Of a DNA stretch of 64,000 bases, positions 1-64,000 are shown in pieces. Both the position numbers and the translations under genes were made by a program. Every line of letters starts with the position of its first letter. The first letter of the stretch is position 1. The DNA comes from an uncultured virus (IMG/VR IMGVR_UViG_3300042691_052636) (lineage: Duplodnaviria; Heunggongvirae; Uroviricota; Caudoviricetes): the IMG/VR virus record IMGVR_UViG_3300042691_052636; one strand, 5' to 3'. A model generated the notes under the pieces. The model did not search any database. It saw only the letters and a list, made by a program, of their open reading frames with translations, and had not been told where the DNA came from.

Positions 1-1715
1 TGAACAAGTTCCACACGAAGGTCTGTTCCCGTCATAGATGGATTTGCAACATTGAAAGCTTTGAAACTTGTGTTATCCGAAGTTATAGTTTCTTCTGCTG
101 CATTGTCATAGTTTATGGTTACGAATATGTAACGTGTACCTGCCATCCCATCAACTGTATAGGAGAAAGATCTAGTTACAGAATTATTTCCTCCACCTAA
201 GCTCACACTATCGACACCAATTATAATGTCATCTGCATCACCCAATGTAGAGTTTGCTGAATATCTATATTGTACGCCAACAAATGTGGCAAAGGTAGTT
301 GATACATTTACTTCTTCAGTAACTATAGCGTTGTAGTTTACTAAAATTGTCTCTCCTAAGTTTACACTAGCTGGAGTTACTATTACATTGTTAACAGTGT
401 AGTTAGAAACTATTGTTGGTGGAGGTGGAGGTGGACCACCAGGTGTGGGTGTTGCAATAACTGCATTTTTAAGATTAATCCTTCCATAACCTAATTCGTT
501 ACTTCTAGTACTGTAAGGCCAAGTTGGATTATTAGTGTAAGTGTAACCACCAACCTTTTCACAAGTTGAAGATAGAATTTGCAAAATCTCATCATCAGTT
601 AACTCCCAGTTTTTATAAGCGATAACTGCTGAAGCTGCAGCTGTTATTGGACAACTGAAAGATGTCCCGCTAACGCTCTTGTAGTCAGTTGGATCATATC
701 CTTCGGCACCAAGTCTGTCAGTGGTTCTAATTGCTGAACCGGGTCCAGAAATGTCACAGATTTGACCATAATTCGAAAAACTAGCTCTTGTATCTGATGA
801 GGTTGTTGCACCAACCCCCCAAACTCCATTGTAGTTAGCTGGATATTGAGCTGCAGTTCCTGAATAACCATTACCGGAAGAAGCAAATACCATCATTCCT
901 TTGCCTCCTCTTCCGTTTGCCCTTGCATTCAAAAAAGCATTTTCAAGAGTTGCAGAGTATGTGCTACCACCATAAGACATCGCAATAGCAACACAATTGG
1001 GATTTGCCATTGCTGCATTAACTGCTGCAACTTGAATTCCGGTAGAAGTTCCAAAAGTTCCTCCTGCATAAACCTGCGACATAATGTTGACAGGCATAAC
1101 CTTAACAAAGTTGTTACCAACACTGCTAACACCAATTCCGTTATTGGTTCTTGCTGCTATTGTACCAGAGCAAGCAGTACCATGTTTATCTTCTGAGTTA
1201 ACATAGGGAACTGAGTTAGTACCATTCACAGCATTAAACGGGCTGTCGACATTTCCAACAAATTCGGGAATTGTCATATCAAGTCCACCATCAAACATAG
1301 CAACAGAAACCCATTGGTTGTCTGTTGGAAGTAAATCCCAAGCTTCATCTGCATCAATGTCTTTGTCATTTGCTTGTCTCAAATGCCAACAAGAGGCAAA
1401 TTCAGTATCATTGGGAATATAATCGAATTTGATTTCTTCCATTCTATCTCTTTCGATTATACCAAATAAACCACTATCCTCACAGAGTGCTGTGAGAAGA
1501 TCAAAATCATTTGTTCTTACAACATAGATGTCAAGCTGATCTAAATAGCTCACAATCTCTACATTGTAAAAATCCAAAAATTCGTCCACCTGATGCTTCC
1601 TTGCATCAAGCTTCGGTGTAAGTAACACTTGTCTACCTATATCATCTATCAAACTTTGTCCGAGTGACAGAAAAGAAAGTAGTACAAATGAAACAACTGC
1701 TAATACATTTTTCAT
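1..1715 (-). CDS. Secreted subtilisin-like S8 serine peptidase with C-terminal CARDB/Ig-like domain (3' end outside window)
   Basis: Not in ORF track because it is open at the window edge. Manual minus-strand translation from ATG at 1715 gives MKNVLAVVSFVLLSFLSLG (signal peptide), VAMFDGGLD, HGTACSGTIAA, ASSGN, SGTSFSCP (Asp/His/Ser triad plus oxyanion Asn), a PPPPP linker and a beta-rich domain. Confidence 0.9.
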   Translation of the reverse strand, partial: MKNVLAVVSFVLLSFLSLGQSLIDDIGRQVLLTPKLDARKHQVDEFLDFYNVEIVSYLDQLDIYVVRTNDFDLLTALCEDSGLFGIIERDRMEEIKFDYIPNDTEFASCWHLRQANDKDIDADEAWDLLPTDNQWVSVAMFDGGLDMTIPEFVGNVDSPFNAVNGTNSVPYVNSEDKHGTACSGTIAARTNNGIGVSSVGNNFVKVMPVNIMSQVYAGGTFGTSTGIQVAAVNAAMANPNCVAIAMSYGGSTYSATLENAFLNARANGRGGKGMMVFASSGNGYSGTAAQYPANYNGVWGVGATTSSDTRASFSNYGQICDISGPGSAIRTTDRLGAEGYDPTDYKSVSGTSFSCPITAAASAVIAYKNWELTDDEILQILSSTCEKVGGYTYTNNPTWPYSTRSNELGYGRINLKNAVIATPTPGGPPPPPPTIVSNYTVNNVIVTPASVNLGETILVNYNAIVTEEVNVSTTFATFVGVQYRYSANSTLGDADDIIIGVDSVSLGGGNNSVTRSFSYTVDGMAGTRYIFVTINYDNAAEETITSDNTSFKAFNVANPSMTGTDLRVELV

Positions 1716-1744
1716 TTATAATTTATTAATTTATTTATTAGCAC

Positions 1745-2245
1745 CTACTTTATGTAGTTGCTAAGTTTTTCGCCTGAGGCTTCTCTTCTAATTATTTTTA
1801 ATTGTTTAATGTTCAATCTGTATTTTCCTTCAACTAAAAGAAAAATTTCAACTAATCCAACTGCCATTGCTGCAGGGATCCATGCTCCAGTTAAAACCCC
1901 AACAACTGCTCCCGCGATTAAAGCTGTTTCTCCTATTGCAACTTTCACCCAAGCTTTTTTCCTTAGGTGCTCTTTCAACATAACAACTTTAGTTCTTTGT
2001 AGCTTCCATTCAAGGGTGTGCATACTATCCCTTTGAAGCTGTACCATTCTTTCTAAAACACCATTGTAGTATTCTAGATCGACGACATATTGGTTAGTCT
2101 GTGCTTTCGCAGAATTGGAAAGAAAGCATATTAATATTACTTTAAAGAAATTATTTAGAGTAAAATTTTTGTTGAATAAAAAAATTCCTATTTGATTCAT
2201 GAAATCAAAAATCACAAGGGGTTTATGAATAAAATTAAATGACAA
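1745..2245 (-). CDS. Hypothetical membrane-associated protein
   Basis: ORF with signal-like segment and C-terminal hydrophobic helices; start uncertain. Confidence 0.55.
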   Translation of the reverse strand: MSFNFIHKPLVIFDFMNQIGIFLFNKNFTLNNFFKVILICFLSNSAKAQTNQYVVDLEYYNGVLERMVQLQRDSMHTLEWKLQRTKVVMLKEHLRKKAWVKVAIGETALIAGAVVGVLTGAWIPAAMAVGLVEIFLLVEGKYRLNIKQLKIIRREASGEKLSNYIK

Positions 2246-2364
2246 GTTTCGCCTATTTTGTGGAAATTTTAAGAGGAGAAAAACCTAAAGGATTTCAAAA
2301 TTTTCCTAATTTCCGAAGGACTTACTGTAGTATACAACAGTACGCTTTTTCAATACCTTATATA

Positions 2365-3219
2365 TCAAGCCATCGTTGCGGTTCCTGAAGATAGATCAAC
2401 TGAAAAATTAGCTGCAAATTGTTGGGCACGTACGAATCCTTCGTCATTGGTAACATCGTTACCCCAACCAGCATTTGCATTAGTCATTGCTTTGGTAGCA
2501 GTGAATTGATCTTTAAAACCGTTTATATCTGCAACACCAAATTTTTGAGCCATTTGCGGACTTGATGCTCTAGATAGGAAATAAAGAACCGCAAATTCTG
2601 CTGCAACTTCCGGATCATCAAGTAAATCTGGATTTGTTACAATGTTTACTTGTCTGTTTAGCTTTCCTTTTGAATCATATAACTTTTGCATTTTTTCATA
2701 TGATCCTTTGAAGGTTAATTGGTTGAAACCTCTTCCTCTAAATTTCCAACCGTCTCCTGGAGCTGAATTTCCATATTTCTGAGACTTCCCTGTTTTATCA
2801 CCTGGTCCATAAACGAGATCAAAGAATTTCTCATCATTTGTCTTGATTTGATCGATTTGAGCATCTGTCAGATCGTTTACTCTTGCTCCAAATATTTTTC
2901 TAATTCTTTCCGGTGAGGTATTTCCGTATCCTTTTTCTATTTTTGGAATGTAACCACTTTCTTTTCCTACTACTCCAAGAATTGCTATTTGTGTGAAAGG
3001 ATTTGTGATCCCGTGCTTTTTCATTGCGTCAATAAGAAGCTGAATATTTTTACCCTTATCACCTGAACCTGAAAATCTCACACTACCACCAACTATAGAA
3101 GGTTTAGGGTCTTTAACTTCTTCTGGTCCACCCAATCCTAATAGGTCTAGAAACTTTCCATAGGCATTTCTAAAAAGTTGTTCGTTTATAAACTCTTCTA
3201 TTGGTTTGAGGTGTTTCAT
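2365..3219 (-). CDS. Glycoside hydrolase family 19 (chitinase/lysozyme-like) peptidoglycan hydrolase, probably virion-packaged
   Basis: GKES, YGN..PGDGWKFRGRGFNQLTFKGSY and NPDLL motifs; N-terminus MKHLKPIEEFINE. Confidence 0.85.
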   Translation of the reverse strand: MKHLKPIEEFINEQLFRNAYGKFLDLLGLGGPEEVKDPKPSIVGGSVRFSGSGDKGKNIQLLIDAMKKHGITNPFTQIAILGVVGKESGYIPKIEKGYGNTSPERIRKIFGARVNDLTDAQIDQIKTNDEKFFDLVYGPGDKTGKSQKYGNSAPGDGWKFRGRGFNQLTFKGSYEKMQKLYDSKGKLNRQVNIVTNPDLLDDPEVAAEFAVLYFLSRASSPQMAQKFGVADINGFKDQFTATKAMTNANAGWGNDVTNDEGFVRAQQFAANFSVDLSSGTATMA

Positions 3220-3281
3220 TTATTCTTATATTTGTAATGTATTTATCCCACCTACGTTTTAAACCCAGTCATATATAAACT

Positions 3282-3884
3282 ATGGAACTCAAATTCACAA
3301 ACACCTTCATGAAAAACCTGATGAAGATTTCTTCAAGGAGAATGGCACATTGGAAGATTTACGATTTATTTAGATATGACCTGCCTAGATTTTTTAGAAA
3401 TCTCTGGGTTTTTAGAAAGGATCTTTGGAATTACAATAACTACAATGGAGCTCATTCTATTCTTCCTTTGGTAAAAACATCCTTAGATGATATAGCAAAG
3501 TATATCGACAAATATTCGTTTGAAGAAACTGTAAGTAAAAATAAAAAGGTTGAGAAAATGAAAAGACTCTCTTACCTTTTAGATATTTTCTTGAAAGATG
3601 ACTACATGGGATTGGCAGAGAAAGAATTAGGACCGATCATTAATACAGAAATAGTCTGGGAACCTTCTGGTGATGGTATGACGTACAGGATGATTGATAC
3701 GGGACTTCCTGAAGAGAAAAGTCACAATTTAAAAGTGATGAGAAGATCAAAAGAAATTGCTCAAGATCACTGGGAAGAAATCATTGCTATTATCAAAGGT
3801 CCTGATTACAAGGCAATTTTTGATAACTCAGATGACTTCGATAGTCAATATGATGGAAGTGATATGAGGGCCTGGTGGCATTAG
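3282..3884 (+). CDS. Hypothetical phage protein
   Basis: 200 aa ORF with a TATATTTG element upstream (~3227). Confidence 0.7.
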   Translation: MELKFTNTFMKNLMKISSRRMAHWKIYDLFRYDLPRFFRNLWVFRKDLWNYNNYNGAHSILPLVKTSLDDIAKYIDKYSFEETVSKNKKVEKMKRLSYLLDIFLKDDYMGLAEKELGPIINTEIVWEPSGDGMTYRMIDTGLPEEKSHNLKVMRRSKEIAQDHWEEIIAIIKGPDYKAIFDNSDDFDSQYDGSDMRAWWH

Positions 3885-4042
3885 TCTTTTCTTTGGAAAA
3901 ATCTCCAAAGAAGTACCACACTCCAGAAATTTATAAAAAATACTGACCCTACAGGATCATATGGTCTCTTTTCAAGATCAATCAATAGAAACCCAATCAG
4001 TTGATTTACAATAAGAAAAATTATAGTAAAAACTAAGATCAT
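3881..4042 (-). CDS. Small hypothetical membrane protein (53 aa)
   Basis: Manual translation MILVFTIIFLIVNQLIGFLLIDLEKRPYDPVGSVFFINFWSVVLLWRFFQRKD; below ORF-track cutoff. Confidence 0.45.
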   Translation of the reverse strand: MILVFTIIFLIVNQLIGFLLIDLEKRPYDPVGSVFFINFWSVVLLWRFFQRKD

Positions 4043-4242
4043 CTATGATTTAACAGTAAAGTGCTAAAAAGTTTCTTTTTCTACTGAGCGATAGTTGATT
4101 AATCTTGTGTTTATGAACTTCAAACTTGCACTGCTCTACATAGACTATTTTTTAGATAAGTCTATTGGTTGGTTTTTCACCAATGGATATAAGCAGGAAA
4201 TGTGGAAGAAAAGAATCGAATGGAAAAAAATTAATCTCAAAA

Positions 4243-4566
4243 ATGAAAGCAAAAAGTCCTGATGTTGTTTACATGATCATGGGTTGTTATTATGAGAAAG
4301 ACAAAATGTATGAATGGATCCAAGAAATTTCTCTTTCAAAAAGAAAATGTGAAGCCATTCGTAAACAGTTAAATAATAAATTGAAAGAAGATATAGAAAA
4401 AGGCGGGGAGATTGCCCACAAATATTTGAAAAGTAGAAAAGATGTTGAATGGGGTAAAAGACAATTTGCAATGGGATACATGAATGAGGAAGAATACATT
4501 TTCTTCCATCTATACTATTATAAAAAACAATTGCCTTTTAAAATACAAGAAGTAAAACTTACATAG
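4243..4566 (+). CDS. Hypothetical protein
   Basis: ORF; start moved to in-frame ATG with A-rich leader. Confidence 0.55.
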   Translation: MKAKSPDVVYMIMGCYYEKDKMYEWIQEISLSKRKCEAIRKQLNNKLKEDIEKGGEIAHKYLKSRKDVEWGKRQFAMGYMNEEEYIFFHLYYYKKQLPFKIQEVKLT

Positions 4567-5437
4567 AGCTAGATTTTATTCCTTTTAATCTTGCTATTCT
4601 TCTCATTTTTCTTTCTATTTTTCGAAAGGTTCCCCTTGCCCATTCGGAGCTTTTACCAAAGTGGATTCCTATTTCATTAAAAGTTTTTTCCACTCCACTT
4701 TCACCTAAACCGAATTTCATTTCAGCAATTTCCTTTTCGAAAGGTTTTAAGAATGAAAAAATTAAACGGATTGCTTCCTGTTCATCTCTTTTAAAAATCC
4801 GATCCTCCGTGTTTTCTTCAGATGAAATCCAGTTAATAGGAGAATAAGCTTTTTCTCCCTCTCCATCAGTGTCATAATCTAGTGAAACCTGAACGGGTTT
4901 GTTCGTTATAGTTTCAATCACTGCTGACGGAAAAGGCTTCATTCCTTTTTCGTCTATAAGTCTGAGGATTTCGTCTACCGAAGGTTCTCTACTATGCTCT
5001 GCTATAAAAAAGTTTTCTGCTTCCTGATACCTTCTCATTTCACTAATCACATTTTGTGGAAGTCTGATTGTTCTTGAGTGTGTATTTAAGAAAGATAGAA
5101 TATTTTTTCTGATATGCCACACAGCATAGCTTATAAATTTAAATCCCTGAGAAGGATCAAAATTATCTATTGCTTCTATTAGTCCTCTGTTTCCTTCAGA
5201 AATAATATCCTCGACTGGATATTTACTTGATGCGTAAGATTTAGCTACTGAAATTACAAACCTGAGATTTGACTTGATAATTTTTTCTTTTGCTTCTTGA
5301 TCACCTTCTTTAGCTAGTTTTGCAAGTTCTGCCTCCTCTTGTACGGAAAGCATTTTCTCTTTTGTTACCTCTGCAAAATATCTAGCAAGGTTTTTTGACG
5401 GATCAGTATATCTTATAGATATTTTAAAATCTCTCAT
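4559..5437 (-). CDS. RNA polymerase sigma-70 factor, RpoD/SigA-like, lacking region 1.1
   Basis: SNLRFVISVAKSY, DIISEGNRGLIEAIDNFDPSQGFKFISYAVWHIRKNI, RTIRLP and a C-terminal HTH (TFNEIG). Confidence 0.9.
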   Translation of the reverse strand: MRDFKISIRYTDPSKNLARYFAEVTKEKMLSVQEEAELAKLAKEGDQEAKEKIIKSNLRFVISVAKSYASSKYPVEDIISEGNRGLIEAIDNFDPSQGFKFISYAVWHIRKNILSFLNTHSRTIRLPQNVISEMRRYQEAENFFIAEHSREPSVDEILRLIDEKGMKPFPSAVIETITNKPVQVSLDYDTDGEGEKAYSPINWISSEENTEDRIFKRDEQEAIRLIFSFLKPFEKEIAEMKFGLGESGVEKTFNEIGIHFGKSSEWARGTFRKIERKMRRIARLKGIKSSSM

Positions 5438-5495
5438 CTCATCTTTTTCTAATTCTATTCCAACTGACCATTAAGTTACGATAATGTTTTGAGCA

Positions 5496-5693
5496 TTATT
5501 TGGAATTGTTATTTTTTTCCATCCACATTTTAGCTCCGTTTCCTAGCATATCGAAAATGTCATTGCCAGGCATTCCATTGTTTCTGTGGTTTTGGATCTG
5601 TATATTTTCCTGAGGATTAACTCCTGCAGCTTTGTTTAAAGCATCAAGTTTCTTCTTTATCTGCTCTAAATATTCATTATAGTTGTTTGTCAT
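5496..5693 (-). CDS. Hypothetical protein
   Basis: ORF overlapping the upstream gene end. Confidence 0.5.
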   Translation of the reverse strand: MTNNYNEYLEQIKKKLDALNKAAGVNPQENIQIQNHRNNGMPGNDIFDMLGNGAKMWMEKNNNSK

Positions 5694-6063
5694 ATAGAAT
5701 TGTTGGATATTGTGAGTGTAATTTTCTTCCTAGATCAATTCTCTGCTCTAAAAGGGGAATTGAGAATTGCACTATTTCTTGTACTATATCTATTTCTTTA
5801 GTTGCTGGTTTGTTCTCTATTAAACTTAACCCTTCGACAGAAAAAAGTATTGATTTTTTTGTTAATCCCTTTTTAAAGCTCTCTAAATATCCTAGGGATA
5901 TTTTCATGTCATCTGTGATTTTTTCTGTGTGTAATAACCACGGGGAAAAAATTCGACTATAAAAGGCATCATCAACCTTTTGTAAATAGGCGAACAGAAC
6001 CCATTGTTTATGTTCGAAATCTATGGGCTCTTTATAATACCATCCACTATCAAGAAGATCCAT
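5677..6063 (-). CDS. Hypothetical protein
   Basis: MDLLDSGWYYKEPIDFEHKQWVLFAYLQK; AATATATA motif just upstream. Confidence 0.65.
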   Translation of the reverse strand: MDLLDSGWYYKEPIDFEHKQWVLFAYLQKVDDAFYSRIFSPWLLHTEKITDDMKISLGYLESFKKGLTKKSILFSVEGLSLIENKPATKEIDIVQEIVQFSIPLLEQRIDLGRKLHSQYPTILYDKQL

Positions 6064-6158
6064 ACATTTATATATTGATTTCTGACATTCAATTGCTAAC
6101 AATTTGATAGTATTCTTTTTTTATTTCGAATTGGTTTTCTATTTTTGTAAAAAAAACT

Positions 6159-6446
6159 ATGAGGATAGGAAAAAGTGATTATACCTGGAAACTAAAAGAT
6201 GATGTGATTAGTTTGATAGATTTAAATCTTGGGAACAAGTCTTTGACCAATGACATTGAAAATGCCTTATTGGAAATTAGGCAAGTTTTAGGAAACAAAA
6301 TCGAGAATTGTAAAATAATATACAGGGACTCACAAGAGATTTGGACGGGGGTCAATCCGAAATGGTCCAGTGTTTCAGTAGATGTTGATTTTTATAATAT
6401 CGGGCAAAAAGATTACGAACAAGCAATAATTAAAATAAAAAGATGA
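6159..6446 (+). CDS. Hypothetical protein
   Basis: ORF coupled to RNA ligase by an ATGA overlap; TATTTTTG element upstream. Confidence 0.65.
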   Translation: MRIGKSDYTWKLKDDVISLIDLNLGNKSLTNDIENALLEIRQVLGNKIENCKIIYRDSQEIWTGVNPKWSSVSVDVDFYNIGQKDYEQAIIKIKR

Positions 6447-7477
6447 GAAAACTTGCTACTGTACAAACAATCAAACAAATATTGCCAATTGAAGGGGCAG
6501 ACGCTATTGAATTGGCCATAGTTAATGGATGGAGTGTTGTTGTTGCTAAAAATGTAAATCACCAGGAAGGTGACAAAGTTGTTTATTGTGAAATTGATTC
6601 TTTTCTTCCTATAGAACCAGAATTTGAATTTCTTAGAAAAAGCTCTTACAAAAAAATGAGCGACGGATCTGAGGGATTTAGACTGAAAACAATTAAACTC
6701 CGGGGACAGATTTCCCAGGGATTAATTATTGCTCTAAAAAGTGCTCAGCAGATCTCAATTAGAAATCAATTTGATACTACAAATTGGGAAGAAGGACAGG
6801 ACGTTTCAGAATGCTTAGGAATCATCAAATATGAACCTCCTGTTCCAGCTTCTCTAGCAGGAATTGCAAAGGGATTATTTCCGTCTTTTATTCCTAAAAC
6901 CGACGAGGAGCGTATACAAAATTTGACAGAATCATATTCTGTTTTCAAAGAGAATTCAGGTCAATACTATGTTACAGAAAAACTGGACGGAAGTTCTGCC
7001 ACATATTATTTCAAAGACGGAGAATTTGGTGTTTGTTCGAGAAATCTCGAACTTTTAGAAACTCCTGACAATACTTTTTGGAAAGTAGCAAGAACATTAG
7101 ATTTGGAGAATAAACTAAAATCCTTAGGATTCAACGCTTCTTTGCAAGGAGAATTAGTAGGGGAAGGCGTGCAAAGTAATCCTTATAAAATTATAGGTCA
7201 AACTGTTTTCTTTTTTAATGTGTATAATATCGATGAAGGGAGGTATTTAGATTTTTCCAGTTTCTCTTCTCTCATGTCATCATTAGGTTTGACCCCTGTA
7301 CCCATTTTAGAAACAAATTTCGAGCTTCCTGGTACAATCGATGAGCTTCTTTTATATTCCGATAACAAATCTTGCTTGAACAAAAATTTTGATAGAGAGG
7401 GTGTAGTAATAAGAAGTCTAGATAGAAAGATATCATTCAAAGTGATAAGTAACAGATTTTTATTGAATGAAAAATAA
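6443..7477 (+). CDS. ATP-dependent RNA ligase, DRB0094/Rnl5-like, with N-terminal OB-fold
   Basis: MRKLATVQTIKQILPIEGADAIE N-terminus, KLRGQISQG, PKTDEERIQN, motif I TEKLDGSS, QGELVG, REGVV, FKVISNRFL. Confidence 0.9.
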   Translation: MRKLATVQTIKQILPIEGADAIELAIVNGWSVVVAKNVNHQEGDKVVYCEIDSFLPIEPEFEFLRKSSYKKMSDGSEGFRLKTIKLRGQISQGLIIALKSAQQISIRNQFDTTNWEEGQDVSECLGIIKYEPPVPASLAGIAKGLFPSFIPKTDEERIQNLTESYSVFKENSGQYYVTEKLDGSSATYYFKDGEFGVCSRNLELLETPDNTFWKVARTLDLENKLKSLGFNASLQGELVGEGVQSNPYKIIGQTVFFFNVYNIDEGRYLDFSSFSSLMSSLGLTPVPILETNFELPGTIDELLLYSDNKSCLNKNFDREGVVIRSLDRKISFKVISNRFLLNEK

Positions 7478-8453
7478 AAAGATACAAAGAGATACGAATA
7501 ATTTTCTAAAAAAGATGAGAGAGAAAATAGAAATGACACCTTTCATAGATCCATTTAGCGAGGAAGTTGACGATATTGACACACAATCGCCCACAAGATG
7601 GTCCATTTTACAGAATGATACTTTTGCACCTTCTTATGTTTCCGTTCCACAAATTCCGGCTGGACTTTACGAAATATCTTGGAGTTCGAACATACAGTCT
7701 CATATTATGGTTAAGCAGAAGCTAAATATTGATGAACTTTATGAGCTTCCTTCCCCTGAGATCTCTAGTATATTGAGTGACATACAGCTTTTTTGGGATA
7801 AAAAGTCAGTTTACAAAGAATATAATTTTGTACATAAAAGAGGCATTTTACTTTGGGGAGATCCGGGATGTGGAAAATCTGGAATTATCCAATTGTGTAT
7901 AAAAAAATTAATTGAAAAAGAAAAAGGAATAGTCGTAAATATTAAAGAAGAGGAAGATTTTAAAAATTTTATAGATTTTATTCCAACCCTCAGGAAAATA
8001 GAACCAGAAAGACCTCTCATTGTTATTTTAGAAGATATAGATTCTTTAGCAAGTGAAGATCGTTATTCCACAACCAAGCTTCTAAATATTTTAGATGGTG
8101 TTAAGCAAATAGAAAATGTAGTCTATATTGCAACAACTAACTACCCAGAAAAACTACAAGAAAGAATTACAAATCGTCCATCGAGATTTGATAGAAGGTA
8201 CAAGGTGGAAATGCCTTCTTCTGAAATTAGGAAATCTTACATTACAAACAAATTGTCTGAACAAGATATCTCCAATATCGATGTTGATAAATGGGTAGAA
8301 GAAACTGACAACATGTCCCTCTCACATTTAAAAGAACTCATCATAAGTGTTGTAGTTATGGGAAAGGATTTCGAAGATGCTATCAGTAGTTTAAAAGAAA
8401 TGAAAAAGTCACCATCAATCAAAAAGGGTGGTAATTTGGGGTTTAACAAGTAG
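7467..8453 (+). CDS. AAA+ ATPase
   Basis: Walker A GDPGCGKS, Walker B VILEDID, ATTNYPEKL, RPSRFDR. Confidence 0.9.
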   Translation: MKNKKIQRDTNNFLKKMREKIEMTPFIDPFSEEVDDIDTQSPTRWSILQNDTFAPSYVSVPQIPAGLYEISWSSNIQSHIMVKQKLNIDELYELPSPEISSILSDIQLFWDKKSVYKEYNFVHKRGILLWGDPGCGKSGIIQLCIKKLIEKEKGIVVNIKEEEDFKNFIDFIPTLRKIEPERPLIVILEDIDSLASEDRYSTTKLLNILDGVKQIENVVYIATTNYPEKLQERITNRPSRFDRRYKVEMPSSEIRKSYITNKLSEQDISNIDVDKWVEETDNMSLSHLKELIISVVVMGKDFEDAISSLKEMKKSPSIKKGGNLGFNK

Positions 8454-8478
8454 ACCTATTCAAGATATATAAGCTAAT

Positions 8479-9543
8479 ATGAAAATTAGCGATTTCAGAT
8501 CAAAACACCCAGGTTTATCAGAGGATCAACTTAGGTTTAAATTTGAAATCTGGAAAAGAGAAAGGTCACTATTCGAATCACAAAAAGATAGGAAGATTCC
8601 CTTTTCATACGAAGAAGGTGACAACGATACCGGCGATTATTCTATGTCAACCCTTGGAGGATTTGGTTCTGCTGCAGGTGTGATTTCAGATGCTCCCCTT
8701 TCTGGTTCAACTGTAACTTTTTTATATCCTGATGGCACCACCAATCAAACCGTTTCTGATTCTAAGGGAAGGTTCAATTTACCAAACGATTTTTCTGATG
8801 GTGATATTCTTGTTCGAGGAGGTGTTGATATAGTTACAGGATTGGAATATCTTGGTGAATTTAAAATAGACGGTGAATTCTTTTTAAGCTATAATTCAAT
8901 TACTCCTGTTACTCAAATTGCGAACAATCTTTGGTTGAACACTCCTACAGTTCACCCATCACAAGTTTTAGAATTACTGATAAAGTTTTTACCTAAGGCA
9001 TTTGGAATCAATTTACCAGTCACAAATTATTCAAGACTTTTGAACGATGATCATGTAAGATTAACTATTGAGGGAGTCGAAGGAGCGAAGGAGCTACAAG
9101 CATTAAACACCCTTATAGAAATCCATTCTGACTTAATAGCTAACACAGAAGCTAATCACTCACATGAAGTATTAGCAAACAAAAATAAAGCTATAGAAAG
9201 CATCAGTAATGCGATTTTAGTTGATTTAAGATATAGTGTCTCTTCTAATTACTTCGAGGATATTTTTACCTTTCATGATATACCAGTTAGCACACAATAT
9301 AAAGATTGCTGTAAACATCTGCTGAACCAGGCTACTTCAATAGTAACAGAATGTCTAGCCATGGAAAATAAAGATGCAACTTTGAAAATGCAAGCTTTAA
9401 ACATGGCGGTAAAATCAGACTGGACAGGAAAAGCCCTAGAAATGACACAAGATAAAAAAGCATCACCAGAGAAAGTTTGGGACCTCATCCAACACAAAGA
9501 TGCTGAGAATTTAGTAAGCACGATAACATTAGATTCTTTATAG
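8479..9543 (+). CDS. Hypothetical protein with beta-sandwich-like segment
   Basis: 354 aa ORF after a GATATATA motif. Confidence 0.65.
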   Translation: MKISDFRSKHPGLSEDQLRFKFEIWKRERSLFESQKDRKIPFSYEEGDNDTGDYSMSTLGGFGSAAGVISDAPLSGSTVTFLYPDGTTNQTVSDSKGRFNLPNDFSDGDILVRGGVDIVTGLEYLGEFKIDGEFFLSYNSITPVTQIANNLWLNTPTVHPSQVLELLIKFLPKAFGINLPVTNYSRLLNDDHVRLTIEGVEGAKELQALNTLIEIHSDLIANTEANHSHEVLANKNKAIESISNAILVDLRYSVSSNYFEDIFTFHDIPVSTQYKDCCKHLLNQATSIVTECLAMENKDATLKMQALNMAVKSDWTGKALEMTQDKKASPEKVWDLIQHKDAENLVSTITLDSL

Positions 9544-9576
9544 GGTTTGTCTGAATATATAAGCAATAAAATCTAC

Positions 9577-10158
9577 ATGAAGCATCTAATAATTTTTGAA
9601 AACTTTGATCTTGATAAATTCCTAAGTGATCCTGGCGATTATATTCATGATGAGACTGAGGGGATAGAAATTGGCAGTTATGTTGACACTTACAGAGGCA
9701 AAGGACAAATTATAGATGAAACACCAGAATTTTGGGTTCTAAATCCTTTGGATTCTTCTGGCAATAATTTTAAAGTTCCAAAAGATCTAGTAACCAAATT
9801 AAGTGTGGAAGATGTAAAGGATATAAAATCTAAATCAAGTTCATCAGCAAATACACAAAATGAATTACAAGTCGCTTGTGACTCAATTGAGGACTTCATG
9901 GAAACAAGCGTGAATGATGAGGACGGGGAATTTAAGTACAGAGGAAATATCCAAACTGCTTTAGATTTTTTAAATGAAATCACAGTCGATCTTGTTTCCT
10001 TGAACAAAAGGGATGCTAACATGAAGTACTATAAAGAATTTGATCAACTTGTTTCTTTACTTGCAATCTTAGCAGATAACATCTTAGAATCTTCTCCAAA
10101 CCAGACTGAGCTAAAATCTGAGTTAGACAGAATCCTTTCAACTATCGGATCTCTATAG
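9577..10158 (+). CDS. Hypothetical protein with capsid-targeting-like N-terminus
   Basis: MKHLIIFENF start after GAATATATA. Confidence 0.65.
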   Translation: MKHLIIFENFDLDKFLSDPGDYIHDETEGIEIGSYVDTYRGKGQIIDETPEFWVLNPLDSSGNNFKVPKDLVTKLSVEDVKDIKSKSSSSANTQNELQVACDSIEDFMETSVNDEDGEFKYRGNIQTALDFLNEITVDLVSLNKRDANMKYYKEFDQLVSLLAILADNILESSPNQTELKSELDRILSTIGSL

Positions 10159-10290
10159 ACCGGAACAAATCTAGTCCAGTAGATATAATTAATCACACTT
10201 AAGCTTTGTTGTTTAAAAGTAACGATTTATCAACTTATTAACAACGTCAGAAAGCTAAAATAGTTTGTTTATCTTTATTACGAATTCTTA

Positions 10291-10473
10291 ATGGAAAAAA
10301 AATTTAGGCTGATTTTGAAGGATACAGATCCAGATACTGGTCAGATAACAAGACACGAATCTTTTGCACACATTTTTTGTACAGAAAAGGTTGCTGCAGG
10401 TATCATTCAATCCCTCTCATGGAACGATGAAGAACCAAACAGAGAATACACTTATGAAGAGTATGAAAAATAG
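10291..10473 (+). CDS. Hypothetical protein
   Basis: Short ORF in co-oriented run. Confidence 0.5.
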   Translation: MEKKFRLILKDTDPDTGQITRHESFAHIFCTEKVAAGIIQSLSWNDEEPNREYTYEEYEK

Positions 10474-10594
10474 TTTCATTTGCCTCAAGAATTACATTCG
10501 AAGGCTATGGAAAAAGCTGGACAATTTTTTAGAAATTGTAAATAAAGGTTTAATTGAATCAAAAAACAGAGGCTACGGACCAAAAAGTTAAGAG

Positions 10595-10843
10595 ATGAAA
10601 TCTATGGAACTTTTGAATAGTGAAGGACCAGTATTGGTTTTAGAAAAGTCGAATGAAAATTTTGTGCTTAGAGGAACAGATAAAAATGTATTAGGATGCT
10701 TAACCAAAGCTGAAATTCTCTATTTTTTAGACGGAGAGCTTAGTATTGTTGACGGCTCGGGACAAGTTATTAATTACACAAGTTATCCAGATTCGATGAA
10801 ACAAGAAAGAAGTAAGATAGATGCTTTTATTACAAACACATAA
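10595..10843 (+). CDS. Hypothetical protein
   Basis: ORF directly before thyA. Confidence 0.55.
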   Translation: MKSMELLNSEGPVLVLEKSNENFVLRGTDKNVLGCLTKAEILYFLDGELSIVDGSGQVINYTSYPDSMKQERSKIDAFITNT

Positions 10844-10849
10844 GATTAA

Positions 10850-11920
10850 ATGAATTCTCTAGATAAGCAATACCAAGACCTACTCCAAACAATTTTGGAT
10901 TATGGTGTTGAAAAGAAAGACAGGACTGGTACTGGAACCAAATCAATTTTTGGTTATACCATCCGTCATAATATGAAAAATGGATTCCCACTTCTTACAA
11001 CAAAGAAGATGGCGTGGAAGACAATGGTGACCGAGCTGTTGTGGTTTTTAAGGGGTGATACTAACATTAAGTATTTGGTTGATAACAATTGTCATATTTG
11101 GGATGGTGATGCGTATAAGTCATATGTCAAGTATTGGGAACCGAATATTGAATATATTGATGGTAACGCTATTATAACACAAGAAGAATTCATCAACAAA
11201 ATAAAAACGGATGATGGGTTTGCTAAAAAGTGGGGTGAATTAGGACCAATATATGGAGCACAGTGGAGGAAATGGCGTCGAAATGCAACTCGTGATGAGA
11301 AAATAGTAGACCCTGGTGTTTATACAAAACAAATAGACCAAATCGCAAACCTAATCAACGAACTGAAAACAAACCCAGACAGTAGACGATTAATGGTTTC
11401 AGCTTGGAATGTAAGCGAATTAGACAGGATGGTACTTCCTCCTTGTCATTATGGATTTCAAGTTTATACAAGAGAGTTGAGTTTGGAAGAAAGATTGAAT
11501 TTATTTAAGGTTGATAGTATTGACAGAATAGATTCATATGATAAATGGTTAGACGATAATGGATATCCTAAACGAGCAATCTCTTTAATGTGGAATCAAC
11601 GTTCAGTAGATACATTCTTAGGTTTACCATTCAACATAGCATCATACGGACTACTACTTGAAATAATTGCTAAAGAAGTTAATATGGTTCCAGATGAATT
11701 GATTGGTAATTTGGGGGACACTCACTTGTATTTAAATCATATTGAACAGGCTAAAGAACAAATTGGTAGAGAACCTTACCCATTACCTAAACTGCAAATT
11801 AACGATTTAAGGTCAGATAGTAACTCTATTATGGAAGACATAAGTAAATGGTCCTATAAAGATTTTCAAATAGATAATTATCAATCTCACCCAACAATCA
11901 AAGCACCACTATCTAATTAA
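10850..11920 (+). CDS. thyA: Thymidylate synthase
   Basis: DRTGTGT, FPLLTTKK, LGPIYGAQWR, PDSRR, LPPCH, QRSVDTFLGLPFNIASY, DTHLY. Confidence 0.97.
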   Translation: MNSLDKQYQDLLQTILDYGVEKKDRTGTGTKSIFGYTIRHNMKNGFPLLTTKKMAWKTMVTELLWFLRGDTNIKYLVDNNCHIWDGDAYKSYVKYWEPNIEYIDGNAIITQEEFINKIKTDDGFAKKWGELGPIYGAQWRKWRRNATRDEKIVDPGVYTKQIDQIANLINELKTNPDSRRLMVSAWNVSELDRMVLPPCHYGFQVYTRELSLEERLNLFKVDSIDRIDSYDKWLDDNGYPKRAISLMWNQRSVDTFLGLPFNIASYGLLLEIIAKEVNMVPDELIGNLGDTHLYLNHIEQAKEQIGREPYPLPKLQINDLRSDSNSIMEDISKWSYKDFQIDNYQSHPTIKAPLSN

Positions 11921-11924
11921 ATTT

Positions 11925-12161
11925 ATGACAACTAGAAAATTAGTAAATCTGGTAATTCTTTCATCTGACACTAACCCTTACACCGGAAAATTATCAAAGA
12001 GAGATAACATTCTGTGTGCAATCGAATTAGCTCAACTGCTCAAAGATTTTGCAGACAAAGGCCATACAGATGAAGCAATGAATATACAATCGGATCAATG
12101 GAACGAAGTAATTTGTAAGCTACAATCACATCCAGCAATAGTTTCACCACTCACAAATTAA
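11925..12161 (+). CDS. Hypothetical protein
   Basis: Closely packed ORF; its C-terminus (LQSHPAIVSPLTN) echoes the ThyA C-terminus (YQSHPTIKAPLSN). Confidence 0.55.
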   Translation: MTTRKLVNLVILSSDTNPYTGKLSKRDNILCAIELAQLLKDFADKGHTDEAMNIQSDQWNEVICKLQSHPAIVSPLTN

Positions 12162-12165
12162 CAAC

Positions 12166-12390
12166 ATGGCTAAGTACAGAGTTCTGGAGATAAAAGACAA
12201 GTTAATCAACAACGGAAAACCTTTTTGGAGGGTCGAGAAAAAAATTTTAGGCCTTTTCTGGTCTGAATATTTTGAAGAACATTCAGAGTGGGGTGCTACA
12301 TTTTATGAAAAGGACAAGGCCATGGTTTGGTATCAGTATCATCTTGATGCAAATAGCAGAACTAGGGTCAAGTGTATTGCTGAAAATTAA
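12166..12390 (+). CDS. Hypothetical protein
   Basis: Closely packed ORF. Confidence 0.55.
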   Translation: MAKYRVLEIKDKLINNGKPFWRVEKKILGLFWSEYFEEHSEWGATFYEKDKAMVWYQYHLDANSRTRVKCIAEN

Positions 12391-12579
12391 TACTGTAGTT
12401 TAATCTAACCTTATTACACTCCGATTTGAACATCCAGCTGTTCAAATCTTGTCTTTTTCTCCTGTCTGATCAGCGGATTGATTGATTAATTTAGTTGTGC
12501 TAAAGATCAGAGGGGAAAGATTCACACTAACCTTTTTAACCTTGCTTAAGCCTTTGGGCCTAGGCACAACCTTGACCGA

Positions 12580-13032
12580 ATGAACATAGATTCTTACCTG
12601 CGAAGAAAAACTTATCTTAAACTTCCTAGTGATGCTGCAAATCACAAAAACCCAACCTTCCAGAAAGAAGTTGCTAAATTAGCTTTTGTTTGGTGCTCTT
12701 ACAGATTAGGTGGGTCCAGATATCAACTAGGGTTTCCAAAATTAAAGATTCTGAACGAGAGAAGTAAAAAATATAGGGGTCACTATGATGAAGTCAGAAA
12801 TGAAATCGTAGTCTATCTTAAAAATCATAGATCTCTAATTGATATCTGCAGGACTATGATACATGAATGGAAGCACTATCAGCAGAACATACTTATTATG
12901 TATGATGTTTATTTAAGGGTTTACAAAAGAAATCTTAGTAACCACCCGTATGAAATAAGTGCGGAGAAAGCAGCTATAAGATTAGGAGCAGAATGTAAAA
13001 CCTGGTTAATTAAAACACTAAACACAAGATGA
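12580..13032 (+). CDS. Zincin-like metallopeptidase
   Basis: TMIHEWKHYQQ (HExxH) with downstream HPYEISA. Confidence 0.7.
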   Translation: MNIDSYLRRKTYLKLPSDAANHKNPTFQKEVAKLAFVWCSYRLGGSRYQLGFPKLKILNERSKKYRGHYDEVRNEIVVYLKNHRSLIDICRTMIHEWKHYQQNILIMYDVYLRVYKRNLSNHPYEISAEKAAIRLGAECKTWLIKTLNTR

Positions 13033-13484
13033 TGGTTAAAATCTACTTAGACGACTTAAGAACCCCTGTTGATCAAACTTGGATTGTTTGTAGGAACTAC
13101 GACGAATTTGTAAAAAAAGTTGATGAAATAGGGTTTGCTAAAATAAACACTATATCGTTGGATCATGACCTGGGTGATACTGCTATGCAGGAATACTTTA
13201 GAAACGTATCTAAAAACTACGTTTTGGACTATGGAAATATTTCAGAAAAGACTGGTTATGATTGTGCTAAGTGGTTAGTTGATAAATTTTATCTTGAGAA
13301 TCCAGAGAGGGATGATTTGGAAAGAAAGCACAAAAAACAAACTCCTATAGTTTTTCCCTTAATTTTGGTTCATTCTGCTAACCCAATAGGAGCAGCTAAT
13401 ATTATGGGTTACATTAATAATTTTTTGATGAATGAAGCACAAATCCAGAACTGCAGAAGAATAGACATTCCACACACAATATAA
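13029..13484 (+). CDS. Cyclic-phosphate-processing receiver-like domain protein
   Basis: IYLDDLRTP, ISLDHDLG, TGYDCAKWL, HSANPIG. Confidence 0.75.
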   Translation: MMVKIYLDDLRTPVDQTWIVCRNYDEFVKKVDEIGFAKINTISLDHDLGDTAMQEYFRNVSKNYVLDYGNISEKTGYDCAKWLVDKFYLENPERDDLERKHKKQTPIVFPLILVHSANPIGAANIMGYINNFLMNEAQIQNCRRIDIPHTI

Positions 13485-13495
13485 ATATATAGATT

Positions 13496-13816
13496 ATGGA
13501 TTTTTTAAAAAGACTTTCTTCAGCCATCGTATTAGCCACTTTATTGGCACTTCCCCTTGCTGTTTTGGAGTCTTTTTGTGTTTATTCCATTGTTTATTTT
13601 TATGAAATTCCTTATTTAAACACTTTTAAGTACTATCAAATTTTAGGATTGAGTTTTGTATTAATGATGACAAGAAACAGAATAAAGATAGGTGAGAGGG
13701 ATCAAAACATCAAGGATTTTTATAACGAAATAATAGACCCAAGTATGAATAGATTATTTAGAATAATCTTTGTTTGGGTGGTTGCAATAAGTATTCACCA
13801 AATTTTTTTAAGATAA
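13496..13816 (+). CDS. Hypothetical membrane protein
   Basis: About three hydrophobic segments. Confidence 0.6.
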   Translation: MDFLKRLSSAIVLATLLALPLAVLESFCVYSIVYFYEIPYLNTFKYYQILGLSFVLMMTRNRIKIGERDQNIKDFYNEIIDPSMNRLFRIIFVWVVAISIHQIFLR

Positions 13817-13823
13817 GTAAATT

Positions 13824-14351
13824 TTGATCAAGAATTTAGTCACTATAATTATTCCTTGTAGTGACTCATTGTTAAAACTCAAATCAACTATTGAGAGTCT
13901 GGTATTTCAAACAAGAATAAGAGGTACAAGGGTTTTAGTTGCTGACTTCGGTTCTAAAGATGGGTCAATTCAATATGCCCAACAAGTTAGCAGTGAATTA
14001 CGAAATACTTTAGTTGTTGAACCTTTCGATTTCAAAGGAGAAAGGGATAAGGTGTTTTCTTCTGTTACAACACCTTATGTTTTTTATATTGCTCCAGGAA
14101 AAACTTTTGATGACAGAGATTTCATTATGGATAATTTGAACAAAACCTCAAAAATAAAGACACCTATAGTTTACACTGAGGAAAATGTCTTTGGAACATT
14201 ACTAAGGAGATTTAAGAGAGATAGTGAAAAAAGAGAAAACGTTGCACTGGTGGGACTAAAAAATACATTGGAAAATATTTCCTTTATTGTGCAAGGAGAT
14301 AAAATCAATGTAGATTTATCAGAGATTAAAACTAAAACTGTAAAAATATAA
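13824..14351 (+). CDS. Short, divergent glycosyltransferase family 2-like protein
   Basis: VTIIIP, VLVADFGSKDGS, VTTPYVFYI; the usual DxD motif is not evident. Confidence 0.55.
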   Translation: MIKNLVTIIIPCSDSLLKLKSTIESLVFQTRIRGTRVLVADFGSKDGSIQYAQQVSSELRNTLVVEPFDFKGERDKVFSSVTTPYVFYIAPGKTFDDRDFIMDNLNKTSKIKTPIVYTEENVFGTLLRRFKRDSEKRENVALVGLKNTLENISFIVQGDKINVDLSEIKTKTVKI

Positions 14352-14454
14352 AACCTATCACTATGAAGTACATCAGAAACAACTGGCAGTGGATTGTTCT
14401 AATTATTTGGATCTCCGCAATAATGTCTATGTATGCTTATTTAGAAGAAATCTT

Positions 14455-14688
14455 CTAAGCAGCAATTCCTTTTTTTCTGCGGATTTTGTTTTTAGAATTA
14501 ATGGAGCTTAATTCCCCTTCTAAGCTTTTCCAAAGAATATCAACAGGTTTTTTGATATCTCCACCGTTCTTGTAAACTGAAGCTATGAATTTTAACCAAA
14601 GCTTGAATTCTTTCTCATCCTTAATGTCGATAAATGCTCGATCAATACTTTCACTTTTTGTGTTCATAACATTGAGTTTTGTTGTCAT
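14455..14688 (-). CDS. Hypothetical protein
   Basis: 77 aa ORF. Confidence 0.5.
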   Translation of the reverse strand: MTTKLNVMNTKSESIDRAFIDIKDEKEFKLWLKFIASVYKNGGDIKKPVDILWKSLEGELSSINSKNKIRRKKGIAA

Positions 14689-14778
14689 TTGTTATTTGTT
14701 GCTGCGCTAATCTAACAACTAAAGGTTAAACAAAATAATATTTTCTGATTTTTTCTACAGATGTTTTGTAGATTTTTC

Positions 14779-15072
14779 TTAAACTGCAAGGTCCTTAATA
14801 TCCTTACATGCTTGGGCTTTTTCATACATTTCCTGCTCAACAAAGAAATTTAAAGCCTTTTCCATGGCAGTTTTGACGTCTTTTTTGTTCATGTATATTT
14901 TTGCATACACATCATCATTCCAATAGAATTCAAACAGTATTTCTTGCTCTAAATGTAAATTACTTACTAATAATGAAGCTGTTTCAACTGATCTTTCATA
15001 CACCTTTGCTCTATTCGTTGTGAACCAATCTTCAAGATTTTCTGGATTTACTTTATTTTTAATTACTGTCAT
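14779..15072 (-). CDS. Hypothetical protein with C-terminal UVR (UvrB/UvrC-like) motif
   Basis: ALNFFVEQEMYEKAQACKD; start uncertain. Confidence 0.6.
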   Translation of the reverse strand: MTVIKNKVNPENLEDWFTTNRAKVYERSVETASLLVSNLHLEQEILFEFYWNDDVYAKIYMNKKDVKTAMEKALNFFVEQEMYEKAQACKDIKDLAV

Positions 15073-15310
15073 GTGTATTTTATTGCCCATTATTGTTTTG
15101 TTCCGAAACAACACTCTTTAAGACACATACAACATAAAACAACCCATATGAAAAATTTATTTAGATCAGCAGAAATTGAAGAACTTGAAGTACTAACTCT
15201 TGAAGAAAAAATGAAATTAGAGCTTCTTTTTGAAGCTTACAAAAAATTTAGCCTCTCTGAATTAGAAGAGAAATTAGGAGGAAATAAATTTACACTTTGA
15301 TAGATAATGT

Positions 15311-15781
15311 GTGAAAAGCTTATTTCTGAAAATATCAAATCTGTTGTGGGCACTTGGCCATTTTTCTTTTAATTATAAAAAGAAAGTCCATTACCTTTTC
15401 TTTACTCCCCTATATGGATTTTTCCCATGGATTTTTAGAAAGAACAGATTCGATATTTTTTTAATTTCTTTACCACTAGATCGGACAGAGATACTTCTCT
15501 ACCTCACTAAAAATTCTGAGTCTATGGTTTTGAATTGGGAGATAAGACAGTGCGGATTAATAGTTGATTTTGGCCATTTCAAAGAGCCCATAAAAAGGAG
15601 AAAGTATAAAGTCACTTTAATAAGGACAAAAGCAACAACGCAACTCACATTAACTAGCTCGAATGTTTTAGAAACAGTCCAAAGTCAAATTATATCTGAT
15701 TACAATTTTTCCTTTATATTTGGGAAAAGGGTTTTAGAAAGAAGCTTTAAAGGACCAATAATTCATGAATCGATAAGATGA
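15311..15781 (+). CDS. Hypothetical protein
   Basis: ORF coupled to the phosphoesterase; start uncertain. Confidence 0.4.
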   Translation: MKSLFLKISNLLWALGHFSFNYKKKVHYLFFTPLYGFFPWIFRKNRFDIFLISLPLDRTEILLYLTKNSESMVLNWEIRQCGLIVDFGHFKEPIKRRKYKVTLIRTKATTQLTLTSSNVLETVQSQIISDYNFSFIFGKRVLERSFKGPIIHESIR

Positions 15782-16452
15782 AAGATCTTAAATTAATTTT
15801 GATTTCCGACACCCACTGCAGACATAACGATGGAACAATGGATGTTCCAAATGGTGATTTTATAATCCACTGTGGAGATGTTTCTATGAACGGTAAAGAA
15901 GACCAGGTCATAGATTTCTGTGATTGGTTCGGAAGTTTACCACATACCCATAAAATTTTGATTCCAGGAAATCACGATTTTTTGTTTGAAAAGGAATTTG
16001 ACAAAGCAAAAAATATGACTGATTCCAGAGGGATAAATCTATTAATTGATAATGGTATTGAACTAGAGGGAATAAAATTCTGGGGATCTCCTATAACTCC
16101 ATGGTTTCATAATTGGGCTTTTAACAGATTTAGAGGATCGAGCATAGAACATCATTGGAATAAAATTCCGGAAAATGTAGATGTATTAATTACCCATGGA
16201 CCCCCAGCTTATCTAGGAAATGACTTGAGTAAGGTTTTAGAGGGTGAAGATGTTGGCTGTGAAGAGCTTTATAAAGCAATAAAAAGGATAAAGCCTAAAT
16301 TAAATTGTTTTGGTCACATCCACGAGGGATATGGAACTTATACGGATGATGACACAATTTTTGTGAACTGTAGTATTTTAAATAGAAGATATGCCCCAAC
16401 CAACGATCCAATTTCGGTCACATACAGAGAGGGAAAGTTCTATCTCGATTGA
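15778..16452 (+). CDS. Calcineurin-like metallophosphoesterase (MPPED/239FB-like)
   Basis: SDTH, HCGD, PGNHD, THGPP, FGHIHE. Confidence 0.9.
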   Translation: MKDLKLILISDTHCRHNDGTMDVPNGDFIIHCGDVSMNGKEDQVIDFCDWFGSLPHTHKILIPGNHDFLFEKEFDKAKNMTDSRGINLLIDNGIELEGIKFWGSPITPWFHNWAFNRFRGSSIEHHWNKIPENVDVLITHGPPAYLGNDLSKVLEGEDVGCEELYKAIKRIKPKLNCFGHIHEGYGTYTDDDTIFVNCSILNRRYAPTNDPISVTYREGKFYLD

Positions 16453-16828
16453 GTCTCTTCAAACAGGAAGTGCTAATTCCTATATTTTCAGAAACATACT
16501 TATCTCCTCAGGGTACTTAAGATTTGATGCAAAAAAAATCAAGGGAGATTTTTGCTATGATGCGTACACTAAAGAATTCATGGATCAAGATAAACTCAAG
16601 TACACGATCTATTGTTATTGTTATGATCTAAAGCAAGTCATTGAAGATCCTGAACTATTTGAGTTTACCTTTGAAGTCCAATTAGAATCTGATAGAGGGA
16701 TCTTGGGAATAGAATCAATACAATGGGATTTTACAAATCCTTTAAAGGGAAAGGAGAACTTACACTTTTTCGAAGATCGTATTGAAAAAATATGGCAATT
16801 AGTCGGACAAAAACTCTTCCCCTGTTAA
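16391..16828 (+). CDS. Hypothetical protein
   Basis: ORF; true start probably further downstream. Confidence 0.5.
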   Translation: MPQPTIQFRSHTERESSISIESLQTGSANSYIFRNILISSGYLRFDAKKIKGDFCYDAYTKEFMDQDKLKYTIYCYCYDLKQVIEDPELFEFTFEVQLESDRGILGIESIQWDFTNPLKGKENLHFFEDRIEKIWQLVGQKLFPC

Positions 16829-17580
16829 AAATCAAAAAGTCTTTTTAAGCCTTGAAAAGCTTTGTTTAGAGATTCTTTTAAAGAGGAAATAGAAAGATCA
16901 AATTCTTTTACAAAAGCTTTAGGAGCTTCCTCATAAGATTCCTGGGTTTCGTCCATAATATCTTGGGTGTATTGCCAGTAAAAAGAAAGCTCATCTGGAA
17001 CCTGAAATCCATAGAATTCATAGACCTGCTTTTGGGTTTCTAAAACATTTTCCCCGTTCCAGTTTTGACCAACCACCACACAACCAGCTTCAATATCAGA
17101 AACAAAATTATCTTCACCTAAAGTAAAGTGAATGTTCTCTATCCAATTCAATCTCTCAATTAGTTTTTGATAGAAAGCATTGGCTTGTCCCCATCTCACG
17201 CTGATAAAGAAAACTACAGCTTCCGATTCAAACATCTCCTTAGAAATTTTCCAAAGTTCGTCTTCTTCGTGATTGAGAGAAGCCCAACATCTATGAAATC
17301 CTGAAGGATTTTTTTCTGAATCCTTAAGCAATGAATCTTTAATTCCACAGTTGTTTCCATCTACTCCAGAAACGTTGCCTTCGCAGGGGAAAATATTTAA
17401 AGAAGGCACATCAATTATGTTTACCTCAGTTGTTGCGCTTACTCTTTCTTTGATTGATCTTGCCAAAAGTGTAGATTTTGGAACCTCTTTACTTCCTTCC
17501 CATCTATTGGATGTTGTTAAAAAAAGGACTTTCTTTTTAGAAGATATTTTTTCTAGAAAATTTTCTAATCTGTAGCTCAT
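16825..17580 (-). CDS. Flavodoxin-fold / NADPH-dependent FMN reductase-like protein
   Basis: LFLTTSNR, LNIFPCEGNVS, HRCWAS, VVFFISVRWGQANAFYQKLIERL; start set at MSYRLENFLEK after GAATATATA. Confidence 0.7.
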   Translation of the reverse strand: MSYRLENFLEKISSKKKVLFLTTSNRWEGSKEVPKSTLLARSIKERVSATTEVNIIDVPSLNIFPCEGNVSGVDGNNCGIKDSLLKDSEKNPSGFHRCWASLNHEEDELWKISKEMFESEAVVFFISVRWGQANAFYQKLIERLNWIENIHFTLGEDNFVSDIEAGCVVVGQNWNGENVLETQKQVYEFYGFQVPDELSFYWQYTQDIMDETQESYEEAPKAFVKEFDLSISSLKESLNKAFQGLKRLFDF

Positions 17581-17633
17581 ATTCGTATATATTCCCCGAA
17601 TTAAAAACACTCTTTCTGAGTACAAATATATAA

Positions 17634-22577
<4,944 letters not shown>

Positions 22578-22581
22578 ATTT

Positions 22582-22821
22582 ATGACTTACACTATTTTAC
22601 AAAGAAGAGAAGAAACTTATCCTGCTGAGATTTTCATATCAGAAACTGAATCAATAATGCAGGATCAAAACATAGTTTTCACTTTAGTTGAATATGATTT
22701 TGATGGAACTAAAATAACAGTAGATATTCCTCACTTTATGCCTCCTGATGAAGATTATATAATTTTGGGTATAGAAAATTGTGGAATTACACAACAACAA
22801 AAATTGGGATTGATTGAATAA
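22582..22821 (+). CDS. Small fibre-associated protein (possible chaperone)
   Basis: Short acidic ORF right after the fibre gene. Confidence 0.55.
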   Translation: MTYTILQRREETYPAEIFISETESIMQDQNIVFTLVEYDFDGTKITVDIPHFMPPDEDYIILGIENCGITQQQKLGLIE

Positions 22822-24431
22822 TGGCAGTAATTACTATAAGTAATACAGGTGGTAACTGGAACGCAACTGGGACATGGGTAGGTGGAGTTGTTCCAGTAGC
22901 TGCAGACAGTGTAATTGCTACTGCTACTTCTGGTCCATTAACAGTGACTGCAAATGCTACAATCAATGGTGTTAATTTTACAAATTACACAAATACTTTT
23001 ACTATTAACTCCGGTGTAACACTTTCTCAGGGTGCGGGTAGTGCAACTTCACAGCCTTTTACATTTGTTTCAGGTATGACTGTGGCAGGAACAGGAACTT
23101 TATCTTTCAATGGCACTTTCACAATGACTTCCGGAGGAAAAGTTTGGACAGGAAATCTAAGATTTGCACCTCAAGGCTCCGGTGCAAGTAGGACTATAAC
23201 TTTAGGGGATAATTGGACTATTGAAGGAAATCTTGAATTTATTCCAGGAACTTCCCTCACCCAGGTTGTGAACGGAGCAGGATTGTCAATAACTGCAAGA
23301 GGAAATTTAACAGTGGGATCAGCAACACAAGCGATAGCTGTTCAAGGAACCGCAGGAATAATTTTGGCACCTCCAGTTTCTACGACTTGCACGATAAGCA
23401 CACCTTACCCAAACACCTCAGGAAACAACAATTTAAGAAATTCTCTAACTATAAATGGTGCAGGGAGTGTTTTGTTTAATTATCCAAATAAATTCATAGA
23501 TTTTGGAAGTATCACTCATACTTCAAGTGCAGGCGTGACAGTTACTGCCTCAACAGAATTGAGATTTACTGTAGCCTCAACATTATCTATAAATGCTTTT
23601 GGTGTTATAGCAGGGGATATACGTTTTAATGGAACTGCTACTTTCACATTAGCTAATAATATACAAATTAGTGGAACTCTTTTTTTTGGGAACTCTTTGC
23701 AATCTATCAGTCCCACACTTTCTGGATCCACTATTAACTTAACCGGAAATCTTACAACCTTGCACAATGCTGGAGGTCAAGTAGTTACAGGGACAACTAT
23801 AATTAATGTTACTTCTGTTTCGCCTACCTTCACTTTAACAGGTGCAACACTCCCAGCTTCTGCAAGATTTGGTTTAGATTTAATTATAAATTGCTCAGGG
23901 ACTGTAACTTTTTTTAGTACAAATAATCTCTATGGTGGGGCTGGCCGAAGTTTTACACACACATCAGGTACGATTGTATTTACTCAGCCCAACGCGAATT
24001 GGTGGACAGTATCTGGATCAACAACTTATAATTTAAACAGTGCTACTTTCCCATTTCCCAACTTTTTTGCTGCAACAGGGGGTGCACCTATTTTCGCTGG
24101 ATCTCAAGGAGCAACTTTTAGGACGTACAACTCCTCGGTTGCAGGACTTACCCATACTTTTTCTGCAAGCAAAACGTATACAGTTAATGAAGGAATTACT
24201 TTAGCTGGAACTGAAGCTTCTAGGATTTCTTTTGTTTCGTCTGTCCCAAGCACACAAGCAGTTTTCACTGTTGTACAGGGAGCGACTATAGATGTGGGAT
24301 ACGTTAATCCAACCGATATTGATTCATCACAGGGACAAACAGTCTGGGATTATAGGGGGACTTTTCTTAGAACTACTAATTGGCAACAACTTCCAGTTCA
24401 ACCTACAACAATCTCTAGCTTCAATATATAA
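22821..24431 (+). CDS. Beta-helix-like virion/adhesin protein
   Basis: T/G/S/N-rich; N-terminal GGNWNATGTW; C-terminal DIDSS..NWQQLP shared with next gene. Confidence 0.7.
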   Translation: MAVITISNTGGNWNATGTWVGGVVPVAADSVIATATSGPLTVTANATINGVNFTNYTNTFTINSGVTLSQGAGSATSQPFTFVSGMTVAGTGTLSFNGTFTMTSGGKVWTGNLRFAPQGSGASRTITLGDNWTIEGNLEFIPGTSLTQVVNGAGLSITARGNLTVGSATQAIAVQGTAGIILAPPVSTTCTISTPYPNTSGNNNLRNSLTINGAGSVLFNYPNKFIDFGSITHTSSAGVTVTASTELRFTVASTLSINAFGVIAGDIRFNGTATFTLANNIQISGTLFFGNSLQSISPTLSGSTINLTGNLTTLHNAGGQVVTGTTIINVTSVSPTFTLTGATLPASARFGLDLIINCSGTVTFFSTNNLYGGAGRSFTHTSGTIVFTQPNANWWTVSGSTTYNLNSATFPFPNFFAATGGAPIFAGSQGATFRTYNSSVAGLTHTFSASKTYTVNEGITLAGTEASRISFVSSVPSTQAVFTVVQGATIDVGYVNPTDIDSSQGQTVWDYRGTFLRTTNWQQLPVQPTTISSFNI

Positions 24432-24434
24432 ATT

Positions 24435-25955
24435 ATGGCCACATATTATTTTAGGAGTACAGGTACAAACTGGGGAGCTACTGGTGATTGGAGTGCAACG
24501 CCATCCCCTACTTATTCAGCAGGAGCTGTTCCAACTACTCTTGACAATGCTGTTTTCGAGGCTGCTAGTGCTAACTGTATCATAAATGCTGGCGCTACCC
24601 GTAACTGTTTAAATCTTACTTGTACAAGTTATACAGGAACCCTTACTTTTGATACCGAATTGATTGTGACTGGTAATGTTGCACTTGGCTCTTCATCTAT
24701 GACTATGGCAGGTTCATCGTCGCTTAGACTTACTCCAGGGACAACACTTTCTTTATCATCCCTTGGATGTATTTGCTCGGTGACAATGATTATACAAAAA
24801 AGTACTGGTACTGCAACTCTTACCTGGGGTAGTAACTGGACACAATCTGGTGCTTTTATTCTTTCCGGAACAACCGCATGGACTTGGAATGGTAATACAA
24901 TTACCTTTAAAGGATCATCAGTACAATGGAATAATCTTTCTTCCGTCGTAGGGACATCTGCGCTAGTTTTTGCACCTGATCTTGGAACCACTATGAACAT
25001 AACAAGTAGTACAAATGCTAGATGGGCTATGGCTTCAGTAACTATTAATGGAGCAGGTGATGTCAATATAAATATATCCCTTCTAACTTTGTCTACGATT
25101 TTTACTCACATCAATGGTGCAGTAACACACACAGGAACTATTTTACTTGCAGGGTTTAACACTTTTGACGCTTCGGGGATGTCATTTCAAAATTGCCAAA
25201 CAAACAATTCTACCAATACCACGACCTTAATATCAGATCTTAATTTTACAGGCAACTTTACAATTCCAAGTTCTATAGCAAATATTAATGGTCCAGGAAT
25301 AAATGTAAATATAGGGGGTAACTTCACTAATAACAACGCCGGTGGTTCTCCTTCTGGAACTGCAAAAATAGTTATGACAGGCACGGGAACTATTAGCGGA
25401 ACTTCTACTGGTAATTTAAGTAACACTTTAATAATCAACACCTCTGGAACTATTACATTTTCTGGTACGATTTCTTGGTTAAGAACTTTTATTTTCACCT
25501 CGGGAACAATTGTTTCTACTGGTAGTACAGTAGCGTGTCCTGCTGTAAGTTCATTCACTATAAACAATAGTGGTTTCAACTTAGCAAATTTTTCTGCATT
25601 AAACAATGTTGTGTTTAGTGGAACCCATGGATGTACATTCGAAACTTATACTGGTCAAGGCACAGGTGTAACTCATACTTTTGGATCGAATTTAATTTAT
25701 ACAACAAATTCTCTTACTTTTTTAGGTGTAGCTTCTAATAATGCGATTATAAGATCTAGTACACCTGGAACAACAACAATTTTAACTGTTCCATATGGGG
25801 GAAGCCTAGATGTAGGACACGTTACTGCCACTGATATCGACTCCTCTAATGGTAGAACAATCTGGGTTTACAAAGGAACAATTGGAGCTGCAACTCTTAA
25901 TTGGCAACAGTTACCAACAATACCAAAAACCATAGGTGTACCTTGGGTTCGTTAA
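24435..25955 (+). CDS. Beta-helix-like virion/adhesin protein, paralog of upstream gene
   Basis: GTNWGATGDW start; DVGHVTATDIDSSNG...NWQQLP end. Confidence 0.7.
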   Translation: MATYYFRSTGTNWGATGDWSATPSPTYSAGAVPTTLDNAVFEAASANCIINAGATRNCLNLTCTSYTGTLTFDTELIVTGNVALGSSSMTMAGSSSLRLTPGTTLSLSSLGCICSVTMIIQKSTGTATLTWGSNWTQSGAFILSGTTAWTWNGNTITFKGSSVQWNNLSSVVGTSALVFAPDLGTTMNITSSTNARWAMASVTINGAGDVNINISLLTLSTIFTHINGAVTHTGTILLAGFNTFDASGMSFQNCQTNNSTNTTTLISDLNFTGNFTIPSSIANINGPGINVNIGGNFTNNNAGGSPSGTAKIVMTGTGTISGTSTGNLSNTLIINTSGTITFSGTISWLRTFIFTSGTIVSTGSTVACPAVSSFTINNSGFNLANFSALNNVVFSGTHGCTFETYTGQGTGVTHTFGSNLIYTTNSLTFLGVASNNAIIRSSTPGTTTILTVPYGGSLDVGHVTATDIDSSNGRTIWVYKGTIGAATLNWQQLPTIPKTIGVPWVR

Positions 25956-25988
25956 GGAGAAAGATAATCTCTCTGAATATATACAAAG

Positions 25989-26357
25989 ATGTCATACAAG
26001 TATTTTTTAGATTGGAAAGAAGTTGAGGAGGAATGGATTGGCACTGACTATATTTGGATAGATGTTGCGATATTAATAGAAGACACTGTTGGAGGTATAG
26101 TTGGAGGGGACCTTACTTTAGCTCTTGATGAAATGGATCCTTGGGAATCCATGAGAAAGAAGCTGATTAAGAAAAAGGTAGAAGAAGAGAAGATAAATAA
26201 ACTTTTAGAGGTTATTGTACAGGTGAAAGGAAAAGAGAAGAAATTACAAAAAGAGATAACGAAAACCGCTAAAATTACTATTGATGATATTCAAAAAACT
26301 TTGGATCTGTATAGTAAAAAACACATACAAGTGAAGGCAGAAATTAAAGAAAAATAA
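25989..26357 (+). CDS. Hypothetical protein
   Basis: ORF after GAATATATA. Confidence 0.65.
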   Translation: MSYKYFLDWKEVEEEWIGTDYIWIDVAILIEDTVGGIVGGDLTLALDEMDPWESMRKKLIKKKVEEEKINKLLEVIVQVKGKEKKLQKEITKTAKITIDDIQKTLDLYSKKHIQVKAEIKEK

Positions 26358-27019
26358 TGCAAAAATACGAGGATTGGAAACATAAAGGATCAAGTTCTGC
26401 AATTTTAGAAGCCTTGAACAGGGGATCTGGAAATAATGTTGCCACTTTTGGATCAGTAGATTCTTTTATTTCTGGAATTCTCGGACAATCGTTCAACAAA
26501 AATATTCCAGTTAGTTCTCAGTCTGAACAAGTCATTCAACAAAACACAAATATTCCTCCAAGGGAACACGAGGTTGAAAATCCACAGAATCACAGCCACA
26601 GTTCCAACCATGATAACATCCAAGACGATTTTGAAGAGGATGACCAAGAAATAGAATCGGAAAATACTGAAGATGAATCAGAATCTTCCTTATATAAAAT
26701 TTATCGAGACAAGGAAGAAGTTTTTGAATGTAACATCTCAGTACAGGGAGCAAAACTTTCATCTTCGCAAGTTCGATTGGTCTTTGATCATGAAATTTGC
26801 AATCTCGTTTTCTACGGTAAAATAAGTAAGGACGGAAAATGTGCGGTTGCACTTAAAAAAATGAATTTCTATCCAGAAAAATCAACGGGTCGTGTCAGAT
26901 TAGAAGTTATAGTTGATGACACTATTTTCATTCCTTGGGAAGAAACATTTATTGTGGAAGGAGCTAAAAAAGTAACAGTTCAAATCAAATCTCAGAAGAA
27001 AGTAGATATTAGATTTTGA
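26357..27019 (+). CDS. Hypothetical protein
   Basis: Translationally coupled ORF with acidic linker. Confidence 0.65.
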   Translation: MQKYEDWKHKGSSSAILEALNRGSGNNVATFGSVDSFISGILGQSFNKNIPVSSQSEQVIQQNTNIPPREHEVENPQNHSHSSNHDNIQDDFEEDDQEIESENTEDESESSLYKIYRDKEEVFECNISVQGAKLSSSQVRLVFDHEICNLVFYGKISKDGKCAVALKKMNFYPEKSTGRVRLEVIVDDTIFIPWEETFIVEGAKKVTVQIKSQKKVDIRF

Positions 27020-27032
27020 TATTCTGGACTGA

Positions 27033-30243
<3,211 letters not shown>

Positions 30244-30247
<4 letters not shown>

Positions 30248-30456
30248 TAGCATATTTAATAAATAAAAGGTGTGTTGGTAATGATGATTTCTTTGATCTT
30301 AATTTTTCTGACGACGAAAACAATCAACTCCAATTTAGTTTATCTGGTGTAATTTTTAGCCAACCATACACTACAATAGAAATGGAAGAAAGAGTAAGAG
30401 AGATAGCTTTGAATTTATATCCAGATCAAACTTTAACACAAATAGTAATTGAATAA
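30244..30456 (+). CDS. Small fibre-associated protein
   Basis: Short acidic ORF in the same position as 22582-22821. Confidence 0.55.
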
Positions 30457-33134
30457 TGGCAACTCTGGTCTCTGTACAAAGCGGTAATTTTCTAGATGCT
30501 TCAACTTGGGACGTTGTGAATGCAGCTTCTTTTTTGGATTCAGTTGTTGCCCCAGGAACAGTCACAACTACCCCAACTAACTCAACAGCTTTTACTCCTG
30601 GTGCAATTACAACTTCTGGAATTCTTATACAAATATTAAACACAACTACAAGTCCTTCCGGAACTTTTACTGTTGCTTTGTTTAACACGACTGCTGGTGC
30701 AGCAGTTGCTGGTGCAACTGTAACTGTTAACGTTTCGGATCTTCCCGCTGTTCTGAGTACTAGAACGGGAGCGAGAGGTTTAGGGTGGGCTTATTTCAAA
30801 TTTGCTTCTGATATAACATTATTAGCAGCAACTAACTATGCAGTAAGACTCTCTACCTCTGTTGCAAACCAAATTACAGTATACACGTCAGGGACAACAA
30901 ACTGGAGCAGGGGATTAGTTACAACTACTAATGCAGCTCCAGCAGCTACTGACGTATTAATTATTGCTGGAAATTACACTGGGGCGGGAACTAGTAACTC
31001 ATATGCGGTGACGATGAACCAAACATCCAGTGCAACTGTGTATGGCCAGATCTACATAGCAACAAAAGGCACTCTTCAATATCCCACAACAGCAGCAACT
31101 TACATACTTAGGTTGAGTGGTAACATGTTCGTCACTAGTGGGGGCACTTTAAAAATGGGAGATTCAACGAATCCGATTCCTAATGGTGGATTTGCAAGAT
31201 TAGAGCTAAATGTTACTTCAGCCAATCAATTCAGTCTTTTTATAAGTGGAGGAACTTTTATAACTTATGGGGAAGAAAAAAGCACAGGAATTAAATTAGC
31301 TGCAGATGCTTCTGCTGGTGCAACATCAATAACACTAAGTGCAACTCCAACTAACTGGAAATCCGGAGAGACTATCGTTTTAGCTTCAACATCTACAACT
31401 GCTGCTCAAGCTGAGATAAAAAACCTTGCTTCTGGAGTTAGTTCAACAACTGCTTCAATTGCAGCATTGACCAATGCACATTCAGGAAGTTCAAGTTCAT
31501 GGACTGAAGCAGATATAGCAAACCTAAATAGAAATGTAATTATTACTGTTGGGGCTACTACTACACTTTCAACGAATGTACAAATCACCGGACAAAATAC
31601 TGTTGTTAACTGTAAATACACGCAGTTTTTGCAATGTGCAGGAACAGCAGCGACAACAGCAGGAGTTAGTGTTGGGACCAATACAGGAAATGCTCAAGAT
31701 ATGAGTGTTGAAATTAGATATTGCTCGTTTTACCAATCAACCCCCCTCGCTTCAGGTCTTGGATTTTATCTTGGTACATCAGTGGCAGGTACTGGATCCT
31801 CCCTTATTTTTTCCGATAATGTTATCTACAATTACAGCGGAGCAGGAATAACTCTTCTTGCTGTAGCCGGTGTTGATAGTTTAACTTGGAGGAACAATTT
31901 CTTTGTAAGAAACGGAAGCTGTTTTGTTCAATACTGGATTGGATCTAGTGATGGAAATATATTTACCTCCTCCTCCAGTACTGGAGTGATTTTAAATACA
32001 TATTCGTCTGGCACAGCAAGATGCTATCCTATTGGTACTAATACTATTTTTGATAACTGGAGAATATATTCGAATGGTTCTTTTGGTGCACAATTTGGAG
32101 TTTCAGCAACAGTTGCGAGTGAATTTTCGGATAAAAGTGTCTTAACTATTCCAGGATGGAGGGTCTTCTATAATGCTGGAGGAACAGCAATAACTTTTGT
32201 CAATTATGACATGCTTTATTCTTCCTCACAAATAACTTTTGATTCTGCTTACATTTTTGGATCGAGTAATTCTTTAATAACTTACACCAATCTCATTAAT
32301 AGAGTTATTTTTAAAGATTGTTACCTTTGGAGAGACAGGAACGTTACTGTTGCAAGTGCTGTTTATCCACAAGCAAGTCAGGTTCCATCATACACAGATT
32401 ATATGCACTTCGTTGACTGTTCTTTTGCAATTTCTCCAACAGGTGGAACAAATGCCTTTAGCACTTCAATTTTCCGTTCAGACTATACTAGAGGTGGAAA
32501 TCTTATGGTCTCAAATCCACAATTTTTTGGAACTGTAAATTCAAGAAACAATTTCTTCAAGGGAACACCATACATACAAGGAATACAAGTTTTTAAAGAG
32601 AATGGTGTAACAGGAAGTAACACAATTTACACAAACCTTGGAAATATTTCAACAGACACAACTATATTTAGAACTTCAGCTCCATCAACAAGATTGACCC
32701 CCGCTTTTAGATATGGAATTTTGGCAAGTAACACTGTAAGAATTCCTGTAGTAGCAGGAGAGTCAAGCACAGTATCTGTTTGGGTAAGATTATCTACATT
32801 GGCAGATGGAGTCCAATATAACGGGATTAACCCAGAATTGGTTTATCGATTCAATAGTATGTCAAGTAATTTAGAAGATACTGTTGTTGCAACAGCATCT
32901 TCAACAGGTGGTGTTTGGCAACAATTAAGCTATACTGTTTCTGCAGTTCCGTTAGATACTGTATTAGAATTTTTTGTACAATGTGATGGAACTAATGGAT
33001 GGGTAAATGTTGATGATTGGGATACAAGTTCAGTTAATGATAGTAGAGGAGGAGTGTTTTTCTCTAATCTTGTTGGGGTTTATTCTGAGCCAGATTTCGG
33101 TGCAGGTGGTGCTTCTTATACTTTTATTAACTAA
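30456..33134 (+). CDS. Large virion/adhesin protein with G8-like and beta-helix regions
   Basis: SVQSGNFLDASTW start, GGTLKMG...PIP, WKSGETIVLAST, ANLNRNVII. Confidence 0.7.
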   Translation: MATLVSVQSGNFLDASTWDVVNAASFLDSVVAPGTVTTTPTNSTAFTPGAITTSGILIQILNTTTSPSGTFTVALFNTTAGAAVAGATVTVNVSDLPAVLSTRTGARGLGWAYFKFASDITLLAATNYAVRLSTSVANQITVYTSGTTNWSRGLVTTTNAAPAATDVLIIAGNYTGAGTSNSYAVTMNQTSSATVYGQIYIATKGTLQYPTTAATYILRLSGNMFVTSGGTLKMGDSTNPIPNGGFARLELNVTSANQFSLFISGGTFITYGEEKSTGIKLAADASAGATSITLSATPTNWKSGETIVLASTSTTAAQAEIKNLASGVSSTTASIAALTNAHSGSSSSWTEADIANLNRNVIITVGATTTLSTNVQITGQNTVVNCKYTQFLQCAGTAATTAGVSVGTNTGNAQDMSVEIRYCSFYQSTPLASGLGFYLGTSVAGTGSSLIFSDNVIYNYSGAGITLLAVAGVDSLTWRNNFFVRNGSCFVQYWIGSSDGNIFTSSSSTGVILNTYSSGTARCYPIGTNTIFDNWRIYSNGSFGAQFGVSATVASEFSDKSVLTIPGWRVFYNAGGTAITFVNYDMLYSSSQITFDSAYIFGSSNSLITYTNLINRVIFKDCYLWRDRNVTVASAVYPQASQVPSYTDYMHFVDCSFAISPTGGTNAFSTSIFRSDYTRGGNLMVSNPQFFGTVNSRNNFFKGTPYIQGIQVFKENGVTGSNTIYTNLGNISTDTTIFRTSAPSTRLTPAFRYGILASNTVRIPVVAGESSTVSVWVRLSTLADGVQYNGINPELVYRFNSMSSNLEDTVVATASSTGGVWQQLSYTVSAVPLDTVLEFFVQCDGTNGWVNVDDWDTSSVNDSRGGVFFSNLVGVYSEPDFGAGGASYTFIN

Positions 33135-33176
33135 ATCGAATTTTTTTTATAAATTGCACTAAAATTTATAAAAAAG

Positions 33177-33527
33177 ATGAAATATATTTTTTTACTTCTC
33201 TCCGTTTGTTTGCTTAGTTTTAATTTCCCTCCTAAGACAAAAAAAATCAACCTCATTGTCAATACCAGAAGTGTAAGTGATATAAGTTTACAATACCTCG
33301 AGAAAAATTTCAATCACACAGATTTCTCTGGTATTTTCACTTACGAAGTTAAAGAAGATCCCTGTTGTGATTCACCTTCCACAGAAGTTTATTTCCAAGG
33401 TTCCAGTTTAGGAGTTATTTACGGAATTCCTAATAAAAGTTTTTTAGAAAAGATCTTACCCATTTTAGAGGACCAAATTCTTGAGATAGATCGAATTGAG
33501 AAAGCAAGATCTTCTTTGGATAAATAA
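33177..33527 (+). CDS. Hypothetical exported protein
   Basis: Signal-peptide-like MKYIFLLLSVCLLSF. Confidence 0.55.
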   Translation: MKYIFLLLSVCLLSFNFPPKTKKINLIVNTRSVSDISLQYLEKNFNHTDFSGIFTYEVKEDPCCDSPSTEVYFQGSSLGVIYGIPNKSFLEKILPILEDQILEIDRIEKARSSLDK

Positions 33528-33530
33528 TAC

Positions 33531-33965
33531 ATGGAAATTAAAAAGTTCAGCAGTTTTATTCTAGAAAATGAATCTTCCGATAGACCTGAATCCTTCGAAT
33601 TTGTCAAGCGTGTTTCTAAAGGAGACTTTCTGATTTTAAAAGATAAGAAGACCAACAAGCTTTGGGCTTTTTATTATTCAGATTTTGATAAGAAAGATTT
33701 TGGTGAATATGCAGATGTTGAAAAAATCTATTATGGTACTGATGAAGACGGAGATCCTGATTGGGAATATGATTGGGAAAATTATGATCCCGATGATGAG
33801 GACATGGTACAGTTTGTAAATAACAACATCAAAAATTTACAGATAGGAAAAGGTCTGAGAGACTGGGAAGATGGTATAGAATTAGTAGAAATCAATCAAG
33901 CTTTGGCTCATGACTTTCTTTCTAACTTTTATGAGCTTTCTCCGAAAATATTAGGTTTAACATGA
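33531..33965 (+). CDS. Hypothetical acidic protein with capsid-targeting-like N-terminus
   Basis: MEIKKFSSFILENE; GATAAATA upstream. Confidence 0.65.
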   Translation: MEIKKFSSFILENESSDRPESFEFVKRVSKGDFLILKDKKTNKLWAFYYSDFDKKDFGEYADVEKIYYGTDEDGDPDWEYDWENYDPDDEDMVQFVNNNIKNLQIGKGLRDWEDGIELVEINQALAHDFLSNFYELSPKILGLT

Positions 33966-34216
33966 AACACATCAAACTCTTTGAAAATTCGGGACAATCA
34001 AAATACAAGGATTTCTCTGATTCTGAAGTTGCTTATTATCAAAGACTTTGGGATTTTTTGCATTTCAAATACCGCACAAATAAATTCTTTTCTAGTCTTT
34101 GGGATAAAGTCACAAGTAAAAAAAGGTTGACTAAAAACCAGTGGATAGAGCTTGAATTCCTTCTTAAGAACGGCAAAAGCCGTTATGAAGCGGGTATGCT
34201 TCCTTCGAATTATTAA
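33962..34216 (+). CDS. Hypothetical protein with capsid-targeting-like N-terminus
   Basis: MKHIKLFEN. Confidence 0.6.
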   Translation: MKHIKLFENSGQSKYKDFSDSEVAYYQRLWDFLHFKYRTNKFFSSLWDKVTSKKRLTKNQWIELEFLLKNGKSRYEAGMLPSNY

Positions 34217-34256
34217 TTAGAAACGAAACTTTATTAGCTTCTAGTGTAAAAAATTT

Positions 34257-34463
34257 ATGCCTAGCAAATATAGATTTTTCTTTCACTATAGGAAACAAAC
34301 GGGAGGTATGACTGTTCACTTCAGAGGTCAGTGTATACCAATTCGTGATGTTGAATGTAAAGTGAAATGTGAAACTAAAAGGAATAAAACTCAGCCCTAT
34401 CTTGTCTTGCAAGGCTTTTGTTCAGATGTGATAGTAGAGGGAGAAAGAGCAATTATAGTTTAA
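34257..34463 (+). CDS. Small hypothetical phage protein
   Basis: FFFHYRKQTGGMTVHFRGQC...QPYLVLQG. Confidence 0.6.
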   Translation: MPSKYRFFFHYRKQTGGMTVHFRGQCIPIRDVECKVKCETKRNKTQPYLVLQGFCSDVIVEGERAIIV

Positions 34464-35083
34464 TGGTTAGACAAAGAAACTGGGGAAAATCAAATGCTTT
34501 TTCGGAAGGACACAGAACTTGTTTGCCTGGCAATTTCTGTCTTTGGGACATAGATGGTTTTTTATTAGATGAAAACAGAGATCCTTGTGCAATCTATGAA
34601 GGAAAATACAAAATGCTTTCCAAAGATAGAGGAGATTTTATAGATTCATTTTACAATCCTAGGAATTTACAAGCATCTTTTTTAATTAAACTTTCCCACA
34701 TTTTACCCGTTTGGATTTGTGAAGAATCATCCAATCTTTGGTGGAAAGTCAATAACGGAAAATTAGAAAAAACAAATAATCCAAACCTGGATATTATAAA
34801 CACCGAAAATCGTGTTTATGTTGAGGATATTCTGAATAGGACTATCGGAGAAAATTCTTTCACTGGTGTTTTCGTTCGTACTGAGGGTGAAAAGGTTTGT
34901 GAGTTAGATCCTTTTGGAGCTTATTTGTCATTCAGATTGAAAGTACATAAGATTCTTGTTAATGATATCTTTGAGGACAACACCGTGTACTTTAAAAATA
35001 ATGATGTGGTTGTAAAGTCAAGTTTAGATGAATCTCAATCTGGAAATTGGTATCAAGATTGGATAGATTTAGGAATTCTTTAA
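34463..35083 (+). CDS. Possible PD-(D/E)XK nuclease-fold protein
   Basis: WDIDGF...AIYEGKY...Q pattern; start coupled to upstream stop (TAATG). Confidence 0.45.
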   Translation: MVRQRNWGKSNAFSEGHRTCLPGNFCLWDIDGFLLDENRDPCAIYEGKYKMLSKDRGDFIDSFYNPRNLQASFLIKLSHILPVWICEESSNLWWKVNNGKLEKTNNPNLDIINTENRVYVEDILNRTIGENSFTGVFVRTEGEKVCELDPFGAYLSFRLKVHKILVNDIFEDNTVYFKNNDVVVKSSLDESQSGNWYQDWIDLGIL

Positions 35084-35823
35084 TCTTGTTGGATATTTGA
35101 CTCCAAGAATTGCTCGAAATCCACTTCTACATCTTCCCAAAAAGTATCAATTCTATTTTTAACCTTCTCAAGCTCTTTTTCTAAAAAAACTAATCTCTTG
35201 TAATATCCATCAAGAATAACTTTAACATTGTTGCTTTCCTCTTCAGCAGATATTATGTCTTGTGATACCGGTTCAGTTCCTATTCTTCTTAGAAATCTAT
35301 ATGCTGGATTGGATGCTTGTTTAAGCTCTTGATAAAGCTCAAAATCCTCTTCGCTGATTTCTTCGGTCAGGTCGTTTAGATGATTTACTCTTTCTTGGAT
35401 CCAATCTTCGGGTTCATCAAATAAGTAATCCCTATATTTGAGAAAAAGCCAACCTCCACTTCTCCCCGCTTGACTCCAGGCCTCAAAAAATCTAGATGAG
35501 TCAATTATATCGTCCGCTTGTATTTGAAGATTGTCAGAAAGAAAAGTATCCCACATTTGATAGATGTAATCAAGGTCAACATTATATGTTTTCCGGAGCT
35601 TCTCAAATTCTGGCCAAGTTCTAGTCTTGATGTTAAATTCAAAAGAATCTGAATTTTTCCTGCCATTATATGAGTAGTCTTTTTGGATTTTTTCAGCTTT
35701 TAAAACTACTTTTTCTATTTTGTCCATAATCTCAGGAACCCAGTCAAATCTTGTATCTAGATCAAAGTCTTCAGGCTTCATTCCTTGTGATTCATTAAGA
35801 TAATCTGCAAACCTCTTTATCAT
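35080..35823 (-). CDS. Hypothetical protein with capsid-targeting-like N-terminus
   Basis: MIKRFADYLNES; GRSGGWL motif; GATATATA upstream on minus strand. Confidence 0.65.
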   Translation of the reverse strand: MIKRFADYLNESQGMKPEDFDLDTRFDWVPEIMDKIEKVVLKAEKIQKDYSYNGRKNSDSFEFNIKTRTWPEFEKLRKTYNVDLDYIYQMWDTFLSDNLQIQADDIIDSSRFFEAWSQAGRSGGWLFLKYRDYLFDEPEDWIQERVNHLNDLTEEISEEDFELYQELKQASNPAYRFLRRIGTEPVSQDIISAEEESNNVKVILDGYYKRLVFLEKELEKVKNRIDTFWEDVEVDFEQFLESNIQQD

Positions 35824-35848
35824 GAAACTATATATCAAGCAATTTACT

Positions 35849-36346
35849 ATGATGAACATGGACCCACTTTTTGCAGGTAGATTAATCAGAACTTATAGTG
35901 GTCATTATTTTGATGTCTTTGACCCTAATCCTGATCATCTTGAGATAATAGATATTGCTCATTCATTATCCCTGTTATGCAGATTTGCAGGACATATAAA
36001 GAGCTTTTATTCAGTTGCTGAACATTCCATTTGGGTTTCAGAAAAAGTCTCAAAACAGCACGCTTTACAAGCTTTATTACATGATGCCAGTGAAGCATAC
36101 TTAATTGATTTACCAAAACCCATAAAAGACGAGATTCCACAATACTTGGAGGTTGAGGATAAGCTCATGAAGGTTATCGGTAAAAAATTTGGATTTGATT
36201 ATCCTCTTTGTGATGAAGTAAAGCTTTATGATAGGGAGGCCTTATTTTTTGAATGGGAAAATAAAGTACTGAGCGACAACTTTCAATCAATGGATTCAGA
36301 AACAGCCAAGAAACAATTTTTAGAAATTTACTACAAAATAAAATAA
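35849..36346 (+). CDS. HD-domain 5'-deoxynucleotidase/phosphohydrolase (YfbR/YfdR-like)
   Basis: DIAHSLSLLCRFAGH, YSVAEHS, ALLHDASEAYLIDLPKPIK. Confidence 0.85.
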   Translation: MMNMDPLFAGRLIRTYSGHYFDVFDPNPDHLEIIDIAHSLSLLCRFAGHIKSFYSVAEHSIWVSEKVSKQHALQALLHDASEAYLIDLPKPIKDEIPQYLEVEDKLMKVIGKKFGFDYPLCDEVKLYDREALFFEWENKVLSDNFQSMDSETAKKQFLEIYYKIK

Positions 36347-36352
36347 AAATTT

Positions 36353-36628
36353 ATGCCTAAAAGTAGAGTAAGAAAGAAAAATGGTAAAAAGGTAAAACAT
36401 ACACCTAAACCAAAAGGCTTGTCAAAAACTAAGATGAAAAAACTCATGGAGATGATTCAAAGCCAAAATAAATCTTCAGAAGGAGGTGCAGTTTCTGAGA
36501 TTAGATCGGAAAATGAATCATTAGAAATATCTAGCGATTTCACAAAAAAATTAAACGTAAATCCAAGTAGTGAAATCGATTTATCAGGTCCGTCTTTAAG
36601 TGAAATTGACGAAAAAATAAGTGAATAA
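36353..36628 (+). CDS. Hypothetical protein with basic N-terminus
   Basis: MPKSRVRKKNGKK. Confidence 0.55.
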   Translation: MPKSRVRKKNGKKVKHTPKPKGLSKTKMKKLMEMIQSQNKSSEGGAVSEIRSENESLEISSDFTKKLNVNPSSEIDLSGPSLSEIDEKISE

Positions 36629-36683
36629 AGATTGAAGTTCAAAGTCTTTGAGGTTATATAGACTACTAAATAACTCAAACAAA

Positions 36684-36998
36684 ATGAATAGTCTTAAAGA
36701 CCAAGAACTAGAAAAAGTAATTGATTCTTCACAGAAATCTTTTATCCTATTTTCTGCAGATTGGTGTGGACCTTGCAAAATTATAAAACCAACATTGGAG
36801 AAAGTGTCAGAAGAATTTCAAAACGATTTCAATTTCGTAAAGGCAGATGTTGGAGAGGCTCAACTAACAACTAAAAAGTTTGGAATTAAAAATATTCCAA
36901 CATGTGTGATCACCAGTGAGGGTAAAGAAGTTGCTAGATTTTCAGGAGTAAAATCAGAAGATCAAATAAAAATTTTCCTCCAGGAGAATCTAAATTGA
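36684..36998 (+). CDS. trxA: Thioredoxin
   Basis: FSADWCGPCK, IKNIPT. Confidence 0.9.
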   Translation: MNSLKDQELEKVIDSSQKSFILFSADWCGPCKIIKPTLEKVSEEFQNDFNFVKADVGEAQLTTKKFGIKNIPTCVITSEGKEVARFSGVKSEDQIKIFLQENLN

Positions 36999-37056
36999 AA
37001 CTTTGTATTACATTAGCGGTATCAAAATAAAACGTTCTTTCATTTCTTATTCTTTT

Positions 37057-37272
37057 TTTCTTGAAGCGGTTTAGAAGGATACTCCACAATTACGCAAAAA
37101 AAGCTGAGTATTAATCCCCAAGATTAGTACAAGGCACAAAGGTTTTAGTAGTGCTACAGAAAAAACGCCTGCAAAGGAAAACCACAGTAGATCGGGTCAT
37201 TATACCGGCCTAGAAATTAGGGTACGACTAGCTAACGTAATTAGCAATCCCTTTTAAAGATTTCTCAAGAAA
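37057..37272 (+). ncRNA. Candidate Y-RNA-like structured RNA 1
   Basis: TTTCTTGA/TCAAGAAA and TTTAGAAGG/CCTTTTAAA stems around an AGCGG/GATTTC internal loop, enclosing a multibranched interior; upstream of TROVE. Confidence 0.6.
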
Positions 37273-37285
37273 CAAAGAAATAACT

Positions 37286-37356
37286 AAATCTGAAGCGGTG
37301 TTTTGGGATACTTCACTTATTATCGAAAAAAACCCAAAACTAATATTCTCGGATTT
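37286..37356 (+). ncRNA. Candidate Y-RNA-like structured RNA 2
   Basis: AAATCTGA/TCGGATTT and GTTTTGGG/CCCAAAAC stems; same TGAAGCGGT..GGATACTYCAC..TTCTC motif as RNA 1; followed by a T run. Confidence 0.6.
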
Positions 37357-37390
37357 TTTTTAAAGACTAGCAATAGTCATAAAAATTCTG

Positions 37391-37431
37391 GGATCTAAGT
37401 GTGAGATTTTTCACATTCTAGATCCTTTTTT
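37391..37431 (+). terminator. Intrinsic terminator-like hairpin between ncRNAs and TROVE gene
   Basis: GGATCTA-AGTGTGA...TCACATT-C-TAGATCC followed by TTTTTT. Confidence 0.7.
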
Positions 37432-37457
37432 ATTGTGTAATTTAAACCACAACTCTC

Positions 37458-39080
37458 ATGTCTAAATTAAGCGAATTTGGTATTAAAGAAACAGCTTTGT
37501 CTAGAAAAAACTCTGGAGACAAAGTTCAGAATTTCATGTCAGGAACATCTTACAAGATTTCTCCTTTACAAACATTGAAAATTGTAGCAGCTTCTTCGAT
37601 TTTTGGAGAACCTCAATATTATCGGGATGGGATCAATTCTAATGCTACAATCAAAAATATCTCTACGATTATAGACCATTCAATTTTCCCGGATCTATTC
37701 AAAGATAAAAGATCTGCAGTGGATGTTTTTGAGCAGGCAATCGACAATTCGCTTTCTTTTGATTTCCAAGCTACATTGGACTTAGCCCTAGAACTCAGGA
37801 CTGAATATCTTATGAGATTAAACCCTTCGGTTATATTTGTTAGGGCACTTTCTCACGAGAGCAGGAAATCTTTTAATGAGATGAATCCTGGTTATATGAA
37901 AAACATCGGGAAGAAAATTGCAGAAAGACCTGATGACTTAACTAACCAGTTTGACTATTACATGTTTAAGAATGGAACAAAATCAAAGCTTCCATCCTTA
38001 ATTAAACGTACATGGGCGGAAAGATTAGAAGAGTATAGCAGATATCAGCTCAACAAGTACAAGGGCAAAAAACTCATTGACCTAGTAAGAATATCTCATG
38101 CTTCTAATGATGACATCAGTGAGCTTATGACAACTGGTAAGCTCAATATTTTAGAAACTGAAATGACCTGGGAAAGTCTTAAGTCTGCAGGTAAAAACTG
38201 GCAAGAGATTTTGAAGCAAATTACAGTTCCTCATATGGCTCTTCTGAAAAACCTAAGAGGAATTTTCAAAGAGATATCAGATCTTGATACCACCGTTAAA
38301 ATTCTAGATGGATTAAAATCTGGAGTTTTGAAAGGAAAGCAATTCCCATTTAGATATTGGTCAGCTTATAAAGCAGTTAAGTCTTCAGAAGAAGTAAACA
38401 ACAAAAGACTAATACTTGATGCTTTAGAAGAATGCTTAGATATAGCAGTAGCAAATATGCCTAAGCTTAAGGGTAAAGTTGCTTGTCTGTCTGACAATTC
38501 AGGTTCTGCTTGGGGATCTTGTCAGAGTGAATATGGATCAGTTACCGTAGCAGAAATTGCAAACCTTTCTTCTTTAATTACTGCAATGCAAGCAGACCAA
38601 GGTCTTGTTGGTGTTTTTGGTGATAAACTTTCATTAGAAGAGATCTCTAAAAGAAATGGTCTACTCACACAACTGGAAGAGACATCACAAAGAGGAAAAA
38701 TGCAAGGGGGATCTACTGAGAATGGTATTTGGGTATTTTGGGATCAAGCCATCACAGAAAAGATTCACTACGATACGGTCTTCATTTACTCTGATATGCA
38801 AGCGGGACACGGTGGTCTTTTCGGATTTTCAAACACTGTTGGCAGATCTCCTTATGGAACAACTAGTTCATCCACACACGTAGATGTTTTAAAGATGGTT
38901 GAAGTTTACAGAAAGAAGGTGAATCCTAAAGTAAATGTCTTCTCTGTTCAGGTTGCTGGATACGATAATTCAGTTCTTCCAGAAAATCTTTATAGAGGTG
39001 CAATTTTATCAGGTTGGACAGGAAAAGAACCTGTCTTTGCAAAAGCAATTATTGACATTTGGGATTCTATAGAATCCTGA
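37458..39080 (+). CDS. TROVE domain (Ro60/Rsr-like) RNA-binding protein with vWA domain
   Basis: NFMSG, GEPQYY, LIDLVRISH, ETEMTWE, PHMALLKNLR, QFPFRYWSAY, MIDAS-like DNSGS, YSDMQ. Confidence 0.9.
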   Translation: MSKLSEFGIKETALSRKNSGDKVQNFMSGTSYKISPLQTLKIVAASSIFGEPQYYRDGINSNATIKNISTIIDHSIFPDLFKDKRSAVDVFEQAIDNSLSFDFQATLDLALELRTEYLMRLNPSVIFVRALSHESRKSFNEMNPGYMKNIGKKIAERPDDLTNQFDYYMFKNGTKSKLPSLIKRTWAERLEEYSRYQLNKYKGKKLIDLVRISHASNDDISELMTTGKLNILETEMTWESLKSAGKNWQEILKQITVPHMALLKNLRGIFKEISDLDTTVKILDGLKSGVLKGKQFPFRYWSAYKAVKSSEEVNNKRLILDALEECLDIAVANMPKLKGKVACLSDNSGSAWGSCQSEYGSVTVAEIANLSSLITAMQADQGLVGVFGDKLSLEEISKRNGLLTQLEETSQRGKMQGGSTENGIWVFWDQAITEKIHYDTVFIYSDMQAGHGGLFGFSNTVGRSPYGTTSSSTHVDVLKMVEVYRKKVNPKVNVFSVQVAGYDNSVLPENLYRGAILSGWTGKEPVFAKAIIDIWDSIES

Positions 39081-39100
39081 GTTTTTGTGCCATATCAACC

Positions 39101-39125
39101 AAATCCCGCTCAGGCGGGATTTTTT
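39101..39125 (+). terminator. Intrinsic terminator
   Basis: AAATCCCGC-TCAG-GCGGGATTT plus T run. Confidence 0.85.
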
Positions 39126-39174
39126 GTTTCTCTAAGATACATATGTAGACAAAACTAAATAATCTTATCAAAAC

Positions 39175-39321
39175 ATGGCTAAACCTAAGAAAAGTGAATC
39201 CACTAGTACATTCAGAAAGAAAGCAAAGAAATGTAATAAAGGGATACATTCTAAGTGTAAATCTAGTAAAAACAAAAAATCTAAGAATTACAAAAAAGTT
39301 TACGTTGGCCAGGGAAGATAA
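39175..39321 (+). CDS. Small basic peptide ending in YVGQGR (48 aa)
   Basis: Manual translation MAKPKKSESTSTFRKKAKKCNKGIHSKCKSSKNKKSKNYKKVYVGQGR; resembles small YRGQGR peptides of T4-like phages. Confidence 0.65.
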   Translation: MAKPKKSESTSTFRKKAKKCNKGIHSKCKSSKNKKSKNYKKVYVGQGR

Positions 39322-39342
39322 ATAGATATATAATTAAAAAAG

Positions 39343-39687
39343 ATGAGGCATTTAAAAATATACGAAGATTATGGTTTTGAAACCATGCCAGTTGAAACTA
39401 CTCCAGTTCACTTTGAAGCTGAATCTACCGACATCACCCAAGGTGATGCTTATACCGAGGGAAACTACTTTGTAAATTTTGAAAATTCTGAAGGCATGCC
39501 TACAACAATCGAAATAGGTGGTGCATTAGAACCAGAATACACTGGAGGATCAATGGTTAGCAAAATGGAGATGGTTCCAGATTCTAGTTCAGACGGAAAA
39601 CAGTATTCAATTATTGGTTACTACGAAAAATCTTCAGATATCCCAACAGGATACGATCTTAAGAAAGTTCTAATCGAGGAAGTTTAA
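39343..39687 (+). CDS. Hypothetical protein with capsid-targeting-like N-terminus
   Basis: MRHLKIYEDY after GATATATA. Confidence 0.65.
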   Translation: MRHLKIYEDYGFETMPVETTPVHFEAESTDITQGDAYTEGNYFVNFENSEGMPTTIEIGGALEPEYTGGSMVSKMEMVPDSSSDGKQYSIIGYYEKSSDIPTGYDLKKVLIEEV

Positions 39688-39699
39688 TCAAGCATTTTT

Positions 39700-39996
39700 A
39701 TGGCAATCAAGATTTATTGTGAATTCGATGAATTCAGCTATGAGGAGAAAGATATCTTCTCATACTTTGAAGAAGATGAAATTGAGAGACCAGACTACGA
39801 AGATCTCTGGGATGATCCAGCATCAGATTTAGACAATTTAGCCCTAAACAGAAGCTCAATCAGGGAAGATGCTAATTTTTATATTGTCTGTGATACAGAA
39901 GATGAAGAAATAGCCGAAGATGTTGCATCTTATTTAGGCAAACCAACTAAAATTTTCATCGAAGAACTTCATAAAATATTTTTTTCAGTACTTTAA
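39700..39996 (+). CDS. Hypothetical acidic protein
   Basis: 98 aa ORF. Confidence 0.6.
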   Translation: MAIKIYCEFDEFSYEEKDIFSYFEEDEIERPDYEDLWDDPASDLDNLALNRSSIREDANFYIVCDTEDEEIAEDVASYLGKPTKIFIEELHKIFFSVL

Positions 39997-40001
39997 TTTG
40001 T

Positions 40002-40009
40002 TATCTTTG
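40002..40009 (+). promoter_or_regulatory. Bacteroidota-type -7 promoter element for the tRNA leader
   Basis: TATCTTTG matches TAnnTTTG. Confidence 0.55.
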
Positions 40010-40044
40010 TGAAACAAAAGCATTCACAAAGGTATAAAACACAA

Positions 40045-40104
40045 ATGATAGGAAAATCAATTTCATTAAGGCTAATATTAAGGTCGTTCATAAGACGATT
40101 TTAA
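40045..40104 (+). CDS. Putative attenuator leader peptide MIGKSISLRLILRSFIRRF
   Basis: ATG ATA GGA AAA TCA ATT TCA TTA AGG CTA ATA TTA AGG TCG TTC ATA AGA CGA TTT TAA; A-rich leader; stop overlaps the antiterminator arm. Confidence 0.65.
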   Translation: MIGKSISLRLILRSFIRRF

Positions 40105-40174
40105 AAGGTCCTAATTTTGATATTCCATCTTAAATATATCAAAAACCGGGACCTTTAAAAGTTCCGGTTTTTTT
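40104..40174 (+). promoter_or_regulatory. Attenuator: antiterminator (40104-40156) overlapping intrinsic terminator (40141-40174)
   Basis: AAAGGTCCT/GGGACCTTT plus TTTTGATAT/ATATCAAAA versus AAAAACCGGGAC...GTTCCGGTTTTTTT. Confidence 0.7.
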
Positions 40175-40204
40175 GTTCTTTGAAGTAGTGGTAAAATAAT
40201 TTAA

Positions 40205-40276
40205 GCCCCCGTAGTTCAACGGATAGAACATGTGACTTCTAATCTCAAAATGTGGGTTCGATTCCCGCCAGGGGTA
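40205..40276 (+). tRNA. tRNA-Arg (TCT)
   Basis: Cloverleaf; anticodon loop CTTCTAA; GTGGG-TTCGATT-CCCGC T arm; one mismatch each in acceptor and anticodon stems; no encoded CCA. Confidence 0.85.
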
Positions 40277-40296
40277 CTTTTTATATATAGTTTAGT

Positions 40297-40947
40297 ATGA
40301 ATTGTAAATATTGTAAAGAAGATAAAAATATATTTGGATTAAAAAATCACGAGTCTTATTGCAAAATGAATCCAGAAAGAAAGAGTAAAGCTGGAGAAAA
40401 TAACCCAATGTTTGGAAAAAAATCTAATGCTTCCAATCAATATATAAAATCTAAAGAAATGGGGCTCTCATTTCCTTTATTAGCCCAAGAAACCAGAAAA
40501 AAAATATCAGACTCTAAAAAGGGTGAAAAATGGACACTTGAAAGGAAAAAAAAGCATTCAGAAAAAATGAAAAAAACAGTTCTTGAAAACCCACACTCTT
40601 ATTCAGCTAATAACGTTTCAGGTAGAACTAAAATTTTTGAATATAAGGGATTTAAGCTTAAAGGAAAATGGGAGCTAGATGTAGCAAAATGGCTCGACAT
40701 TCATGAAATACAATGGACAAATAAAATTACAAAACCATTCGACTATTTTTGGATAGGGAATATTCATTACTATTTTCCTGATTTTTATTTGCCAAAAATT
40801 GATGCTTATATCGAGGTAAAAGGCTATGAAAGAGATCGTGATAGAGAAAAGTGGAAATGCGTAAATAATCTTATAATAATCAAAAAAGAGGAGATTGAAC
40901 AGATAAGAAGAGGAATATATGAAATTCCCACAAAATATTTATCATAA
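40297..40947 (+). mobile_element. Free-standing homing-endonuclease-like gene (NUMOD3-like repeats plus PD-(D/E)XK domain) inside the tRNA cluster
   Basis: CKYC..H...C N-terminus, GENNPMFGK, ETRKKISDSKKG, YFPDFYLPKIDAYIEVKG. Confidence 0.75.
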
Positions 40948-40948
40948 A

Positions 40949-41023
40949 GTTCCCTTAGCTCAGTTGGTTAGTAGCAACGGTCTCATAAACCGTAGGTCGT
41001 AGGTTCGATCCCTACAGGGAACA
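40949..41023 (+). tRNA. tRNA with CAT anticodon (Met elongator or lysidine-type Ile2)
   Basis: GTTCCCT/AGGGAAC acceptor, ACGGT-CTCATAA-ACCGT, GTAGG-TTCGATC-CCTAC. Confidence 0.9.
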
Positions 41024-41035
41024 CATTTTTAAAAT

Positions 41036-41111
41036 CGAGACATAGCTCAATGGTAAGAGCAGGATCCTTATACGATCAAGGCTATGAGTTCAAGTCTCAT
41101 TGTCTCGACCA
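41036..41111 (+). tRNA. tRNA-Ile (TAT)
   Basis: CGAGACA/TGTCTCG acceptor plus ACCA, GATC-CTTATAC-GATC anticodon arm, ATGAG-TTCAAGT-CTCAT. Confidence 0.85.
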
Positions 41112-41114
41112 TTT

Positions 41115-41198
41115 GCCCGGGTGGTGGAATTGGTAGTCACGCAGCACTTAAAATGCTGTAACCATTTGGTTGTACGGGTTCGATTCCCGTCCCGGGTA
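41115..41198 (+). tRNA. tRNA-Leu (TAA)
   Basis: GCCCGGG/CCCGGGT acceptor, CAGCA-CTTAAAA-TGCTG, long variable arm, ACGGG-TTCGATT-CCCGT. Confidence 0.92.
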
Positions 41199-41204
41199 CT
41201 TCCT

Positions 41205-41489
41205 TTACATATTCCAAGAAGGATTAGCTACAATTAGCTTTCCGTTCTCAATTCTAGGAATAGGCTTAGTTGAGTAAGCATCATCATATTCTATTTGGTC
41301 AGGATAGAATTTCTGTCCTTGGAACATAATATAATTTTGTTCATCCTCTTCTTTTCCTCTGTGACTCCATCCTTGGCCCTTCATTGAGTCTTGTGCAGCA
41401 TCATCAATAGTAGGATTTCCGAAAATACTATTCCAGAACCCCTCGTTAATCTTGGTTCCAAAATTTCCAAATTTTCTTATGTGTTTCAT
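41205..41489 (-). CDS. Hypothetical protein with capsid-targeting-like N-terminus
   Basis: MKHIRKFGNFGTKINEG. Confidence 0.65.
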   Translation of the reverse strand: MKHIRKFGNFGTKINEGFWNSIFGNPTIDDAAQDSMKGQGWSHRGKEEDEQNYIMFQGQKFYPDQIEYDDAYSTKPIPRIENGKLIVANPSWNM

Positions 41490-41545
41490 TGATTAATTAG
41501 ATGTTTTATATATCTGATTGTGACGAATATGTAATCACAGGTCAC

Positions 41546-41573
41546 AAAAAAAGGGATAGAATTTATCCCTTTT
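41546..41573 (-). terminator. Intrinsic terminator
   Basis: AAAAGGGATA-GAATT-TATCCCTTTT hairpin with A run. Confidence 0.7.
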
Positions 41574-41590
41574 AAATATTGTATTTTTTG

Positions 41591-42994
41591 TTATGCTGAT
41601 AGTTTTTGAACCAATTCTGGGGTGATATCTCCATTTTTTGCTTCTAAACCATACTCTTTCTTGATAGCTTTAATGACTGCTGTTCTGCTTGGTCCTATGA
41701 AGAATTTACTAGTTTTGCCGAAGTTGGATTTTTTCCATTCTTCCATAGCTGATATTTCTTTATTATCAGTAAATTTATCATATATCAAAGAGAAAACCTT
41801 TTTGGTTAGTTCTAGATTTTCACCTGTTGGTGAAGATCCAGTTGCTTTGATCGTTTTTTCTAATTTTAAAGTAGACTCTTTTTTCTCTTCTTCTTTTTTG
41901 TCTTCTGTTTTTTCGACCTTTGAGATAATCTGATCCCCTGTTTTAGCAAAAAGATTTCCTTCCTTATCTTTAAAGGTGTATTTAGCCTCGTCTCCTATAC
42001 CTACTATTTTACTGATTTCCCCCTCAGCTTCAGTTCCATCATCTTTTTTGTATTTAACTGTATCACCAACTTTTAGAGAAGAATGAAATGTGTCTCTTCC
42101 TGCTTTAGCTAAAACTGCATCATCAACGACTTTAGCTTTTTTCTCAAGTTCTGCTATTCCAGTTATCACGCTAGATAAGTCTTCAGCGGTTTTCTTTTCA
42201 ATACCAATTTTGAAAAGCTCATCTTTTTGTATTTTACTAACCTCTTCAGATGTTTTAGCTATTTCTTCACCCAGTTCCTTAATCTTTTCTTTTCTAGCTT
42301 TTTTGTTTTTCATTTTTTCCCACTCTTCTTCAGTTTTCAGAAGCTTGGTAATTTCATCAAATCTTTTTACCACTTCTTCAGCTTTAGCTTTAAGTGTTTC
42401 TGTACTAGGATTAGTTTTCTGAAGCTGCATTTCAGTGTAGGTTGGCTTCATTTGTTGAACCAAATCCTCTCTTTCATCTTCAAATGTTTTCTTTTCGAAT
42501 AGAAGAGGGTAAGTGAACTGCTCAAACATTTGAACGTGGTTTTTACCTAATCCTTGAATATTTTCGTTAGTTCCTTCTTTTTTAGCAATATCTCTATATC
42601 CGAATATTTGTGTAGCTATTGCTGTGTCTATTACCTCTTTCTTACTCTTAGCATCTTCACTTGATGCAACTGAAGTAAATAAATCCCCAATTTTCTTAGC
42701 AAGATCTTTAATACCAGTTTTAACATCTGCATACTTAGCATCAACAGTTTCAGCTACCTTGTTAAGCATAGCGGCCATTTTCTCACCTCTTTTAGCTGGG
42801 TCTTTTTCTTCGTTAACCTCAATCAAATCAGTAACTACATCTTTGTAATTAGGAGACTTTGAAACGAGAAACATATAAAGTTTAGTGTAAGCAGAGATTA
42901 TTTGTGAAATTGTTTTGATTGAAGTTTCGCTTTCATTGATTGTTCCGCTAAGTGTTTCCAAGTAGCTACTAAATCTGAGAATGTTTTTTTCCAT
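41591..42994 (-). CDS. Lys/Glu-rich coiled-coil protein, probable internal virion protein
   Basis: MEKNILRFSSYLE..TINES; GATATATA upstream on minus strand. Confidence 0.7.
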   Translation of the reverse strand: MEKNILRFSSYLETLSGTINESETSIKTISQIISAYTKLYMFLVSKSPNYKDVVTDLIEVNEEKDPAKRGEKMAAMLNKVAETVDAKYADVKTGIKDLAKKIGDLFTSVASSEDAKSKKEVIDTAIATQIFGYRDIAKKEGTNENIQGLGKNHVQMFEQFTYPLLFEKKTFEDEREDLVQQMKPTYTEMQLQKTNPSTETLKAKAEEVVKRFDEITKLLKTEEEWEKMKNKKARKEKIKELGEEIAKTSEEVSKIQKDELFKIGIEKKTAEDLSSVITGIAELEKKAKVVDDAVLAKAGRDTFHSSLKVGDTVKYKKDDGTEAEGEISKIVGIGDEAKYTFKDKEGNLFAKTGDQIISKVEKTEDKKEEEKKESTLKLEKTIKATGSSPTGENLELTKKVFSLIYDKFTDNKEISAMEEWKKSNFGKTSKFFIGPSRTAVIKAIKKEYGLEAKNGDITPELVQKLSA

Positions 42995-43052
42995 TGATGA
43001 TTTTTTTAGTAAAATATATATCCTTTCGGTGCTATTTTTTTATATTTGTATT

Positions 43053-43622
43053 ATGAAAATTCTGTTTTTAGACCATGATGGTGTTATCTGTTTGTCATCA
43101 GAATGGGGAAGTAGATTGAAAAAAACTAAAGCTTACTCTAATCCAAATCCAGGTGGAGAAAGGAGTGTACCAGTTGAATTCAGATTTGATAATTTCAACA
43201 AAAAAGCAATTGGTGTTCTAAATAAAATCCTTTTAGAAACAGATGCTGAAATAGTCGTGAGTTCAGATTGGCAGCACTTCTGTAATCTTGAAGAAATGGG
43301 ATTGTATTATGAAATGCAGGGAATTATAAAAAAACCCATTGCTTTCACCGGAAACATAATTGATCCAGCTAAAGCTACTTGGCACAGAGACTGGGATTCT
43401 GAGGGCACAAGAAGCTTGGAAATTATGACCTGGCTTGAAAGCCATCCTGAAGTAACCAATTGGGTTGCAGTGGACGATCTCAATATGGGTAAGATTGTCA
43501 AATCTTATTCGATGGAATTTATCCACGAATGGGGATTAGAAAATTTTGTCCATACTCCAAGGGGAAATGAAGGAATCAAGCAGGTGGGTATTAAAGAAAA
43601 AATTCTTCGGTTTTTAAAATAA
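43053..43622 (+). CDS. HAD-superfamily phosphatase (Swiss-army-knife RNA repair HAD type)
   Basis: LFLDHDGV, IVVSSDW, RSLEIMTWL, WVAVDD; TATATTTG at 43041. Confidence 0.8.
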   Translation: MKILFLDHDGVICLSSEWGSRLKKTKAYSNPNPGGERSVPVEFRFDNFNKKAIGVLNKILLETDAEIVVSSDWQHFCNLEEMGLYYEMQGIIKKPIAFTGNIIDPAKATWHRDWDSEGTRSLEIMTWLESHPEVTNWVAVDDLNMGKIVKSYSMEFIHEWGLENFVHTPRGNEGIKQVGIKEKILRFLK

Positions 43623-43686
43623 AACGAGGAAATATTTTTTATCTTAGCTAGAATCTTCTACATTTACTTTATCAAACAAGGAGATT

Positions 43687-44307
43687 ATGAAAAACATACT
43701 AGCCCTTTCCTTCCTTATTTTATCTGTAGTTTGTAATGCCCAGATGCCAAGAGGTGTTGAAATTTTAGAAATAAAATGTTTATTTAAATCGACAGATTCT
43801 TTAGTTACCGGGTTTGACAAGAGTAATCCAAATTCGTTGAAAAGGCTTTCAGTGCTGGATTCTGCAGCCAAGCACCATGCTCAATATCTTATATTTCATT
43901 ACATCCACACAGACTCTCTCACACATAGAGAATATGTAGATTATCCAAATTTTGTCGAAAAAGTAAAACCTAGTGATCGTTCTGGATTCAATGGACAAAC
44001 TTCAGAAATTTGTAACGTTGAAACCACATATACTATCATTAATCCAAAGTATCAAAAAGGTACCAATTGGGAAGAAATAGTTGATCCTGAATTTTCTTAC
44101 AAAAATGTATTAGCTTCCTATCGTAATTCTCCTTCACATTGGTCTATAGCAACCGATAAAAAATATGGATACATTGGATCCTATACAACCATGGTGTTTT
44201 ATAAAACTACAAAGGATTTGACCCAAAAGCAAATAGATCAGGGTTTTCTTCGCATCGTTTGCAACACATTTAATGTTACTGTCTTTATTCAGGATCCTAA
44301 TCAATAA
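43687..44307 (+). CDS. Secreted CAP/SCP-like domain protein
   Basis: Signal peptide; LDSAAKHHAQYL, SEIC, SPSHWSI, YGYIG. Confidence 0.65.
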   Translation: MKNILALSFLILSVVCNAQMPRGVEILEIKCLFKSTDSLVTGFDKSNPNSLKRLSVLDSAAKHHAQYLIFHYIHTDSLTHREYVDYPNFVEKVKPSDRSGFNGQTSEICNVETTYTIINPKYQKGTNWEEIVDPEFSYKNVLASYRNSPSHWSIATDKKYGYIGSYTTMVFYKTTKDLTQKQIDQGFLRIVCNTFNVTVFIQDPNQ

Positions 44308-44330
44308 AAAAAGCCCCTAAGGGCTTTTTT
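44306..44330. terminator. Bidirectional intrinsic terminator
   Basis: AAAAAAGCCC-CTAA-GGGCTTTTTT between convergent genes. Confidence 0.85.
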
Positions 44331-44346
44331 ATAAATCTTAATTTAT

Positions 44347-45732
44347 TTAATCCCATATAGGGCAAGGAACTGCTCTTCTTTTTCCACCTCCTTTGGGAGG
44401 ACTGTAAGTTTTAGTTTTATTTTTAGATCTTCTTGGTAATTTAATGAATGAGCTATTCTTAATTTTTACTGGAAAAGAAATAGCAATTTTATATTTCTCA
44501 GTAACAGTAATTACAGGTGGTTCTTCTTCAGGAAGGGTTTCTGTTTCTTTTGTCTTAACAAATTGACCCTCCATTTCTATTTGGAAATATCTGAATGGAT
44601 CGTAATCTTTAGGATTTGCCGGAGCTTTATCTATATCAGTTCCATCAACATTTTTTGCTTTAACTTGTTTAGGTTTTTCTCCTAGCACAGGAATTGCATT
44701 TTCTCCAGTAGTTACATCTACAACATTAATCATAGTTAGGTCTGTACCTTTAGAGTCAACAAATTCAGCTTTGTTACCTTTTTGGATGTAATATCCTTTT
44801 CTTACTGATGCACCTTTGTCATCTTTATTTGGATCTGGTCCTGATGTTCCATCTCCGTTAGACCCAAAATATTCCAGTTCAATTACTGATAAAATCTTAT
44901 CAACAAATTCTTTGTCATTTTCCGATATCTTCTCAGCCGAGGCTTTGATATACTTAGAAAAGATACCAACTCTTTTGTAAGCTAATTCTGCCCACGATAG
45001 AGATTCTGAAATACCTCTGTTTCTGTATCTTGAGCATGAAGCACTTATAGAAATTTTTGTGATCCCTCCAGCTTTATCTATTTGGTAAGATTGGTAGCCT
45101 TCGGCTATTTTTTCGTCTATCAAATCTAAAACCTGTTTTGTGTATTCAACATCAACAAATGTTTCCCCTAGATTATCTTCCTTAATTTCGTACATGTTGT
45201 TTTTGAAAAAATAAGAAGTTTTCAAAGGATCTATCAGGACTATTTTTTCTGATTCAACCGGGGGTTTAGTTTCTGTTTTTTTGGAAGGCTCTTCCTTTTC
45301 GATAGTTTGCTTTGTAACAATTGCATAGATACTTTGGTTGTTACCTGAGTATTTTACTGTGTAGGAAATTGACCCTCCATTTGCAGATTCTTCGAACATT
45401 TTGAGAACTGATTCAAAAGTCTTTTGACTTATGCTTTTTTTACCAAAAGCTTTTTGAATATCTTTAATTGCAGATTCTTGTAAAGTGGCATCTAATGAAT
45501 TGAAAACATCTAATGATGCCCAAACTTGTTTGTTTGTTTTACCTCCTTTTTCAAACTGTTTTTCTCCCTTAACCTTCTTATAGTTTTGTCCAATTTTTTG
45601 CTGAATTTCCAAAATCTTCATTATATCCTCTTTTGAAGGGACATATGCTTCTTTTTCTTCATTTAGTAAGTCTTGATTGTTGTAGTTTTCGTTTACGAAT
45701 TCTATAAAACTAAACACCTTTTTAGATACCAT
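44347..45732 (-). CDS. Hypothetical protein with capsid-targeting-like N-terminus; weak OmpA-C-like segment
   Basis: MVSKKVFSFIEFVNEN; ISISASCS...ELAYKR. Confidence 0.65.
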   Translation of the reverse strand: MVSKKVFSFIEFVNENYNNQDLLNEEKEAYVPSKEDIMKILEIQQKIGQNYKKVKGEKQFEKGGKTNKQVWASLDVFNSLDATLQESAIKDIQKAFGKKSISQKTFESVLKMFEESANGGSISYTVKYSGNNQSIYAIVTKQTIEKEEPSKKTETKPPVESEKIVLIDPLKTSYFFKNNMYEIKEDNLGETFVDVEYTKQVLDLIDEKIAEGYQSYQIDKAGGITKISISASCSRYRNRGISESLSWAELAYKRVGIFSKYIKASAEKISENDKEFVDKILSVIELEYFGSNGDGTSGPDPNKDDKGASVRKGYYIQKGNKAEFVDSKGTDLTMINVVDVTTGENAIPVLGEKPKQVKAKNVDGTDIDKAPANPKDYDPFRYFQIEMEGQFVKTKETETLPEEEPPVITVTEKYKIAISFPVKIKNSSFIKLPRRSKNKTKTYSPPKGGGKRRAVPCPIWD

Positions 45733-45835
45733 CTCGTCTTTTTTCTTTTATATATTCCTCAAAGTTTATTATTTCGTTGACCCTCACAAAGGATAAATAC
45801 TTGAAACTAGTCCAAGAACAAAAACTAAAATTATC

Positions 45836-46321
45836 ATGCAAGTTCTTGTCTTGAATAATGATTATACTCCAGTAAGTATAACAGATATGATTAGGGGATT
45901 CAAACTTGTATTCAAAGGCAAAGCTGAAATTATTGAGCACATTGAAGAAAATCCAATAATCACTGATAAAAAAGTTTATAAGAGACCTTCAGTAATTAGA
46001 CTTCTGAAATATGTTGTATTGCCCTTTAAAAAATTCAATCCTTCAAGAGACAACATATTTAAAAGGGACGGCTTTATGTGTTTATATTGTGGTGCAAAAA
46101 GAGATCTAACCATTGATCATATTCTTCCTAAATCAAGAGGAGGATCTAACACTTGGGAAAACATGGGCACATGTTGTACAAAGTGTAATTGTTTTAAAGG
46201 TGATCGAACACCGGATGAAGCAGGAATGAAACTGAGACAGATTCCATTCAAACCAGCTTACAACTACTTCATGAGGAATTTTGCAAAAGTCAATGAAAAT
46301 TGGCTTTGCTATCTTGTCTGA
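45836..46321 (+). CDS. HNH endonuclease (McrA-like)
   Basis: VLVLNNDYTP, RDGFMCLYCG, TIDHILPKSRGGSNTWENMGTCCTKCN..KG. Confidence 0.9.
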   Translation: MQVLVLNNDYTPVSITDMIRGFKLVFKGKAEIIEHIEENPIITDKKVYKRPSVIRLLKYVVLPFKKFNPSRDNIFKRDGFMCLYCGAKRDLTIDHILPKSRGGSNTWENMGTCCTKCNCFKGDRTPDEAGMKLRQIPFKPAYNYFMRNFAKVNENWLCYLV

Positions 46322-46381
46322 ATTTTTGTACAAAAATTGGAAATAATTTTTTTATTATAGATAAATCCATATATTTACAGT

Positions 46382-46822
46382 ATGGAAAATATAAAATTCA
46401 TCCTCATCGATAAACCTCTTTCGGAAGAAGAGAATAAAAAAATAACTCAATCTATCCACGATTATTTCATGGAAGCTGAATACACTTTAGATGACATGAA
46501 TTTGCTGGCGATTGATGAAATAGAGGGATTAAATCAGGAAGCAATCTTTTCATTTCTTCCCGCTGATAAATGTAATCCACTGATTCAAAAGTTGAAGGAT
46601 TTAAAAGTGCTTTGTGAAGTGAGAGACATAACCGAAAACGTTCTTCTTTCAAAAGAAAAATCAAAAGCATTCGATGTTGTGTTTTCGGATCCAAACAACA
46701 GAAGATTATTAAATGATTTTCTTCTTCAAAATCTTTCAGTTGACAATATCTTAGACAAGATAAATGAGCAGGGTGAACAATCTTTGACTGAAATTGATAG
46801 AAAAATTTTAGAAGGTGCATAA
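46382..46822 (+). CDS. Hypothetical protein
   Basis: C-terminal VDNILDKINEQGEQSLTEIDRKIL (DUF6576-like). Confidence 0.65.
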   Translation: MENIKFILIDKPLSEEENKKITQSIHDYFMEAEYTLDDMNLLAIDEIEGLNQEAIFSFLPADKCNPLIQKLKDLKVLCEVRDITENVLLSKEKSKAFDVVFSDPNNRRLLNDFLLQNLSVDNILDKINEQGEQSLTEIDRKILEGA

Positions 46823-46846
46823 AAAAAGGCATCCTAAGATGCCTTT
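46821..46846. terminator. Intrinsic terminator between convergent genes
   Basis: AAAAAAAGGCATC-CTAA-GATGCCTTT. Confidence 0.8.
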
Positions 46847-46864
46847 CGAAATTTTGTAAATATT

Positions 46865-47602
46865 TTATTTTCCCAACGGATTTGCAGTTCTTTCTGCTGC
46901 ACCTTGAGCAATGATTTCTAAACCAGTTAAACCAGGCTTGTAAATGACGAACTGTTTGTCAGAATTACCACTTGCTGAGTAACCTACTTGTAATCCTCCT
47001 CTGAATTTATTTTCCTTAGCTTGATCCATTAAATCCATTTTGTATTTTGGCCAATTTTCTCCTGCAAAATACTCAGAAGGATTAGCCATTACTAAAGCTT
47101 CAACTGCTTCTAAGTTTTCCATGAATTCAGTTTGAGCTTTCATTTCCTCTTCCTTAGTTTCATATCCAGTGACAAATTTTCTTGCACCTGACATAAAACC
47201 TTCTTTTACACCTCCATTCTTATTCTCGTACTGAGCTTTTGACTGATAAGATTGCATAGCACCAGCTGCTGCTACTGCCAACATTTGTAATCCACTTAAA
47301 CCTTCTTTGTAAACAATAAATAGTTTATCACTGTTCATGCTAGGTCTAACATCTATACCACCTCTGAATCTGTTTTCAGCAGCTTGATTCATTAATGATG
47401 TTTTCATTGCTGGCCAATTGTAGCCATTGAAATATCTATCGGGTTGAGCATTTACCAAAACCTCTAATTGGTCTAAAGCCTTCATAAAATCTTGCTCAGC
47501 CATTTGCTCTTTTTCTTGGGTTTCGTGGCCATATAAAAATTTTCTTGCGCCTTCTTTAAAGCCCTCGTTTACAAACTTATCAAAATGGAGTATATTTTTC
47601 AT
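46865..47602 (-). CDS. Two-repeat protein with capsid-targeting-like N-terminus
   Basis: MKNILHFDKFVNEG; two ~110 aa paralogous units. Confidence 0.7.
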   Translation of the reverse strand: MKNILHFDKFVNEGFKEGARKFLYGHETQEKEQMAEQDFMKALDQLEVLVNAQPDRYFNGYNWPAMKTSLMNQAAENRFRGGIDVRPSMNSDKLFIVYKEGLSGLQMLAVAAAGAMQSYQSKAQYENKNGGVKEGFMSGARKFVTGYETKEEEMKAQTEFMENLEAVEALVMANPSEYFAGENWPKYKMDLMDQAKENKFRGGLQVGYSASGNSDKQFVIYKPGLTGLEIIAQGAAERTANPLGK

Positions 47603-47700
47603 CCTAATTTTTTATTGTATATATCGTATTTCTATTTCTAAATAGAGTTATCCATATTAGAAATCTTTTTAGTAAAAGATCTAAAAAGATAAAACCCAAG

Positions 47701-48765
47701 ATGCTTTTTGATTTTGACGACATTCTGATAGAACCAGAATTACATACTAGTATTAATTCGAGAAAGAAGGTAGATATTTTAGAAGAAAAACAAATGCTTC
47801 CTTTGTTTACTGCACCAATGGATACGGTAATTAGTGAAAACAACTGTAATATTTTTAATGATCATAAGATCTACTCAATTCTTCCAAGAAAAGCCAATCC
47901 ATTACAAACTGATTTTTCCACAGATCATAAAATTTGGTTTTCCTATGGACTTGACGATTTCAAAAGAATTTTTATAGACAATCCAATTGAGCTCCATCCA
48001 AAGGATAAAATGTATGCTTTGATTGATATAGCTAACGGACACATGAGGATAGTTAAAGATCTTTTAGAGCAGGCCAAAGAAATATATGATAGACAATTGG
48101 TTCTGATGGTTGGTAACTGTGCTAACCCCTTGACCTACTTATCACTTGCTCAGTCTGGTGCTGATTATGTTAGAATGGGCATAGGTAATGGAGCAGGTTG
48201 TTTAACCACAGTGCAAACGGGTGTGGGTTATCCAATGGCCTCATTGATTCATGACACATACAAACTACAACAAGAAAGAAATCTCTCTACCAAAATAGTT
48301 GCTGATGGTGGATTTAAAAAATACTCAGATATAATCAAAGCATTGGCTTTGGGAGCAGACTATGTAATGCTTGGAAGTATGCTGAACAAAACACTTGAAA
48401 GTGCTGGTGAGACATTTGAAGAAAATAGAAAATATGACTTTTGGACAGATCCTGGGGAAAAAGTAGATCAATTTTCTGCTGAAGTCAAAGAGCAGTTTTT
48501 AATGGGCAGAAAATATTTTAAGAAGTTCAGAGGTATGTCAACTAAAGAGGTCCAAAAAAGTTTAGGCCGAAGTGAGTTAAAAACTTCAGAGGGTATTAGC
48601 AAAATCCAACCAGTAGAATATACTTTATCAGGCTGGGTAGAAAATTTCTCTGATTATCTTAAATCTGCCATGAGTTATACAGATTGTTTGACTTTAGGTG
48701 AATTTTGTGGAAAGGTGAGATTCAACCAGATCACAAAAAATTCTTTCGATAGATTTCACAAATAA
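47701..48765 (+). CDS. GMP reductase / IMP dehydrogenase family
   Basis: FDDILIEP, APMDTV, IDIANGH, MGIGNGAGCLT, ADGG, ALGADYVMLGSM, FRGMS. Confidence 0.88.
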   Translation: MLFDFDDILIEPELHTSINSRKKVDILEEKQMLPLFTAPMDTVISENNCNIFNDHKIYSILPRKANPLQTDFSTDHKIWFSYGLDDFKRIFIDNPIELHPKDKMYALIDIANGHMRIVKDLLEQAKEIYDRQLVLMVGNCANPLTYLSLAQSGADYVRMGIGNGAGCLTTVQTGVGYPMASLIHDTYKLQQERNLSTKIVADGGFKKYSDIIKALALGADYVMLGSMLNKTLESAGETFEENRKYDFWTDPGEKVDQFSAEVKEQFLMGRKYFKKFRGMSTKEVQKSLGRSELKTSEGISKIQPVEYTLSGWVENFSDYLKSAMSYTDCLTLGEFCGKVRFNQITKNSFDRFHK

Positions 48766-48811
48766 AGAAACAGAACCTTTAGATCTGGTATAATAGGATG
48801 AGATAAACAGT

Positions 48812-49606
48812 ATGAAAAAATTTGGTAACTTTAAAAATGCTATTAGTTGGACAGCTCAACAGATGAATGATCTTTCTTATGTTGTCCACACAGAAAAATG
48901 GCAAGCTAAGGACATTAAAAGTGATCCTAAGTATGCAATGATTGAAATTCTTAATCATTCTTTTAGTTGTCAAATAACGACGGATTTGGAGGGGTTAAAA
49001 GACCAAATTAAGCCTAATGTTGCTTGGGCTGATGAACATTTTGAAGAGAGGGTTAGTGGTATTCCTTTGAATCCCCCTCCATCACACGAGAGATGGCCTT
49101 ATGCTCAGAAAAATAATGCGGAGTTTGGAGGCCTTGAAAAATTCTCACACACTTATCCAGAAAGAATTTGGCCAAAATATGGGGAGATAGAAAAAGGTCT
49201 AGATTCGGATAAGATGATGGGCATTAGATATGAATATGGTGATTTCAAAGATGTTGTCGATCTAATGAAAAAAGAGCCTTTTACAAGACAAGCTTTTCTT
49301 CCTATCTGGTTTCCTGAAGATACAGGATCAGTCCACGGTGAAAGAGTTCCTTGCACTATTGGCTATCATTTCATAAGAAGATTTGATTGGGTGCATGTTG
49401 TATATTACATAAGATCTTGTGATTTCTTCAGACATTTCAGAGATGACATTTACCTTTGTGCTAGAAAATTATTTTGGCTCATTGAACAACTGCAACAAGA
49501 AGATCCAGAAACCTGGAAAAATGTAAAACCAGGAACTCTAACAATGCACATAACATCCTTACACGCATGGGCAAGTGAAAAACCAATGCTTGCTAAAAAC
49601 ATATAG
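48812..49606 (+). CDS. Divergent thymidylate-synthase-fold enzyme, dCMP hydroxymethylase-like
   Basis: TRQAFLPIW, VPCT, YIRSCDFFRHFRDD (Asp where TS has Asn), SLH. Confidence 0.75.
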   Translation: MKKFGNFKNAISWTAQQMNDLSYVVHTEKWQAKDIKSDPKYAMIEILNHSFSCQITTDLEGLKDQIKPNVAWADEHFEERVSGIPLNPPPSHERWPYAQKNNAEFGGLEKFSHTYPERIWPKYGEIEKGLDSDKMMGIRYEYGDFKDVVDLMKKEPFTRQAFLPIWFPEDTGSVHGERVPCTIGYHFIRRFDWVHVVYYIRSCDFFRHFRDDIYLCARKLFWLIEQLQQEDPETWKNVKPGTLTMHITSLHAWASEKPMLAKNI

Positions 49607-49622
49607 GGATATATAGGATGTA

Positions 49623-50429
49623 ATGAATCACATCCAAAAATTTCAGGATTTTAAAAGATTATCGGAAAGTATTAGGGTTCAAAAAATGGAACCTGACTCT
49701 TACATGGAACAGACCGTTGTTGCTCTTCCATATTCTGAACACATCAAAGAAAATCGACAAGAATTCTTAAAAAAACTAGTTACTATTTCTAAGGACTTGG
49801 GAATAGACCCAGTTTGGTTACTCCACACTATATTTCACGAAAGTGATTTTGATCCTAAAAAGACTGACAAGTCTACTGGAGCAGTAGGTTTACTTTCTTT
49901 TTATCCTGAGGTTTTAAAAAACATGGTAAATCCGGAAACCGGAAAGAACTATACTCCACAAGACGTTTTACAACTTTCCAATATTGATCAGCTTGACCTT
50001 GTTTGTTCCTATTATAAAACTTGGATTGAAAGAATGAAATTACAAAGACCTATCACAGCTGGTGATTTTGCTGCTTTGACTTTATATCCGGAAATAATTA
50101 AAAAAGATTGGGAATGGAATTTTCCTAGGTTTATGATTGAAAAAAACCCAGATCTTTTCAAAGGATTTGCATCGAACTTGAGCAAAAACAAAAAGGACTA
50201 TTACGATTATATAGATCAAATTTTCAAGTCAGAAAATGAAATGACTGATAGTCAAAAAGGTTCACTTGGGAACTTTACTGGTGCATTAGCTGAGCCAGGA
50301 ATTTATGGTATTAAGAAACCACTTGAATACATCCAAGACTTAATTATTAATTCTGAAAATCCAGCTGCTCCCAGTGAGATTCAGCCACAAGACGAGGAAG
50401 AAACACAGAAGTCTAAGCAAAAAGGATAG
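49623..50429 (+). CDS. Lytic transglycosylase/lysozyme-like protein with capsid-targeting-like N-terminus
   Basis: LGIDPVWLLHTIFHESDFDP, GAVGLLSF, DQLDLV..Y; MNHIQKFQDF..LSES. Confidence 0.7.
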   Translation: MNHIQKFQDFKRLSESIRVQKMEPDSYMEQTVVALPYSEHIKENRQEFLKKLVTISKDLGIDPVWLLHTIFHESDFDPKKTDKSTGAVGLLSFYPEVLKNMVNPETGKNYTPQDVLQLSNIDQLDLVCSYYKTWIERMKLQRPITAGDFAALTLYPEIIKKDWEWNFPRFMIEKNPDLFKGFASNLSKNKKDYYDYIDQIFKSENEMTDSQKGSLGNFTGALAEPGIYGIKKPLEYIQDLIINSENPAAPSEIQPQDEEETQKSKQKG

Positions 50430-50445
50430 ATAGAAAAAATATTTT

Positions 50446-50796
50446 ATGAACGCTATTGTAAATTTTTTCAAAAATCTTTTTGGTAAAAAAGAAGAGCCTA
50501 AATTTTATTGCAACTGTCCCACTGGATGTTGTTGCGGTAGATGTGAAAGATGTCAGCCTAAAGTTATACACATTGAGGATGAGCCAGTCAACATAGAGGA
50601 AAGTAAAACCAAGCAGTTTGTTGCAAAGTATACTAATAAGAAGTCTTCAGGGTCTAAGGTCACTAAAGATGAAGGTGATGTTGATGAAATAGTTGTAATA
50701 AAAAGAAAGAAGAAGAAACCTGCTAAGAAAAAAGACTCAGCATCTTCTAAGCAAAGTACAGAGCCAAAAAGAGGAAGACCTAAGAAGCAAAAATAG
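50446..50796 (+). CDS. Hypothetical Cys-rich, basic protein
   Basis: CNCPTGCCCGRCERC; AT-hook-like KRGRPKK. Confidence 0.6.
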   Translation: MNAIVNFFKNLFGKKEEPKFYCNCPTGCCCGRCERCQPKVIHIEDEPVNIEESKTKQFVAKYTNKKSSGSKVTKDEGDVDEIVVIKRKKKKPAKKKDSASSKQSTEPKRGRPKKQK

Positions 50797-50938
50797 GTCA
50801 CTTCATTTTTGAAACTTTAGAAGCCATCCATATATAAATTAGAACTAGATTTTTTCTAGTCACTTCCCGGTCAACAAACCGTAGAGTTTTCAGAAATGGA
50901 CACAAAGGAAGGGGCAAAAATTAAATAACAAAAAATTT

Positions 50939-51757
50939 ATGAATTTAACAACGTCAAGTACTGGCGGGTATGGATCTTGTACCGCCCACATCACAACAAA
51001 CCGTAACAGATCTAAAATTTACGGAAATGCAGTTTATCTAAAAGATGGACAAAGGTTTGAGATCGAGCTCTTCAATCCAAACACGATCAACTATCTTGCT
51101 AAGATCAGTATCGATGGAAAACAAATTTCTAATTCTGGTATTGTTCTTAAACCAGGACAAAGAGTTTACCTCGAAAGATTCATTGACTCAAATAACAAAT
51201 TTGTTTTTGAAACATATGAAATTGAAAACAGTAATGAAGCTCTTAATGCGATAGTTAATAATGGTTTAGTCGAGATTAGCTTTTATCCAGAGAATTCAAC
51301 CACTGGATATTTCACTGTTTATCCTAGTTATACAACAAACCTACCAGGATCATATTTTACATACACTGGGGGATTAACAACTAATACCCTAACATCAGAA
51401 AATATTGGATATTCTGGTATTTCAGGAAACCCTATTTCCTTTGGTGGAACGACTGTTAACAATGTAAGCTGTTTCACTTCACCTTCAGTTGGAGAATCTA
51501 ATATTAAGGGTTCGAATGCTTCTAATAGCTCCATTGAAACAGGCAAAGTTGAAAAGGGTGAATCTAGTGAACAATCAATGACTCAAACATTTGGCAACTA
51601 TAGTGGATTTGCTTCGAATAGCATATCTTATCGATTGACGCCAGAGTCTTGTAAACCAGTAGAAATTGAAAAACTCAGAAACTACTGCACTGGTTGTGGT
51701 AACAGGATCAAAAAGGATTCTTGGAAATTCTGTCCAGACTGCGGAGAAAAGTTTTAA
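50939..51757 (+). CDS. Hypothetical protein with C-terminal zinc ribbon
   Basis: YCTGCG...KFCPDCG. Confidence 0.75.
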   Translation: MNLTTSSTGGYGSCTAHITTNRNRSKIYGNAVYLKDGQRFEIELFNPNTINYLAKISIDGKQISNSGIVLKPGQRVYLERFIDSNNKFVFETYEIENSNEALNAIVNNGLVEISFYPENSTTGYFTVYPSYTTNLPGSYFTYTGGLTTNTLTSENIGYSGISGNPISFGGTTVNNVSCFTSPSVGESNIKGSNASNSSIETGKVEKGESSEQSMTQTFGNYSGFASNSISYRLTPESCKPVEIEKLRNYCTGCGNRIKKDSWKFCPDCGEKF

Positions 51758-51835
51758 GCTTTATAACGTGTTTTAAAATGCGCAAATCTCGTGTTTTCGT
51801 GCATTATATTACACGTTAAGCAAACAAGATCTCAC

Positions 51836-51868
51836 AAAAAACCCCGGATATCCGGGGTTTTATTTTTT
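51836..51868. terminator. Bidirectional intrinsic terminator
   Basis: AAAAAACCCCGGAT-ATCCGGGGTTTTT. Confidence 0.85.
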
Positions 51869-52631
51869 ATAGGTATTGCTCCCAGTTCTGAGCCATTTCA
51901 GCTTGTGAAATTTCCATGTCTGTATATGGTCTAATGTTCTGAAGAGGAACTCCTTGATAAGACATATAAGCATCTTTAGGAACTGGAATTTGATATTGCG
52001 GTTGTTGAGCAAATCCTCCGGTTTGTGGTTTGTCATTGGATCCAAACACCCAATCTGTTATTTTCACTCCTTGCTTAAGATTTCTAGCTTCTCTTTTAAG
52101 GCTTTTGATTTTTGATGCGTCTTTTGCTAAATTTGCTAACTTAGCACCTCCACTTGTGACGAAATTTTTCAAAGATCCAAGCATTTTTCCAATGAATGGG
52201 GAAATCCCTGAAAATTTAGAAAGAAATTTAGAGCTTTTGAAGAAAGCAACAATTTTTGGGAAGAATTTAGCTACTAGATTAACTAGTGGTTTCAAAATTC
52301 CCTTACCTATTGTTGAACCTTTACCCAGAGCTTTTATTAATAAAGTTCCACCAGCTCCAATATATTGACCAAAAATCGGAATCAGGCCGATTGCACAGAG
52401 ACCTGCAAGAAGATACTCACCTTGCTTAGCATAAGAGACTAAGTTGATACCTTCTGCTATTGATCCCACACCTGGAATTAAAGCAGCAAAATCTAAAATA
52501 GTATTATACCAAGCCTCTAATAATACAGGATCTTCTGAGTTTAGATAATCCAAAGATTCCTGTATTTGTTGAGGGGTGAAGAAGATTTTGTTCTCATTTA
52601 AGAACTCTTCTATAGACGCAAGATTCTCCAT
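51867..52631 (-). CDS. Pre-toxin TG-like hydrophobic domain protein with capsid-targeting-like N-terminus
   Basis: LDFAALIPGVGSIAEGIN...GEYLLAGLCAIGLIPIFG; MENLASIEEFLNE. Confidence 0.65.
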   Translation of the reverse strand: MENLASIEEFLNENKIFFTPQQIQESLDYLNSEDPVLLEAWYNTILDFAALIPGVGSIAEGINLVSYAKQGEYLLAGLCAIGLIPIFGQYIGAGGTLLIKALGKGSTIGKGILKPLVNLVAKFFPKIVAFFKSSKFLSKFSGISPFIGKMLGSLKNFVTSGGAKLANLAKDASKIKSLKREARNLKQGVKITDWVFGSNDKPQTGGFAQQPQYQIPVPKDAYMSYQGVPLQNIRPYTDMEISQAEMAQNWEQYL

Positions 52632-52707
52632 CTTTTTTTCTTTTATATATTCAGCATAAGAAATTTTTTTAATTCTTAGCTCTATATAAAATACAAAGAC
52701 AAAACAA

Positions 52708-53067
52708 ATGTTATATCGTTCTAAAAAAATATACGTGGATGATTCCCCAGTTCATGGCAGAGGGGTTTTTGCTTCTGAGTTAATAAAAGCAGGAGAGATA
52801 CTTGAGGAATGCCATTTTTTTCTTGTTCCATCTGATGTCCAGTATCCACAAATATTACATGATCATTTCTTCAGCTGGCCAAAAAGAACAAGCGAAAATT
52901 TTGCAGTTTGTTTAGGGTTCGGTAGTATCTTCAACCACTCAGATGATAGTCCTAATGCAGATTGGGAAACAGACACAAAGAAACTGAAGTTTATTTTCTT
53001 TGCAACTAGGGATATATTTGAAGGGGAAGAAATTTGTACTAACTACCAAAAATCTGGGAAAATTTAG
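52708..53067 (+). CDS. SET domain protein-lysine methyltransferase-like
   Basis: SPVHGRGVFA, IFNHS..PNA, ATRDIFEGEEICTNY. Confidence 0.88.
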   Translation: MLYRSKKIYVDDSPVHGRGVFASELIKAGEILEECHFFLVPSDVQYPQILHDHFFSWPKRTSENFAVCLGFGSIFNHSDDSPNADWETDTKKLKFIFFATRDIFEGEEICTNYQKSGKI

Positions 53068-53130
53068 AAAACATTTTTTTTATCCAGTAGATTGTTCTAA
53101 ATTTGTTCCATCATTAAAAACAAAAAATCT

Positions 53131-53373
53131 ATGGCTAACAACGAACAAAAGCTTTCAGAAATTTTAGATCAACAATACGACCAAGAATCTGAGAAAATTT
53201 TCGAACACATCGTGCTAATGGGAGTTAAGGCCTTCCAAAAAACTAGCCCACTGTATAAGTATAAAGACACAGATTTGCTAGATAAACTTATTGAGCACTT
53301 TGAATCAAAAGAGGAATATGAAAAGTGTGCAAAGCTCCAAAAGGTACAGTGGTGCTTGAAAGCTCAAGATTAA
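53131..53373 (+). CDS. Small protein with UVR-like motif
   Basis: LIEHFESKEEYEKCAKLQK. Confidence 0.65.
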   Translation: MANNEQKLSEILDQQYDQESEKIFEHIVLMGVKAFQKTSPLYKYKDTDLLDKLIEHFESKEEYEKCAKLQKVQWCLKAQD

Positions 53374-53413
53374 ATTAGAAGAAACTTATTGAGGTTTTCC
53401 GATATAATAAGAT

Positions 53414-53692
53414 ATGGGAAAACCAAGAAAATACATTAAAAAATCTGCTGATGGCAGATTTTTTTTGTGTATCGACAGACCAGTTTTTCCAAAAATAGAT
53501 TTAGACAAGAAAACTAGACTTTGGGTTTCTTCCTCTTACTTATTCGAGGAATCATTTAACCAAGACCCAGCAAGCACAAAAGAGGAATTACAGAAGATGA
53601 TGGAATGGAATGAAATTAACCAAAACTACGAGTTTTGTAAGAAAATAATGGAACTCCAAAACATGTTTAATCGTCTCCAGTCTTCTAAGTAA
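53414..53692 (+). CDS. Small protein with UVR-like motif
   Basis: MMEWNEINQNYEFCKKIMEL. Confidence 0.6.
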   Translation: MGKPRKYIKKSADGRFFLCIDRPVFPKIDLDKKTRLWVSSSYLFEESFNQDPASTKEELQKMMEWNEINQNYEFCKKIMELQNMFNRLQSSK

Positions 53693-53706
53693 TTGGTATA
53701 GAAAAT

Positions 53707-53730
53707 AAAAGGCCACTTGGGTCTTTTTTT
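53707..53730 (+). terminator. Probable intrinsic terminator
   Basis: AAAAGGCC-ACTTG-GGTCTTTT plus T run. Confidence 0.55.
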
Positions 53731-53765
53731 GTGAACCAAAACAGATACTCGTCACTATAAAATAT

Positions 53766-54071
53766 ATGGAAGAAATTTTTTACAAAGAGGGATTACCCAA
53801 AGCAAGATTAATTGGTCACTCTAAATCCCAATACCGGGAGGATCACCCAGATAATGATGTCATGTTTAATGCTAACATTTTTGTACTTGGAGATGGTAAA
53901 GTTTGGTACGGAGATTTAGATTTAACTCTTGATGATAACGCTTTAAAAAGAGTTGCATCAGAGTTAGGTAAGGATCTTTTCATTCTAAGTGAATATGCAG
54001 GTAGATTTGAAAACGAAAAACTTTCTGATCCCGAAATAATAAAAAATTCCAAGTATAAAATATCTAAATAA
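53766..54071 (+). CDS. Hypothetical phage protein
   Basis: SKSQYR..HP, FNANIF, KVWYGDLDLT. Confidence 0.7.
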   Translation: MEEIFYKEGLPKARLIGHSKSQYREDHPDNDVMFNANIFVLGDGKVWYGDLDLTLDDNALKRVASELGKDLFILSEYAGRFENEKLSDPEIIKNSKYKISK

Positions 54072-54082
54072 TTAAAGTTAAT

Positions 54083-55258
54083 ATGGCAAAAAAAGAATTT
54101 TCGTTCGCTGAACTTGATAAGCAGCTTTCTAAAATAGAAGGATTTGAAACTGGTTCAATTCTAGAGACCAACGATTTCTCAGAGGTTGGGGAATGGATAC
54201 CAACTGGTAACTATCTTCTTAATGCACAGCTTTCAGGGAGTTTATTCGGAGGAATAGCCAACAATCGATCAATGGGAATAGCAGGCGATCCACAGACAGG
54301 TAAATCCTTCCTTTGTATGAACATTGTAAGAGAGGCACAGAAAAAGGGCTACAACGTTATTTACTGTGATACAGAAGGAGCAATCGACAAAAGCAGTGCT
54401 AAAAAGTTTGGTATTGATGCTAATACTGTTCGTTATCAACCAATTAAAACAATTGCAGAATTCAAAGTATTCGTTGCAAATCTTATTGATAAGGTTAAGG
54501 GTTATAGAAAAGAAGGAGCAGATCCAAAAATTATGATCGTGCTGGATTCCTTAGGTATGCTATCAACAGACAAAGAAACTGGCGATGCACTTAAGGGTAA
54601 AAGTGCGATGGATATGGGTATAAGATCTAAGGAATTAAGATCCTTATTCAGAGTTATTACTTTAGATCTAACCGGAGTGAAAATCCCATTGATTTGTACA
54701 AACCACACGACCACTGGAAACATTGGAGGTTTTATGCCTACTAAAGAAGCTGCAGGTGGTGATGGTCCTATCTTCTCTATGAGCAACGTTATAATGCTTT
54801 CTAAAGCTCAGCTAAAAGAAGGAGATACCAGAACTGGTATAATAGTAACTTCGACACCTAAAAAAGCAAGATTCACTAGACCATATGCTGTGAAATTCCA
54901 CATTTCATTTATGAATGGTATGAATCCATATGTTGGTCTCCAGGACTTTGTTTCTTGGGAAACGTGCGGCATACAAAGAGGTAAATTGGAGGTTGATAAA
55001 AAAACGGGAGAAATGAAATTCGAAGGAAATGAATCCTCTCCAAGATGGGCAGTAAGACACTTAGGAAAGACTGTTGCTTCAACACAGATTTTTACATCAG
55101 AAGTTTTCACCGACGAGGTTCTTAAAATGATTGATGAAAAGGTTATAGGTCCGCATTTTAAATTGCCTGATCTTTTCGACGAGAAAGAATTTGAAGAGCT
55201 TTTAGAGGGACAAGAAACTGAAACAAATTCTGAGGAAAATGCAGAAGGAGAAAATTAA
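54083..55258 (+). CDS. uvsX: UvsX/RecA-like recombinase
   Basis: LNAQLSGSLFGG, GDPQTGKS, DTEGA, VLDSLGML, TNH, GGDG. Confidence 0.9.
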   Translation: MAKKEFSFAELDKQLSKIEGFETGSILETNDFSEVGEWIPTGNYLLNAQLSGSLFGGIANNRSMGIAGDPQTGKSFLCMNIVREAQKKGYNVIYCDTEGAIDKSSAKKFGIDANTVRYQPIKTIAEFKVFVANLIDKVKGYRKEGADPKIMIVLDSLGMLSTDKETGDALKGKSAMDMGIRSKELRSLFRVITLDLTGVKIPLICTNHTTTGNIGGFMPTKEAAGGDGPIFSMSNVIMLSKAQLKEGDTRTGIIVTSTPKKARFTRPYAVKFHISFMNGMNPYVGLQDFVSWETCGIQRGKLEVDKKTGEMKFEGNESSPRWAVRHLGKTVASTQIFTSEVFTDEVLKMIDEKVIGPHFKLPDLFDEKEFEELLEGQETETNSEENAEGEN

Positions 55259-55532
55259 GCTTAAGTATCTTCTCGGAATATGGAAAGACCTTCCTGAATA
55301 TCCGACCAAAGAAGATATTATTTATGAGCTAAACTTCTATCTGATTAAAGATGGTAGACCTGATGGAGATTTTTCAGATCAGACATTCAACTCGTTTTTA
55401 CCACAAGATTGGGAAGTACTCAAACATGGAGAATTAGTAAAGGAACTTATAGAAACTGGAGTTTTTGAAAAAACAGAGAAAAATACAGGAAACAAAAATT
55501 GGTATAAAATAAAGGACAATCCACACTATTAA
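55239..55532 (+). CDS. Hypothetical protein (possible winged helix)
   Basis: ORF between recombinase and helicase. Confidence 0.6.
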   Translation: MQKEKIKLKYLLGIWKDLPEYPTKEDIIYELNFYLIKDGRPDGDFSDQTFNSFLPQDWEVLKHGELVKELIETGVFEKTEKNTGNKNWYKIKDNPHY

Positions 55533-55534
55533 AA

Positions 55535-56836
55535 ATGCAGAATCAACACTTAGAAAATATTTGGTTTAGATCGGTAATACAAAACCCAGCTTATATTGAT
55601 GCTACTGATATTAGTTTTTTTAAAAATACTGATTATCAGGAAGCATTTAAAGTAGTAAAATCTTTCTGGAAAAAATACCAACAGATCCCAAGTAAAATTC
55701 AAGTCAGAGAAGCTGCAAAACTTTTAAAAATTGATGACAAACTCCAGGATTCTTTGCTTGATTCTATGTGGAGCATAAACCTTGAAGATTACGACAAAGA
55801 GTGGCTCCAGCAAAATGTTGAATCTTGGATAGAATGGAAAACTCTGGAAAAGAGTGCAGTTGACTCAATTAATTATATTAGGAGCACTGAAGTAAGCCCT
55901 GATAATATTAAAGATGTAATTAACACTTACAAATCAATAGTAGTCGACAGAAACAAAGTCGACTTTTCATTTGATATGGGTCTTAACTTTAAAGATCCAG
56001 AATCACATAAACAGCCAAGTAACTTAACTTTCTCAAGTGGTTATGACTATATAGATTTTTGTTTAGGCGGTGGATTTTCTGCAAAAGGCCTTTATGTCTT
56101 GTTAGGACAACCAAAAGTTGGTAAAACTTTATGGCTTGGAAACATAGCAACACAAGCAATTAGAGCATCTAATAATGTTGCAATTATCACTCTAGAGCTT
56201 AATGACAGGAAGTACATGAAAAGATTAGGAGCTAACCTCCTAGGTATTAAAATGTCAGAATACAAGGAAAGTGCAGAGAACGATTCCTTGATCAAAAAGA
56301 AGATAACAAATCTTGGTTTTGAAAATCTGAAAAGCCCAGGTGAACTTGTAGTTAAGGAGTTTCCAACATCACAAGCTTCAGCAATTGATGTTGAAAATTG
56401 GTTGAACAAAGTTGAACAAATACAAGGTATTAAGTTCAAGATCGTAATTATTGACTACATCAATATTATGAAAAACTGGAGAAATCCAAACTCCGAAAAT
56501 ACTTACATGAAGATCAAGCAGATTGCTGAAGATTTAAGGGCAGCTGCACAAAGAAACCATTGGGCTATTGTTACGGCAACACAAACCAAGCAAAGCGAAT
56601 TCGATGCTACAGATTTAAGCATGAACTCAGCTTCTGAATCTTCTGGTCTTGTTGCTACTGTGGATGGTATGTTTGGTATAATTCAAGATCCTTTAATGTA
56701 CAGTAACGGAGAATATAAATTGAAGCTATTAGCCAATAGGGACGAGGGATATAAAAACTCTTATAAGAAATTTTTGGTAGACTATTCTTTTATGAGAATT
56801 TCCGAAGACCCAAATTCCCAAATAATGAATGATTGA
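55535..56836 (+). CDS. Replicative DnaB-like helicase (T4 gp41-like)
   Basis: GQPKVGKT, ITLEL, VKEFPT, IIDYINI, IAEDLR, TATQ, SESSG. Confidence 0.92.
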   Translation: MQNQHLENIWFRSVIQNPAYIDATDISFFKNTDYQEAFKVVKSFWKKYQQIPSKIQVREAAKLLKIDDKLQDSLLDSMWSINLEDYDKEWLQQNVESWIEWKTLEKSAVDSINYIRSTEVSPDNIKDVINTYKSIVVDRNKVDFSFDMGLNFKDPESHKQPSNLTFSSGYDYIDFCLGGGFSAKGLYVLLGQPKVGKTLWLGNIATQAIRASNNVAIITLELNDRKYMKRLGANLLGIKMSEYKESAENDSLIKKKITNLGFENLKSPGELVVKEFPTSQASAIDVENWLNKVEQIQGIKFKIVIIDYINIMKNWRNPNSENTYMKIKQIAEDLRAAAQRNHWAIVTATQTKQSEFDATDLSMNSASESSGLVATVDGMFGIIQDPLMYSNGEYKLKLLANRDEGYKNSYKKFLVDYSFMRISEDPNSQIMND

Positions 56837-57315
56837 TGACAAAACAAAAAAAACTAATTCAAGATGAAGAAAATGAGTTCGAGGACATAAATGGAACAGG
56901 TAAAGAGACTGAAGAAACATCAGATTCATCTTTAGGAGAATTTGATCCAGATCCGAGTACAGATTACCGAAGCTTACAGTCTGTTGTTACATATGATGAT
57001 GAAGAATATTTGCACAACAACAAATTAAACGGTAAAATCGACGAGATATTTCAAAAATCAAGATGGACAGTAATCAACCCAAGTAAAAAGATACCAAAGG
57101 ATCTCATTCCGCTTATATTTCAAGATATACTACAAGATTTAGAAGGGACTGAATTTTCAATGGTAGAAAAATTTGTAGCCATTTGTGATTACACTGCTAT
57201 CAATTATCAGAAAGCATATGAATCTATCCATATGAAGTACAAGGAGCAAATTGTACAAGAAATGGATGCGAAGTATGGTATATTAGGTAAAAAGGGAATC
57301 AAAAAGATATTTTAA
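56833..57315 (+). CDS. Hypothetical protein
   Basis: Coupled ORF between helicase and gp47. Confidence 0.7.
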   Translation: MMTKQKKLIQDEENEFEDINGTGKETEETSDSSLGEFDPDPSTDYRSLQSVVTYDDEEYLHNNKLNGKIDEIFQKSRWTVINPSKKIPKDLIPLIFQDILQDLEGTEFSMVEKFVAICDYTAINYQKAYESIHMKYKEQIVQEMDAKYGILGKKGIKKIF

Positions 57316-58424
57316 TGCTGAATTTTCCAAATATTAAAAGAGTTATATTCATTACTGACACTCATTTAGGAGTTAGGAATAATTCTAATGACTGGATTCA
57401 GATTCATGAAGACTATTTCAAGAATTGGTTTATTCCTTTATGTAAGAAGATTTATAGACCCGGCGATTGTTTAGTACATCTTGGTGATGTATATGATTCC
57501 AGACAATCTCTTAATTTGAAAGTTCTAAATCTTGGAATAGAAATATTCGAACAGCTATCTGACATTTTCAAGGATGGAATATTCATCATTTGTGGTAATC
57601 ATGATATATTTGGACGCAGTACTAATGAAGTTAATTCGTTGAAATCTCTCAAATGGATACCAAGAGTAAAAATTTTCGAGGAGCCAGAAACAATTCAGTT
57701 CGGACCAAAGAAGATTTTTCTAATGCCTTGGAGAAAGGACCATGAAGCAGAAAGAGAAGTTCTGTCATCTGTTGATGAGCATGATTACATGTTTTGCCAC
57801 ACAGATCTAAAAGGCCTGATGTTTAACAAATTTGTTAGAATTGAGGAGGGATTGAATTATGATGACATGAATAAATTTGAAAGAGTTTATTCAGGTCACA
57901 TCCACTATTCTCAGAATTTTGGAAAAATGCGAATGCTTGGATCTCCGTATCAATTGACCAGATCCGATACGGACAACCCTAAAGGAATTACAGTTTTAGA
58001 TTTAGAAACTGGTTCGGAAGAATACTACGATAACGATTATTCACCAAGATTCGTAAGGCTCACTTTTGAGAAAGTCTTAAACTCTACACCTGCAGAGTTA
58101 AGTCCTATTTTCAGAAACAATTTCATCGATATTTTAGTAGATCCAGAGATTGCAGTTAAAGCCCCTCTTGGACTATTAACTGATTATATCGATTCGCCTT
58201 TGAAAATATCATTCACTCCCATAACATCTCCAGACCAAAATATTGTCGATGAAGGATTTCATGATTTGGAAGGAAAGAATTTTTCCATTTTGGAATTAAC
58301 AAAGCTATATCTGGAAAAATGTAATTACGAGGACGAAAAAAGTAGTAAAATATACAACGCTATAGAAAAATTGCTACAGAAAGTTGCAGTAAAAAATGAA
58401 ATAGATGAAGATCAAGAAGATTGA
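57315..58424 (+). CDS. Recombination nuclease subunit (T4 gp47/SbcD/Mre11-like)
   Basis: TDTHLG, HLGDVYD, CGNHD, SGHIH, LGSPYQLT. Confidence 0.92.
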   Translation: MLNFPNIKRVIFITDTHLGVRNNSNDWIQIHEDYFKNWFIPLCKKIYRPGDCLVHLGDVYDSRQSLNLKVLNLGIEIFEQLSDIFKDGIFIICGNHDIFGRSTNEVNSLKSLKWIPRVKIFEEPETIQFGPKKIFLMPWRKDHEAEREVLSSVDEHDYMFCHTDLKGLMFNKFVRIEEGLNYDDMNKFERVYSGHIHYSQNFGKMRMLGSPYQLTRSDTDNPKGITVLDLETGSEEYYDNDYSPRFVRLTFEKVLNSTPAELSPIFRNNFIDILVDPEIAVKAPLGLLTDYIDSPLKISFTPITSPDQNIVDEGFHDLEGKNFSILELTKLYLEKCNYEDEKSSKIYNAIEKLLQKVAVKNEIDEDQED

Positions 58425-60072
58425 GTGGAAAAACGTTGCTTCTTACGGGAATAAAATTCAAAAACTTGAATTTCCAGAAAAAACTGGTCTGATACAAGTT
58501 TTTGGAGAAAATGGTGTGGGAAAATCGACAATTTCTGATGTCATAACTTTTGGTCTGTATGGAAAACTCGAAGGAAAAAAACTAAAAGACATTCCTAATA
58601 GATCCAACGGCAATGCCTGGATGAAAATATCATTCGAGGAGGATGGTAAATTCTACGAGGTTGAAAGAGGTCTTGATCCATCACTATTTCAATTATCGAT
58701 TCAAGGTGAAGTTTATGACAGGGCAGGTCAGAAAAATGTACAGGACTTTCTTTCTGATGACATATTGAAAATACCATATTACGTTTTCAATAATACAATA
58801 TCCCTGTCTATTAACGACTTCAAAAGCTTTTTAAAGATGAGCAGCGCAGATAAAAAGCTCATAATAGATAAGATTTTTGGTTTCTATATTTTAAATGAAA
58901 TGCGTGACATTTTGAAAGAAGAAACAAAGAATATAAAGTCATCTATTGATAGACTTTCTGGTGAAATCCAAGCAACAGGAAAATCCATCTTCAACTCTCA
59001 AAAAGAACTTGAAGATCTTCAGAAAAGATTAGTAGAAAATGCAGGAGGTGAAATTGACAAAACTCAGGAACAGCTTGATGATTACACAGATCTGCTTAAA
59101 ATTCACACAGAAAAGCTTAAGTCTTTCAAAACACAAGAAAATGACATAAGTAGAACTGTTTCCAAAGCATACGAGACTTTGACTGATTCTATGAGTAAAA
59201 TCAAAGAATTAGATTCAAAAATGAACTTGTACAACAACGACAAGTGTCCAACCTGCTTATCAGATCTTTCAAGTGATTTTCATAAATCTCATTTTGACCT
59301 TCTTTCATCACAAAGACAGGATTTGTCTGATGGTTTGCAAGCTTTGAAGCAAAATTACAATGATGCTAAGAAATTGCAATCAGATTTACAAGATACCAAA
59401 AATGATCTTTTTAAGAAGGGAGGGAAAATAGAATTAGCTATCAAATCTTTGAAAGAAAAATTAAGGGATCTTAAAACTGCAAAAAATAATGATCAGGTAA
59501 ATTCTATTAAGAAGTTGTTGAACACTGCACAAGAAGAGCTTGGCACTTTCAATAAGGAAAAGTCTACTTGGGAAGAGAGACAAAATTGGATTAAAACCCT
59601 TGATGAAATCTTAAGTGAAAAAGGTGTAAAGCAACTGGCAATTAAGTCTATTTTACCATCACTTAACAATGAAATTCTTTCCACTCTTCTCTCTTTACAT
59701 TTACCATACAAGGTGGTTTTCAATGAGGAGTTCAATGCTCAAATATTCCACTTAGGTGAGGAGATATCTTGTCAAACTCTTTCTACAGGAGAAATGAAAA
59801 AAGTTGATTTTGCGGTCTTAGTTGCTATAATCAAGTTAATGAAAATAAGATTTTCTTCTGTTAACATTCTATTTCTTGATGAGATTTTCAGTTCTGTCGA
59901 TCCTGATGGGGTACATACGATTCTAACTACTTTGAGAAAACTTTGCGACGATTTACACATGAACATCTTCGTAATTAATCACGCACCAATGCCTACAGAA
60001 ATTTTCGATTACAAGATAGAGATTTCAAAAAAGAACAATTTCTCAGATCTTGTTTTTGAAAAGATAGGCTAA
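58405..60072 (+). CDS. Recombination ATPase subunit (T4 gp46/SbcC/Rad50-like)
   Basis: GENGVGKS, CPTC zinc hook, LSTGE, LFLDEIFSSVD, INH. Confidence 0.92.
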   Translation: MKIKKIEWKNVASYGNKIQKLEFPEKTGLIQVFGENGVGKSTISDVITFGLYGKLEGKKLKDIPNRSNGNAWMKISFEEDGKFYEVERGLDPSLFQLSIQGEVYDRAGQKNVQDFLSDDILKIPYYVFNNTISLSINDFKSFLKMSSADKKLIIDKIFGFYILNEMRDILKEETKNIKSSIDRLSGEIQATGKSIFNSQKELEDLQKRLVENAGGEIDKTQEQLDDYTDLLKIHTEKLKSFKTQENDISRTVSKAYETLTDSMSKIKELDSKMNLYNNDKCPTCLSDLSSDFHKSHFDLLSSQRQDLSDGLQALKQNYNDAKKLQSDLQDTKNDLFKKGGKIELAIKSLKEKLRDLKTAKNNDQVNSIKKLLNTAQEELGTFNKEKSTWEERQNWIKTLDEILSEKGVKQLAIKSILPSLNNEILSTLLSLHLPYKVVFNEEFNAQIFHLGEEISCQTLSTGEMKKVDFAVLVAIIKLMKIRFSSVNILFLDEIFSSVDPDGVHTILTTLRKLCDDLHMNIFVINHAPMPTEIFDYKIEISKKNNFSDLVFEKIG

Positions 60073-60095
60073 AGTCTACATCGATATATAGATCG

Positions 60096-60509
60096 ATGGC
60101 CAATATCATTTATCCTGCGGGTACTAACACAATTAGAAATTTAGAACCAAGGTTTTATTACTTTCTTGTGGTAAAACCCGATTCTTTAGTTGATGATATT
60201 CCACAAAAAGAATATTTCGTTTATAGGTTTAAGGTTTCAATTGCTGCAAAAAAAGGAATAAATTCATTGAGAAAGTATTTTTCCCCAGTTCAACTTATCC
60301 AATGTAATCAAATGACTGATGTAGAATATGCAACAGGTGTATTTGATCATCCCGATTATATCAATCAAAATAAGCAGCCATTACAAATTAATTTAAGAGA
60401 AATTCCGATTTACTTCCAATCAAAAATCGGGGTTATTGATTTAGAAAAGGATCCTTACCAATATGGCAGTGTTCCAATAATAACTAATAATACCTCAGTA
60501 ATTAACTAA
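60096..60509 (+). CDS. Hypothetical protein, probably structural
   Basis: ORF after GATATATA. Confidence 0.6.
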   Translation: MANIIYPAGTNTIRNLEPRFYYFLVVKPDSLVDDIPQKEYFVYRFKVSIAAKKGINSLRKYFSPVQLIQCNQMTDVEYATGVFDHPDYINQNKQPLQINLREIPIYFQSKIGVIDLEKDPYQYGSVPIITNNTSVIN

Positions 60510-60510
60510 T

Positions 60511-61329
60511 ATGGATTTTTTAGAAAAATACAACACAGACGATGTTTTCTTTAGAGGTGTTATTTTAGGGCTTCTAAGTAAGATGAATGAGGTTATAACC
60601 TATACTCAAACTGGATCAGATCAAGTTAAAAGAACTATCTTCATTCCATTTTTCTATTCTATGGTAGGCGACGAACCATTTCTACAAGATTTTTATCTTT
60701 CTTATGAAGACTGCGATGGAAATCCTGCTTTTGCTGAGGGAAATTATGATGTCGTTCCAAGAGGAATATTAGAGCTTGGTACAATCAGATTAGATACATC
60801 TGCATCGACTACAAAATTTGTCCGTGGCTCGTACGTAAAAGAAGTACCAAAAGAATCAGGAAGTGAAATGGTGACTTATTCATCCTACATGAATCCTATT
60901 CCTTTAGCAATACAAGTTAATGCTAAAATCAAAGCAGATACAACTTTAGATGCTTTTAAAATACAGCAAAGTGTTCTTGAAATATTGTACAAGAGATTCG
61001 TTTACTACTTCAATTACAAGGGGTTTAGAATACCAGTTCAAGTTTCATTACAGGATTCTCCTCCAGATAAGCAACCTAATAATTTCCAAATGGGATACGG
61101 ATCACAAAGAGGTGAAGCTATAACACTTTCTTTCTCGATGGATCTAGAAACATATCTTCCACAGTTAGACCTTACTACTGAGAGATTCAGAGGTAATTTG
61201 ATGCAAGGTGGAATCAAACTAAATGTTGAATTAGGAAAGGCACCTGAAGATAATAGCACAATTATAGAAGGGCTTGGAGTTTACGACATTAGAAGGGATA
61301 TTACAGGATCTACCGGTGCTAATCCTTAA
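60511..61329 (+). CDS. Probable tail sheath stabiliser / tail completion protein (T4 gp15-like)
   Basis: IFIPFFYS, VVPRG, PIPLAIQVNAKI...QQSVL, ITLSFSMDLETYLP pattern and gene context. Confidence 0.5.
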   Translation: MDFLEKYNTDDVFFRGVILGLLSKMNEVITYTQTGSDQVKRTIFIPFFYSMVGDEPFLQDFYLSYEDCDGNPAFAEGNYDVVPRGILELGTIRLDTSASTTKFVRGSYVKEVPKESGSEMVTYSSYMNPIPLAIQVNAKIKADTTLDAFKIQQSVLEILYKRFVYYFNYKGFRIPVQVSLQDSPPDKQPNNFQMGYGSQRGEAITLSFSMDLETYLPQLDLTTERFRGNLMQGGIKLNVELGKAPEDNSTIIEGLGVYDIRRDITGSTGANP

Positions 61330-61649
61330 GAATTTAACTGCTGATCCTCTTTCACTTCAGCTTCTTCCGCAGTGCTGACCGTTTTATTATCAGATTCTAT
61401 AACTTGTGTGTCTTTTGATTTCCTGTACCCAAGTAAAGCAGTTCCTATACTCACAAAAATTATTGATTGTACTAAAATGTCGACATTTTGATTAATGAAC
61501 ATTTTATCGATACATCCTAAGAAAAAACAAAATCCTCCTATAAATACAATGTAAAGACCAGCGGTGCCACTTCCTGAGGTTTTTCCGTCCGAATTTGAAG
61601 TTAATTGTGAGAAACTAAATTTCTCCATTGCAGCTCTTAATTTTCTCAT
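61326..61649 (-). CDS. Small two-TM membrane protein (possible holin)
   Basis: Two hydrophobic helices and a charged C-terminus. Confidence 0.5.
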   Translation of the reverse strand: MRKLRAAMEKFSFSQLTSNSDGKTSGSGTAGLYIVFIGGFCFFLGCIDKMFINQNVDILVQSIIFVSIGTALLGYRKSKDTQVIESDNKTVSTAEEAEVKEDQQLNS

Positions 61650-61689
61650 AACTCTTTTACCGATATATATTACAAATGAAAAGACAAAA

Positions 61690-63882
61690 ATGCCAGAGGT
61701 AGTAATAGAATTTACCGCTATTGGAAATTATAGAATAATTTCTTGGTCAGATCCCTTTAAAAATGTACAATCTTTTAATGGGTGGATCATTGATACAAGC
61801 GGAGAAAATCCCCCAAGCATTTTTCTGTTTTTAGAATTTAGATGGAGTATAAATGGATCAAATTGGTCTCTTTGGAGTGAACTAACCGAGGCTGCTGTTC
61901 AAGCATTGCCAATATCTCCTGCTGTTCCCTTTTATCTAGAAGTTAGAATGACAGCTTCTTCAGATGAAAATGCGAGTCCTTATTATCCTCCAGGAACAAC
62001 TTTAAGTCCTGCAATAATATTAAATGATTTTGAATTGGACTTAACTTATGCTACTGTAGATCCTAGAGATTTAATGGTAACGCCTACTCCGCTTTGTGGA
62101 AAAGAGCTAACTAATTATCCAATTGTTTTTTCAGATTGTGATTTCACTTTTAGACCATATGATATAAATCGAGCGATCAATCTATATCAAGATTTAAGTA
62201 AGGTTGTAAATAATGTTTTCGGTCACGAAGTGGTTTATTATTCTGTTCAACCACAGGGAAGAGGCAAAGATGTTGTTCTCAAAGAGTATACGCTATATGA
62301 TGTTGTTGATGAGAAGTGTGTTAAGGTTATGGTTCCTAATAACCAATTTCCTGATGCTGCTATCAATTTTGAAACGTGGGGATTAAACTTCCAACAACCT
62401 TTTGAAATCCATATAGATAGAAAATATTTCGAAGGAATATTCGGAAAAGGATCTCAGCCAAGGAAAAGAGATATAATTTATTTCCCACGAACAAATAGAA
62501 TTTATAGGATAGATTCTATGTACGTTTTTAGAGATATAAATAACTATCCGGTATATTTCAAAGTTCAACTGGTTAAGTACGAAATCCAAAAAAACACAAC
62601 ATTCTTGGATCCCACAGCAGAATCTGGCTTACATGATTACACTGTAAACACACAAGAACTTTTTGGAACTGATATCCAAGATCAAGAAACTGAAATTACT
62701 AAACCACAACAATATGCAGTAACTTCACAAAGGAGATTAGACGATCCAATAAGATCTTATATTAATAAGAACCTCCCAATTATAGAATACGATTTAAATA
62801 ACAACTGGACAATAGTTTTCAATACTTATTATGATCTAAATTCTATTTTTATCGATGATCCTAACACAATAGATCCAGTTTCTCCTGCATCTGGTTGGAC
62901 TGACGAAGAAAGAGATGCTGTTAGATGGAAGGCAGATCCAATTTTAACTGCTAATGAGGAGAGGAGTTTTCTTTGCTGGTTTAGATCAAGAAACTACATT
63001 GATAAGAGTAAATTAGTTTTCAGACCATCTCCTAAATACCCTATTAATATTGATAATATTGGATCTGGCGAGATAACATATACAACTTATCCTATACCTC
63101 ACGGATTTCATGTTAGACCCAATCCTAATGGATTCGTTTCTATCCTGGCTGATGGTATAAGATCAGGAGGTTTTGAGATTTTGGAAATTATAGATCAATT
63201 CAGATTCAAAGTGAAGGATTCAGGAGCTTCAGCACCTGTGTCAACCTCGGGATGGAAAGCACAAAGAGCTCAATCTAGAATATTGTTCGATGGTTACTAT
63301 AATGGTCAAGGGTTATACATAGATTTCATTTGGAGTGGATCAAATGCTGAATCGAGTCCACAATCCGGCAACTATTTGCAAACTGGTAGTTTTAGAGTGA
63401 AAATAAATAATTTAGAAATTCTTTCACCTTTTGGAGCAGGAATTCAAAGCACAATAGGTCAATTCATTCCAACTGAAGATGATTGGTATGGATTCGTTTT
63501 TAATTTTTCTAATGTATTCAGACAATATTCATTAAAGGTTTGGAGACTCACTTACAACCCAGATAATCCTTTAGCACAAACATCTGATTTGAGCCTAATT
63601 CATTCTTTGGATGGCGTTACAACTCAAGCATATACGTTTAACATACCACCAGTTATAGAGACAGATTTTGATAGCCCTTTTTACGGAACAAATAACTACG
63701 CATATAAGACTAGATCTTGTCCTTTATGGGTAACCAATTTTAGGTTCTTTAAATATATGGTAGAGGAAGAAAAACAATCTGCTATCCTGAACCAAAATAT
63801 CATAGATGATGCACAATTAGCCATCATAATTGATAATGCTAAACCAATTCTGAAACTTCCACGTGTCGCTAGAAATAGATAA
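61690..63882 (+). CDS. Virion protein with T4 gp14-like neck domain and extra N/C-terminal domains
   Basis: FGHEVVYY, D.VLKEY, FEIHIDRKYF, PRKRDIIYFPRTNRIYRI, FKVQLVKYE; start set at MPEVVIEF after GATATATA. Confidence 0.6.
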   Translation: MPEVVIEFTAIGNYRIISWSDPFKNVQSFNGWIIDTSGENPPSIFLFLEFRWSINGSNWSLWSELTEAAVQALPISPAVPFYLEVRMTASSDENASPYYPPGTTLSPAIILNDFELDLTYATVDPRDLMVTPTPLCGKELTNYPIVFSDCDFTFRPYDINRAINLYQDLSKVVNNVFGHEVVYYSVQPQGRGKDVVLKEYTLYDVVDEKCVKVMVPNNQFPDAAINFETWGLNFQQPFEIHIDRKYFEGIFGKGSQPRKRDIIYFPRTNRIYRIDSMYVFRDINNYPVYFKVQLVKYEIQKNTTFLDPTAESGLHDYTVNTQELFGTDIQDQETEITKPQQYAVTSQRRLDDPIRSYINKNLPIIEYDLNNNWTIVFNTYYDLNSIFIDDPNTIDPVSPASGWTDEERDAVRWKADPILTANEERSFLCWFRSRNYIDKSKLVFRPSPKYPINIDNIGSGEITYTTYPIPHGFHVRPNPNGFVSILADGIRSGGFEILEIIDQFRFKVKDSGASAPVSTSGWKAQRAQSRILFDGYYNGQGLYIDFIWSGSNAESSPQSGNYLQTGSFRVKINNLEILSPFGAGIQSTIGQFIPTEDDWYGFVFNFSNVFRQYSLKVWRLTYNPDNPLAQTSDLSLIHSLDGVTTQAYTFNIPPVIETDFDSPFYGTNNYAYKTRSCPLWVTNFRFFKYMVEEEKQSAILNQNIIDDAQLAIIIDNAKPILKLPRVARNR

Positions 63883-63905
63883 TTAGATATAATACTCAAA
63901 AGTAA

Positions 63906-64000
63906 ATGCCAAGAAGAAAACCAAAAAAGCCTAATTTATCTAAAGAGCAAGAGCTTAACCTTAAAGAACAGCTTGATGGAATCATTTTGGCTGATGAAAT
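63906..64000 (+). CDS. Start of hypothetical protein (truncated)
   Basis: MPRRKPKKPNLSKEQELNLKEQLDGIILADE, open at window end. Confidence 0.55.
   Translation, partial: MPRRKPKKPNLSKEQELNLKEQLDGIILADE

Follow-up and report, generated by a model that had tools for sequence, protein, structure and literature searches.

A candidate codon-sensing transcription attenuator ahead of tRNA arrays in a group of jumbo phages

The DNA analysed here is a stretch of 64,000 nucleotides (the window) from the uncultured virus IMGVR_UViG_3300042691_052636 (Caudoviricetes), and all features of the locus described below lie on its + strand. The genome is estimated to be 63% complete, so the tRNA set of the window may be incomplete. 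A promoter-like box of the form TAnnTTTG, TATCTTTG (40002–40009), begins 6 nt past the stop codon of an ORF for a 98-amino-acid protein and is followed by GAAAC, the two together occupying 40002–40015. Next comes a leader ORF of 19 codons and a TAA stop, MIGKSISLRLILRSFIRRF (40045–40104, with ATG at 40045 and TAA at 40102–40104), whose codons 8–17 (40066–40095) make up a putative regulatory block. In the minimum free energy (MFE) fold, a long imperfect hairpin (segment 1:2, 40047–40129) joins the 5′ half of the leader to the stretch past its stop and contains an inner hairpin (40078–40088/40094–40104). The predicted antiterminator (segment 2:3, 40104–40156) consists of an outer helix (40104–40112/40148–40156) and an inner hairpin (40115–40123/40136–40144), and the predicted intrinsic terminator (segment 3:4, 40141–40174) has a stem of 12 pairs, 5 of them G-C (40141–40152/40161–40172), a loop of 8 nt and a run of seven T (40168–40174). 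The terminator is followed by a conserved box, GTTCTTTGAAG (40175–40185), and, after a gap of 30 nt, by the first gene past it, tRNA-Arg(tct) (40205–40277; Rfam 60.6 bits). Further downstream lie tRNA(cat) (40949–41024), tRNA-Ile(tat) (41036–41111) and tRNA-Leu(taa) (41115–41199); all four tRNAs were called by both ARAGORN and Rfam, with Rfam scores of 56.9–65.2 bits. The array is interrupted by an ORF for a 216-amino-acid endonuclease with a NUMOD3 motif (40297–40947; phrog_15137 at 5.9e-37, PF07460). The box, leader, tRNAs, terminator, antiterminator and inner hairpin reported in a preliminary description of the window were all located where it had placed them.

The regulatory block reads TTA AGG CTA ATA TTA AGG TCG TTC ATA AGA, so that 7 of its 10 codons are TTA, ATA or AGR, the codons read by the downstream tRNAs. 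Over the whole leader, 8 of 18 codons are read by the four tRNAs of the genome, compared with a codon background of 9.5% calculated from 172 long ORFs of the same genome (binomial P = 1.2e-4), and among 46,478 windows of 18 codons taken within genes, 19 scored at least 8 such codons. Shine-Dalgarno sites are scarce in the phage genes (17 of 193, against a background of 12.6%), whose upstream regions are A-rich and G-poor, and a leader lacking such a site is thus normal here.

The region 40040–40180 folds with a z-score of –5.1, and none of 200 shuffled sequences was as stable. In the window, the MFE fold of the nascent RNA is the antiterminator (–18.6 kcal/mol), and the antiterminator also becomes the MFE structure when a ribosome is masked on codons 5–12. 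Among 97 terminator-like hairpins of the genome, the one described here ranks third for the energy gained on upstream pairing of its 5′ arm, but 20 of the 97 pair at least 70% of their 5′ arm upstream, and the structure of a single locus is for this reason not decisive on its own. Decisive evidence came from the comparison with related phages.

The element of the window (type A) was found as 18 distinct sequences in related uncultured jumbo phages that encode Ro. The ATG and the open frame are kept in 17 of them, the exception being locus L027, which has ATA in place of ATG. The frame ends in TAA, TAG or TGA, for which two positions occur; the resulting 19-codon and 24-codon forms are a 1-nt indel apart, and in both the stop is adjacent to segment 2 or shortly after it. 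All 18 sequences have an open frame 0, frame +1 contains 1–6 stops in every one, and frame +2 is open in 7. A hexamer TATAA[ATC] stands exactly 6 nt ahead of the ATG in 17 of the 18 leaders, and TAnnTTTG-N1-2-GAAAC is retained in all of them. An ATG and an open frame were likewise kept in all leaders of the further types described below (12 of 12 in types B–D, 7 of 7 in type F and 1 of 1 in type E). A short leader ORF whose start and stop are conserved, as expected of an attenuator, is hence present ahead of the presumably regulated genes.

Five more leader types (B–F) precede other tRNA arrays in related phages. Type A leaders carry NILPSILRPSIRRS ahead of an array of Ser-tga, Arg-tct, Pro-tgg, Ile-tat, cat and Leu-taa, and the share of codons matching their own array is 0.61 (background 0.16). 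In type B, the leader has IRIERREE or HREERER, the array is Glu-ttc and Arg-tct, and the share is 0.32 against 0.09; in type C, WHHISNSNSNRINSS precedes His, one to three Asn, Ile-gat, Trp, Ser-gct and Arg-acg (0.45 against 0.16). The type D leader, LFVMTLTVLFQFLQT, stands before Gln, Phe, Thr, Val, Leu-tag and Leu-taa (0.62 against 0.19), the type E leader, YTYQPSTPKAGK..GC, before Tyr, Pro, Gly, Ala, Cys and Lys (0.38 against 0.22), and the E/D-rich type F leader before Glu, Asp and cat (0.21 against 0.14). When every leader type was compared with every array, all six leader types matched their own array best, and the diagonal of this 6 × 6 comparison ranked first among 720 permutations; the enrichment in type F is weak (z = 1.1) and that in type B is significant only locally. 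The covariation of leader codons with the anticodon set, which the preliminary description had put forward as a check of a trp/his-type codon-sensing attenuator, was thereby found in relatives and supports that reading. The composition of the type E leader was predicted from its array ahead of reading its sequence.

The match holds for synonymous codon families as well: serine AGY codons number 0.06 per leader in type A, which has Ser-tga in its array, and 2.6 in type C, which has Ser-gct, while glutamate codons are absent from type A leaders (0 of 347) and number 3.5 per leader in type B. A mismatch was seen in loci L011 and L012, whose leaders have four Pro codons, yet no tRNA-Pro was seen in the 3 kb covered. 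In a relative of 318 kb (96% complete), 22 ARAGORN-called tRNAs lie in four arrays, each of which is preceded by a promoter, a leader and a terminator. A tRNA-Ser(tga)-like element ahead of tRNA-His in type C loci and in L027 was left out of the tRNA counts, because it was called by neither ARAGORN nor Rfam. Scanning with a 16-letter promoter pattern returned mostly chance matches, a tRNA being found downstream in 3 of the 80 loci fetched; a 20-letter pattern gave 58 loci, 17 of which (12 distinct) have both a leader and a terminator.

The alternative pairing recurs throughout. Each of 37 leaders folded (17 of type A, 12 of types B–D, 1 of type E and 7 of type F) has a hairpin of terminator type, of –8.2 to –20.3 kcal/mol, together with a T-run, and in all 37 nascent folds 5–15 nt of the 5′ arm of the terminator found a pairing partner between –30 and +15 nt relative to the leader stop. 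Segments 2 and 3 are wholly different between leader types and have retained their complementarity. In the alignment of the 18 type A sequences, the outer helix of the antiterminator shows 88.3% pairing and 4 pairs with changes on both sides (a number reached by 3 of 500 shuffles), the terminator, also recovered by RNAalifold, 97.8% pairing and 2 such pairs, and the 1:2 helices 84.6% pairing and 5, compared with 19–80% pairing in slid controls; these numbers of covarying pairs are modest, and close relatives are numerous among the sequences. L015 and L003 carry a series of matching substitutions that spans the four segments (column 85 C>T, 124 G>A, 181 C>T and 191 G>A). The mutually exclusive terminator and antiterminator first noticed in the window are therefore conserved and covary among relatives. 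Together with the regulatory codon run and the position of the terminator ahead of the tRNA genes, this arrangement is the one that characterises attenuators.

Masking a ribosome on the RNA gave a more divided result. The free type A RNA folds as the terminator in 16 of 17 sequences, and a mask at the stop codon leads to the terminator in 17 of 17, as had been anticipated for a ribosome that completes the leader. The anticipated opposite outcome, an antiterminator formed on stalling, was reproduced only in part: a mask on codons ~3–14 makes the antiterminator the MFE structure in 10 of 17 type A leaders, whereas the terminator remains the MFE structure under every stall mask in the other 7 and in most B–D leaders. 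Since the terminator stays the equilibrium MFE in many leaders, the antiterminator would have to win kinetically, and we did not retain the equilibrium stall simulation, which works in 10 of 17 type A leaders and rarely in B–D, as proof of a switch; it is partial evidence only. Relative to the stop, segment 2 is placed at –10 to +15 nt in type A and type F leaders; for types C and E it falls 19–30 nt upstream, beyond the strict footprint of a terminating ribosome.

From the observed anatomy and conservation of the element, its covarying alternative pairings and the leader–array codon match, we infer translation of the leader, stalling of ribosomes on it, coupling of transcription to translation and a supply of tRNA by read-through. 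The sequence comparisons and folding models make it probable that the element is a ribosome-mediated transcription attenuator gating the phage tRNA array with negative feedback. According to this hypothesis, the box at 40002 would drive transcription of a short leader mRNA, the mid-leader block of which holds codons decoded by the downstream tRNAs (ATA, TTA and AGR here, other sets elsewhere). With fast decoding, the ribosome would reach the stop and occupy segment 2 (40104–40112), the terminator at 40141–40174 would form, and transcription would stop ahead of tRNA-Arg. When matching charged tRNAs are scarce, the ribosome would stall in the block and leave segment 2 free to pair with the emerging 5′ arm of the terminator, and the polymerase would continue into the tRNA genes; more tRNA would then relieve the stall and close the gate. 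The broader proposal, that each tRNA array in a jumbo-phage group is under its own codon-listing attenuator and that the supply is modular, array-specific and demand-driven, seems to us slightly favoured. If so, the phage would sense for each codon family separately whether the infected cell is short of decoding capacity, be it from codon-usage mismatch, host shut-off or a tRNA-cleaving defence, and would switch on only the matching tRNA cluster, which feedback would then switch off. A link of the leader to anticodon nucleases is speculation.

Several other explanations of these data were weighed. It is unlikely, though worth consideration, that codon sensing is real and its read-out is a different one, namely the processing or stability of the tRNA precursor, polymerase pausing or a gate of reversed polarity. 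The codon–array match requires translation and not in itself control of termination, the terminator persists as the equilibrium structure under stall masks in the leaders named above, and no function is attached to the conserved box behind the terminator. Against such a read-out, all units have a canonical GC hairpin with a T-run and a covarying alternative pairing of its 5′ arm, which is what termination control predicts, and most types have segment 2 on or close to the stop codon. That the whole arrangement is fortuitous, an AT-rich spacer with a chance ORF and hairpin ahead of what is merely the ordinary terminator of the preceding operon, has almost no probability left and is already contradicted by the comparative sequence data. 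ATA, TTA and AGA are indeed common codons in this genome, 20 of the 97 terminator-like hairpins are able to pair their 5′ arm upstream, and frame +2 is also open in 7 of the 18 type A sequences; chance would nevertheless have to account for an architecture kept in 18 distinct sequences while identity to the flanking 98-amino-acid protein of the window drops to 45% among type A relatives, for the rank of 1 in 720 in the leader–array comparison, and for alternative pairing in every one of the 37 nascent folds.

The post-terminator box bears on another alternative, in which the leader is an independent micro-protein gene or an sRNA ending at 40174 and the tRNAs are transcribed from a promoter within 40175–40185. 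The box, G(T/G/C)TCTTTGA, is nearly invariant in type A (18 of 18) and is found in 7 of 7 type F and 5 of 5 type C loci and in one form of type B, and in types A, F and C it stands 6–27 nt ahead of the first tRNA; the peptide motif NILP..LRPSIRRS is conserved, and the region is as strongly structured as its z-score indicates, all of which would suit such a gene. The box may act as a further promoter or in processing, and if it were a separate promoter, the gate would only add to a basal tRNA level. It lacks the TA of TAnnTTTG, however, and was rejected as a recurrent phage promoter, as it is not enriched in the genome of the window (16 found, 12.6 expected). TAnnTTTG itself occurs 227 times genome-wide against 235 expected, with a mild excess outside ORFs (40 where 26.6 would be expected); in the other leader types it forms part of TTGACA-N-TAnnTTTG. 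A sigma-70 scan gave no + strand promoter at 40175–40204, and the box is absent from types D and E and from the L209 form of type B. In L209 and L046, tRNA-Glu begins 0 nt past the T-run, and in types D and E the first tRNA begins at most 17 nt past it with no promoter motif between, which leaves no room for a separate promoter in three leader types. A promoter at 40175–40204, named in the preliminary description as an observation that would speak against attenuation, is in this way excluded by space in those three types, while in the window the conserved box may still be such a promoter. Furthermore, the 19- and 24-codon forms read the C-terminus of the peptide in different frames of a conserved RNA sequence, and the leaders of the window and L008 differ by 5 non-synonymous and 2 synonymous changes, both retaining 8 of 18 AGR/ATA/TTR codons. 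An independent gene would also leave unexplained why six leaders list the codons of their own arrays and why they switch between synonymous families; we hold it to be improbable. Still more improbable is direct, ribosome-free sensing akin to a T-box, with the codon block pairing with anticodons and so stabilising one structure. Antitermination set by tRNA status does resemble T-box logic, and the block is partly single-stranded in some folds, but blocks of 10–17 different codons are unlike a single specifier codon, and the conserved ATG, open frame and stops have no role in a T-box. A pairing of the post-terminator box with the 5′ UTR was also considered, by eye, and dropped, the partner being poorly conserved and the box unpaired in the RNAalifold consensus fold.

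The proposed attenuator may be set beside known systems. Leader-peptide attenuators control the amino-acid biosynthesis operons of Enterobacteria (trpL, hisL, leuL, thrL, ilvL and pheL), and their leaders have a block for one or a few amino acids. The phage element shares with them a short leader ORF, a regulatory codon run, alternative 1:2, 2:3 and 3:4 hairpins, an intrinsic terminator and a stop codon that appears to be set so that a terminating ribosome could cover segment 2, apart from the offset of 19–30 nt in types C and E. Unlike them, it would regulate tRNA genes and not enzymes, its block lists five or six codon families matching the anticodons of the array, and it is a module carried by phages, each array having its own leader. 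In an Rfam scan of 39000–42000, only tRNA reached the gathering score at the element of the window; it has no sequence homology to the enterobacterial leaders, Thr_leader (RF00506) scoring 21.0 bits against a gathering score of 55, and L20_leader (RF00558) scored 26.1 against 58.7. Upstream of the Ro gene, no non-tRNA family reached its gathering score.

Synthetase genes are also known under such control, as in E. coli pheST. A study of Streptomyces describes leader-peptide attenuators of aminoacyl-tRNA synthetase genes (alaL-alaS, thrL-thrS and trpL-trpS), some of the leaders being leaderless mRNAs (PMC8079986). The TATAA[ATC] hexamer so close to the ATG of type A leaders may be compared with this. 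As in these, the decoding speed of a leader made of cognate codons would set the supply of a translation component; the product differs, being a tRNA set and not the synthetase for one amino acid, and the sensor would consequently read the very molecule under its control. The element resembles T-box riboswitches (RF00230) in that, ahead of genes with a role in translation, the choice of terminator or antiterminator would be set by tRNA status. T-boxes, which lack an ORF, bind tRNA directly via their specifier loop and T-box sequence; the phage element, by comparison, conserves ATG, frame and stop, and the T-box covariance model gave no match in the scan of 39000–42000 at E <= 1.

Phage tRNA clusters have been discussed either as a means of codon compensation or as a counter to tRNA-cleaving immune systems (PMC10264068, PMC11555353, PMC11464382). 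Those papers treat the function of the tRNAs, whereas the element considered here concerns control of their expression, for which no account of leader attenuation was found; the words attenuat-, leader, terminator and promoter are all absent from PMC10264068. No description of attenuators controlling tRNA genes was found in the literature open without subscription. Little is known of how phages control their tRNA genes, and leader-peptide attenuation is not known to govern tRNA genes more widely. The proposed attenuator would accordingly extend the textbook mechanism to a new class of targets in which the sensed molecule is the product, and would offer a natural set of six swappable sensors with differing codon specificities. 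As the leaders would reveal which codons the phage monitors, they could also provide a handle on the debate over whether phage tRNAs serve codon compensation or replace tRNAs lost to shut-off or anticodon nucleases. For metagenomic phages, an annotation rule might follow: promoter, leader with array codons, hairpin, terminator, tRNAs.

Among cultured phages, a blastn search of GenBank phages with 39000–42000 matched only endonuclease and tRNA parts, and searches with type A and type C leader DNA gave no meaningful match. The closest cultured Ro protein, at 50% identity, is that of Bacillus phage G; ahead of the two tRNAs examined in this phage (Arg-tct and Gly-tcc), no codon-matched leader with a terminator was seen. 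A search of sequencing runs for the locus gave no RNA run, and the contigs of four runs that matched it were mostly tRNA parts or a relative of ~81% identity. RNA-repair-type genes, Ro/TROVE and HAD_SAK_2, here adjoin the phage tRNA arrays.

The element under study lies on the plus strand of the window, which has a G+C content of 35% and belongs to an IMG/VR virus record of 174,942 bp estimated to be 63% complete. A TAnnTTTG box, TATCTTTG (40002-40009), precedes a leader ORF of 19 codons (ATG at 40045 to TAA at 40104) with the predicted peptide MIGKSISLRLILRSFIRRF, and hairpin and fold analysis places a GC-cored terminator at 40141-40172, running into seven T residues (40168-40174). Starting 30 nt further on, tRNA-Arg(tct), an endonuclease ORF, tRNA(cat), tRNA-Ile(tat) and tRNA-Leu(taa) follow on the same strand, these four being the only tRNA genes of the 175-kb record. 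The preliminary description had proposed a trp/his-type attenuator sensing the codons read by these tRNAs, and each feature listed in it was confirmed at its coordinates. In the fold of the free RNA (40040-40180; z-score -5.1), an extended imperfect hairpin (40047-40129) is followed by the terminator. When the nascent RNA is cut before the 3' arm of the terminator, the claimed antiterminator appears in a fold of -18.6 kcal/mol: 40104-40112 pairs with 40148-40156, and this outer helix encloses an inner one (40115-40123/40136-40144). The expected codon enrichment was also borne out, since codons read by the four tRNAs of the record account for 8 of the 18 leader codons versus a share of 9.5% across 172 long ORFs (P = 1.2e-4), a count reached by only 19 of 46,478 18-codon windows inside genes. 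The antiterminator potential of this terminator ranks third among the 97 terminator-like hairpins of the genome; however, 20 of the 97 can likewise pair most of their 5' arm upstream, and the window locus taken singly is therefore only suggestive of an attenuator.

When the flanking 98-aa ORF and the Ro protein (50 loci) were used as queries, 18 distinct copies of the window-type leader, hereafter type A, were recovered and aligned (alignment A6). In the phages whose copies were found through the 98-aa ORF, its product is down to 45% identical to that of the window. All 18 copies have the same order: TAnnTTTG-N1-2-GAAAC, an A-rich spacer, ATG, the ORF, an AU-rich hairpin, the GC terminator, a T-run, a conserved box G(T/G/C)TCTTTGA and then tRNAs. 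The array in most of these relatives comprises Ser-tga, Arg-tct, Pro-tgg, Ile-tat, cat and Leu-taa, and their leader consensus is M-x4-N-I-L-P-S-I-L-R-P-S-I-R-R-S. Codons 7-19 of the 19-codon form specify exclusively Ile, Leu, Pro, Ser and Arg, which are the five amino acids served by elongator tRNAs of this array, and variable positions alternate among TTA, ATA and TCN. The 19- and 24-codon forms are separated by a 1-nt indel immediately 5' of AAGGTCC; thus the apparent C-terminal "KVLC" is a conserved RNA, the 5' strand of the antiterminator (segment 2), as judged from the alignment, and not a conserved peptide. The clade of the window has no tRNA-Ser or tRNA-Pro in the visible sequence and its leaders carry 0-1 Pro codons, compared with 2-4 in other type-A leaders, although L011/L012 form a counter-example with four Pro codons in the leader and no tRNA-Pro in the 3 kb seen.

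The decisive test of the codon-to-array correspondence was provided by other leader types, sought in the Ro-phage loci, in front of other tRNA arrays, and by an IMG/VR scan for the shared promoter motif. The leaders found repeat the type-A design but differ in their codon blocks. Beside the type-A consensus NILPSILRPSIRRS, they include type B (for example, MNTVIRIERREEANREVGCLTIV and MTKATTYIVLTHREERERYLTNSRSGCRI) before Glu-ttc and Arg-tct; type C (for example, MKNWHHISNSNSNRINSSDYMRCVLS...) before His-gtg, one to three Asn-gtt, Ile-gat, Trp-cca, Ser-gct and Arg-acg; type D (for example, MKNLTNILFVMTLTVLFQFLQTELGFLCLS) before Gln-ttg, Phe-gaa, Thr-tgt, Val-tac, Leu-tag and Leu-taa; type E (MRKNYTYQPSTPKAGKVADKGCDTLNGCGMYNSVS) before Tyr, Pro, Gly, Ala, Cys and Lys; and type F (MKHFLNIAIDFQLRKEDDLLEDTIKCQRK and six others) before Glu-ttc, Asp-gtc and cat, a second sub-cluster of the type-A phages. 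One 318-kb relative, G001 (96% complete), carries 22 ARAGORN-called tRNAs in four arrays, three of which are preceded by type B, D and C leaders; in the case of the fourth array (Tyr, Pro, Gly, Ala, Cys, Lys), a leader rich in these residues was predicted before the sequence was read, and type E was found. Downstream of the second array of G001 there are three further Rfam-scored tRNA-like elements with no leader of their own seen; these (L245, G001 14840-15459) have inserts of ~25-30 nt, are uncalled by ARAGORN and lie in a GC-richer, structured stretch.

When one leader per type was compared with all six arrays, the own array was the best column in six of six cases, in agreement with the covariation of leader codons and anticodon sets anticipated across relatives. 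Codons of the own array make up 0.61, 0.32, 0.45, 0.62, 0.38 and 0.21 of the leaders of types A-F (background 0.16, 0.09, 0.16, 0.19, 0.22 and 0.14), with diagonal z-scores of 5.2, 3.6, 4.1, 6.0, 2.4 and 1.1 and off-diagonal values of -2.1 to +0.8. The match extends to synonymous codon families, which a functional peptide would not predict: leaders of type A average 0.06 Ser AGY codons and those of type C 2.6. Glu is missing from all 347 codons of A and reaches 3.5 codons per leader in B, and Pro averages 1.8 codons in an A leader but is absent from B-D. The leaders have in common an N-terminal MKN.-NI(L/S) motif and a segment 2 containing TGT; they probably share one origin, with the middle blocks retuned.

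The alternative RNA structures are likewise retained. In A6, the outer helix of the antiterminator is paired in 88.3% of cells (slid controls 19-63%) with four pairs changed on both sides, a number reached by 3 of 500 shuffles; the terminator is paired in 97.8% (controls 24-80%) with two such pairs, and the leader hairpin (segment 1:2) helices with the inner hairpin in 84.6% (controls 21-40%) with five. L015 and L003 carry matched substitutions across all four segments (columns 85 C>T, 124 G>A, 181 C>T and 191 G>A), exactly as predicted for mutually exclusive helices that share strands, and segments 2 and 3 remain separated by a small hairpin although its sequences are unrelated. RNAalifold on A6 returned the inner hairpin and the terminator only. 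In all 37 leaders folded (17 of type A, 12 of B-D, one of E and seven of F), nascent RNA pairs 5-15 nt of the terminator 5' arm with a segment near the leader stop, located -10 to +15 nt from it in types A and F and 19-30 nt upstream in types C and E, and the paired sequences differ wholly from type to type. Folding of 17 type-A leaders with a masked ribosome footprint agreed in part with the proposed switch: the terminator formed in 16 of 17 free RNAs and in 17 of 17 with the ribosome on the stop codon, and with the A site on codons about 3-14 the antiterminator was the minimum free energy structure in 10 of 17, but the terminator stayed in the other seven. In the trp attenuator, by textbook values, the terminator is, as in these seven, the more stable state at equilibrium, and the antiterminator wins by forming first.

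We therefore regard the element as a putative classical ribosome-mediated attenuator, a reading that these comparisons make probable, in which the tRNAs under control decode the regulatory codons themselves and which would thereby limit tRNA supply by negative feedback. Codon sensing coupled to a different read-out is unlikely. An independent small gene or sRNA followed by a separate tRNA promoter appears distinctly improbable. The preliminary description had named a promoter at 40175-40204 as evidence against attenuation; tRNA-Glu starts 0 nt past the T-run in L209/L046 (type B), the first tRNA lies at most 17 nt past it in types D and E, and no promoter motif was found in these intervals, so that transcription of these arrays, on sequence grounds, must pass the terminator. 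The window, in contrast, has a nearly invariant box, G(T/G/C)TCTTTGA(A/C), at 40175-40185 and at the homologous place in L003-L044. It stands directly past the T-run, with the first tRNA 6-27 nt further on, in leaders of types A, C and F and in one form of B; D, E and L209 have no such box. The TA of TAnnTTTG is missing from it, the consensus fold leaves it unpaired, and it is not a recurrent motif of the genome; a weak second promoter and a processing signal are possible roles. Sensing of tRNA without a ribosome is very improbable: 17 of 18 type-A leaders retain ATG and a reading frame of 19 or 22-24 codons closed by TAA, TAG or TGA, and frame 0 is open in 18 of 18, with 1-6 stops in frame +1 of every copy and frame +2 open in seven. 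The sole exception, L027 (6993-7181), has ATA in place of ATG and is followed by a Ser-like tRNA that both ARAGORN and Rfam fail to call; decay of the unit or a sequencing error may account for this exception. Chance is scarcely credible, the diagonal of the cross-table ranking first of 720 permutations.

The mechanism of such an attenuator is itself classical and already known; new here are the tRNA genes as target, the multi-codon "listing" leaders and the organisation of one leader per array. Full-text searches found no description of tRNA genes or arrays governed by attenuation or a leader peptide, and precedent in papers outside the searched collection is possible. The nearest published systems are leader-peptide attenuators of synthetase genes (PMC8079986). 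PMC10264068, a key study of phage tRNAs, uses none of the words attenuat-, leader, terminator and promoter, and no phage of the GenBank phage collection carries the leader.

The missing ribosome-binding site is no argument against translation of the leader, because the genes of this phage show no Shine-Dalgarno enrichment (17/193 versus 12.6% background). Their upstream regions are rich in A and poor in G. TAnnTTTG is mildly enriched outside ORFs of the genome (40 versus 26.6 expected), and leader types other than A have a promoter-like TTGACA-N-TAnnTTTG. Together, these promoter motifs and start regions point to a host of the Bacteroidota type, to which we take such signals to belong. A TATAA[ATC] hexamer lies exactly 6 nt 5' of ATG in 17 of 18 type-A leaders (40033-40038 in the window), an arrangement that would also suit transcription of a leaderless mRNA from a -10 box at this site. 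Overlapping the promoter-like box is an inverted repeat of 12 bp, TATCTTTGTGAA/TTCACAAAGGTA (40002-40013/40023-40034); its strong form occurs in the window and L010 only, and an operator and a 5' hairpin are possible roles.

The genes around the element share an RNA-repair theme: a Ro/TROVE-type RNA-binding protein (37458-39080; PF05731; phrog_850, 6e-44) is encoded upstream of the element, separated from it by two small ORFs without assigned function, and a protein with a HAD_SAK_2 domain, of the RNA-repair "Swiss Army Knife" family (42981-43622; 2.4e-19), downstream of the array. The endonuclease ORF splitting the array (40297-40947) has, by family matches, a NUMOD3 motif, and ORFs occupy comparable sites within or before tRNA arrays in L024, L048/L201 and G001 (13047-13895). 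Upstream of the Ro/TROVE gene there is an ORF-free stretch of 460 nt (36999-37457), with GAAGCGGT repeated at 37064 and 37291 and a terminator-like hairpin at 37391-37430. Because bacterial Ro genes usually adjoin Y RNA genes, this stretch is a Y-RNA candidate; it has no match in Rfam and a fold z-score of only -1.9. In more distant Ro-encoding phages, ARAGORN called suppressor-type tRNAs, with anticodon tta in L045, L047, L056 and L064 and cta in L055, which hints at stop-codon reassignment there.
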